Below are positions 1 to 64,000 of a DNA stretch of 64,000 nucleotides, piece by piece (within the stretch, counting starts at the first letter, position 1; each line of letters opens with the position of its first letter). The position numbers and the translations under genes were made by a program. The notes under the pieces were generated by a model. That model saw nothing but the letters and a program-made list of their open reading frames with translations. It had not been told where the DNA came from and did not search any database. Location of the stretch: assembly GCA_964188305.1 (NCBI GenBank), contig OZ076894.1; one strand, 5' to 3'. The stretch is from Podarcis bocagei. Its lineage: Eukaryota.

Positions 1-290
1 GGTTGTTGACAGCTTTAAGCTTTTGCACAGTCAGCATGACAGGGGGGAATGGCATAGACATGAGCAAAAGTCAAATGGTCTCCCAGGAGCTCCAACCCAT
101 TAAAGCAATTGCTGGGAGAGAAAATGAATGCTCAAAACATCTGCAGCTTTCCTTAGCTTCAGTTTACAGTCTGGTCTAAAAGTTTTGTTTTGAACCCTTA
201 TGCTTTATTAAGTGTCCCTAACCCATGTTGGGAACTAGGTTTGAATGTGCTAAGAAAATGTTTCCTGTTGCTCCAATTGAAACTAAATTC

Positions 291-336
291 TGTGCTCAGA
301 TCTGTACAACTTGTGCTCAGATCTGTACAAGTTGTG
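291..336. repeat. Tandem duplication of a 21-bp unit (tgtgctcagatctgtacaact)
   Basis: Two adjacent copies with 1 mismatch, plus a partial third. Confidence 0.9.
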
Positions 337-422
337 TCCCATAAAGTCTTGCACAGCAGTGCAGGAGCTCAGTGAACCTTCTATTTTTGCTGTCTGCCTG
401 CAACTTAAAAAATATGGTGGGA

Positions 423-648
423 CAGTGGTACCTCGGGTTACAGACGCTTCAGGTTACAGACTCCGCTAACCCAGAAATAGTACCTTAGGTTAAGAACTTT
501 GCTTCAGGATGTGAACAGAAATCGTGCTCCAGCGGCGCAGCAGCAGCAGGAGGCCCCATTAGCTAAAGTGGTACCTCAGGTTAAGAACAGTTTCAGGTTA
601 AGAACGGACCTCCAGAACGAATTAAGTTCTTAACCAGAGGTACCACTG
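423..648. mobile_element. Tc1/mariner (Tigger/pogo-like) MITE
   Basis: TIRs CAGTGGTACCTC...GAGGTACCACTG, TA at right end; near-identical copy at 47967-48195. Confidence 0.88.
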
Positions 649-672
649 TACATTTGCCACAATGTACAGCTA

Positions 673-987
673 CAGTGGTGCCCCGCAAGACGAATGCCTC
701 GCAAGATGGAAAACTCGCTAGACGAAAGAGTTTTCCGTTTTGGAGGTGCTTCGCAAAACGAATTTCCTATGGGCTTGCTTCGCAAGACGACAATGTCTTG
801 CGAGTTCCTGCTGGTTTTTTTCCTCCCCCCCTTTTTCTAAGCCGCTAAGCCGCTTATCAGCTGATCCGATCAGCAGATAAGACGCTAATAGCGCTAATCC
901 GTCAACGGGCTTGCTTCGCAAGACGAAAAAACCGCTAGACGAAGAGAATCACAGAATGGATTCTTTTCGTCTTGCGAGGCACCACTG
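673..987. mobile_element. Tc1/mariner (Tigger-like) MITE, second family
   Basis: TIRs CAGTGGTGCCCCGCAAGACGAA / TTCGTCTTGCGAGGCACCACTG, TA on both sides. Confidence 0.88.
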
Positions 988-3527
988 TAGTAGGCTGTTT
1001 TCAGTGTGGGTTACAAGGGATCTGACTTGCATAATCATCAATTCTTCAATGACAAATCTGATGTGTGTTTCCCAGAATATGGAAAGGGGCACAATATAGC
1101 CATTGGTATGAGAATTACGGACATAGGGGGGAAGGAAATAGCCTCTGTGGCATTCTCAGAGGGAAAGGGAGATGCGCAGGGTGAGACACAGAAGGTTAGC
1201 GTCCCAAGGCCAGTGTTACCATGATGTAGACATTTCTGTAGATCTGGGAAATGCCATTCTTCTTGAAAATTAGCTGAAATATTAGCCTATGTGCAGAGTG
1301 CAGGATTCACTTGTCTGCAAGCAGCAAATCATAATAAAATATTATTGTGTTAAGTGTGGAACAGTGTTCTAGGTCACATTCCAGGCGTGGTCAAGATAAT
1401 CTATTGCTAAATGTTTTGTATGTAAGTTTCTGTATCTAATCTTGGCATAAAATGTGGCAGAACAGCCTCAGAAATATGGAGGATGCTGCACAATTCTGTG
1501 ACCCCTTTCCCAATTGCTTCCATTTGCCTTTATTTCTGCTGGTAACTTCTTTCACTCTTCAAATATGAGTCTACTCTGTACCATGTTGCTACAATCCATG
1601 GATAGTAAATTCTGAATAGGGATGTTGAGTACTGTGTGGAATAATAAATGGCATCTAAAGAAATTGCACCAAATATATTGTACATGTACTTCGTTATAAT
1701 ATGATACTGTTCAAGTGGTTTCTGTGAACTATCTCTTTTTCAGCACTGTTTGAATGAGCTGCTATGTTAGAAAGTAAGTGATAACCTCTTGAGCCATTTT
1801 TATTATTGACCAATATTATTTCTGATTGTTTATTTCATCTACATAGGAGCAAACTGATCTATACAATCTTCAAATGGTTAAATGAGCATACACCTTACCT
1901 TTGATGAAAGCGAATTGTGCAGCATGCCAGCTTGACAACATAATGAACAGGTAAGAAACCTGTTTGCATTATATATTTAGAATATTGTCATTGTTAGCAG
2001 ACATCACTTGTGAATAATTCATCACCAATGATGAAACATATTTTGGAAGGTATTCCTGAGCAGCTACTTGTTTACTTAAAAGTAGCCTCTGCGTGGCCTT
2101 TTCTCCTAGGTTGCAACTTTTCTAAATGGGCAAAGAATGCATCTATTTAACAACTCTGTAATAGGTAGAAACCACCAGATGACTTCTCTGCATCATGGTG
2201 ATATAGTGATGGGAAGAGGTTTACCTGTTGAGACCCACCTGTCATACAGCTGTTAAAGGCATGGAAAAGCCCGTGTCAGTTAAAAAGATAAGGGCTGGTG
2301 CCAGTAGTTTTAAATTCATTGAACAAAACATCACAGCTTCCCTCAAGATTGTGGGGGCATCCTGTTCACTGAGCACACAAAGTGCGGTCCTTCATCCACA
2401 TACCTCATTTACTGCTTTTGTAATTGTTATGTGAATAATATTTGTGTCATAATATTACAGGTTACTCCCCTGCATACCTGCAGTTTGGTGTGTTTTTTAT
2501 AAAAAGAATATTTGGAATGGATTATTGTGCAAAGAATTAGAGAAGAGGAGTAGGGTTTATGCCCATAGCAATGTCTCACTAACCTATGAACCTGTATTTT
2601 TTAAAAAAATTAAAGAAATAGGAACATACATTTATTTGCTTCAAAAATACTCTGCCCTAACAAGGTCCGCAAAGTGGTTTACATAAAAGAAGAAAATAAA
2701 GCCAAACAAAAAACTAAAACTAAAACATTAGAACCAAAATGGAACAGTTAAAATAACCTTCAGTCATATATTTAAAGGCACATGGACTGCTTTCACTGCC
2801 TGTCTAAATGCCATCAAGGATGAGCCTCATAATGGCTCTCAGACTTTTGCTTTCAAAAATGAATTTACAGGATTTTTGCACAGAGGATAAATATTGGCTG
2901 AGGCATATGTGGAATGATCTTACCAGACATGACATGTGTAACTAGTGTGTATATTTTAGGCCTGCTTGATTTTTATACTATATATACACAATTGACCTCA
3001 GTACTAAACATAGATAGATCAAATTCTGTAACCTGACTTTAAATAATGAATTCATGTTTCCTATAAAAGTGATCTTACTATACCTGACCCCTGTAGGTCT
3101 TATTGGGAGATGATAAAAAAAGGAGACGAGTCTGTCATGAGTTTCAGCAGTTTTATCTCCATGTACAGTTTCCCTATTCTGATTCTGCTTGATGTGGAAG
3201 CTGAATAACGAAATGTAATTAAACTAATCCACATAACAGAGCAGTGTCTCCTTAGCTTTGAATAAAGAGGTTGTAAAAAGGCAGCTTTAGCCTCAAGTGT
3301 TCCTGCTCTTGCCTGTAGACCATGGGCGTTTTTCAGACTTTGCCCTCCCCGCCAATCTGTGTAGGACAGAAGAACAACTGTTACACATGAAGCTTTTCCA
3401 TCTGAATGAAAAGGTCTCTCTGCCACTGATGTTCGTTTTGTATTGTTTTAAAATTTATCTTCAGTTATTTTTGGAATTGTTTTAAAAATTATTTGCAGCT
3501 GTTTTTATTTTATGTCATGCTTTAGAT

Positions 3528-3664
3528 CAGGGCTGAGAACCCTTTCACCCTCTAGATGCTACCTGACTACAACTCCCATCTTGCCTAGCCATTGGCTATT
3601 CTGGCTGGGCTGATGGAAATTGGAATTCAACAACATCTGGAAGGCCAAAGTTTTCCCAGCCCTG
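3528..3664. mobile_element. hAT-type palindromic MITE
   Basis: CAGGGCTG...CAGCCCTG ends; perfect 8-bp TSD ctttagat (3520-3527, 3665-3672). Confidence 0.85.
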
Positions 3665-3741
3665 CTTTAGATGTAGGTCCTTTCATGGGATGTGAAGATC
3701 TAGAGAGAAGTAAAATAAGTCCAAAAGGCATGTATGAAACC

Positions 3742-3743
<2 letters not shown>

Positions 3744-3789
<46 letters not shown>
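3744..3789. repeat. (GA)23 microsatellite
   Basis: Direct reading. Confidence 0.98.
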
Positions 3790-3794
<5 letters not shown>

Positions 3795-4542
3795 TACACT
3801 CCCCCCTCCCATCCCCGGGAAAGCAATGCACAATGTGGAACATTCAAGGACTATTTGTGTTAAACTGTATTGATTGCTTTGTGAGTAAAAATACAGTTGA
3901 CGCCAGCACCCCCCTCCTTTCCTCAGCCGCACTGGATCACTCCTCCTTGGAGTGTTCCCATGACAGTCATGGTTTGTGTTTTTATTAGTTCGATTTACTC
4001 AATAAATAAATGGAAAAAATAAAACAACATGATTATCAGGGAGTGAATAGCTACAACATTTGCAGACTCCAGCAATAAGCAACCTTTAGCTTAAGTGACC
4101 ACTTAAATGTAACACTGATGATATTTCCAGGACAATTTTGCCTGACCTTTGCTTAGACCTTTCTCTGCTGTAAACATTGGGTCACCAAAAAATTGCTTGT
4201 CCTTGTTCTGCTGTATATAAGCTGCCCTAGAATACTCGGCTCCTTATAGGGATGTTGATACACTTAGCAATCTTTGCTTTATGTTTATATAGTAAAACCT
4301 ATTTGAAGAGCCATAGTGTGACCTGCTGCTCTCCCATGGATGGTTAACTCAATAATCTAGGTGTCTGCAATTTCACACTTAATTTTAGTTTTGACATGTG
4401 GCATATAACTCAGCACTCTTGGAGCAGAGGCCCTTCAAAACCCAGGTTTGGCTCAATTTGTTAGCTATGAAAGAGTGATCCGGAAATGGAGTTTGTCTTG
4501 TCTGCTCACAAACAACAATACTTTCCTAAGGTATTGCACATA

Positions 4543-4735
4543 CAGTGATACCTTGGTTTGCAACCGTTTTGGCTTACAACCACGGCAAACCCTGAAGTGT
4601 GTGTCCCTTTTTTTGGATTACAACCAATTTTTTGGGGGAGGCCCCATCGGCAAAAGCACACCTTGGGTTACAACCTGTTTTGGTTTACAACCAGACCTCC
4701 GGAATGGATTATGGTTGTAAACCAAAGTATCACTG
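4543..4735. mobile_element. Tc1/mariner (Tigger-like) MITE
   Basis: TIRs CAGTGATACCTTGGTTTGCAACC / GGTTGTAAACCAAAGTATCACTG; TA TSD. Confidence 0.85.
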
Positions 4736-4794
4736 TAGTACATAGTCCAGAACCACTCTTGTTGTGAGGATTCTTGTAAAATCCAGAAACTGCA

Positions 4795-4952
4795 GCACCA
4801 TGTCTATGCAGAAGGTCTCAGGTTCAATCCCTGGCTTTTCTGGGTAAACCCTGCCTGAAATCTTAGGGTGCTGCTGGCCAGTCAGTGTAGCGTAAATACT
4901 ACGTTTGAGAGACCAATGGCCAGACTTGGTGTGAGGCAGCTTCCTATGTTCC
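4795..4952 (+). mobile_element. Degenerate tRNA-derived squamate SINE (Squam3-like)
   Basis: GCAGAAGGTCTCAGGTTCAATCCCTGGC B-box region and GGCAGCTTCCTATGTTC tail; related copies at 24031, 33716 and 59597. Confidence 0.7.
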
Positions 4953-6219
4953 ATGTGTGAGATGGGCTTCTACTTGACTCTAGTTCTCATCTTTGGATCA
5001 TGCAGTTCTAAACTCCTACTCTGTGGCTCTAAGATAAGGTACTAGATCCACGTGTAAGATGAAAAGTAGGAAAGTGGAATGGAGAAGCTTCCAATTGGAG
5101 GGACATCCAGCAGTTGGTTAGTTGCCCTGTCCTCCTGCAAAGGAGGAATAAACAAACCTGTATCCTAACTGGTACTACAGCTGTGACTATGGGGACCAGC
5201 CAGTCAGATTGTTTGGCAATGAACAGGAGTAGAGTGTGCTACTGGGATTGCCTCAGTGTACCACTAATATCCATATCCAAACTGCAGCTTGGATGGTGTA
5301 CCTTTTTGGAATTTGCATGTGCTGAAGCCCCTGGGGTCTGAGGGCTGCCTGAGTTCACCAAGTCTTTGAAATATATCTCCTAACAATGTTCCCCAAGACA
5401 GTGCTTATGCAGTCTCCCCATTCTTCAGTTCTGCAAATCCGTCAGTGGCCAGGGGAGGGAGCACTAAGTGTCTGCTGGTTCAGGGTAGCAGAGTGGTGGA
5501 CAGACCATGCACTCTACTGCAGATAAAGCTCTGTGCTTGCATCACTAATTTGACAGAGTACCTTTTGGTGCAGGCCTCCCTCAGGTCAAAGCCCTCTTGC
5601 CTCTGTTCTAGATGGGGCCAAAGAGCCTATTAAAACTCAATGAAATAACTAATAAAAGGACAGAGCCAGGGTGACTAATTGGATTTACTGCACTTAGTTC
5701 AATTGCATTTTGTGTTTTAAATCCGAAGCTATTAAAAAATCCCTTAAACTTTCATCATTCTGCCTATCAGCTTGCTGGAAAAAGAAAAAGAAATCCTTCC
5801 TTTGAGTTTTCTGCACGCTCCTAATCAGAATGTGCCATGTGAGATGCACCCAGTTGCGTTTGAGCAGCATGCTAAAGCTGCACTTTAATCAGTGGTTGAT
5901 GCTGTTTTCCCCTTTGAAGATCAGCTTTTTCTCCCACTCTGGAGGAGTCAACACAAATCAGAAACTTCACACACGATTCCACTGAGTGGCAGGAATCAAA
6001 CAACCAGAGCCTGGAAAGGAGACTTAAGAGGCAGGCCTCAGTCCGAATGCCATTTGCCAAAAAGGGCGTGTGCGGAATACTCAAGTTTCAGATGCTCTTG
6101 CTTCGGGATGCAAAATGTTGTTTTCAAGTGTCGCAGAGCTGTGATGATGGCCTATTTGTTTAACAATTTTTGTGCCACTTCATCACAGCTGCCTCTAAGC
6201 AGTGCACTGGGGACCCCAA

Positions 6220-7255
6220 TACAATAAGACTAAAAACAAGTTAAACATATAAAATCAGAATTCAGATTAAAAAGTATGCTGAAATAAAAAGTCTTCAGGG
6301 ACTTCAAGATAGAGGGAGCCTCTCTGACCTCAACTGGATGGAAGTTCCACAGAATTGGACCCACAAAACTGAACACACTGCTCCTTGTGGATACGATTCA
6401 TGGATATGAAACAGGAGGGAAGCACTAACAGTGACTTCTCTCAAGACCTCAGTAATTGGGCATTAAGAGATCAGGCAGTCCCTGAGGTTTCCTGGACCCA
6501 AGGTCTTAAGGGCTTTGTAACATAATACAAGAACTTTAAACCTGGCTCAGCAGTATATGGGCAGCCAGTGCAAGCTTTTGGCCGCTGGAGTGATGGTCTG
6601 TCTCCATCAACATTCTAGCTGTGGTGTTTTGCACCAGCTGGAGCCTTGGACCAGGCTCAGGGGTAGCCCTGCATAGGTCATGTTGCAATAATTGAGCCTT
6701 GAGGTTACCAATCCATGAATCCCTGTGGCCAGACTATCCCTATACAAGAATGGCCATAACTGGAGTACAAGTCATAGCTAATGGAGGCTTCGAAGGACAA
6801 AGATGGACCCTCTTATTTCAGAAGGAGCCCAATCCAGAACAGGCAAATGGATAATTTCCTGGACGTGGGGCCCACCAGCCCACAGTGCCTCCATCTTCCC
6901 AAGGTTTATTGGCTCTCATCCTCTGCACCTCATCTCTGCACCCAGACATCAGTCCAGACCATGCACACCCTCTCCTAACACTGATGTTATGGAGAAACAG
7001 AGCTGTATCGTCAGTGTATTTTTGACACTTTGCCCCAGTACTCTGAATGACCACATCCAATGGCTTCATATAGAAAGCGACAAGGTTTTACCCTGTGGTG
7101 CACCACAGCGCAAAGACTACGGGGCTGAAACAGTCTCCCAATGTTGTCCTTTGGACACAACTTTGTAGGCAGGGGCAGAACCATGGTAGAATATTGTTCC
7201 TGTCCCACAGAGCAGTTCATGAGGCTACTATGATCAATAGTATCAAGAGCCACTG
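6220..7255 (-). mobile_element. Decayed L2-type LINE fragment (reverse-transcriptase region to 3' end)
   Basis: Minus-strand ORF remnants LDTIDH and MKPLDVVIQSTGAKCQKYTDDTALFL match the L2 RT motifs FDTIDH and YMKPL...YADDTQLY; frameshifted. Confidence 0.8.
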
Positions 7256-7525
7256 AATTATGGTGAAATCATGGTTGCAGAATGCCTTCTGGACCTTAAA
7301 GTTCTGAGAGTCAAGAAAACAAATCTCTGGCTGGGTTTCCTGCACCTTTAAGGGGAGAAAAACTTACCAGGCCTGCATTTCCTACTTTTGCCTGATCACT
7401 TGCCTTCCTGTCCTGTGTTTGATGTGGCATGAAATCAGCCTGTCCGCTGCCAGAAGTCCAAGCTTCATTAGAAAGTGGTGTTGCTAGACGAGAAAAGCTG
7501 GGAGTGAGACAGCAGTGGACAATTT

Positions 7526-7871
7526 CAGACCCTTTAAGTGTCCCTATTTTCCAGGGATGTCCTTGATTTAGAGAAGCCGTCCCGGTTTCTGATTTGATCT
7601 CAGAATGTCCTGCTTTTCCTTAGGACATCCCTATTTTCATTGGGGAAATGTTGGAGGGTATGGAGTTATCCAACCCCTGAGCCATCTGAAGGCAATCCTG
7701 TATAGGGAAGTTAAAAAAAAAAAGTTTCATGTTTTATTATCTTTTTATATATGTTGGAAGCTGCCCAGAGTAGCTGGGGCAACCCAGTAAGATGTGTGGG
7801 GTATAAATAGTAAAATTATTATTATGGAATGGGACGTCCCTGTTTTAATTGGAGAAATGTTGGAGGGCATG
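7526..7871. mobile_element. Unclassified non-autonomous repeat with internally duplicated terminus
   Basis: About 39-bp block GACATCCCTATTTTCATTGGGGAAATGTTGGAGGGTATG at ~7624 recurs at ~7833; short inverted ends CAGACCCT / AGGGCATG. Confidence 0.55.
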
Positions 7872-8951
7872 TAATTTTGATCATGTCATCCTCAAAGCAC
7901 TTGATTTTTTTTAGGCAAGGGAACCTGGGGCTTGTGAGGTGGATGCACTGGCTTATAAATTAAATTTTGCACTGTAGGAGCCCTGTCCTCTTTTGCATCT
8001 GGGCATCCTGACTAGGTGTGATCTCCAGTGATTTTAAAAAGTTTAAAAAACAGTTTTTTTGGGGGGCGGGGTTAGATTGAGGAGTTCGTGCTGGAAGGGA
8101 GCATACATGTATGGTTTCCCAATGGGGCAAAGAGCGGCTTGGGTGACATAATTTATTTCAGGAAAACAACAGGAGAGAAAGGGTTGTTCCCCACATGCCT
8201 CTTCCCTTTAGCTGCTTTTCACTTAAAAAACAAAAATCACCACACAGGAAATCCTGATTGCAGATCTCCCACATCACATCCAGTTGTGTCCTAAATCTCA
8301 TAGCCAAAGGTGAAAGATTCCCACTTCTTTGTTTTTACAGAAACAAAACAAAAATCTTCAAGAAGGATATACAGGAGTGAGCAAGAGAAAGAAATTTGAA
8401 ATGTTAGTTTGAACTCTAGTTTAGACACCAGGAAGCATTTCAGTGGAAAGGCTTCCACTCTATTGCTTACTCACGGTGCTATGACTGCTCATTCTGGTGG
8501 TTTCAGTGCACAGTTATGATTGTGTGTTACGTCTGGGTTGTGCACTTCAGGCTTGCTAGTCTGCCTTAACTGCAGCCTGTCAGCAAGGAATTTCCTTCTG
8601 TTGCTCAGCGGCTGTCACTGCTGGAGTGTTTACTTTAACCTATTTTGCTTGGTTTTGATGGTAAAAGAGCACAGGCTCCTGATAATCATTTTGAGCTCCT
8701 TCACTGTGAAAGCTAATTCAGACATCATGCCAGGTATCACAGGCAACACCTGTTTTACCTTGTGGTATGTTCTTCCTTCCTGATAATAGTCACACCTTTT
8801 CTTTTCTTTTTTACCTTATTGAGCATCTTTAGCTCTAGGTGGGACTTAGATAACTTGCAGGAGCACGTGAACTATTTCCTTCTAATTTAACAAGAAAGGG
8901 TCTTTTCCTTTCTGCGTAATACTTCCTAGGAATTAGAGTCAAGGGTTAAAT

Positions 8952-9198
8952 CAGATTTCAGCAACCCTTTTCAGCCGCCCCTCAGACCATGTGGTGGGCT
9001 GGACTATATATTTTTTTTGGGGGGGGGATGAACGAATTCATATGCCCCACAAATAACCCAGAGATGCATTTTAAATAAAAGGACACATTCTACTCATGTA
9101 AAAACATGCAGATTCCAGAACTGATTTCAGTTCGTTGGCTGGATTGAGAAGGCAATTGGGCCGCATCCGGCCCCCGGGCCTTAGGTTGCCTACCCCTG
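8952..9198 (-). mobile_element. hAT MITE (same family as 45938-46192, opposite orientation)
   Basis: Ends AGGTTGCCTACCCCTG; perfect 8-bp TSD ggttaaat (8944-8951, 9199-9206). Confidence 0.88.
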
Positions 9199-10066
9199 GG
9201 TTAAATGAAGGGCTGGGAAGTGCATCGGTCTGGGATAGGTCTGCAGCAGTAGAGAGTGAAGTCAGCAGGTTGTCAGGTCTCAGCCTGGGCAGATTACCTA
9301 CCTACTCCAAATGTGCCCAGAAAGGTGGCCTCTCTTTGAGTGTGCTTTGAAAGAGTTCAACCACTTTGTTTCCTCCTGGCAAAATCAGAATAATGTTTCC
9401 AGTCCTGAAAAGGATGCTGTTTTTCTTCAGGCAACTTTCTGGCTTGTCCTGAAAAAAAATCAAAACGATTGGTTACAGCAGTTCACTTCAAGAGCAGTAA
9501 GAAGTTCTAGAGAGGCAGCATTACCCATGCTGCATTTCTTTGGGTGGAAAGAACACTGGAGACTTAAAATACTGCTTTATTTACAAGCAACATTCACACT
9601 CCAGTGAGGCAGGAGATCTGCTGTGCCGTATCAAGTCAATAGAGAGAGAGAGAGACTCTTCCCTCCTTTGATAACGCCTTCCTTTCTGTGTCTGTTTCAG
9701 ATGTGTCTCAAATTGTTGTTTCTTCACACACATATGCCTCCTCTTAGCTGAGTAAAGGAGAACCCCCTTTCCTCAAGGTCTGATGGCTCTCATCTTTAAA
9801 ACAATCAAACAATGTCTTTAGACTCTCAAGAGGACTATTTCATAACCTACTGATTAACTACCAACCAGCTAACCAATCTGGGCAATTGCTAATCTGCCTA
9901 ACAAAGGAATGTCTGTCAGCTGTAACAAATGCTTAGTAGGGCCCCAGGTTGTGACCAATGGGTGGTATTTAACTAAGTCCTACTCAGAGTCCTATGTTAT
10001 TTATGTTGTTAAATTTATGTCACAGTTCATGCCGGGAACCCAAGGCAGTGTGTGTGGTGCATGTCT

Positions 10067-11429
10067 GATAATGTTCAAGCCACCCCCCACCCCTCTGAGG
10101 GATGACTTCCTTTTGCTCAGAGTCTCAAGTATTGGAAAAGAGCAGGCCTGCTATCCTCTTGAGCCTTCAGACCATACTCTGGGTTCAAGGTCAGTATATT
10201 TTTGGGTCTGCCAACTTTAGTGCGGACTCACAAGCTTTTCCTGTTGTTCAACAAAGGGATGAGGTTGCTTTGAAACAGATATCTGATTGAGGTTTTTGAG
10301 AATAAGCTTGGAGAAGTGTTGATTTAGGCTGCAATCCTCGATTCATGTAACTTAGTGGGAGTTTTTTTGCTGCATGGGTGTGTCTGTGATTAAATTAATT
10401 ATTAAAATTGGGTTTTATTTGTACCATGCTGGTCCCAGATTGTAGTATATGTTTGATTTATCTACCTGGTACAAATGTTTCCTGGAGAAGATACGCTAGA
10501 ACAGCCATGTAAGTCCAGACTTGCACATATTGATTAGTAATTATCCAGAGATGCATAATAAAGTCAAGTGGGACAACTTGAATTTAATTACGTGGCACCA
10601 AGCAGGTTTGCCTAAATGAGCAGTGCACAGTAGAGAGGGTGGCTTTTGATTGTTTAATAAAACAAATTAAGAAACCTCAGAGCAGCTTATTCTTTGTATT
10701 GCTGATTTTTTGTTTGTTTGGCTAACCGCAGGTAGGGGGCAGGTTTGTGTGTGTATGTGTGTGCTGTTTTGGTTTTGTATCAGGTAGCAGGTATTTTAAC
10801 ACTATCCCTGTTGCTAATTATTGCTTCAGTAAACAACAGCTGTTCAGATGCAGCTCAGCTTCTTTATCTGCTTTTAAAAAGATTTGACAGTGCTCAAACT
10901 GTAGACGGGTATTGCTGAAAGGGGAGAAAATGTTATAATCATTTCACTCCCCTACTGCTAGCGAGTTTTATGGGCCTTGTTATAGCAGGCATATTAATTG
11001 CTGGTGAGCTGACGTGAAGCAAATTAAACAGCTTTAGTGCTGTGCGTGTTTGCACACTTGGATGGAAGCAGCTTAACAGCCGTCTTCTAGAAAGGTTGGT
11101 ATGTTTAGACTTTAAATTGTTTCCCACATTAAGATGTTGAAATGCCATAAAAAAATAAAGCCACAACACAATAGTGGTAATATGCTGTTAGCGATAGTTC
11201 AAGGCAGCAGAAGTCAAAGGCAAAACGTTGGTTTCTGGAGTGTTGTCCTAGTTCCACGAAACTGTGAGTTGAATCACCCCAGCTGTTTAGTGTTCATTTG
11301 CCAGGGGTCATCCAAGTAGGCATAGCTATCAGATAATGTTCAAGCCACCCCCACCCACCTGAGGGGTGATTTTCCTTTGCTCAGAGTCTCCAGTATTGGA
11401 AGAGGCAAGGCAGGCAGAGCAGGCCTGCT
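10067..11429 (+). repeat. Local dispersed direct repeat of about 85-98 bp (copies 10067-10152 and 11332-11429)
   Basis: GATAATGTTCAAGCCACCCCC...CTGAGGG..GA.TT.CT.TTGCTCAGAGTCTC.AGTATTGGAA...GAGCAGGCCTGCT in both copies. Confidence 0.85.
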
Positions 11430-11975
11430 GCTTGTTGCTCACCTGGGTGAGTTTGGTGAGCTGACTTAGCAGCACCTTCCATTCCTCCCAGAGCTACACT
11501 TTCATCTGTTCTTTTCTGAGTTCCTCTGGCCTCTTCGCTGCCTGGTGGGCTGCGTGCAGAACAGCTGAATTGGAGCCGTGGCTGTAGTTCATGAAGCAGT
11601 CAGAGGTGTTGGCGCTGGGGCCTGCCACACTCAGCTGACCAGAAAACAATTCTTGGCAGCAAGCTCCATTTTGATCTGCCAGGCGAGAGGAACCTTGTTT
11701 GACAAAGCTTCTGCTTGAGGTGAAAAGAAATCTTAAGGGAGTGATTTTGTTGTTTTGTTGTTGTTGCAAGGCCCAGGCATCAGTGAGCTGAAGCATGAAG
11801 CAGCAGTAATAGCCTTTATTTGTGAAACTCTGTGGGCAGTGCTAAGCTGTTAAAATGCAGGATAATTAGAATTCTTCAAACAATAGCAAAAGAAATGCAG
11901 ACTCTGCTTAAATGGCACAAGGCATACTCTGCCCCCTTCCCCCAACCACTTTCGGAGTCTCGCCCAAACTTTTGT

Positions 11976-11994
11976 CCTCCACTAGGGGGTGCTA
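11976..11994 (+). promoter_or_regulatory. Candidate CTCF binding site
   Basis: CCTCCACTAGGGGGTGCTA against the consensus TGGCCACCAGGGGGCGCTA. Confidence 0.6.
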
Positions 11995-12874
11995 GTGTCA
12001 CATTTGTGGTAGAGCAAATGTGGAAGAACTGATGACTGGTTACCTATAAGGCCTTTTTATGGGTCTAAGCCCCATTTATGATTTGAGCAGGGGACATATT
12101 AACTGTGTAGCAATTTGCACGACCTACAGGGAGCACATGCAGCTTAACTGATGTTTAAAAGACAGGCTCCTTTTAAAGGTTTACCTGTCCCTCCTTAGTC
12201 AGGTTGTTGACATCCCAACAAATTATTCTGGTTGAAAATCCCAATCCTGTTTTCAGGAGTACTACAAGTGCTTAGTATTTTGATCAAAGCAAGTTGCACT
12301 GGTTGCTCTCTTGTAGAGATGTGAACTGCAGGCTGCTCCCCAACCAGTTCGAGACTTTTCCCATTCATGCTCTCTGTTTACAAGGGAGAGAGGTGGGAGA
12401 ATTGCCAAAAAGAATTTGCATTTTCAGGAAGCCTGCTGCTCCTGAAAGAGTCCTTCCTTTGAGCTGGAATTTTGGTTTTCAAGGACCCTTTAAAATCAAC
12501 CTCTCTGAAGTCCTGTAATCAAAATCCAGAGGAAATTGCTTTTTTATTTTTTTATAAAGCTCTCTACTTATAAAAGTGTATTTGTAATGGACTTACAAAT
12601 TCTTATATTACTTCTGGGCTCATAAACTGTGCTTAAATGACAGAAATGAAGAATAAATGGTCTTGGCTGAAGTGGGAGGTGGTGGAGCTGTTTTTGACTG
12701 CCAGCTTGTAATTTTATGTTACGGATCAGCCAGAAAAAGTACAGAATGTTGCTTCTGTATCTCTTAAAACAGATACACTAACTGGTACCCTAATAATAAA
12801 CAAACTTATTGGGAAGCAATAAATTCAGGGGAATTTACTTCCAAATATAAGGGTGTTTAGGATTGCAGCTTTTG

Positions 12875-13059
12875 CAGGAGCTGATCGTAGCATTGGGTCG
12901 AGGTACCTTCACTCCCCCTAATAAAATATTTGAGGGGTCCGCCCCTCCCCCAGAGTTGATGGACATTGCCGTTCAAATGGTGTGTGCCATGTCATGCGAC
13001 TCATTGTGCGGGATGGGGCTTACCTGCCCCCCCATATTTTATTCAAGTTGGTACCCCTG
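12875..13059. mobile_element. Probable degenerate hAT-like MITE
   Basis: CAGG...CCCCTG ends and GC-richer body; no clear TSD. Confidence 0.4.
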
Positions 13060-14994
13060 ACGGTTGTAGAGATCCACCGTTCTTGCACTACACAGAGTCT
13101 GTTTGCACTCTGGTCTTTGTGAAATCTGGAACAAACTAGATGTGATGCTGGCAGCTCTGTGTGCAAAAAAGAGTTTTTGCCACTGAATCGTTCGAGGGGC
13201 AGGTTGGGAGGCAATTAAAAAGTGTAGCACTTGGGGCAGGAGAAAGGAGTTGGAACCGTCTGCTCTGCCTATGGAGTCTACTTTTTACTAGCTACTCCTT
13301 CCCTGGTCATATACACCCATCAGAAGACACATGGCTTTAAAATAGTTTCAGCTGGAAAAGCAGTAGTGGGGAAGGGCTCATCAGTAGAGGAGAGCACTGT
13401 GTTGGGTGGATGGGTGGGAATAATTGAAGATGGGTGACAAGGTATCTCAAGAGCTTCTGAAACTACTGGGAGCCCCCTTGAAATTACTCCTGGGTGACTG
13501 TCTCAACACAAGTGAGCCATTTGTATGGACCGGCTTGTGTTGTCTTTCCCATAACGGCATCAGAGATTTTCTGGAAGTGTAGCATGGAAAACATACTGAT
13601 TCTCTTGGCAAGAACTGGACATGAGTGCCCGGAAGGGGCCATTTAAAGCGATCTCTCCATGAGAGCTATTCCACGTGCACAACATGAGTTCGCCCTGTCC
13701 TGTGAAGATTATTTGAACTGTCATACAGAATGCGATTGAAAATAATCTTTTAGCTATAAAATGCAACAGACAGATTCTGCCTCTGCTGTAGAATTCTCTT
13801 CAGTGGCTTTAAAACAAGCAACCCAGGGGAAGGCTCCCATTTTCTATTAAACCTGATAGGTTTTAGCGTAATTCCTGTGAAAAACCTATTGCTTTCATTG
13901 CCTTCTAAATTGTATGGGTACAATTTCAATGAGGGATAGAAACAACACATTCCCAGGGGGTCAAGTGTAAGTTTTCTGTTCCTAAGTGTCTCAGATTAAT
14001 TAGATCCTGTAATTTCATCCCCTGGAACAATTTGCCGGTGCTAGTTAGAGGATGTATCCAGTAATAATGTTAAGGTAAAGGGTCCCAGTATTTGAATGAG
14101 TTTTGCTTCCTCAAAACTTGAGCTTTATTTTAGGAAGACCTGAAAGTTGTTGACATATGGCTGCCCTAAGCTACAAGGGAACAGTGATTCACTTCAAACA
14201 TTGTTCCACGCCAGCAAAATTAGGTAAAACAATTAAAGTTGATTTGGCACTCCTACACCCCCCCCCCAGACTTTTTGTGATAGGGAAAGTGATGAGGGAA
14301 TTTACTGAGAAGCATGGGATAACACTTGCTTGGTGCATGTTTGTATAACCTCTCCAGGAACAAATCAGGATAAATGCTCAACAAACAGGTTATTTGGAAG
14401 TTACCTAGGAGCCACAGGGAACCAAACCAACTTCCCCCTCTGTAGTAGCCTCAATCATAGCTTTATAATATTTTCCCCTTTCTTGTTCCCGAACGTATTA
14501 AGTTTGTTTTGTAGAAGCCATGGACTCTAAAATGCACTATTAGGTAATTGGTTAATTCTGAATCTATTTTTCCTCTTATGGAGGACCCCAGGAATTCCTA
14601 TTCCTCCATGACATAATTTGAAGTCAAGTTATTTAATAGAAAAGTTTACTCAAAGTTATTAGTAGCATGAAGAGACCCTCATGCAAAAGTGGGGGGGGGG
14701 AGAGAGTGGCTGAACACTAGAAAGACGTTAGATACTGGCCTAAAAAATTTGGGGTCTTCCTAAAAAACTCAACTTTTGGGGTCTGCTGGTTTTTACCTTT
14801 GAAATACGGCAGCCCCAATTTAAATGTGCATATGGCCCTCACTTCTGACGAGAGCTCTCTCATTCCCTTCATTGGATGGGGCATGAGTGGAGCAGCCCCT
14901 ACGGGATTGTCCAAGTATCTGCTCACATAGGAGAGCCAGGTTCCCTTTAAGATGGGGTGATACCTGCCTGTTTGGTAGCAGCACCCCTATTCAT

Positions 14995-15300
14995 GACATT
15001 TATTTATATGAACAATTACCCTAACTACAATAGTCCCTAAGTGGTTTATTAGGTTATAATACAAATAGGTCAAAACTACCTACAAAACAAAACTTCAGTT
15101 AAAAGGCCTGCTTGAATGGAGAAAGTTTTCCAGTAGGTAGTGGAAGCCCTGTAGAAAGGAGGCCTATCTGACCTCATCTGGAAGAGGGACTTCCATAAAA
15201 TTGGACCCACCAGACTAAACACATGCCCCCTGGTGGATGTGAGCCATACATCCAAGCCACGGGGGATCACTAACCTTGAAGCAGGCCACCAGGGCATACT
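14995..15300 (-). mobile_element. L2-type LINE 3' end fragment
   Basis: Resembles the 3' part of the 6220-7255 element (GAAGGGACTTCCATAAAATTGGACCCACC); A-rich tail remnant. Confidence 0.55.
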
Positions 15301-18300
15301 CCTGAGCATTGAAGTTATGTGCTTTCCATTCTACATTTTGTAATTTAATAATAACTTTAAATCTCTATAAAATATATTCCTGTTTATACTTGCATAAATG
15401 CAAATGCCACTACATCTACAGTTATGCAAATCTTCAGCAGTTATTTTTCTCCTTCTCAGTAGTTTGAAAAATTTGGCACTAAAGCACTTGTAAAGTCAAC
15501 AATAAAGGCCATCTTGAAAATCATAGGCTGCTTCCCCTACTACCACTGCCAAGATTTCAATAGTCTTCCATTCTTGAGCAATATAGAGTACAAAAGAGGC
15601 TTGCTTTTTTTAAAAAAGTTTCCTTCTGTTGGCTAGACTTTTACATTTACAAGTGATGTTTATTTGTCAGGGTGCCAGTACATCAAACCTCCAGACAAAA
15701 GTTTGTGGGTTCTGATCAAATTTCTAGAACTTAAAAGCCAAAATAACTTTTAACACACTTTAGGGGCTTGTTAAAACACTGGTGGTCCATGCAGTTCATA
15801 AACCATAGAGTCTATTCCATTGCTTCAGAGACCAAATACAGTTAATACTGTTGATTATTGTTAATTCCAAACTCGGAGCAGGACACCCTAGGTGCAATGT
15901 AACTTGTCAAATGAAAGGGCTGGGTACATATGGCTGCAATCTAAAAACAGATTGAAGGGCCAATCTACACATTTTGTCAAACACATGCTTGTTTGCAACT
16001 GGCCATCTTCTTATTTAGCATGAATACCTGCAGTGGGTCTGGCTCTGGATCATAGTTATAGTCAATTAATTTTCTTTCCACCTCTTAAAGTTGTTTTCCT
16101 TAAAGGATTTTCAGTGTTAACAAGGGTACATACGATGTCTCTGTTTTCAATTCATAGAGTCCTTTCTACAGGTCAGTTACGTTCGGTGTGAGACACAGCT
16201 GTCACAGACATTGTGAAGTGGGGGGGGGGGAGAGAAATAAGGGGGTAGTGATTTTTCATTCTTTGGCTTAGTGTATGTGCAGAGTTTTTGTGCCAGTGTT
16301 GTGAGGATAAGTTCTTTATTTATCTGTCTGTTTTTGTTGGCGGTGCAAGAGATTGGAGAGCCCAGAATATGGTTGGTTGCATTTAGCTGATTGCAGTAAG
16401 TTTTGTTTGTTTGTATGTATGAGGGGGTGGGGGTTGTTGGGTTAAATTAGCCCTATTGATTTGTATGCTGTCAAGGGGTTTATTGGGCTGTGTATGTAAT
16501 AAAGGCAAGCCATAGTCTATTTATTTATATACCACAATTCCCACAAATACATTTGTGCTCAACGTGTTTCATAGGATATAAGAAATTCGCAATAATAGTA
16601 CAAAATCATAATAGAACCACAGCATGGCATTAAAAAAAACAACCTGTGTCATTTTCCTGATGAAAATCATGCCCCAGAACTACTTGCTCTTGAAAATGCT
16701 ATTGGCTGCAATAGTACTTGTAATTAATTTTTTATAAATATATTTTTCTTTTGCACAAAGAGGTGAGATTGCTTTTTTGTACCCTCCCTCTTAGTGGAGA
16801 GGTCTGTTACCCAGGTCTTTATAACAGATATCTGATTGAGGTCTGGGATGATGGGAGTTACAGTCCAACAACAGGTAGAGAGCCACATATTCCCCACTGC
16901 AGACCTAAATGGATGTAGGCTAGGTTTGACCTGTGCTGCAGTGATGGGCATGCTTGCTTCACCGTTTACGAAGCACACAGTTCACCCTACCTCCAAGATA
17001 CAGCTTCTCAGTACAGTGGTACATAAATGTGAGTTTTAATCTGGGTTTCTGGTAGAGCATCTATAACTTTTTGTCATCTCTATCTAATCTAGTCTGGCTC
17101 TGGATTCATTCAGCACACCCCAGTCTGGTCATATGACTTAGCCCCCCCACCCCAAAAGTGGTCCACTGCTGAGACAGACCAACCATTAACAGAAAATGTG
17201 TTGTTTGGGCTACAATGCTTAATGTTTCCTTTAGTAAAACCAGTGTAGTATATCCTCAGACAGTAAACTCTCATGACTCGTATTTGAAACAAAATGTTGC
17301 TGCTCTCCTGAAGCTGGACTTGGCTCCAAGCTAGGATTTTCCCCTTTTATATCAATAGTTTATTAGAGTTCTGGCAGTATTATAATATGGCAATAATTAT
17401 AGATTGGCTTAACACAGCTGTTATAAGGATAGGCTACAGTGTGAAGCACTTTGAACATTCTTAAGTGTTATACACGTGTGAAGTATTGTAGTACTGTTGT
17501 TGCTGCATTTAGTCAGTACTCTATAAAAACGCTAATAATCCTTTCAGGATGACATTATTTCCCCTTGTAAAATGGAAGATCTGTTTCTCTCATCTGTGTG
17601 AAAATACCAAGTCTGTAATCAGCATTTTTTTTTTAAGGTGACATAGAATAACCAATTTGGGCTGGATGAGCATGTTTATCAAGCTACAGTTGTCACTACA
17701 AAGCAAATGTGATGAAGTCTGCCTATTCTACCTAACATAAAAACATGCAGAGTGTTTTGAAGGCAGCACTTTTCAGCAAATGGTGTGAATTTGGATTGAA
17801 GGCTCTTCAGGCCTTGAATGACTTATCAGTGTCAAACTGGTTATATATAATCAGCTGCTTTAATTAAGTGCTGTGTTTTTTAATATGAAAGGGAATAAGC
17901 CTTCATTTTTCATTTTCTCTTAGCTTTATGATGCTTAACAATGTGAGGTGTAGTTAATGCTTCTGTAAAGTAGGCCGCTAGAGAGATCCCATGGAGTACT
18001 TTGCCTTGCTGAGCTAGCAGTCTGGGCCACTGGGCAGAGGGGGCAGGAAATAACTCCCAACTGGGCAGCAAATGAATCAATACTAGCAGTACTGGATCAC
18101 TTTGCATCTACAAGTAGGAACAGAAAAGCAATAACACAGTTATAATGTCTGACACACATAGTTAAGAAAACAAATCTAAACGCAGACACATTGGCTTGGC
18201 TTTTATTGGAAAGCCTAGATGCAATCTATAGTCATCAAGGTGTGGAAAAATTCAGGACACATATAAAGTTCAGAAGGCAAATTAAAAGAACAATACAAAT

Positions 18301-20094
18301 CAGACAAAATTTACATTTCAAAATAGCATGAAAGCATTTTGCCTAAAATACTCTGAATCTCCTTGTTTTTTGTAGGGTATTTATTTTAATACATTTTTCC
18401 CCATTTCTTTTAAATTTTCTTGTTTACAAATCCCCCAAAGTCTCTGTCTCATGTAGGAGCATGTCCATCTCAGAATGATTGTTTTTCTCTTTAGTGTATA
18501 GCTAGAGAAAAGGCTGCTGGTTGGGCCTTTATCGAAGTCTAGATGACCATCAAGAGAAACTATAGTTTGGGGGCTACCAGTGCCTAAACCAGGGAGAAAG
18601 AACAAGGGCACAGGAAGTAGAAGCTTTAATTCTATTCTGACATGTAACACACTGGATATGTTTGCGGTATTCCAAGTCAATAACATTCCACTACATTTTC
18701 TGAGCATGAACCTAATTCCACAGCTAGAGCTGACAAACCTCTAATACAATGCTGTTAAATCCGAGTTAACAGAACTGCAATCCCCATACATTTCCCAGAT
18801 TAAAAATAATATGTGAAATAATGGCACTGAGCTGTGGGTTTCATGAATCATAGTTGCTAAATTTGGGCTCTTTGAAGGTTGAAAAATAAAAACAAACTTA
18901 ACTGTTAATTTGCACTTTAATAAAATAACAGCTTTTATTCTAAATGTCAGCAGTTCTGTAGCTTCTACCCAAGGGGTACATGAATAGCAACAGCACTGAT
19001 AGTGTGGATTCAGTAACTTGCTTGACCTACTCACAGCCTGTTTGACAAGACTCCTACTGTGCAGTTGAGAGCACACATAATACTATAGAATCTCGGTGCA
19101 GAAAGCAGTTAGGAAACTATTTTTATTTCACCCCTTCAGGTATTTAAGACACATTCACCTGCCATTTGTTGCCCTTCTGCATTACTGAGTACAGCACAAT
19201 TAACCTTTCTCCCCCACCCACCCAAAAAACCCCAATCAAACCCCACAATATTTTAGTCATTTTGTGGCTGAAAACAGCACTCAGGAACAAGGGATCTTAT
19301 CCAGAAATACTGAGGAATGTGGGAAGCAGTAGCCCTAAAAATAAGATGCCCCTCTTTGTCTTTCCCTGCCCACTTACAAATGATGCAACCTCCCCACACT
19401 GCATTTTTAATCAGGCATGGTTCAGTCCAGTTACAAGTGCTGAGCTTTTTGGAACTGGTGTAGTTATAAAATTTGATGAAGGGGCGGCATGTGAGCAGAG
19501 GCCAGGAACCAAGGAACACTTTAATGCAGATTCTCTAGCACAGGAAGGCTTAGTGGGAAGTACATACGTGAATGTTATTTTTAAATGTTATCTCTGCAAG
19601 TCTGAGGGGTAGGTTTTTTTTAATAAAAAAAAAACAAACCAGCACACTGGAAGCTGAGAGTCTCAGAATTTTGGAAGAGTGATGAATTCTGTGCTACTGA
19701 AATAGAATGCATATTGTGAGATTACATGACCTAGATTCCTCTGAAAGCAGTCTCAGGCATACTAAGAGCCACTGTCTCCCAGTGATTTGATTTTGTTATA
19801 AAGTTAGGTGCTGGGGTTCAAACCTGCCAGAGAGCTCTATCATTTGGTATGAGACTTATGTCGCCCCCCCCCCCCCCAATCTAAGATCAGGGACAGCAGA
19901 CTGTGTTGAGAGATGCACTTGGAACATATTCATATCAGAAGCATTCCCCTTGATTGTTACTTCAGATGTTCCAGAGCAGATGCCCAGTATTGAAACCTGC
20001 CTCAAAAGGGCCTGTGTTAACCTCTGCTGTTTGCATGTCTTGAGTCCAACCATATTAGATTGGACTATCCTTATGAGCAGGTCATGCCAAACTG

Positions 20095-20232
20095 TAGTGC
20101 TATTTTTTCCTAGAAAAAGAGGTTCTGGAACTCACCATGAACACCTCCCTTGTTCTCTTCTAATGGCAATGGCACCCACCTGAGAGGTGCCAGAACTGAG
20201 TTCCTGTGAGGTTCTGGCTGAAAAAAGCTCTG
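20095..20232. mobile_element. hAT MITE inserted in the predicted TENM3 3' UTR
   Basis: Imperfect TIRs TAGTGCTATTTTTTC / GAAAAAAGCTCTG; perfect 8-bp TSD ccaaactg (20087-20094, 20233-20240). Confidence 0.82.
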
Positions 20233-20500
20233 CCAAACTGTATGGTAGCTTTATGATGTGGATTAGGCACTAAGTCAATACTCTCACCTTCCTTTTTCTT
20301 GCAATTCATAGACTCTTTTTGGTGGACAAGAGGTTTAAAGGCTAGGGTATTAGTTTAACTTGCTTTTCCACCTACCCATGTTATGTGTTTTTCCAGTGAA
20401 ATACTGAAAACCTTTTCAGAAGACATAGGCAGAAGCCCTGTCGTTGTGGCAGCGAGCACTGCACCAACTTTCCATTCATGTACATTTGCAGAGCACCTGA

Positions 20501-20580
20501 GGCTGCAATCCTAAACTCGCTCACTAGAGAATGAGCCCCATTGAACATAATGAGACTAACCTCTCTGTGTATAGGATTGC
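20501..20580. mobile_element. Short (~80-bp) palindromic squamate repeat GCAATCCTA...TAGGATTGC
   Basis: Inverted ends; related copies at ~45243-45330, ~51540-51623 and ~31293-31364. Confidence 0.65.
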
Positions 20581-21004
20581 TCCTTTCACCACATAACACA
20601 GCTTTACATCCCACATATTAAAAATACACAACAGAGCCGCAAAATGAATAAATACACCTTTAGGGCTGGAAGAGGACAAGGCAAGCCCAGCCTACAAAAG
20701 TCTTCTACTGTCATACATAAATTTTATTGAGTTGCTCTCCCTCTTAGCAGCGAGTGGCGAGGGCCAAGCAGGGCACAGGAAGCGGGGCGGAGTGGCTGCC
20801 CCACACTAACCTTTCCCACAAGCAATTGAAAGAGAAAAATGCACTGTTTTTAAAGCTAATACAAAAATATTAACACTTCTGTCCATTAGTATACACTGTT
20901 ATATCTCTACAATATAACTCTTTATACTGTACAGCTATAACATAACAAAAGGTGCAATTCCTTTAAAAAAATTCACACACTGCACATTTTTATCATTTTA
21001 TTTT

Positions 21005-21136
21005 NNNNNNNNNNNNNNNNNNNNNNNNNNNNNNNNNNNNNNNNNNNNNNNNNNNNNNNNNNNNNNNNNNNNNNNNNNNNNNNNNNNNNNNNNNNNNNNN
21101 NNNNNNNNNNNNNNNNNNNNNNNNNNNNNNNNNNNN
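21005..21136. other. Assembly gap (132 N)
   Basis: Run of N flanked by T-rich sequence. Confidence 1.
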
Positions 21137-21838
21137 TTTCCTTTGCTGCTCTGTGACAAGGATTCTACTTGCCATTCCCCCACCCCACCCAAGGCAAACC
21201 ATGTTATCATTGTAAAATCCATTATTAAATTCCCATTGTAGCATAAATTGCTTGTGCCAATGTCCTTTTAGAAAGAAGCACAGTTTAAAGCCATTGGGGT
21301 GTCTATAAACAAGAGTTTTTGCCCCACATTTTAAAATGAACAAAGATATATACCACATCCTATGCAGAGAGAGGAAGAGAGCAAGAGAGAGAGGAGGAGA
21401 GAGAGACTAGTTTCTTGTAAGCAAAGGTCAACAATTTAGTAATATTTGGAAACACTGTATGGATCTGTTTCTTAGTTAAAAGACAGTGCCTCAAAAGAAT
21501 AGGCAGCTTGTTGCAAACCCTTTAGGTCTTCCTTGTAATACTTTCAGTTCAACTCGAGTGCAGCGATATGCATATGTAAACATATTCTTTAAAGCAGATC
21601 ACCTTTAAGGTCATTCAGAGTAGGGAAAAACAACTCCCAGTTTTTCTTTTTAGCAATCTCATTCTTCTGGAAGGCTCTCTCTTTGTTGTAGAGTCTTATT
21701 GGGATTGTGCTACAGAAAAATCTGAGCAAAGGTGTACATTTAGGCTCAAGTAGTAATGCAGCAAAACAATTTGGTCTCCCTCTCAGAAGACACTGGTACA
21801 GGGTCAGTCTCTTTGGCAGCCCAGGCTCAACCAGTGTG

Positions 21839-22594
21839 TTACCTCTTTCCAATCTCACTTTGCCTAAGGAACTGTATATTGTTAGCGCTGTCTGCTAATT
21901 CGGGGTATTGCTCCACGGAGAGTACATAGTACCCATCATATCCTTGGACTTTTCCAGCACTCAACAGTTGCCTCTTTTCCCCTTCTGTCCATAACCTGGC
22001 ACCTTCCTCTCCATCTCTCACTCTTTGTTGTTCTCTGGCCCAGGCATTGGAAAGAGCCCTTTGCCTAGCCTGCTCTAATATCCGTGCCTTCTCCTCATCA
22101 AGTGTCATGCCGTAGCGGACATGAAGAGCCAGCGCACCATACTGCATTTCAACATCGGCAAACCTACGAGTCCTGCCGTTCACTACAGTGGTAGACTGGG
22201 AAACAGTGACGTTGATACCATTTTCTAGGGCCTTTCGTCCGCTAGTCAGTCTCAGCGTGCCCAGGTCACTCTCTGGCGAGGTGGTCTTGATGAAATAGTG
22301 TGTGTCCTTTCCTTCAATGGTGAAATGCAGGTTTTCTAGGTAGTATGCATTGTTCAGAACAGCTGCCACTTTGATACAATCCTCGTTTGCAATGTTAAGC
22401 ACATTAGTCTGCACTTTGCCTTGATTGACAGCCAGCATAACCCCTTTCCCAATCAAAGACTTCACAGTTGCGAACCACAACCACGATTTCTCGCCGCCGG
22501 GTCTGCGCTTGCTGATCTGGACTTCTGCCATCTTTCCTAGGGACAGGAAAGCCTTTGCTTGCCTTGCCACTTGTTGTTGCACTCCAGAAATTGG
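21839..22594 (-). CDS. TENM3: Teneurin-3 last coding exon ([12 protein letters not shown]...RQSEIGKR*; ABD, Tox-GHH and TCAP-3)
   Basis: Acceptor ttttcag|CCA; TAA stop at 21841-21839; C-terminus [43 protein letters not shown] is of the TENM3 type. Confidence 0.97.
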
Positions 22595-24030
22595 CTGAAA
22601 ACAAGAACAGACAGAAGTTTTACAAACCATCTGTAGCCCCTAGATTCCAACAGTCATGCATTTATTGGCACAATGCCTGGAGCTGACAATAGGATATGCC
22701 ACAACCGACACTGCCAAAGAGTTAATTGAATCCACATACTGAATTCCACTGTTACAAGTGCTATTTTGTTTGATACTGTTTGATGTTTTTCTCATTTTTG
22801 TCTGTCTCTTTTAGAATCCAAAAAAAGAGTCTCTAGCACTGAATCACTCCAAAGAAATTTAAAAGGTGGTACATAAAGGATTATTATGCTTAATACTTGG
22901 CATTTGCACAAGTATATCGTATGTTAATTAATCCATCATGAAACCAGTTGTACAAAGCTGTAGCGTAAACATTTTCCAGATGGGGAAATGGAGGCAGTGA
23001 GGCTAACTAGCTTGCAAAACGCTACAGAGGCAAATAAATGTTAGGCAAGGGTTAAAATGAAAAAAACTTATTTACATCTAGCTAAGTTCACAGTGCAGCT
23101 CTTACCTTACAGACAAAAAACATTGTTTGAAAGGATTACTGCACTTGTTATTGATCTAAACATTTCTAGCAATTTCCCTCCGAATCATTCCTATTGCAGA
23201 AAGGTTGAAAGACATCATGGTCATGAGTTTCCTCGCACATTACATCACTTACATAATAATTGCAGTGTTATATTCTCCTATTATCCAACATGGAAACATA
23301 AGCTAGGTGGTGATAAACCTATTGTAGGCTTCTTGTCATTTACCTTGAACATTTAATGCTTCTCATAAAGCAAAGTTACATACATAATTGGTTGAAGTGG
23401 CACTTATTAAGTGAGGAGTGGATCACTTAATAATATGTCTCCACTGGCATTCAGTAACCAAGGCCCATTTCCCCTTGCCCTGTGTGGAGGCGTGTACATA
23501 TTTAAAAGTACTTAAAAGGCATTAATTTGCTCATTCACCTCGTCATAACGCAAAAAGAATAATTTCAAGCTTTCAAAGACCCAATGCCCTGAATGTTGGT
23601 CACACAGACTGGTACCAAAAGTTGAGTGAATTGAGGGATGAGCAGGCTGTGCCAGGGAACATTTCCTCTGCCATGAGCAGTGTTCCCTCTTAGGCAGTTT
23701 TCTGGTGGCTGCACAGCAGTGGTGGGTGGGGCAATGAGAGTGACTCTTTTGTATAGCAGAATACAGTCCAGCTGCATATAAGCCAGAGGTTTCTACACAT
23801 GCACCTCTCCAGGCAAGTGAGAGGCGTTATTACAGTTCAAAGACACATTCCAGTCAGACTAAACTATAGGAGGAGGGCTTAGTGCAGGATCAGTGATGGG
23901 TGTGGGCTGAGGAGGGGGCATGACCCGAGGAGGCTTGGCTTTGGCACCTTGGCCTGAAGTGCCTGACTCCTAGACTAGGCAGGTGGAAGTGGTGGATGGC
24001 TATTGAGCCAGGAAAGGACAGCGCAGAAGG

Positions 24031-24211
24031 GGAAGAGCCATGGCTCAGTGGTTGAGCACATGCTCTGCATGCAAATGGTTGTAGGTTCAATCCACAGCAT
24101 CACCAGGCAGGAGTGGGAGAGGGCCCATCTGAGAGTCGCTGCCAGTCTGCGTTGCCAGTACTGAGCTAGCTAGGTCAATGGTCTGATTTGGTATAAATGG
24201 CCTTATGTTCC
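24031..24211 (+). mobile_element. tRNA-derived Squam3-like SINE
   Basis: A box TGGCTCAGTGG, B box GGTTCAATCC, body GCTGCCAGTC...ACTGAGCTAG...ATGGTCTGA, tail CCTTATGTTC. Confidence 0.8.
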
Positions 24212-25301
24212 CGTGACCTGCAATGCAAGAAAATGGAGGAGGGAAGACGCTAGAGCCATTTCTCCAATGCACTTGCTCCTCCTGTGTTCAGGGCCTGTGC
24301 ACAGGAAAGGAAGTATCTGCTGATACAATTTTCTGGGTTGTGTGAATATGGTTTCTGTTGTGAGAATATAGCTTGGGAAACTGATGCAGGTGGTGGCTTC
24401 TTGACCTATATAGCATGTGAAACCATCCTGATTCTTTAATTTAAAAACCAGAGAAGTTACAAAGATCCTTTATAACAATTGTCGTGAGTGAGCAACTGTT
24501 CTAAAGTTTCTCATTCCTTGCCAGTAACTGAAAACTTGATGGCGCATGGCCTTTTGATCTTTGAACAGTTAAGATTTATAATCGCTATTTTCCTAAATAC
24601 CAGATAGGGCTTTTCTGTTTTACATTCCATTTATTTTTGTCCATCATTTAAACTGGCTACATATTTCTGGACCGCAGGAGGTTTTTTTTATCAAAAAATT
24701 TCATAAGCACCTAGAGTTTTTTTGGCTCTATGAAATGTAATGGGTTTTACCTGAGGTAATTTCACATTCAATATTTTATCTTCACATATAAAACATGGTT
24801 AATATTAAAGAGAAGTAAAATTGTACTGGTGCTTGGTATGCATAATTTATATCACCTGTTCTTCTGTTTATTTCACAGTCTATTTTTTATTACAGTGTTC
24901 ACTTTCTGCCTTGAGGCAGGGTACCGGTATAAATCCAATCTCCAGAGCTTCCACTGGGAAAGTTACAATTCTAAAAAAGGGTTTCAAAATACTATTATTT
25001 ATTGATTAGGTCTACCCTTCTTCCTATTTTAGTTTGCATTATGAAAAGCCAATTAGGATATGTCGAAATTCAGACCTAATCTTTAGCAAATGCACCAAGC
25101 AAGAGCAGAATTAGCATCTAGTCTATGGCTATCTTGTGAATAAAAAATAGTCTTTACAAAGTGTATTTAAATATTTTTTTTTTTGTATTTAAATATTTTT
25201 TAATGCCACGTAAGCCTTTGAGGATTATAGTGCTCAAACAGCATGTTGTCTTTTATTCAATTTTGACACAGTTTAATATTCACTTCCTTTTTTCCCCTTA
25301 C

Positions 25302-25432
25302 CGGTACGTCATCCCACTGCTGACTCTTCACAAGTTCATAGGAGGGCTCCGTTAAATCAAACTTGGGCACAGGGAATCCTGGGATAGCATTATGCAGGTG
25401 GAAGCCAAATGTTACCAGCCAGCTGTTGACAT
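25302..25432 (-). CDS. TENM3: Teneurin-3 penultimate exon ([11 protein letters not shown]...QWDDVP)
   Basis: Acceptor tttgttag|AT, donor CCG|gtaagg; 131 nt, phase 1 to phase 0. Confidence 0.95.
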
Positions 25433-27750
25433 CTAACAAAATTATTGTGGAGAGAGAGAGATATCAGATTTTCAATCCCTGATTATTTAATTTAACTTTA
25501 TAGGCATTCACATCAGTTGGCCTGGATTCAGGTTTGAGCCACAAATATACTTTGGGGGGAAACCATAGTATGGTTATATCTTAGCTCATCTAAACATTCT
25601 TCTTCTTCTTTGGAAAATGGCAATATAGATGCAGAATCCATTCTTATCCTGAGCCCATGAGAGTCATCTGCACCTCCCCTTTCAAACTGGAAGCTGCCTG
25701 TGTGGCTCCTGCTGCATACACTCTGCAAGAAGCAGCTGGATTTGTTTCCATGGCTTGTGTTGCTGGATTGGGACTGTGGGCCCAACCACACTTTCATTTG
25801 TCCCACAATCTCAAGTGATTTCAAGCCACGGGTTCGAGAGGGTTCCTCCCCCATTTTCCCTGGGAATACCCACTCCTTACTGCTTAATCAGAGCACACAT
25901 CAATCTACAGAAAACCAGACTGATGTTTGCTCCCATTCAGCACTAAATACTGGGTTTTCCCGGGGAAAGCGGTGGTACAAAAAACCCAACAACCTCTCTC
26001 AGACCCATGACTTGGAAATGCTTAAAATCACAAGACAAACGGAAGTGAGGATAGGTGTGCAGACTCAACAGAAAAGCAACACTGTTGGCTTTTACAGCAG
26101 AAGTGTCAATGGGCAAAGTACCAATTTCCTTCCTTGCTCATTCATCTAACAGGTAATCTGCACTGTCAAAACTCACAGCCACGTGCATGCATGGACTTTT
26201 ACAGTATCTGCAGGTATGATTGTTAGCTGACATGATAAATGATCTAGGGTCTAGAGCCAGAATAACTTATTTCCTCCTCTCAACTTAATCTTCATAAGCA
26301 ACGCACCCTTTCTAGACAAAATCCCTTTGCTGTGAGATGAGGCCAACAACTTTGTAAATATTCAAAGTCAAAATCTCACACATTATTCTTTAAATATCTT
26401 ACATGGTTGGTTCCTGATGGGTGCAAGATGGTAAGATTCTGACTTGCTTCAGGTCTACACATGACTGGGAACCATGCAAATTCAGGAAAACGTTCCCATA
26501 CCTGTCCTGCCCCTATTACGGCAAAACAAGCTACTAGGAACAAGACTTTACGATAATTTTGACTGCTGGAGATAAAACTCAGAAAATAACTGTTTTAGAA
26601 GGCAGGGAATGAATCTAGTCCTCCTTTTATTCAGCACATAATGTCAGGAGTTGAAGGATCTTTTTTTATGGGAAGTGCCAAACTAGTACTCTTGCAGTGT
26701 AATTGGAATCTGTCTACACCATTGCTGCAGAGCAGAAGGATAATAATACAATAATGAGGAAAGAGGCATTCTGCCACCCATTCCTCTTGCACCACATCTT
26801 AGTTGCAGATGTACTACTAAGAAGTTAAATTATGCAAACAATACCCACAAGTACTTTTGAAACACTGTTCTTAGGGTGCTGGGAGTGCTAGGATAAGTAT
26901 TTGAGCTGAATGACCACTGGATCTACTCATCAAAGTGGGGAAGGGGGAAAAGGTATTTGTGGACAACAATTTATACAGTAGTTATCAACATAAAATGGGT
27001 ACAACAAGTAGTTTTAGTTTTGTGAAACTTGAAAAGTGAAAGTTGGCAGTAAAAAGCACATGGCAAGCAGGCCTAGGTCCTGCATTAATCCATTTGGTCT
27101 GAGAACTCCTAAATTACCAGAAGAGATGACAAAACAGTGGGAAATAAGAAACACTATTTTTCATTTAATATGCAAATGAATACACTGCCACAAACAGCAA
27201 GTGGGAGTGATAGCACATTATTTTTCATACCGGTAGACAATGGCTTGGAAAGATTCCCTTCACAAAGATGATCATCTGAGGTGTTATCATGCAAGTAACA
27301 ATCCCTACCAGGCACTCTAGATAAAGTTGCCATCTGGCATAATATCACCTTTAATATTCAATACATTACTAGTTTATAAATGGTTGCTGTGGGAACTGTC
27401 TAGTCACATATAGAAACATCAAAATTGTGTATTCCTTCCTGCAATTCCTTTGTTCTGAATCTCTTAAGAGGGCTGTAATATTCTGCAAGGACAAAGGACA
27501 GGGCCCACTATGAGGAGTGTTGACCATTCCTAGCCAAATGCCAGTTAATGATCCCAGGAGATAAAGTCCATCGTTATTACTGAAGCAATGGCCTTGACAG
27601 ATGTATTTTGGAATATATTTTACACAACTCTATTTGCTTTTGTTCTCACTGAGATGGAATGAACTAGAATATGCATGGCAAAAACTATTTTGCCTTGGTG
27701 GCCTATATTCTTCATCATATTCAGCACACACTGCTGTCAGCTAGATAGCA

Positions 27751-27976
27751 TACAAGTAACTCGCAATTTACACACATTTAACTTGTGCACGTTCAGCTTT
27801 ACGCACTTGGCAATTAAAAAAAAAAATTAAGGGGGAGGAAAGGGTGTGAGTAGCCAGTGAAAAAAACACTTTGGCAATACCACCTACTACTGAATGCCAA
27901 GAGTTTTGACTCTACACGATTTTGACTTCACGTGCTATTCCTGGAACATAACTCCTGTGCAAATTGACTGTCACTG
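27751..27976. mobile_element. Old Tigger-like MITE remnant
   Basis: Degenerate inverted ends and the internal GGAACATAAC motif typical of these MITEs. Confidence 0.45.
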
Positions 27977-28086
27977 GTAATTAATTCCAAGGTGTTGCGT
28001 ACAATGCCATTTGCTAACCAGGTAGATTATGAGCAAACAGAAATTCCTGTCAAGTGTAAATCACTAAAAAAAATACCTTTATTTAC

Positions 28087-29698
28087 CTGTGATATAATCT
28101 TTCACATCATGTATTCTGCTGGCTGGGTTGTTATTTCGGAACATGTATAGATTAAAAGGAGCTGGATCCTTCCCTATTTTTTTCCAGATTTCAATGTCGG
28201 GTGTAGTCCAACGGCCTGCCAGTATGTCATAATCTCTTTGCCCAAAGTGAATCAGTTTGGTCAAAGGGTCATAAAGGCCTCCATGGAATCCAATCACCAA
28301 CTGGAAGTCAAGATTGGAGTCAAAATAGATTTCGCCGTAAGCTGTGTACTGGATCTGCTTCAACATCAGACCATTGCTGCTAAAAACAGCGAGGGGCGTG
28401 CCCGTGTTGTCCGAAGCAATGTAGAACTCATCTCCACTGCTGATCTCCATGGCAAAGAGGTGTCCTTGCAAGTCATAGTAGAGAGAGGTGATTTCAGAAC
28501 TTGAATGGTTGTATACATGAGTTATCCTTGTAGGATATGTGAGGTCAGCATAAAAAAACTGGAGGTGTTGTCCCAGACTGGTTTTACTGGAAACTCGTCT
28601 CCCAAGCCCATCATAACGGTATATCACTGTCCACCCACTGCCTTTGCTATAAACTCTGGTCAGCAGGCCCTTTGAGCTGTATTCAAATATCTCTGTACCC
28701 CTCTGCCGCAGGAATCCATCCTCATCTAAACGGTACTGTACATCACCTAGCCGGGTGATTCTGTCTCTCAAGTCATACCGAAGTGGTGTTAAACGAGCAC
28801 TATTACTTGGATTGAGCAGATGGAGATTGCCGTTCAGGTCATAGTTGTATCGCCACATTATTTTTTCGTTCAGGTAAACTGTCTGTAGTTGCCCATCGAC
28901 ATCATATTCATACGCATACTTGGTTGTGTTAGCAAATGGCCCTATTTTAATTTCTCTTTTAGTTACCCGTCCCATGTTATCATACTGAATTGTAATCCAG
29001 TACATAAGGGATCTGAATATTTCATACTGAATTTCTTTTATGCGGCCGTGGGCATCAAAGTGTTTTGTGTAAGTCATTACAGCTGTGGAAATTATCTGGT
29101 TAATGTCATAATATATAACCCCAAATTTTCCAAACTGCTCAACTTTTCCAGAGATGTCATCAAACTGGTAAAGATCAATAGGCAATGGAGTTTCATTGAT
29201 TACACCTTGCATGCTAGTCACTCTGAAGCTATTGTCATAGCTGTAGTCAAATCGGGCATTTACCATTCCATCTTCACTAAAGCGGAAAATCTGCCTGTCA
29301 ATCAATGGGCCAATTTGCCTGTACCTAATGGTGCAGATAAACCCATCGCTCTGGAGGTTTACTGTTTTCAGAACTCCTGCTGTCTCATCATAAGTAAAAC
29401 TGACTCTTGTGCTATCATAGAGGATTTCAGAGAGCCTGGTCTGCCTTCTGTATTTGAAAAGGACTCTTCGACTTGTACCCAAGAAAGCAGTTTGTAGCAG
29501 CTGCCCTTCCTCATTGTAGTCCATGATGACAGAAGCATTGCTTTCAGGGGGATTGTAGATGTTTCGATAATAGCCAATGGAACGGATAGTCTGCATAGTA
29601 TGGCGAGCAACACTAGGCATGGTTATTGCAGAAAGCCGATCGAGTAAGTCATATTCAAAGATGTACTGCCGTTGACTATGCAGCAAGAGGACCATAGA
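28087..29698 (-). CDS. TENM3: Teneurin-3 large exon ([12 protein letters not shown]...VKDYITD; YD repeats and RHS-associated core)
   Basis: 538-aa ORF with many YD motifs and RHS core (GRWTTPD...[11 protein letters not shown]); acceptor ccttttcag|TCT, donor G|gtaaat; 1612 nt. Confidence 0.98.
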
Positions 29699-31580
29699 CT
29701 GAAAAGGAAAGGAAAAGGAAGTTTAATCCAATGCCAAAACCACTGTATGATAACAGCACTTTGTTTGAGTAAATCATCATCTTCTAAATTGAGTTATCCT
29801 TGACCTTACATATTGGTAATTATTCTCTGCCTAATTCATTTGGATACTTAATTGTAAGGGGTTTGGTAATTAGTAGCTTCCAGACTCTTAATGTGCTACT
29901 TGTTGTGACTGAGCCATTCTTTTATCAGGCACTCACAGCCAAACAGCAGATTGTCAATGGATTTGGATAAGTCATGTTTAATACTGGCAAAAGTGAAACT
30001 GTCTTAAAGCCAATAACTCAGGAAGGGAACAACATATGGAAGAGACAATTTCACTCCTGTAATTAGAGATAATTTAGCGAGAAGTTTACTAGCCTGAAGA
30101 TCCCTGAACCTCCTCTTCCACATCTATTTGTCAGATGGGCAAAGCAATTTATTCTCGTTATTTACATCAAACTTTGTAGAGTTAATCAGTCACCAAATGA
30201 CTTTTTTTTGGTAAAAGCTTCAGTGGTGTTGCTAGTTTACATTACTCACATGAAAATGTATGAAACAGTCATAATATGTCCCTGGCTTTTCTTATCTAAG
30301 GCAAAGCCTGCTCTGGCCCCCTGAAAGTGATGTCACCTTAAAAGATAATAGAAGGCAACACAATTGGATGCTTTCATTACTTCTTGATTAATTCCATAAG
30401 ACTGAACATATGAAGCCCTCAATTTTAAGACATAACATATTTAGAAGCACTTACATTATGCTCTGCTCAGTACTGTGCTATGCTAGCAAAGTGTGGGATT
30501 GAGTTTCCAGTGCACATATAAAGGAGTACCTTATCCCTTCTTTTGGCACAGGAAATTGCACTCTCTGCCAGGCGGCAGAAGTTACTGGCACTGCTGCACC
30601 AATGCTGGGGAAATGCCCTTATACCGCAGACACAGACACAGCACATGTGTGAGAGTTCAGATTTAAAGAAAATGTGGTACAGTTTATCTTGCTAGTTCAT
30701 CTGTAAAATTTACAGTGTGGATGCAAGCAGGCTACCAGTGACATTTGGCAGGTAGTGACTAGAGGTAAAAGTCTTTTCTGCAATGGTGACCTGGCTTTGG
30801 AGGTCTCAGTAGAGCTTTGCTTGACACAAAGTCTACTGTCCTTTTGGTACCAGGTGAAAACCTTTACGCTCTCCACACCTTTTAGATTTCCTTTTGCAAA
30901 TTGGATTTTATCTTGTTACTCTGCTGCTGTGTCTTTTTTTCCTTACTGTTGCAAATTTTAAATTGGGTTGTAACCAATAGCTCTTCTTTCGCTGATAGAA
31001 AGCTCTTTCATTCAGCATAGCTTTCTGTCATCAGAACAGGGACTGGGGTGGTCTCTAGTGATTCTCCTTCCCCTTGGAAGCCCCATGCAGCACCTGCCAT
31101 GCTGTTCCTTCTAACCGCCCAGAGTTTATTTTGGAGGGGGCTGCAGAAGGGTAGGAGAATAGCTGAAAACACCAAATGCATACAAGCAATAGTTTTTATC
31201 TGTGCTGAAAGCTGCTTTTCAAAATTAAAAATGGATAAAATTTGGCATGATTCTGAGAAAAACAACTGTAATTAAACTTTTTCAGGTCACTGGGATGCAA
31301 TCACTCAAGTAATCTTTAATTCTGATCTATTTCGATGGCATCATTAACTTTCACTGGATTGCACCAATTGGCAGCAAACCAACAAATGTAAGAAGTGCAC
31401 CTTATTTTAGGAACTGTATAGATCCATATGCTTATTCTTCAGGTATGGATATTTGTAGCTCCACAGTCTAAAACTAAAAACCTTGTACTGCAGTGTATGG
31501 CTTGTGACCATTTTCTGCAGTAATAACTCACTAATTTAACTGCAAGACACACACATTCCTACGATAGGATAGCACTTTAC

Positions 31581-31877
31581 CTTTTCAAGATATGTGTAAC
31601 TCCACGTTTTGCCATCAGCAAATACTCTAGATACAATTCTTCCCTGTCCATCATAATCTACTTTTTCACTAGTAGTTCCTCGCTGGATACTGCCAATTTG
31701 ACCTGTAGATGAATAGGTAACATTGACAGCCATAAGCTTGCTGCTTGGGAGCCAGAGAGTTGGATGTCCTGATGTGTCATAGGCAATCCTCAACAGAAAT
31801 TTACGATGGTCATCGTAGATCTTCTCTGTCTTTGAGGTCCGATCAAAGTCAACAGAAAGGAGGTTCCTACCATTAAC
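31581..31877 (-). CDS. TENM3: Teneurin-3 exon ([13 protein letters not shown]...YTYLEK; YD repeats)
   Basis: Acceptor cataaaag|GTT, donor AAG|gtaaag; 297 nt, phase 0 to phase 0. Confidence 0.95.
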
Positions 31878-33715
31878 CTTTTATGAAACAAACAAGATGA
31901 CAAAATAAATCATGTTGTTTCACCACAGGCTGTTTTACTTCCTCATAGCAACAGCTATTTGAACATCATTATTTAAACACCCTTTGCAATGACTGATTTC
32001 CTTTGTCAGTAAATTAATTTAGAAACTTCTTGGTATAAGTACCCGGCATTAGATTAACTGCCATTTAAAAAGGTTTCATTAAATAAAGATGTATTGGCAT
32101 TTATTCAAACCTTTCCAGTTAATTCCCATGGAATTTAGTTAAATGTTAATATAATAAACAATACATACATTGATATACTTTATAATAGTTAGATTTATGA
32201 GGGATATTAGGAGAGATACAGCAAAATTATCAGTGTAGAATTAATACAGAAAAAGAAAACAAAGGCCAACTCATATACTGATGAATTATAAATAATTATA
32301 TTTCAATTTAATTGTTAGGGCTACACAATATTATTTTACATGGCCCCAAAATTATTTTATATTAAAGCGTCTTTAGTGTTAATAATTATTACATAAACCA
32401 TGATTTATGTACACAGGATTGTACATATTACACGATTGCCCTCCATATGTAAGTTCTGAAAGAATTATTTCTGGTGGGCTGACGGAACTGCATTGCTTGC
32501 AATCAGAAAGACTCAAACCATATATGAACCTGCCATTAGAACAAGGCTAGTTAGTGGCATTCTTAAACAACAGTCTCCATCAAAAAACCCCATACAATCT
32601 GTTTATTAATGATTAGTAAATTCTGTTAAATCAATAATGAAATTGACAGCATTATATCCACTGAACTTCTGTTAGTGGACCACTGACCCTCTCTCAAAAG
32701 CTCCACATATTAAAGAGAAATGACAGTGAAAACTTATGCTTTAACTGTAAACCAAAAATGTGCTACAAGGCTACCACCACAAGGTGTGGCAATAGCTACT
32801 AAGGGGATCAGGTTGTGGGCTGAACTAAACATGTTATTACCAAGTGTGTGTTTTAGTAAGATTGCAGGGCTGGGGGAGGTGAGACCGAAGCCCTCATTCT
32901 CCAGCTGCAATTTTCATGAAATTCACTTCCCCCTGCCTAACAATCAGCATTGGGCAAAAAGTTCCCATTGATGTCAATGGAATCCCTCCCTGCCCCCATG
33001 CTAATTGCCAGCAGATATTCTAGAACAGATCAGATTTATTTATTTGTATATCTAGTCATCACACCATCACAAAATATTATAAAAGTAACTATCAATAAAT
33101 ATTAACTCAGACTCAAATAAAGCCATCTATAACATTAACTTTAAATGCTGAATTTTACTGATGGGTAACAAATGCCTCTTTATAAATACTGACACTCTTT
33201 CAAGAAATGTTATATCAAAATGGTATGATATGACTTTATTCAAAATTATTTAAAACATAAATAAAAGTATAAAACATAACTTAGCTTCTGAATCTCCCTG
33301 AAGAACTCTCTCTCAAGAACTGCACATTTGCATCAAAATGTGCAGTCTTCACAGTTACTATTATTATTTATTCAATTTATATCCACACTTCCTCCCAAAG
33401 GAACTCCGGGTGGCAGGTTGTCTATTTATGTTGTCAACCCAGCAGATAAATTAAAGACGGATGGTCAAACCTCTCTGCATTTCTCCCTAAAATTTGTCCC
33501 AGTTTTCGTCTACTCAACGTATTATAAAAAGGACAATCTGTAATAATATGTACAAGGTCTTCAACCTTTAGACCACAAGGGCAGGTCCATTCAGAATGCA
33601 GTATAGAGCATTTCTGAATCTCCCTTCTAAGACAGCCGAGGGCAACAGATTTAACTACATGTTTGTGAAGTATGTCTCAGTTTTTGCAAATCCTTAAAAT
33701 AATATGGTAGCAGGA

Positions 33716-33850
33716 AAACAAGAAGCTACCTTATATTGAATCAGACAATTGGTCCATCTAGCTCAGTATTATCTCTGCAGACTGGCACCTTTCTCAGCCC
33801 TACCTGGAAATGCCCGACCTGGGACCTTCTGCACACAATTACTGAAGTAT
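33716..33850 (-). mobile_element. Squam3-like SINE fragment
   Basis: Reverse-complement match to the 24031 element (TTGGTCCATCTAGCTCAGTATT...GGGACCTTCTGCA). Confidence 0.72.
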
Positions 33851-34049
33851 CCCCCCTCGCCATGGGATTTCACAAATATTTTGGCTGGGAATGGAAGGCT
33901 TAAACTGCCTCTCCTTATGCACTGCAATCTTGACAATACCCCCTAACCCACAACACCTGGTATTTTTTTTTAATTAAAAAAACCTTCTTGATCACATAAT
34001 CATCATCACTGGCAACCAGGCCTATGGTCATGGAGGAGAAATCTGTCCG

Positions 34050-34255
34050 AAGCTACCAGTCATGATGGCTATATGGTACTGCCAGGTTTAGGAGGCATAT
34101 ACTTCTGAATGCCCATTGTGGAAGAATAGCAGCAGGAGAGGCTTTTGTGCTCATGTCCTGCTTATGGGCTTCCCATAGGTATCTGGCTGGCCCTGTGGAA
34201 GTCAAGATGCTGGGCTGGAGAAGCCCTTTGGTCTGATCCAGCAAGGCTCTTACGT
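34050..34255 (+). mobile_element. CR1-type LINE 3' end fragment
   Basis: GATGCTGGGCTGGAG...CCCTTTGGTCTGATCCAGCAAGGCTCTT terminus typical of squamate CR1 tails; related fragment at ~47660-47780. Confidence 0.65.
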
Positions 34256-35639
34256 TTCAGTAAAGAAAGTTATATGAAGGTCAATTGGGAACCATGCAGA
34301 GAAGAGGCATTCATATAACTTCCTTTCATGAAAGGGTAGAAGATGGCTCTTGCATGCTTTTTTGTTTTACTCTTTCATAATTTTTATTTTTTTATCCTTG
34401 CTTAGATATATTACCTCCTGTTTGAGCTTTGCTTGGTCTCCCCCCCAAAAAAAACCCCCTGTGAAAATGAAGCCCTTTATAGAGCACTGAGAAAACAGGA
34501 ATATAATTCTCTTTTGAGAAATGGATTAGTGATGTTTCTGTTTCATCAATTTGGGGATTTATCAGAAGACTTTACTATCTTTAAGCCAGGAGATTTACAT
34601 TGTTAGATAGCCAGAAGCCTTTGGCAGAAATAATCCATAAATAAAGTATTATCCCATTTCTGAATTGGTTATATTGAGCAACACAAAACTATCAAAGGGC
34701 TCAAAGTTTTCCAGCTATTCAAGGTGCTTTAAAACAGGGAAGACACTTTTGACAAGGATGGTAGGTTTCCATCCTCTTGTTCGTTGAGTGCCAACAGGTA
34801 ATTTCAATCCTACGCTTAACTCTCCTTACTGGCCCTTCTCTTCCATAATCCTTTGGTTAAAGTACTTCAAAGAAGAGTAGAGAATAATGAAACAGAGCCC
34901 TGCAATTAGTCTTGTTTAGAGCAATGGTCTGTTGTTTTTAAAACCATCCTGCTTCCTTAAAAAAAGGGTTTTACACATTTTCATAGTTCTTGGGTAGCCT
35001 AGAAATGTATGTTTCTGTAGACATATATGGTTGTTGTACTTGATGAAGCAGTACTACATGCAACACTCCTTCAGAAGTTAAGTGCTATAGGCTACTTTCT
35101 AGCCTTTTCTTCTAAAATTAGGCATCACAGCACTCTATTTTTTTTAAAGAAAGCCAAGTCAAATGTAAAATATCAGTGCAATTCTTCAGTGTTGAAACAA
35201 TTAAAGATATTGCTATGTGGAGAAGAGAATACGTTTGTGTTTCCGGTATAATAGTGATTCATCGTCAGCAAAGCTAACTGAAGACACAAAGTCCCATGGA
35301 CAAGTTTTTGAAATACATATATTCACAAACAATCAAAAGGTCTTGTGGCATATTCAAGACTAACAAATGCATTCTGATATAAGCTTTCATTGACTTTCAT
35401 GTCAGATGCTAGACTTGAGTCCACAAAAGCTTATGCCATAATAAATGCATTAGTCTTTAAGATGCCACAAGACTCCTGTTTTTACTGCACTCAAAGAAAT
35501 GCATACGGCAGAGAGTTAACTCTTTATTGTCAAAGAGAACACAGTCGCTTTGACAGCTCTGGAAACCTAAGTACACCCATCTAGCATCTAGACAGGTATT
35601 CCCAGGTCTGCACTCTGTGGAGCAGTTTCAGCAACTGGG

Positions 35640-36047
35640 TGTTAGGATTTCACCCCTCCCTACACTGCAGATATAGGATTGTTGGATCACATGTCTGTAT
35701 GTAATGCATTTCAGCTGCTGATTGTTAGAGCTATATAAGCGTAAAGGGAGATACGCTGTTTGCTCCCTTCCTCCCACTGTTCTCCCACAGTGATGTTTTG
35801 TTTCAGCATTCTCTCCGAGGAAGAGAGAGAAAGAGGAGCCATGTTTACTTTGTACTGTTATGTTTGATTTTGTTGCAATAAATAAGGATTAGATGTTACA
35901 CCTCAAGGCTAACACTTCTATTTTGGACTCTACTAGTTGTGTGCTCATGTCCCAGGAGGATATGGGTTGCAACAGCGTGACAGGAGACCGGAGTGAAGAA
36001 TCCCAGGCGGTGCTGCATTGGAGAAAGGCACAAGGCCTCTCCCAACA
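35640..36047 (+). mobile_element. Solo LTR (408 bp)
   Basis: TGTTAGGA...TCCCAACA termini; 5-bp TSD ctggg (35635-35639, 36048-36052); TATATAA at 35732 and AATAAA at 35877. Confidence 0.75.
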
Positions 36048-36543
36048 CTGGGGACCACTCCCCTGACAGGCTGTGCGAACACAGCCAGAAAAAAACGCCT
36101 GTACGGAAGCTGCTTCTACTCTTCCCACCTTAATTCTCTCTTGGTTCTGGGAGATAGTGGTGCAGGGAAAGGTGGGGAAGCACCTGGCCCTTCAATTGCC
36201 TGGCCTGCCTCTTCTGCATCTTCCTCCAGCTCTGAAGCTTCCCCTCCCTCTGATTTTTGCCTCCTGGCCCCACAGACCACTGCCCACCTCTCCTGAGTCA
36301 GATTCAAGCCCCCCGGGTACACACTTGTCAGTGTCCTACCAGTCCCTGACAGAGGATATTCCACCTCAAAATGTTCTCACCTCAAAATTTGTCCCTAAAC
36401 TATAACCACTAATGGCCCTTTCCTTTTATCTGAACTGTTATCAGAAAACAAAGGAGAGCATGCACATTTCAGGCACTGCAACTTTGTAGCATATCCTCCA
36501 CAATACCACCTTAAATTAAAAATGCATTAGAGGTATTACTCAC

Positions 36544-36779
36544 TCTGAGCTTTCGGCCAAACACATTGACTTTGCCTTGGGCTTGTTCTTTTCGGAACCT
36601 CCACTCCACCAAATTCTGTCCATTTTCTCCAGGGAGAGTCATATTTCTTTTTGCTACAGTTGGATTGGCTGTGCCAGCTAAAACATGTGGTTCTGTCTGG
36701 TAGTGTGTATCCAGGCCACTGGCATAGATAATTCTGAGAGACCCATCATAGCCAATCTGGTAGCTGTTTCTTAACTGAT
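36544..36779 (-). CDS. TENM3: Teneurin-3 exon ([13 protein letters not shown]...FGRKLR; YD shell)
   Basis: Acceptor catttcag|AT, donor AGA|gtgagt; 236 nt, phase 1 to phase 0. Confidence 0.95.
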
Positions 36780-37440
36780 CTGAAATGGAACAAAAGTATA
36801 GCATACTTCCAGAGCTGTGACTTCTCATTTAAAGGGAGCCATAATGGAGAACAAACCACAGCTTGTAGATTTTTTCACCCTGTTAAAATTTATTCTAATT
36901 CTTTAGTTTGTATACAACCTTTTAACTTCACTATTTGACAGATGTATCTGCTTGATTCACATCACCATGGATATTGCAAAAAGCACAGTTGTGTTCCCCC
37001 GCATTCACTTCTGTAGAGGAATTTCTGCATGCATAGGAGCTTCATATAATTTGTTTATAAATTATATAAACAACCACAATTCAATAGCATAACTTCAGTT
37101 TCAACAACAGCTAACGAGCAGTAGCTTCAAATTAACCAGCATTTAAAAACAGTTTCTAACCCAACATAAAAATAGGTAACAGAATAATTTTAATGCTTCA
37201 TTTGCTGTTAGCTTCAGATACAAATAATAATATTTGGGCTAGTTATATAACAAAGGTTAATCACACATCCCAAATATAGTCAACCCATCTTTCAAACTGT
37301 ATGCTTAAGAATGAGATGTAATATTTCACCTTGCAGATCTCCAATGCTAATCCTTAACTATAATATCCTGACCATAACTGGCTTTGTTTCATTTTCTTCC
37401 TCTGAGAAAAAGGGGCTTTTGTTAAATCCTGTTACTGTAC

Positions 37441-37616
37441 CTTGTACCATTGTATAGAAAGAATCAATTGATGATAGGTTTGAAGTAATGCTGACATCTT
37501 CCTCTCTGCTAGAAGATTCAATGTCGACTGTAATGGCCTTTTCCATCTCCCCATGCAGGTTGGTGACCACTCCAGTTGGAAATGTGACATTGGTTAATCG
37601 CCCCTCACTGTCGTAG
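37441..37616 (-). CDS. TENM3: Teneurin-3 exon ([16 protein letters not shown]...YTMVQD; YD repeats)
   Basis: Acceptor ctgctttag|CTAC, donor G|gtacag; 176 nt, phase 2 to phase 1. Confidence 0.95.
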
Positions 37617-40600
37617 CTAAAGCAGAAAAAGCAGAAAATGAAATGATAAGAAACAAGAACAAATTGTTTTTCTTCACATATTAAAACTAACAGAAAATAT
37701 CAGATGGTAATATTGCTAAGGAATCCTTGGTTTTTGTGCCTGAGTTATGCACAATGAAGACTTCAAACAGGCTTTGAAGTTACTGAAAGCCTGTTTAACA
37801 TACAGGAGCCTCAGTGGAAGAGAAAACAGATGGATCTCCAGTTCTGCATATTATTCTTTGAAGTGTGACCAAATCCTGCTGCACATCTAATTTGCTGTTT
37901 CAAAGGGAACATGTTTGGTGGGGATAAATTGCTTCACATTCCGAACTCGCTTCCCATAATCAGGCTAGATTTAGTTCACTCTTATGCGAATGTTATCTCA
38001 GGGGCTCTTGAGATTTTTTAGCACGGGCCTTATCGTCCTGTGAAGAGAGCAGACCTCCTCCACTTATGCTCTTCACTGCATCACATTCTCTGTATTACAA
38101 GGATAAGCTGTAGTGGGAAACAATTATTCTCTGCTGCTACCCTGACATGCTTGGAGCAGAAAATCAAATGGAGCAAGCTGTAAACTACCCTTCTCCCTGA
38201 TATTTTCCCCTTCCAACCCCCTTTTTTGCCCCCCACCCTCTGTAATAGACAGTCAGCATTCTGTGGTCACTGAACATGCTCAGTAATTATTTCACTGTTC
38301 TTAGCTTCCTCACTGGCACGCCCCTTTTTCTTTTAATTTCACCAACTCCCAAAGCTTTCTGATACCTTCCTCTTGGATATGAGCAGTACTATTTTGGCTG
38401 CCTGTACTTGTGAAATAGAAGGAGCAAGTGGTTACCTTGCAACAATATTTATTCATTTAAAAGATTCCTTAGCCGCTCTGCATTGCAAATGTATTTCCAG
38501 AACAGGGAGAAATTAAAACATTTCCAGATGCATTATACAATTACAACCAGCCAGCTAAAACAGCCATCAGTAGCGGCACTGAACTCCACCAAAAGCCTGG
38601 ACGAGTAACCCCTTCTTCAGCTAGCATTAAATGACTTTAAAGAGTTGGCACCAGCCACATCTCGGTGAGGAGGGAATTCTAAAGCTGGGGTGCCACAGTG
38701 CTTTGGGGTGGAGTGTTTCTGTTCAGGATTCCAGTGGCAGTCAGCTTTTCCTATCCAAATAGTAAGCTCAGTCTTCCTTGGGCTGTGGTGGGTGGAATGC
38801 CCAATCCAATCTACATGAAAGTTTTGGATTTTTCCATTGGTTTCTAGGTGCAGCTCTCACTTCTGTTCCTGGAGAGCATGTAAACTTCTCAGTGTAAGCT
38901 TCCAAAGAGCATATACAGACAATGCGATAGTTCACTTTTTATTTTTTTTCAAGATGCTCCATTCTATTCCTCCTTCACAACAGCCAGTCAGCATTCTGTA
39001 GGCACTTAGTCATCACTGGGATGTTTGGGGAGAGGGTGTTCACCTAGCCCCCAAATATTTTTCTGGTATTTTTGTAAACCTCAGGTTTTCCCTGAGTACT
39101 CTTGAATGTGTGTTTCGGCGGTGTAACTACAAGCACTTGAATACCTGAGATCAGTATAAATATAGATAAAACGTTGTAGTGCCAGTCACATTTCTTCTGT
39201 TTGCAACTGCATAGATCTGTTCAATATATAGTTATACATAATAGTGTCAAACAATATTTCTAACTGGCCTTGGCTTAGATGATGGAGACCAAATTCACTT
39301 CAGAACAGGGCTTCTGTCCCTTTTAAGAGCCCTGAAGGTGGGCAACTTTCAGTGGTTGTGGGATTCAAATCATTGTAAATATCTGTGTTGGGGGAAAAGC
39401 AGCAGCTGTGTAATGTCTGCTTGCAGAGCTTTATCAACTCCCTGGTCTTAAACAGAATATTAACAACATTGTTAACACAATAATGGGGCTCTTATATATG
39501 TAATTAGATTTAAAAATAAAATAAGGAATTTCAAAAATGTGGGCATACTTGAGAGATGGCTGTATTCTCCCTCTCTGTAGGGTAATGGACACTTAAGTAC
39601 CATGTTCCCTTACTCTAATCATCTTCTTCCCTACATTTGCTGTTGGTTGCAGGACCTGCAGCGGATACATACTCTAAAGTACTTTAAAGGTCCCATAGTG
39701 ATCATGTGAGCATCACTTGGAGTGTTCAGTGGGCTCATTCAAGTGCACATCTCACCTGCAAGTCTCACAGGGTCTGTGCTCATCTTCTGTATGATTCCAA
39801 ATTCAACTTACAAGGTTAGACTGGTAGCTCATCTGCAGATGATTGGGGTTTGCTACATAAAACCCAGTACAGCTTTTACATTCCCATTTTTTCTCATGGC
39901 CATTTCCTATATTTCTAGTTTAGCCTTAAATTCTACAACTAGTCCTACAGAAAACTGTCAGATGAATTGCTCCTACTTGGTCCATTGTCTCAGGTTCTTG
40001 CCAGCATTGGGACATTCACTGCACACCCACAGACACACTGCATTCCGTTCTGCAGCTCTCACACCAGTTTCCAACCCTTGAGATTACAGATATTATCCTG
40101 CCTTGTAACAAACACTTAACCAAATGTGAGGATCCTCGTATTTCTTTTTGAGAATGAGACAGCTTTTCTTTAGAACCCAATATGGGTAGCAGCAATCCAC
40201 AGAAACTAGGTAAGATTTTCTCAACAAGTCAAAGAGAGTAAAAAATGGTGATGCCACTTCTTTCATATTTAAAATGTCAAATCTCAGAACAGACTTTGTT
40301 ATGAAGTTGCTCTTGTAGAAACTAACAATTCCTATTTTTCTTGAGCCAATGGCAGGGTGTCATGTGACAATTCCTTTGTAACTTCCAGGGATACATTTCG
40401 GTGTTAAAAGCATCGACTCCCAACTTTTCAAGGTCTTACTAAGTCATTCTGAAGCATTCAAATATGAATCTTTCCCATGGCAAACAATTTCCACAAGCAG
40501 CACATCTAGGGGCTTATCTAAAAGCTTTACACAGCCATTAATCACATATCCCATTTCATAAGAGGCTTTCAATTTTTAATTGTGTCTCACAATATTTAAA

Positions 40601-43600
40601 ATATATTGCAGTTGTACCTTATTAAACTTGTAGTCATTTTTATGCCTTTACTGCTCTATTTTTTTTCTGTGAGAGCTTTATCTTATAGGTAGCAACCATT
40701 CACAGATTGATTTCTTGCTCTTCTTAAAACCATTTCTGATTGCTAACTACAAGACTTTTGTACAAGGGCAACTTGTCAGTGGTAATTATGATCACCATCT
40801 CAAACATTTGATCTTTTACTCCCTTAACTACTGGAATTCTCCCTTCTGAGGTCCATCCTCCTTACTTTTAAAATTACATTCCCACCCAGTTTGTTAGTTT
40901 TTCTAATCTATACTCCTGCCTTTCACATTGTACTCTAATAATTTTCAGAACACCCTGAAACCACAGGAGAAATATGTCTCAGATTTAATTTGACAACTAT
41001 GAAATATGTCTGATTTCACATCAAATGCTTTTTACTCTGCCCCTGCTTATTATGTGTTTATGTGAGAAGATAAATAGCTCTTCTGTTAAACAAGAGGCAG
41101 GCTTCTATGTCACACACCACCAGAAATATTCCCAGGTACTGCTCCTTAGAGGCAAAACAGCAAGAAACAGTGGGAGAGCAAAGCTACTTATTTCAACAAC
41201 ATTCCTCCCTCAAAGCGCTGTGATTGGAGAGCCCTGGTAAAACCAGTTGCTCTTATTACAAGCTAAATTTGTCCATCACAAAGGAAATCTCTCCTCGCCC
41301 TGGCATTTTCCTTGTATGGAAAGCTTAGAGAAACAGTTTTGCTTTTAGCATACACAATGACTATATTCACACATCCTTTTATTTTAGAAACAATGAATAT
41401 ATCTCACTTCTTCCAAACTAACCTGAAGACAGAGCTACCACAGCAATGGAAATTATAAAGGGGAAGAAATGGCAGCATAAGAGACAGTGAGGCCAAACAT
41501 CATTTTACTGTGGTATTTTCAAGTTTGTTCTTATGAACACAGCTGCCAAAACACAATTAAGAAGAGTCCAATTTTCCTTGAATGATTCATGCAAGCCATT
41601 GTATTCTGCAATGTGATAAAACCTTTGCAAAGAATTTGAACCTGCCAGAGTAAAATGATAATGCTTCACGAAAAATAACTGAACTAATTGATGTTCATCG
41701 TAGCCTTGTAGAACAGGGAATACCAAAACAGAAAGAAAATACAAATACAGTCACTGAAGAAGAGCACATTTGCAAATTTGGGGCAGAGCTGAGGATGTGA
41801 AGTCAGTAGCACAGCAAGAAAATTGAACAACTAGATGCACATTGAGTGTAGGAGCTACAGAATACATCCTCAGTCTAGTCTCATCTGGCAACACTCTTCG
41901 GATGTGATGCAGAATTTCTGTGTTTCAACGCTGCCCATTAAAAAGCTCAATGCTCAGATAAAAATAGCATGGGGAAAAGTCTACGCTGAATGATATCTAT
42001 GATACCTGTGCTTTCTTCATGGAATAAGCCTTTTGGGAGAGGGGAGAGCATTCAAATCAACTTGGATCCACCTGTCACCCTTGGAGTGGAAGTGCAGTCC
42101 AGTGCTTTACCACCCGATTCTGTTGCATGTGAAAACTGGGCCAGGGTCTCTGATTTTGACGGGGTCAGCGCTAATTCTTTATTGAAAAAATATCCCCCCA
42201 ACTGCCTCCCAGTCATTATGATCCCATGTAGCCTTGAATAAATAAATTCATCAAATGAACTGATGCCTTCCCTTTTGTTGGGTTATTTCATCTGCCTAAT
42301 GTTTGTGTTGGTAGCCACATGGCAGCATGGGGTAGAGGCACTGATCTGCCCTCTTGGCAATTTAGTCACTGCAGCCGGTGGAGGGGAGCATGGCAGCGGG
42401 GAGGGCGGCTCATTGTAGCAGCAGGACTACTGGATTGGCTCAGCTGCTACGTTTGCACCATTTTGATCTCCCTTCCCCTTTCCAGCATGCAGCAGTGATT
42501 CACCTGTTGGAACATTAGTTAATCACTTCTGCCCCACAATGCCATCAACTACGTAGTTTGGTGAATTATGAGCCTGTTTCTGTGTAACTGTAAAAGTCTA
42601 TCATAATGCTATAAATTGCTGATGTTTCACAGTTTTGTTTTTGGTCTTTGGTTTTGTAATGTATTGGGCAGTTTGATTTGTGAACCACTCCGGGATTTTC
42701 TACATTAGGAGCGGTATACAAATGGACCTTATAAATAAATAAAAACAAAGAGATTGGGGGGGGGAATCTTGTGTGAAGGCTTATTTGCATAATCGTTTAT
42801 CTCAACATGACAGCCTCTTCCCTCCCTTCCACTTTTAATTTGCTTGTATGGTCAACACACACAAAAACAATGTGACATGACACAATCAATCAGAGCTGCT
42901 AAATGACATATATTACCTTGCCACGCCACGCCACATACTAAAAATGTGCATTTGTAATCAAGTGGATAATAATAGCAATTTGTTATTAAATAATTATCCC
43001 ATAATGACCATCTTACTGTAAAATAATGTAATAAGAAAGCACTAGGAGGAAAGGTTTCCACCTCCTATCCAAGACTGAGTGCCTGAAGAGACACCACCCA
43101 GAGAGTGAGTTTTCTCTGCCACTTCTGATGACCTGCCCTCCACTTCCTTTGCCTGCAGTCACGAACAGAGCCAGTTTTGCCCCACAGCAGGTGTATGAAG
43201 CAGACAGAGCAGCATCAAGTGATCCTATTCCTATAGTCATTGCGCTGGAGCTGTAAAATCAAAACGGTTGCCTTCAAGTTAGGATCCAGCAAGCCCGTTG
43301 GTTGTGATTTTATTGAGGATTACCAATAAAATGCAAATCTCTCATACCCTATTCCTATGACTAATCAAGAATCCTAAGTACAAATACTGTCTCACAAAGG
43401 GTCCTCCTACATTTTCCCCAGCATTCCTGAATTGTGAGGTTCAAATGAAATGTTCAAAATGTGGCCTGGAAAGAAAGAAAAAAATCCACAATATTTCAGA
43501 CTGGAGGCAAAAAGTGTATTTCAAAGCCCTGAAGCCTTTTCAGATGAATTCCCTCTGGCACATTCCTCTGATATATTGAAAGGGACGATTCTGTTGATCA

Positions 43601-45786
43601 TACCCTTGGCAGTGTTACTATTCTGGCATTATGACACCCTGGAGATTTCTGCATGCCAGAAAAATACCCAAGTCCTCTGCATTTATAACGGAGGCTTTAT
43701 AATTGTGCTCAGATCCTTTCAAGAGCAGCCAAGTGCTAAAAGTTTGTGGATGAAAGTTACAGTGATTTTTTTAAAACCAACTATTAAGGTTTCAGGATGT
43801 CCCACAGTTCAAGGGAGGGTATTGTATTTCATAGCAGAACTCCACAGAGCAGTTACAACAGTGTCAGTGCCTAGTCTTTGAAAGCTTTAGCTGAAAATTT
43901 AATAAGTAATTGTGTATTTTAACTTATCACCAACTCTTTGGATCTAACTTATAGTGAGTCTTTTGGGGGAACCTCAACTGACTGCCAAGAAATTCCTTAT
44001 CAGAGAAAAAGAATACCTAGAGAACTCAGACATCACAAAAAAGGGCTAACCCTACCAGTTTGGATGTTACCTTTTTTGTGGGAGGGAGACTCAACTTGGT
44101 TAGAGTTGCAGTCACACATTACTCTCCCATGCACTCACTGTGGGAAGAAAGTTATGTGGCTGGAGTGTAGTTTCTTATGGCATCTTCCTGATGCTGCAAC
44201 TGTAAATCACAATCTTTTGCAAGTAGAGATCCAAGAGATTGAGTAGGATACCACATTCAAATGAAGAAGCCCCAGTCTCCCTGACAGGGCTGGCATCAGG
44301 GGTGAGCATTGCTGGACCCCTGCCGAGGCCCCCACCCCTGGACACTCCTGCTCCTCAGCCTCTTTGGTCACCTTCCCACTCCCTTTTGTGTTATGTGTTT
44401 TAGTTGGTAAGCTTGCCCTGTTTTAATTGTGTGTGCATAAGCTGCTTTGGCTGAAGAGGGGGTCAAAACACTCCAAATAAATAACTGGTTATGGGCAAGA
44501 TGTGTAAAAAAGTGTAAGGCAAGATGTATTTCCAAACTTTTTCTACACTGGGTGTGGTGTTTCAATGCAACACTACCTTCAGTGCAGCACCAGAGTCCCC
44601 GACAACTCTTGTATAGCTTATATTCCTTTGCAGAATTATGACTGAACCATCACAGATTTAATTGCATCTACTCTACCAAACATAATTTTTAACGTATCAC
44701 ATTTTTGCCTACGTGAAGTTCCTTTTGTGCGTGTTAGAGAAAAAAAGTTGCACAGGTGAGGTATAATAATGCAAATGCTTCATTTGCTGTGAGTCAGAAG
44801 CAGAAACATCTGCAGCATGAAGTAACCAAAGCTGAGCTTGGTGGCCTTTGCAGCAAAACGAGCACAACTTTCTCAGTTGTCTTTTTTTCGTGCTCTTTCA
44901 AAGTTTTCAGTTATATAATGCTGCAGAATAGAGCTGATTGAACTAAACTGATTCATGTATTTGTTCAAGGCTAACTAGCTATCCAGCTAGGTGAAATGAA
45001 GGGAAGCTGTCTGTGGTGAGCCATAGCTGGAAAAAAAGCACCTGATCACAGCCAGAGATAAAAAGCCTGGAGAATATTTGGAACTGAAGGGTGTGGGGAA
45101 GAGAAGTACAGCACAGTGAGAGGCTGAAAGGCAAAGTAAGGAGAAAGGTAAGGGGGGGGGGAGGGATGCTGCAATTGGTTGATTGCATGTGACATATGAA
45201 GGAGGTTTTGCCACAATCAACCTTGGTACTGTTTGAAAAACAGCTGCAATCCGAAACGTATTTAGCAGGAAGTAAGCCCCACTGGCCACAACAGGACTTA
45301 CCTCTCAGCAAACATGCAAAGGGTTGTCAGTAAGTGGCTACAAAAATCCTATACTGACTACGCTGCTTACATTACTCTTTAAAGCTGAAATGTTTGTGAA
45401 TTCATGGAAGTGTTTTAGATGGTAGAATTATCATTTCTTTGTTGGCAGTCTCCTAAGACTCTTACAGTGGACTAAATATTTAAACTGAATTTTCATGTGG
45501 AGTCAAACATTTAGTTTGTATTTTATTTTCATTCTGGGTCACAGGTACAGGCATTTTGGCATAATTTTGATTATATGCAGCTGCTGGGAGAAATCATCCA
45601 AAAAGTACAGCTTTAACGACATCAGCAATACCAAACAGTGCACTTCATTTCCCCCCCTAAAAGAAGTGTTTGTTTTGCATGTTTTTTAGCTCAAGGAGAG
45701 CATGATTCTGTACTGTGTGTGTTCGGGTGCAAAAGATTCAATTTGCATGAAAAGGTGAGCTATTAAGGATCTTGCAGCACAGGGCA

Positions 45787-45933
45787 GGCTGAGATAGCTC
45801 AGTTGGTAAAGCATTAGGCTCTTAACCTCAGGGTTGTAGTTTGAGTCCCACATTGCTCAAAAGCTTTCTGCATTGCAGGAAGTTGGACTAGATGACCCTC
45901 ATGGTCTCTTTCCTCAACAAATTCTATTATTCT
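45787..45933 (+). mobile_element. tRNA(Lys)-derived SINE with CR1-like tail (possibly Squam2)
   Basis: TAGCTCAGTTGG A box, CTCTTAA anticodon-loop remnant, GTTTGAGTCC B box, then TTGGACTAGATGACC...ATTCTATTATTCT. Confidence 0.75.
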
Positions 45934-45937
45934 AAGT

Positions 45938-46192
45938 CAGGGGTAGGCAACCTAAGGCCCGGGGGCCAGATGCGGCCCAATCGCCTTCTCAATCAGGCCC
46001 ACGGATGGTCTGGGAATCAGCGTGTTTTTACATGAATAGAATGTGTTCTTTTATTTAAAATGCATCTCTGGATTATTTGTGGGGCACATGAATTCGTTCA
46101 TTCCCGCCCCCCACCTCCAATATAGTCCGGCCCACCACATGGTCTGAGGGTTGGTGGACCGGCCCACAGCTGAAAAAGGTTGCTGACCCCTG
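45938..46192 (+). mobile_element. hAT MITE
   Basis: TIRs CAGGGGTAGGCAACCT / AGGTTGCTGACCCCTG; 8-bp TSD ttctaagt / ttataagt (7 of 8). Confidence 0.9.
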
Positions 46193-47966
46193 TTATAAGT
46201 TGTAGGTTTCTTGCCAAAAAACCTCTACTGGCATAAGCAAGGTGTAGCCTCCAACCTGCTATTCAGCTCATATGGGATCACATCAGAATGTAAATGCCCA
46301 ACCTTCCTCTGGTTCTAACTTAAATCAAAACCACACTGTTCCACCTATTAATTAGATATGAGAAACCAGAGGTTTCAGGAGGTTCATCCAACAAGTACTG
46401 CAAATCTCACCACAACCTTGGTGGAATCTACACACATATAAAAAAACACATCTAGTGTCACATTTGTATACTGCACTTTACAACACATTTAAAATGTTGT
46501 GGTTTTTTTTGCAGCTGTATAGCTGAGTTCCTAGACACCCATTTGTTAAACAACAGATTCTTTTGGGCAGACATGTGGAAATTGCCCTTTCAGAACCATC
46601 TTTTTGTACAATTAGATTTTCCCACCTAATTCCATCCCCTGCGTTCTCCCACAATTCCTTTTACCCAGCAGTCCCTCCTTCCATTCACCTAAGCTAGTAA
46701 GCTTCTGGGTAGTATCTGCCTTATAATCAACCACTTCTCCAGAACATAAGAAGAACATAAGCAATGATCAGTACTAATTATCTGTCTTTAAATCCTCCTC
46801 TGCTGCCTTTTCAGATTTACCATGAATTTTCGCTTTCCCTCCTCTCCAACTGTGTTAGAGACTCATCTCTTTCTCTCTTCCTGGGAACACTTCAGTAGTT
46901 ATTCCCATGAGCGTAGCCAGGATTTTTGTTAGGGCCAAAGTTGTTGAACTTTTTTGCCCTCCCCCCCCCCGGCTATTCCTATGGTTATTCCCAGCATTCT
47001 TAATAAACTACAGTTCCCAGGATTCTTTGACAGGTAAATTAATGGTGTGTACACAGCTTTCCTGATCAATGTGGAGGAAGGTGGAATCTCCCAAAACTGG
47101 GCTTGAATAACTTAATATGTAACTTCAAGGAAGGAATATTCCCCCTGCCTTCCCCCAGCAATCCAACTCATCTCACATTGCTCCAGAGAAGCTTTCAGGA
47201 GCTGCAGCAGGCCAAGAGTTTCCCTCCATGAAACTTCCTTAACATATAATAGGATCCAAGCCAGCATATACAAAATGCCCAGAGCTATGATTGATCCGTG
47301 GGTTACTGACAGCATGTGCAAACAATGTGCACTCAGTTTGTGTCTTTTTTAATTATTTTCTTTATTTATTAAATTTACATTCTGCTTTTCCTCCCAAAGA
47401 AGTCCAGGGTGGCAAATGAGCCATAAAACAACGAAACAGGTCTGCCTGCTACAAAACCTGATAGTTGTAAGCCTCTTAGCAGATCCACACCATACATTTA
47501 AAGCAGATCCAATGCACATTTAAAGCAAAAGAATCTTGGGAACTATAACTTGCCCCTCAGAGTGTTACCACAATTCCCAGAATTCTTTGGGAGAAGTCAT
47601 GTACTTTAAACATGTGTGCACGTTGTCTCCTGAGGAAGACGGATGCCAACCAATGTCTAAATACCAATTGCTATGAAGCACAGAGCGGGAGATAGCAACC
47701 GTCTTCATGTCTGGGTCGTGGGCTTCCCAGGAGGCATTGGGCTGGCCACTGTTGGCAACAGGACGCTGGGGCTGCTCAAACTTGGAAGGTTTTCACAGAA
47801 TCTGCATGCCCACACATCCACATGTGAGCATAAAATGCCACCCTAGCTCACCCCATCTCCAATTTAATTTGGATTTACCATTGCCATGGAAAATCCATTT
47901 AAAAAAAAATAAAAAACCCTGTTTCCAGCAACACATTTGTGATGGCTGAATGACCCATTTGCAGTA

Positions 47967-48195
47967 CAGTGGTGCCTCGGGTTACTTATGCTTCAGGTTA
48001 CAGACTCCGCTAACCCAGCAATAGTACCTCAGGTTAAGAACTTTGCTTCAGGATGAGAACAGAAATCGTGCTTCAGCGGCGAAGCAGCAGCAGGAGGAGG
48101 CCCCCTTAGCTAAAGTGGTGCTTCAGGTTAAGAACAGTTTCAGGTTAAGAACGGACCTCCGGAATGAATTAAGTACTTAACCCGAGGTACCACTG
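47967..48195. mobile_element. Tc1/mariner (Tigger-like) MITE, same family as 423-648
   Basis: TIRs CAGTGGTGCCTCGGGTTA / TAACCCGAGGTACCACTG; TA on both sides. Confidence 0.9.
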
Positions 48196-50328
48196 TATTA
48201 AGCCCCCATCTAGAAGGAACATGATGTTCTTGGGAATTGCTTTTCTCAGCAAAATACAAGGAAAGGCAAAGACCGTGACTCTCTGTATCTTGACGAGAAA
48301 AGCAGCAATTGAAATATTCATATCCTTCACGAGGCAGAAGAACCAGAGTGCAAGCAGTAGTAGCATATGAAGGAGCACCAAGATTAGGGACATTTCTTTT
48401 AACATACTGCAGGGCAACAAAGTGTATTTTTGGTGCCATCTGCCCCAGCACATCTTACAGTATTAACTGCCGGACATGACCAAAGGCTAGTTAACAAGCT
48501 ACCATTTTTGTATCACCCTAATGGGCTGAAATGAACCAGCCTGGTTATGAGGCTGGTCTAAGGCATCAAACGGGGCCTTTCAGCAGGCAATTGAACATCC
48601 CTCTCACACAGACCAGAGGTTCTATATTTAACAAAGCTGGGCAACTGAAATGGCTCTTCAACCAGAAAGTAATTATTCAGTTCATGAAGCACACTGCTGT
48701 AAATCCTCCCTAAGATTCAAAAAAGGCAGACATATAAGCCACTTGATACTGAATAAAATCTTTTAAAAGGCCACATAGAAGCCATTAAAGTACATTCAGA
48801 AGTCCTCAGCTATTTCCCTAATGGGATTAAAACAGCCACACAATAACTACAAGAAACACGAGGAGAAATTACTGCTAGAAATAAAACGCTGGGGTCTCTA
48901 CCAGGCAGAATGAATGCCAGTGTGCTAAAGATGCCAGCTGTCCTCAGCAGACACATTTGTTCTGGAAATGCATTTCCCTCTCTTTCATTCCCCACCTGGT
49001 CCAACTCACAAGCTGGAAGACAGGGTTATTGGGTACATAAAAACAATTAAACCTTATTTACTGGGATGCGATCAACAAAGCACACCAGATTTAAATTATT
49101 TAAACAGAAAAGCCACAAGCTAATGAAAAAGTATCCTTAGTTTTGAGCTATTTTTTTAACATTGTTGGTCATTCTAATGGACCCATAACATTTATACAGC
49201 CCTGTGCCCTCAGAGTGGCCACTTTTCTTCAATTAGTCTTGACAACATTGAAATCAATGAACATTGTGCAGGAATGTCAGATTTGGTAAACCTCAAATCC
49301 CACATTAATTCTTATGGCTATGGTTTGTTGTTTTCAAACACAAACACACAAACTCACGCACACACACACTCTTAAAAATATGGTGCTTCCAACAAAATTG
49401 ATGAAATCTTTTATAACCTTAACATATCCAATGGCTATATATTTATTCCCACTGGAGAAGGATTCCCATTTGCTATTAACTTGGGATTTTACCGTTCAGC
49501 AACAGAAAAAACATTTATAACTCTTGAAGAATAAGAAGTACATTTATTGCCCCAGGCTGAATAATCTCTCATCATTATGTTTCTACGTACTTTTGGCAGG
49601 GCCAGAAAAAGAGAAAGATATGCAATGATGTACAACATGCAGTACAATACATCAGGTGTGCACTAATGCATTGGGACTAAACCTACCATCATAATCCTTT
49701 CATTTGTAAATCATTATAAAAATACATTTTGTATGCCAGCGGTTTTGTGCAACTTGGTGCTACTTTTATTTGAATTCAGTATTCATTTCCATTAAACAGC
49801 TTCTGCTATTCTTGCACCTCTAATGAGATGGAGAGTGGCCAGAAGTGATCACAATGAACACTACTAAACAGTTTAGGGGTCAGAAAATCTTTTGAATCCA
49901 TGGGTACATTTGCAAACTGAAGAAACTGACGTGGTGACTACACACTCGGCAACCTACTCTATTGGCTACAGTGGAATGTTTTTTGCTAGGCCCCATCCGG
50001 TTGGGGTCCCTTCGGTGGGGAAGGGACCTAGTGGGCAAAGGCTTCTGCAGGTGCACCCTTGGGTGCCATGTTAATGACCCTGATGTAATAACAACAAGCT
50101 GGCAAGGAGAAAAAGAGCTACAAACAAGCTTTGTAGCACAGAGTTGGAAAAATAAATAATGCAGATACGACAAAGGGGGAATGCCAAGACAAGGCAGAGG
50201 ACCCCATAGCTATTTCAACATTGCACTCTTCTAATTGTCAGACAGAATGATCCCCCCTCTTTTCCCCTCACAATACTACGAAGCCAAGCATGCCTCCTAA
50301 AAACAGTATATGATTTTGTGTTACTTAC

Positions 50329-51203
50329 TCAAAAAAAGTTGTCCATCCAGTCTCATCACTTTTCGTTGCTAGGAGTCCACTGTTGCCATGATAGGTAAAC
50401 AAGACTAGCTCCTGCCCTTGGGCTGTCATGCTTTTTAGACATCCATTGGTTCCTATAGTTAGCCAGATAACTTGGTTGTCAGGAGATACCACCCTCACTG
50501 GCATCCGGTTGGGATCTCGCCTTATACGAAGCGTATTTCCATTGCTGTCAGTTACAGCCGTGATGTCGTTGTCGTTACTGTAGCTAAAATTGTACAGATA
50601 GTCTCCTGTGACTAAACTCATTGTGTACTGATGGGTGCCGTTGACATCAAAGATGTAGAGTTCCTGATCGGTTGGAGAGGCAACTTCATAAAAATTCATT
50701 GAAGTCAGCAACGGTTTGTTCTTTGACACAGCTCGTATCCGAATATTTCCAAGATCAGCAATGTACAGCGTTCCATCAGGTGAAGCAGCTAAAGAAGATG
50801 GGGCATTAAGTTTGGCATCTTTAGCATAACCATCACCATTTTGGTAGCAGTCACAGTTAACATCATTTTTGCAATCACACTCGGAGGGTATTCCAGCAAC
50901 TAATGAGATCTCTCCATCAGTTGTGACTTGTCTTATTCTGTTAATCTTTTTTTCATCGGTTTCTGTAATGTAAAGCACTCCACTGTAAGATACAGCAATT
51001 GCTGTGGCTGATTCTAAAGTAGTCTGTACAGCATGTTTCCCCACTGTGTACTCCACTCCAGGAACTTGGCAATGCATTGGCCTCCCAGCAGCAATACGAA
51101 CTTGCCGATTTTCAGTAATCTGAAGAACTACGTTGTTATCTAACACGTATATGGAGTTATCCATTGGATTGATGGCCAAATCCGTTGGCCACTCCAGACG
51201 CAC
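50329..51203 (-). CDS. TENM3: Teneurin-3 exon ([13 protein letters not shown]...GWTTFFD; NHL repeats into start of YD shell)
   Basis: 292-aa ORF; acceptor taaaag|GTG, donor GA|gtaagt; 875 nt, phase 0 to phase 2. Confidence 0.97.
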
Positions 51204-53184
51204 CTTTTAAAAAAAGGAAAAGTGTTTTATTAGCCAATTATTATCTTTAGCAATCATAGTTTTCTAACTGAACAAGTGCTAGAGATACCACTTTTGAAAC
51301 AGCTCTCTGTTTTTCTGAAGTTACATAGAATTACATATATAAAAGGAAATGTGGTAGTTTAAATTATTGCCCCTAGGGTGAATATAAAGGGCAGGGGGGA
51401 ATGGAACCAGGGAAACTGGAGTGCTGGAAACACTAAAACTGAACGCTAAAAACAATATTTTTATTTTCATTTCATTTAGTCCAAGAGCACATGTTTGTAA
51501 TGGTCCTGATTCAGTTAATGTTAGTCATGACTAAAGGTGGAATCCTAACCATGTCTACTCAGAAGTAAGCCACACTGAATTCAGTGGGGCTTACTCCCAG
51601 GTAGGCGGTGTTAGGATTGCAGCACAAGTTAATTGTGCTAAGTTGTTCCATTGGTTTTAATGGGACTGAGTCACGACTATAATTCTGGGTGAATCTGGCA
51701 CTTAGAAATCATATATTTCTAAACATAAAATATGCCAATGCTAAATAAAGGTAAGATCTTTTCCAATATGACACAGATTAATGTTTGCTATTATTTTTCT
51801 ATCAGAATAGCAAGTCTCTTTGGGGGGAAACCATAGAAATCAATAGAAAAAGTTATCTGGTGTTGAAAAAATATATTACAGAGTTCAAAACTGCAGACTA
51901 GAGGGATTAGTAGAAGTTGGTATTAGAAACATCAGAATGTCAATACTTTTCTAATATATTTGCTGCTCCACTTGTATTTTATGACTGTACCTCTTGTAAA
52001 TAATTATGGTCTTCTCTACTGTCCCTAAAACTTATTGTAAAGGTAGACATAAAGACACATTTTTAGGTGTATAATACTGATACTTATGTTCTTAGAATAA
52101 GCTCCTTATTGTGAAGATATAGTATAAAAAACATTTCGGGATGCTTCTAGACACCTGCTTATTCTAGGATTGGAGCTACAATATATACAATGCATGTCAT
52201 CAAATTGCCAGTTGTATTTCCCCCATCTAATCCAGAATTACACTTTCCCAGGAAAAATCTGAAAAATACATAATACATAAACAAACAACCCATTTATGAT
52301 ATCTTAACTGTTTGAAAGGACGCTTTCTATGAATGTTTACTCAGAATTAAGTCCCTGTCCCCCTCAGCACTGAGGAGAGTGGCCATGGTGGCCTGGTGCG
52401 GTCATGGCAGGGTGCGACTTCCTCCCCTCAGCTTCAGCATGGCAGGAGGGGAAGCTTCTGTCTCCTCTCGCCTCAGTGACTGCTAGGACATGCTCGCAAG
52501 GTTCAGCAGCCAATTGCAAGCAAGTGGACCAGAGGGAGTACTTCCTCCTGGTCAGCTTTCTGGTCATAAAAGCTCAGGCCTCAGTCAACATTGGATTCTC
52601 GACCCTCTGTCCCTTGTTAATGTGGCTTAATGGGCTGCCTGAGGGAAAGTGAGCATGACCTTGCTGGACCTTGCTATGGAAGTACATGGGTCACCATATT
52701 TGGGGCCAGCGAAGAATTCTCCCTGCAGACCAATTAGGCCTGTCTGCAGGGATTTGCCTGCGCCAGAGCAATTAACATAACTTCCTGGTGGATAATGCAT
52801 TGGGTTTGATCAGTCTGGGAGGCCAGGGGATGCCCCTCCTTGCTCTGCTGTCATGCAGTATCTCCTTAAAGGAGCCTGGGGTGCTACACATCCAGACTTC
52901 CATCTTGGGGGCTGATGGGCCATAATGTCCCCCCAACAGTGATCATGGGGGTCTCCTGTATGTGATGCACATTGCAAGGTGACCCTTAACCTTGATCAAA
53001 CAGCAGTAACACTGGTTGATTTCAAGCTACTTACCCAAGGCCTACTCCAGAAGCTGCTGACATCTGTTATCAATAGAAGTTGTGGCCTGATTAAATCCCA
53101 ATACTTCTGCCTTGTGTTTTTATTGTGTGTATGCCCTCAGCCTTGGCTCCACTGCCCCTGGGTCTGCAACGGTACTGATTTCAA

Positions 53185-53860
53185 ACATTCTCCCCTCCTG
53201 TGTTCAGCAACTGGTATTATGAAGTATTGCTGCCTCCAACCGTGGAGGCAGAACATACTGTATTTTTCGCTCTATAAGACGCACTTTTCCCCTCCTAAAA
53301 AGTAAGGGGAAATGTGTGTGCCTCTTATGGAGCGAATGCACACGGGAGGCTCTGGTCAGCGCTCCCTTTAAAAAGCCCCGTGGAGCGGGAGAGAGGCTTT
53401 AAAAAGCCCCATGCCGGGGAGAGGCTGCACCAGAAGCCGGGACAGCCAGCGGGATCGCAGCACAGCGATCCCGCCTGCTGTCCTGGCTTCTGGGATTCAG
53501 AATCCCCCCCCCCCGTTTTCCTCTTCCAAAAACTAGGGGTATCTTATGGTCTGGTGTGCCTTATAGAGCGAAAAATACGGTAGCTATCATGGCTAACAAA
53601 TAGCTATCAATAGCTCTCTCCTCCATGAATTTTAGTCCTCTGTTAAGGCAATCTCGGTTGGTTGCAGTCACCACCTCCTGTGGGAGGAAGTGTCATAATT
53701 TACTTATGTGTTGCGTTTAGAAGTACTTTCTTTTTATCTGTCTTGTATCTCTCAACATTCAGCATCACTGGATATCCATGAGTTCTAGTATTATGAGAGG
53801 GAGAACAACTTTATCTACTTTCTCTATGCCATGCATGATTTTATAAACTTCTATCATGGT
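53185..53860 (-). mobile_element. CR1-type LINE fragment interrupted by a MITE
   Basis: CAGCAACTGGTATT...GTGGAGGCAGAACATA [MITE] GCTATCATGGCTA...CCTCCATGAATTT is collinear with the reverse complement of the 34050 fragment. Confidence 0.65.
53258..53580. mobile_element. Tc1/mariner (Tc2-like) MITE
   Basis: About 26-bp TIRs CTGTATTTTTCGCTCTATAAGACGCAC / GTGCCTTATAGAGCGAAAAATACGG; TA TSD. Confidence 0.88.
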
Positions 53861-53900
53861 CCCCCTAAAACAACAAATAGATCTGTTTTTTTAAAAATAC

Positions 53901-54055
53901 CTGACTGATGTGCATGCTGGTATCACATGTTAAAGGTCTAGCTGAAGTCAGATCATTTGAGCCAAGTAATGTTGATATGATTCCATTCTGGTCCACTTTC
54001 CTGATCATAGTCCCATCAACAAAGTAGATTAATCCATTTTTGTCTACTGCCACTC
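53901..54055 (-). CDS. TENM3: Teneurin-3 exon ([15 protein letters not shown]...MHISQ; NHL repeats)
   Basis: Acceptor tatccaag|GA, donor CAG|gtattt; 155 nt, phase 1 to phase 0. Confidence 0.95.
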
Positions 54056-54660
54056 CTTGGATAAAGAAACAAAACACAACACCAAGAGCTTGTTACTTGT
54101 TTTTGATCAAAACTATTCAACCTGTTTTCCTGCTCTGTTTGTTCATCTTTTCCCACAAAACCAGAAAATTTGTCTGAAAATATTAACAAAAATGACAGGT
54201 TTTAAACATCACATGCAACCTCATGAGGTTTAACTGGTTAAAATTTAGATATTAATGTATGGTACTTTATTAAACATAGCTAGTAGATTAGAACAACATG
54301 TATGAAAGGAAAACATTCTGCATGTGGGGGGTGAAATCCAAAAAGCACTGCTCCTAATGGACTCATTTAAATATTGCTTCTGGACTGGACCCTTTGCAAT
54401 TTGCTCAGTATGAAGTCTTTGTGGCATAACTAGAATGTGAAAAAATATTTATAATGAATTATAATAAATCACTAATGTTCAGTGGGGATGGGGAACTAAA
54501 AACCTCACTTTTTGTAGTTATACTTTTGGATAGCTTTGCCATTCACAAACTGAAAACAAGCTTTTGGAAACACTGAATAAATAACTAGATAGCATGAAAT
54601 GCTCTTGTGTGTGCTGACTGAACTGTGTTTTGCTCTTCATAAATTGACAGTTTCCTCCAC

Positions 54661-54893
54661 CTTTGGGGCTCATGAGGGTCGCTTCTACAGCCTTGCCACC
54701 ATCACCACATCTGGCTTCGTCAAATGGAAGGCACTGCTCCCCAGTTCCTGCTACCACTTCAGCATTTTTTGTCAAGTCCTTTGCCCCAGTGAGTGACTTT
54801 GGACGGTAAATCCTTCGTGTGTTGGTGTCAGAAACATACAATTCTCCTGTGACTGGGTCAGTTGCAAGGTAGTATCTATGAGCCGGGTTACTG
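54661..54893 (-). CDS. TENM3: Teneurin-3 exon ([14 protein letters not shown]...TLMSPKG; NHL repeats)
   Basis: Acceptor tctgcag|CAGTAAC (alternative AG 3 nt downstream), donor G|gtggag; 233 nt, phase 2 to phase 1. Confidence 0.94.
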
Positions 54894-55376
54894 CTGCAGA
54901 AAGGGAAACAACACGTTTTAGCACAGTAAGCAATATTCACTATTACATTTCAAAAGACAGTCTATCAGTTGGACTTAGAAAGCAAATAATTGAAGCAAGC
55001 AACCCCTGTTGCCATTCAAAAGTTAGAGTGAAGAAGGCAGCCATAGCTGAGTGTGGTGGAAGTGATCTTAACACACATTCTTAGTCTTGGGGACCAACAG
55101 CTCTGAATGTAGCAAATCTGTGTTCAAACCATTTTTATTGCACTGCAGTGTCCATCTCACTTCACCCCTAGTCATAATGGTATCAAAAAGGCCCAATAAA
55201 AACATGGTATGCTTGCTTCTTACTTTCTGCAAAGTATTTTCAAGGGTGGGAGGGGGAACAGAAAGTGTTGCTGTTGTTTTAAACACATTGTATGTTATGT
55301 GTGAACTCTGCTGACTCTGAAAAGAGAATGTGTAAGCGAAAATCAGTGGTTTTGTTTGAAGTAAGTGTTTAATGAA

Positions 55377-55730
55377 GGGACGCGGGTGGTGCTGTGGGTT
55401 AAACCACAGAGCCTAGGACTGCCGATCAGAAGGTCGGCAGTTTGAATCCCCGCAACAGGGTGAGCTCCCGTTGCTTGGTCCTAGCTCCTGCCAACCTAGC
55501 AGTTCGAAAGCACGTCAAAGTGCAAGTAGATAAATAGGTACCACTCCGGTGGGAAGGTAAACAGTGTTTCCGTGTGCTGCTCTGGTTCGCCAGAAGCGGC
55601 TTAGTCATGCTGGCCACATGACGCGGAAGCTGTACGCCGGCTCCCTTGGCCAATAAAGCGAGATGAGTGCCGCAACCCCAGAGTCGGCCACTACTGGACC
55701 TAATGGTCAGGGGTCCCTTTACCTTTACCT
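55377..55730 (+). mobile_element. Full-length Sauria SINE (Squam1, lacertid type)
   Basis: GGGACGCGGGTGG head with A and B boxes, conserved body GTGCAAGTAGATAAATAGGTACC, (ACCTTT)n tail. Confidence 0.93.
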
Positions 55731-58700
55731 AAGTGTAATGTTGGTTAGTTAAAAGTTGGTTAGTGTATTGTTGTTTTGCAATTGAGAAACAGTCAAATAA
55801 ATACATATTTTTAAAAGACGGGAGGAGTGTTGATGTATGGATTCTTCCACCTTGTGGAAAGGTAATGGAATAAACACCGTTTTGGTTCCTTTTAATTATA
55901 TAAATGTGCAAACGTCATTTTGAGTATTACCTTCAAATCAACAGCACTGGATTAGATCACTCTACAGCCTATGTTTTTCAAATTGCACCTATGTCACTAA
56001 CTATATTATTTCAAGTAATCTAGGCCACTTGAGTACATGATGCATAATATTCATAAACAGAAGAGACTGTTCATGCTACTGATTGGAAGGCATGTGATTA
56101 CTGGATGTGATTTAACAGGTCAGATGGCATGTTTTAGAAGTAGTTCAGTTTCTTGTCTTAAGTCACCTTAAATCATTGCAAACTTTCACATAAAACTACC
56201 GAATATGCTGGACCATCCTTCTATGAAATAAAGCCACTTTTCAAAAAACATAGAGCACATGACACCACAAACCTTATACAACTGAAACATTTCTCTCCTA
56301 TGGAATGAGTAGCTCTAGAGAATACATTTGTTGCTCAAAGATACAATCCAGAAGCTTAATTAGTTGCATCTATGACAGAGGATCTGAGTTATGGTGCTCA
56401 GAACTGAAATGAATATATAGATGGCAGTGCTAGTGCCTGCTAACACAGAGCCCAAGCGCCATGGCAGTCAGTTGCATCTCTAATGTGTTTGCAAATGCAG
56501 TGCTAAAATGTACCTACCAATCTTGGTGATATCTGAGCATCTGTTCACAAAACGTAGTGCCTCGTATTTCATAAATATAACACAGTGCTAATGTACTTCT
56601 GTTTGCAAAAGGCAACCGAGGCCAACATAAACAAGTTGTGAACAAATTACATCTTGGAGCACAGACATTTCTGAAGTATACAACTAAAGCAATGTAACAT
56701 CCAAAACAAAATAAAACAGCAGCAGAATAGGCACAAAATAAAAAAGCAACATGGTATAACAATACTGTGAAAGAGCTAAAACCACTAAACATTTTTAAAG
56801 ACTGAAAAGCCCAGGAAACCATAAAGGTCTTCACCTGGCACCTTTAGGTAGGTTATTCAATTACTAGGGAGCCACCACAAAAAAGTCCTATCTCTACCTC
56901 ATCACATTTAGCATGGGAACTTGAAGAAGCACCTCTATGTAGATGACTTTAGGACCCAAGCAAGTGGTGGAGTTGATTGTCAGGTAACCTGGTCCAAAGC
57001 AGAGGGAAATTTAGGGCAGTGCGACTGGTTCCACTGCACTGGATACGGAGTCTAGGGGGTGCTGCAGGGCTTCACGACTAGGAAGTAGTCAATTGAGCAG
57101 GAAAAGGGTTTTTATTTGCCTTTTTTAAACTTCTGAATGCTCTGTTAACTAGATTTAGCTTTTCTCTATTTCTGAGAACTAGCCACGTAACTTAAAAGAG
57201 GTTTTTGTGCAACCCTGAACCTAAACTATGATGGTAATAATAGATTTGAAAAGATATATGTGCCTTTTTATATATGTACTTTTAATCTCTGTTCATTAAT
57301 GTGCTTATTTGTTATATGCAATTCTTTTTTTGAACAGCACCAGGTGTATGGATAGTGCTTTAATTATTGGCATAAACAAATCTTTATATAAAATCCAACT
57401 TTGGATAAGTTTCAGGGCAATTAGTTTGGTTGCAGAATGATGAACAGTTTGAAATTAAAGCTTAAAACACATAATTTGCAGTATATTGTGGTTGGTTGGA
57501 TTTTTAACCAATGTACTCCATCATTGATAAAAGGAGAAAGTGAACACGCAACATACACACCCAAATTATTATTTGCATGGTGAAAAAGAATGGCCCCAAA
57601 TAGTATATTAATGTAAGGAAAGTTATCTTTGGAGTATTATAGGTGGAGAAATTTTAACTTATATGGTAGAAATGGTCTGTACAGCTTTAGGTAGAGACCT
57701 ACATGAGTGAATGCCGTATCCTGCTCCCCTGCCAAAAAAAACCGCACAAAGAAAACACGATGTCAGGGACAAAACTAGAACCTGTCTCCCTAACATGTTA
57801 TGTTTCTACGTGGGGGAAATTTCTGTACAGCAGAGCATTCAATAATCTGGAGCCCCACGTGCATCATGAAAAGGTACAGCTGAGGAATTAGTTTACTACC
57901 TCAGCCTTGGTTGGGGAAAGATGTCAAATGATCAATGTTCATAGTTATATAACTGCCCTGTAAACAATTAAGAACAAATGCTCAATAAAGATGGGACATA
58001 GTCTAACCACTGTGTAAGCTTTATACCAGCATATGAGGATGAATGCTGAATGAACAAGTCATCTGATTTCTTTGCCATTAGGATTATTAAATCAATGAAA
58101 ATGTGTGGATAATTCTAGTGGAGGCTCCTGACAAGTACAACATTTATAACATGAGTAGAGAAATCATTTTAGTACAATTTTGAAAATGACACTAGCTGTG
58201 CTATTGCCTGCCCCGCACAAGGTAGATGAATCTCTGAAGAATAATCATTAGCATGCTCCATGAGAATCCACGGCACTGAAAATAACCTCAACTCAGGAGA
58301 CTTCAAAGACTCTGCGCTCTAGAGATTGACAATAATAATCTTGGCTGGCTGTAAAATGGCTGTTTTTGACTAACATGGGATATTCCCTTCTTTCTATTGA
58401 AACAAAATCTTTACCTTAATGTAGGCATTACAGGGCATACTTGGTGTAGTAAAAATCCTTCATAGACAGAAAAATATCCAGTCTCTGCTACTGCAGTTGC
58501 CTCTGCAGCTCTTTATACATCTTTGTATTTCTCTAGGGAATCTCTGTAGTAGTAGACTAATCTCAAAGATGTTGAACTCAACATTAATACACAATTGCCT
58601 GCTTCCCTCTAGAAATGTCCTTTGTAGCAGAACCACACTAGTCTATCCAGGAAGTGCAACTCATATAACATTGAACATGCAACTGTTTTTGCCTGTAGTT

Positions 58701-59630
58701 CTCCAAAGGCTAAAGACTTTCCCCACTAAAGACAAGTGGATTACTCCAGAAGAATGATATATGGATCACACATTCACTTTCCCTAGTCCAGTATTTGAGA
58801 GTACGAGTGCTGTATAATATAGTTAAATCACAGAAAATGGGTATGACTTAACATATGTTCTTAATTCCCCAATATGCTTAGCAACAGATGAACAACAGAA
58901 TGAAGGGAGCCATGTGTAACAACTTTTGAATGCATGTCATATTTTGCATTTGGTATAATATTAAAATGTGAATTTACAAAGTATTCTATCTAATGACTGT
59001 TAAAGCATCAGCTGGTTTCAATGGACAGAGGGCACTGGTTGTTGTTGTTTTTTAAAAGCAATAATGAACCTTCAGAATGATATGAGAACAGCTGACAGCT
59101 ATGCTTATAATTTAAAATAAGGGTGCATATTATATTTAGTCATGGAGAAAATGCTACTTGCCGACACTACACAAAGCAACATATGTGAAACATTAATTCT
59201 GAAATATAAAAAACCTTTCACAGTTAAGGAAGAAAACACACATGAGGCAGTAGAACCAGAAGCCCGAGTGAATTTCAACAGAAACCAGACGTAATAAAAT
59301 AAAATGTAGGTCTCTGGGGATTTGTGTAAGAGGGGGAGAAAGACCAAAAATAAAGACGAAGCATGCATGATAATAAGGGGGGTTTCTTAATGTCACCCCC
59401 CATTACAGCAGTGATGTAATGCATGTGTCTAGCAAATAATTTCAGACTGAACTCTGCCCACTTCATTCTAGCTAGTGGCAGTCACTGTGATCACAGAACA
59501 GAAAGCAAAGCGCTGTCCATGCTGTTTTATCACCCTCTTCTTTAAAGATATGCCTAGCCGTAATTCAGTGTGAATCATCTACACTTTGCTCTTATGAAGA
59601 TAGGATGTTGCCATGTCATATACTGAGTTA

Positions 59631-59983
59631 AAGGTAAAGGGACCCCTGACCACTGGGTCCAGTCGTGGCTGACTCTGGGGTTGCGGCGCTCATTTCGCTT
59701 TATTGGCCGAGGGAGCCGGCGTACAGCTTCCGGGTCATGTGGCCAGCATGACTAAGCCGCTTCTGGCGAACCAGAGCAGCGCACAGAAACGCCGTTTACC
59801 TTCCCGCCGGAGCGGTACCTATTTATCTACTTGCACTTTTGACGTGCTTTTGAACTTCTAGGTTGGCAGGAGCAGGGACTGAGCAACAGGAGCTCACCCC
59901 GTCACGGGGATTCGAACCGCCAACCTTCTGATATCATCAAGTCCTAGGCTCTGTGGTTTAACCCACAATGCCACCCGCGTCCC
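59631..59983 (-). mobile_element. Full-length Sauria SINE
   Basis: Reverse complement of the 55377 copy; flanked by TSD tatactgagtta. Confidence 0.93.
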
Positions 59984-59995
59984 TATACTGAGTTA

Positions 59996-60203
59996 AAGGT
60001 AAAGGGACCCCTGACCATTAGGTCCAGTCGTGGCCGACTCTGGGGTTGCAGCGCCCATCTTGCTTTATTGGTCAAGGGAGCCGGCGTACAGCTTCCAGGT
60101 CATGTGGCCAGCATGACTAAGCCGCTTCTGGCGAACCAGAGCAGCGCACGGAAACGCCGTTTACCTTCCCGCCAGAGCAGTACCTATTTATCTACTATTT
60201 ATC
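59996..60203 (-). mobile_element. 5'-truncated Sauria SINE
   Basis: 3' part only, up to TACCTATTTATCTACT; flanked by the same TSD tatactgagtta. Confidence 0.9.
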
Positions 60204-60978
60204 TATACTGAGTTAGACCTTGGCTAATGTATTTGTCTGCAGTGACTGATGCTCTCTCTCTGGAATCCGAGATACGAGTCTTCCTTAGCGCTACCTGGAG
60301 ATGCCAGGGATTGTTCTGCCATTGAGCCACATAGCTGGTTTTGTTCTCCACTGCTAAGTGGCGCAGGCATGCTGCACACATAACATGCCCATCACTGGAT
60401 TTCTGTATCAGTGGTTATTATAAACCTGGCAGCTGAATGTTTGAATTGACTCCACTGAAACACACAGCATTTCAGGTGATGCAAAGACAAAATGAAAGTT
60501 CTGTCTGTGGCATTCAGGGCAAGGATAGAACAATGAAAAGGAAAGGATGTTGGTGAATGAGTGAGGCAGGGATTACATAAGCACATCAAGGAGGAAAAAT
60601 AGGAGCAATACCTTACAGACAGGCTGGAAATGGAAAACAAAAAGTGATGGGGCGCAAGCAATGTTTTTATTTATTTATCTAGTCATTTCAGACATTTATA
60701 CTCTATCCTTTAAATGACTTTCCTGGGATGCCTTATGATAAAATATAAATATTTTAACTAGGACAGGGAAAGAATTTGGGTTATGTTGAATAGTAGCAAT
60801 CTTCCAAACTTACACCTCTCTATGATTTAAGGCAAAAATAGTCATTTTTATAGAGCACTCCTTCCTTATGATCGTAACAATTTTTATAGCACTTCAATCT
60901 ATTGAATTTATTTGTTCATTCTTTTTTAAAGGAAAGAACACTTTGAACAAAAAGTACGAACATGCTTAAAATGCTTAC

Positions 60979-60999
60979 CTATGTCTAAAATCTTTATTT
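60979..60999 (-). CDS. TENM3: Teneurin-3 alternative 21-nt microexon (splice insert B, R-NKDFRH-S)
   Basis: Minus strand reads ccaccaag|AAATAAAGATTTTAGACATAG|gtaagc. It is frame-preserving (phase 2-2) and encodes the known teneurin site-B peptide NKDFRHS. Not in the ORF track. Confidence 0.93.
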
Positions 61000-61359
61000 C
61001 TTGGTGGGAAGGCAAGGAAAGGAAGAGCAAAAAAAACAGTATTAGAAAAAAAGTTAGATGAAAAGTTGTTAAAAGAGGGAACAGTAAATAGGTAAAGGTG
61101 CTGATAAGGTTGCTGATTGTAATTCCATTCAGTCATTTTTTATCATCTGAATAGCTGAGATATTTTGACAGCTATCTCCATGAGTAAATGGCTTGAGAAA
61201 ATGTCCCATCTTTCTTCAACCTCATTTTAAAATATTATTTTTAAAGCATTTGCATTTTTATTACAGTGTTCAGGTGTATATGGAAACATGGTATCATAAA
61301 ATGACTGATTCACCACATAATCTCAAAACCAAATTTTTTAGGAGTAGGTAAAGATATAC

Positions 61360-61609
61360 CTTAGTTCAAGAACACTTGTTACATTTCCAGATGGGAATAT
61401 CCGTCGAACATAGTTAAAATCCCCTACGTACAGGCTTCCATCAATACCGCAAGCTAAGGCAACGGGAGCCAAAAGCTTATTGCCGTCTGCTTGACCATTG
61501 CAACTTGGGCAAGAAATGCTACGTCGTCGACCATTGCCCATTATACTACTGACAACTGGTGGCTGCTGAGAGATGAACTGATTTTCCCCATTGCCTTTGT
61601 AGAGGATTC
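61360..61609 (-). CDS. TENM3: Teneurin-3 coding exon ([12 protein letters not shown]...VTSVLELR; start of NHL beta-propeller); upstream exons lie beyond the window
   Basis: Translation matches teneurin-3; acceptor ttctccag|GA, donor AG|gtatat; 250 nt, phase 1 to phase 2. Confidence 0.96.
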
Positions 61610-64000
61610 CTGGAGAAAACACAAATATGGTTTCCTACATCAGTGGAGTATTTTTGTCAGTTACAAATTTTGATCAGAAAATACTAAATACATTTAATAT
61701 TCCACACTGGGACTATATTTCAAAGGTGTCAAGATCAAGAGAGAGGACAATGACCACCACGCTGGTTCTCCTGAAATTCAAGAGAAGCTGCTATCTGGAA
61801 GTGGCACGTTAGAAGTCTGTTGCACATGTGGCCATCCATTTCAATCCCACCCACTGAATGAAACTCTTTGTGAAAAAGGATCAAAATATCACTATTCATA
61901 TTTACAATCAGCTCAGAAGGTAATCAGAGCAACCACAGCAAGAGAAAAAAAGTATATAAGATAACAGTGATGTTTTTAATAACAAACTTCTATGAAAAGT
62001 TGGCAAATGCTTAAAAAAAGGATACATCTGGAAAAGTAGAAATAGGCAGAACTCGTGTTTGCAACAGTTACCTTGGGGCAATCCAATAGGGAGCAATGAT
62101 ATACAAATGGGTGCTGTGCATGTGCTTCTCATGGCTGAGAAGCTGAGCTGTTCCTGTGCAACCCCCCACTGGATTGCCATAAAAAATTGCTCTCTGACCT
62201 AAATACTGGTTCTATGTTCCTTCTCCTTCCTCCCAAGCAGGCAACTCATACTATTCAAAACCACTTGACTTGACAATCTCCCAAACTGGATTTTTTGGCT
62301 CTGGGAAACATACATGGTACCCATTTGCATGTGCATTTTTCTCAGTTGCATTTGGGTGAACGTTAGTTTGGAATGATGCATTCCTGTTCGTTTATTCTGT
62401 ACTGTTAGAATAAATTGCTTACATATGTCCTGTTACGCATCACACACCCACAACATTATACCAGTAAACTATTATTGTAAACAAGTTTTCTGACAGCCTC
62501 AATTTCCCATTGTCAAATGGTATTATTTTACGCAAAAGAATAAGTTGTCTTTGCTAGCAGAGCCCGGCTCTGTATTGTATCTGCAGTTCTGTACTCATAT
62601 GTCAAACACAACAAAAATGTTTGGGCAAGAATCATTGGGAAAAGAAGAAGCACTTCTCCAGGATCATTTTTATGGCCTTCACAGGAAATGTGGGGAAGCA
62701 ATATATGTGCCTAATATTAGGCTTCCACGGTTACAACTATATTTTGTTCAAACATTGCCACTATCCTCATTATTATCCTGATTAATGACTCAGTCAAGGT
62801 CTGCTGTGAGAGCTGTCTGCTATTACTGTTACACTTATTCCACAGTAAATCTCAATGTGTTATAATCCATGCAAACCACATGTCACTTTGTACTGTATAG
62901 CAATACTTGCTTTATTGATCAAGTGTACAATATTTCAAAGATAACAGTACTAATGAATTTATTTTTGTCCCACAATAACTGTTAAAATACATTTAGGAAG
63001 TTCTATGACATCTTTCTCCACCCTAGGTTACTTTTAAGTTGAATTTCAATGGGTAAATATTTTCCATAAACAGAACATGTTCCTTGGGCTGTGCCAATTA
63101 CTTTTCTAATGCCATGCAATCTGAGAGAGGTATACCAGAGGACGGACAACATTATGAAATAAGAGAAAATGAAAATGGCTTATGAAATATAAAAGAAAAG
63201 CCATGTAAATGAGGCTGCATCATAACAGCACATGGATTACATTTCCCCAAGAAAAGTTGGAACGAGAATGCGCTAATGGAATCTGAAATCCCCTTCCTAT
63301 GATCACATCATTTATGACAATCAGGAAACCATAATTTTGCTGAAATAGCTGAGTTCTATAATTTTCATCAGAGGTATCATACAAGTCAGCACTCAGCACT
63401 ATGGTACCTGATTTATTCTGTCATTACTTTGAAAAATTGCCCTTTCGCATCTCTCTTCTATTACCACAGGGGGAAAGATGAACATTAGAATATTTATTGC
63501 ACTGATTCAGGGTGTCCGTATAAACACCTGTCACTGTCTTTGCTCCCTTGTGAATAAATTTCCCCAGCTCATCCACCCTGTCATTACAACTAGCCACTTC
63601 ATTTATTCAATTAGACAGGCATCACTTTGAAAAGTCATTACTTGTCAAACAGTCTCCTGAGCATAAATTTAGGAGCATAGCTGACTCACCTTACGATCAG
63701 AAACTACTGAACAACAAAATGAGGAAAATGAATGCACACATAATTATCTCAGTGCTTACTTGCTTTCTGCCAGTTCCCATGATAAGTTGAATTGGCATTC
63801 AATGGCAGTACACTTATTAACCCTTGCCTCCCAGTGAAATGTACCATATTCACATGAAAAGAAGTCTCTCTGTAACTAATCCCATAATAGCTAGAATTAC
63901 ATACCAAGAAACATGATCTTGTTAACTAGTCCTTAGACATCATTTCTGTGTCCTCTGGCTCCCATAACATTCTGCATCCTGGCTTCCTCCTTTCTAAGAT

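Follow-up and report, generated by a model that had tools for sequence, protein, structure and literature searches.

The 3' part of the TENM3 gene

The window analysed here, a stretch of 64,000 nt from contig OZ076894.1 of Podarcis bocagei, is occupied by the 3' third of the teneurin-3 gene TENM3, which lies on the minus strand. Eleven TENM3 exons, inferred from AG/GT splice sites and reading phase, were mapped between positions 21839 and 61609. All phases are consistent. The exons were searched singly rather than as a joined spliced model, and within this map the comparison with solved structures covers the two constitutive exons on either side of the microexon described below. The upstream one (61609..61360, minus strand, 250 nt) encodes the first blade of the TEN_NHL propeller; its acceptor AG is at 61611-61610, where the phase is consistent, and its donor GT is at 61359-61358. 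The downstream one (54893..54661, minus strand, 233 nt) encodes the second NHL blade, and its splice sites and phase are consistent as well.

The remaining exons, all on the minus strand, bounded by AG/GT and in phase, are located at 54055-53901, 51203-50329, 37616-37441, 36779-36544, 31877-31581, 29698-28087 (1612 nt), 25432-25302 and 22594-21839. The last of these encodes the C-terminal tail of the teneurin and includes the stop codon at 21841-21839. The intron at 50328-37617 is about 12.7 kb long. A run of 132 N at 21005-21136, approximately 700 nt past the TENM3 stop codon, is an assembly gap or a mask, presumably in the 3' UTR.

A microexon encoding splice insert B

A microexon of 21 nt (60999-60979, minus strand) is found between the exons for the first two NHL blades. 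It is preceded by the acceptor AG at 61001-61000 and followed by the donor GTAAGC at 60978-60973. The initial annotation had described an AG/GT-bounded, frame-keeping exon at this place; it was reproduced, and every coordinate given there proved exact when the minus strand was recomputed. The upstream exon, which ends 360 nt before the microexon, breaks off after two bases (AG) of a codon, and this split codon is completed by the first base of the downstream exon. The frame reads L-S-S without the microexon and L-R-N-K-D-F-R-H-S-S with it. Thus the net insert encoded by the microexon, read on the minus strand, consists of the seven residues RNKDFRH.

The two flanking exons, each searched alone, match teneurin-3 better than the paralogues. 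For the upstream exon, the alignment to mouse Ten3 chains covers its last 46 codons, with identity at 46 of 46 positions (E 8.7e-32), and Ten4 is the next best match (1.3e-26). The downstream exon is identical to mouse Ten3 chains at 76 of 77 positions (E 1.9e-49), followed by Ten2 (1.4e-42). The assignment of the gene to TENM3, made initially from the letters alone, is confirmed by these searches. The 82 full codons of the upstream exon are also 100% identical to nine protein clusters with the TEN_NHL domain PF25021, all nine being genomic read-through frames.

The position of the microexon coincides with a junction at which solved teneurin isoforms differ. In the B0 chains 6fay (375 then 377) and 8r54 (898 then 900) there is one residue between the alignments of the two exons, whereas in the A1B1 chains 8r50 and 9igs (907 then 916) there are eight. 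Thus the isoforms differ by seven residues exactly at the microexon junction, in agreement with the initial placement of the insert in the beta-propeller. Insert B of mouse Ten3 has the sequence RNKDFRH and is located between the first and second NHL propeller blades (Gogou et al. 2024, PMC11058771). The lizard peptide is equal to it. The insert RNKDFRH is added to the surface loop between NHL blades 1 and 2. In Ten2 chains the alignments of the flanking exons are separated by one or by eight residues, and the Ten4 chain 7bam has the long form. The same short and long spacing in Ten2 and the long one in Ten4 indicate that the paralogues share this splice site.

The downstream exon has a tandem CAG|CAG acceptor (NAGNAG, 54891-54896, minus strand). 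Choice of the distal AG would move the exon start to 54890 and drop one serine in frame. This serine is one of the two that follow the insert site, and its loss would affect the B0 and B1 forms alike. Both serines are present in the mouse structures.

Recurrence of the microexon in other genomes

AG/GT borders together with an intact frame do not by themselves prove anything, because the 6466-nt intron contains 15 AG/GT-bounded, in-phase, stop-free candidates of 21 nt. Such a number would be compatible with a pseudo-exon, an open frame that happens to stand between AG and GT in the intron and is no real exon. However, of these 15 candidates only 60999-60979 encodes the exact known insert and has counterparts at the corresponding position in other species. 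Its position is that of the isoform junction in the solved structures, and its splice contexts are identical in six other loci, as described below. Given the peptide, the junction and the recurrence in six loci, the pseudo-exon reading is effectively refuted and its probability is negligible.

The comparison loci (L001-L006) were Logan contigs of tetrapods from six runs. They contain five distinct sequences and represent four of the protein clusters with 100% identity. The comparison omitted the mammalian-looking read-through clusters P0003, P0005, P0008, P0009, P0070, P0075, P0076 and P0089; these could include human DNA, and P0070 is found on 87 contigs. The loci were scanned generically for AG-21 nt-GT frames in phase, and the candidates were then filtered on their translation. 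The same exon with the same peptide was found in all six, 353-423 nt past the same upstream exon. The acceptor context ACCAAG and the donor GTAAGCAT are identical in the window and in the six other loci.

The independence of these loci should not be overestimated. They are close to each other, with 84-97% identity in the intron, except that L004 is only about 70% identical to the others in the upstream intron. Their mutual closeness means that they count for hardly more than one or two independent lineages. The lizard intron is far more diverged: it is about 60% identical to the introns of these loci, that is, close to unalignable.

Judged by its sequence, the microexon at 60999-60979 is the lizard orthologue of teneurin-3 splice insert B, a real, ancient and previously known exon. 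The presence of the same exon at the same position in six other tetrapod loci argues for its being real and ancient.

No exon resembling insert B was found in the flanks available for two teleosts, Xenoophorus (L007, 890 nt) and Merluccius (L008, 6004 nt). Its absence from these limited flanks suggests that the intron layout in fish is different or that the intron is longer.

A second 21-nt frame, in phase and bounded by AG/GT, occurs about 95-110 nt past the microexon in four of the six tetrapod loci (L001, 4836-4856; L002 and L003, 4801-4821; L004, 1037-1057). It encodes RCITRKED or RCMTRKED. The aligned stretch of the window is not bounded by AG/GT. Probably, the four loci share this frame only through their close kinship.

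Three copies of an interspersed repeat, 213-314 nt long, lie at 55425-55737, 59619-59932 and 59984-60196, all of them in the 6-kb intron that follows the microexon. Two copies are direct (94% identity). One is inverted (90-92% identity) and located approximately 3.9-4.2 kb away. Pairing of the inverted copies in the pre-mRNA could place most of the intron in a loop; alternatively, the copies could be an editing substrate. Neither a tRNA-like gene (ARAGORN) nor an RNA family (Rfam) was found in these repeats.

The region upstream of the microexon

The region preceding the microexon on the minus strand contains a number of candidate regulatory elements. Firstly, there is an AG-free zone of 99 nt (61100-61002), preceded by an AG at 61102-61101, which leaves room for a distant branch point. 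The zone had been noticed initially and was reproduced with the same borders; a long zone is common to the six other loci as well (91 nt in five of them and 60 nt in L004). It is the longest among the 11 TENM3 acceptors in the window, the other ten having 23-53 nt. On the minus strand, AG-free gaps of at least 99 nt are seven out of 4446. Four further AG-free stretches of 95-113 nt occur in the same intron on the same strand (55730-55845, 57517-57628, 59216-59313 and 60506-60613). Since such zones are locally common, the 99-nt zone taken alone carries slightly less weight.

Secondly, the pyrimidine tract (61010..61049, minus strand; 85% pyrimidine over 40 nt) is set back from the acceptor AG, to about -11..-50 from the microexon. 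The pyrimidine content over -40..-4 is 0.89, the highest among the 11 TENM3 acceptors in the window; in the other loci the corresponding value for the tract is 0.76. The acceptor itself is AAG, preceded by the purine-interrupted CCACCA, and the donor GTAAGC is good.

Finally, this region contains two branch-like motifs and two TGC motifs, all pointed out in the initial annotation. The motif CTAAT (61045-61041, minus strand) is the best predicted branch-point candidate, with its adenosine at 61042, at a distance of 43 nt from the exon. The motif CTAAC is found at 61057-61053 on the same strand. The proximal TGC (61014-61012, minus strand, -15..-13) is a candidate SRRM3/4 UGC element, and the distal TGC (61029-61027, minus strand) is at -30..-28. 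Taken alone, such short motifs carry little weight: by chance, 15% of all 40-nt windows and 22% of pyrimidine-rich ones contain two TGC.

The flanks of the microexon in the lizard and the six tetrapod loci were aligned, as the initial annotation had proposed. The upstream alignment covers -131..-11 in seven sequences (61010-61130 in the window), and the downstream one covers +13..+219 in seven sequences (60760-60966 in the window). In the upstream alignment the CTAAT block and CTTGC, which contains the proximal TGC, are invariant in all seven sequences, whereas the block aligned to CTAAC is CTGAA in the other six loci, and the distal TGC corresponds to CTG. Thus, of each pair of motifs one was supported and one was not: CTAAT and the proximal TGC hold, CTAAC and the distal TGC do not. 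The conserved motifs are slightly shifted relative to the exon, the adenosine of CTAAT being at -39 in the other loci and at -43 in the window, and the proximal TGC at -13 and -15, respectively. Apart from CTTGC, the tract and the block containing CTAAT, there is little conservation in the flanks when the window is compared with the other loci, and in the downstream alignment the identity is 25-60% per 20 columns. Taken over both flanks, the alignment retained CTAAT, the tract, the proximal TGC and the long AG-free zone from the initial set of elements, and did not retain CTAAC, the distal TGC and the downstream GCATG discussed in the next section. The retained four are thus the upstream elements common to diverged tetrapods.

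This layout can be compared with published descriptions of neural microexons. The Srrm4-type layout consists of UGC and a UC-rich tract that immediately precede the exon (PMC12626420). In 74-79% of SRRM3/4-dependent microexons UGC is located between the branch point and the AG; it strongly helps the response to SRRM4, yet is not strictly required (10.1101/2024.09.17.613571). Neural microexons have predicted branch points with a median distance of 45-47 nt upstream and an extended tract; their 3' splice sites are weak, and the pyrimidine content peaks 15-30 nt upstream (PMC12871342). The lizard exon, with its 21 nt, falls within the 3-27 nt range of SRRM3/4-dependent neural microexons. The candidate UGC at -15 is situated between the predicted branch point and the AG and adjoins the tract with 0.89 pyrimidine. 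The branch-to-AG region is extended, as seen from the AG-free zone of 99 nt and the predicted branch adenosine at -43, not far from the published median.

No RNA fold beyond that of shuffled sequences was found in the region 60900-61110 (z = -0.38), and no Rfam family was found in the whole window. The absence of a predicted fold agrees with the reported openness of the region upstream of neural microexons (PMC12871342). As far as can be judged from the motifs, the upstream layout is consistent with the published SRRM3/4 microexon architecture and is partly conserved. On the other hand, a response to SRRM4 does not strictly need UGC, and finding this element is no proof of dependence on SRRM4. 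No listing of the teneurin-3 insert-B exon as SRRM4-dependent was found in the papers cited here.

Candidate mechanism of regulation

The following mode of regulation may be suggested. In the lizard the microexon would be skipped by default, given its tiny size, the weak AAG acceptor and the pyrimidine tract set back from it. In neurons, as the layout and the conservation suggest, it would be included through binding of SRRM3/4 to the conserved UGC at -15. This candidate site would lie upstream of the acceptor AG and downstream of a distant branch point, for which the adenosine at -43 in the invariant CTAAT is the probable choice.

The exon might also be real and yet not serve as a regulated switch in the lizard, being always included or never used, with the motifs as inherited leftovers. 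Indeed, the presence of motifs is no proof of regulation. However, the seven codons, both splice contexts, CTAAT, the tract and UGC are all retained in deeply diverged sequences, in which the intron nearby is only about 60% identical. The retention of these elements in a drifting intron argues for continued use of the exon, and the absence of a regulated switch thus seems rather unlikely.

The downstream GCATG motif

A possible RBFOX core, GCATG, is located downstream of the microexon (60965-60961, minus strand). It starts at intron position +14 in the context AGCATG and is found only in the lizard lineage. The site noted in the initial annotation is indeed present 14 nt past the donor, but it occurs as AGCATG rather than TGCATG and is absent from the six other loci. 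In these loci no GCATG was found within 600 nt downstream, and the lizard AGCATG is aligned to AGAAGAT. Its absence there places the site outside the conserved design of the exon.

One possibility is that RBFOX, acting at this site alongside SRRM3/4, is a main driver of inclusion in the lizard. Among the TENM3 exons in the window, the microexon has the GCATG nearest to its donor, the other donors having none closer than 36 nt, and by chance only 2% of positions have a GCATG within 20 nt. The RBFOX hexamer TGCATG has been reported as enriched in the sequence that immediately follows alternative microexons (PMC4317164). However, this enrichment concerns TGCATG, whereas the lizard site has the 5-mer core as AGCATG, and the motif is not shared by the six other tetrapod loci. 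Thus a leading role of RBFOX is doubtful, with only a modest chance of being correct, and since the GCATG is not shared, no role of RBFOX should be assumed from the motif alone.

A narrower version would be that the lizard lineage acquired the GCATG at +14 recently, and that this placed RBFOX control on top of an ancestral insert-B switch controlled by SRRM3/4. If so, the cell-type pattern of the B1 and B0 isoforms in the lizard lineage would differ from that in the compared tetrapods. We consider this quite unlikely.

The explanation that best accounts for all these features, and that we consider probable, is that the microexon is the insert-B orthologue, subject to neural inclusion of the SRRM3/4 type, with GCATG as a lineage-specific extra that may add some RBFOX input.

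Teneurin isoforms and comparison with known systems

Few microexon switches in synaptic adhesion have been studied as well as insert B of teneurin-3. The structures of both forms have been solved, their effects on cell clustering and axon guidance have been assayed, and there is a zebrafish line with the deletion. The lizard copy only confirms the known deep conservation of this insert, and the exon itself is already known. As a practical consequence, the 21-nt exon should be included in the gene model for TENM3 in the lizard genome.

The Ten3 form A0B0 causes no homophilic cell clustering, whereas any form with insert A or insert B clusters, and A0B1 shows the strongest clustering (PMC11058771). 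With insert B, another compact dimer is preferred and ventral chick retinal axons are attracted, and both A0B0 and A1B1 Ten3 still cluster with latrophilin-3 (PMC11058771). Insert-dependent loss of trans-binding to latrophilin has been demonstrated for Ten2 (PMC7195488). Thus the initial statement that insert B changes homophilic versus latrophilin trans-binding blends two paralogues: the homophilic part applies to Ten3, where binding of latrophilin-3 is kept, and the loss of latrophilin binding belongs to Ten2.

The closest known counterpart of the lizard exon is insert B of mouse teneurin-3. The gene, the exon junction, the seven-residue peptide and the location between NHL blades 1 and 2 are the same; the species is different. 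The lizard locus also has the additional GCATG at +14, which is absent from the insert-B loci of the compared tetrapods. With SRRM3/4-dependent neural microexons in general the exon shares its length, a conserved UGC, a set-back pyrimidine tract and an extended branch-to-AG region.

Teneurin microexons have been described as conserved across vertebrates, and their inclusion rises as the brain develops (PMC12626420). The zebrafish tenm3 microexon is orthologous and developmentally regulated (PMC12626420). In supplement file 1 of that study, five successive columns give tenm3 inclusion values of 0, 0.09, 0.42, 0.56 and 0.68. As the study states that inclusion rises with brain development, these columns are read here as developmental stages. 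In a zebrafish line with a tenm3 B0 deletion the activity of the telencephalon is reduced (PMC12626420).

The same exon junction as in lizard Ten3 is used in Ten2, seen in 6vhh and 6fb3 without and with the insert, respectively, and in Ten4 (7bam). The inserts of Ten2 and Ten4, like that of Ten3, are short and reshape trans-synaptic binding (PMC7195488). The outcome, however, depends on the paralogue: in Ten2 the insert blocks trans-binding to latrophilin, whereas in Ten3 it mainly enables homophilic clustering.
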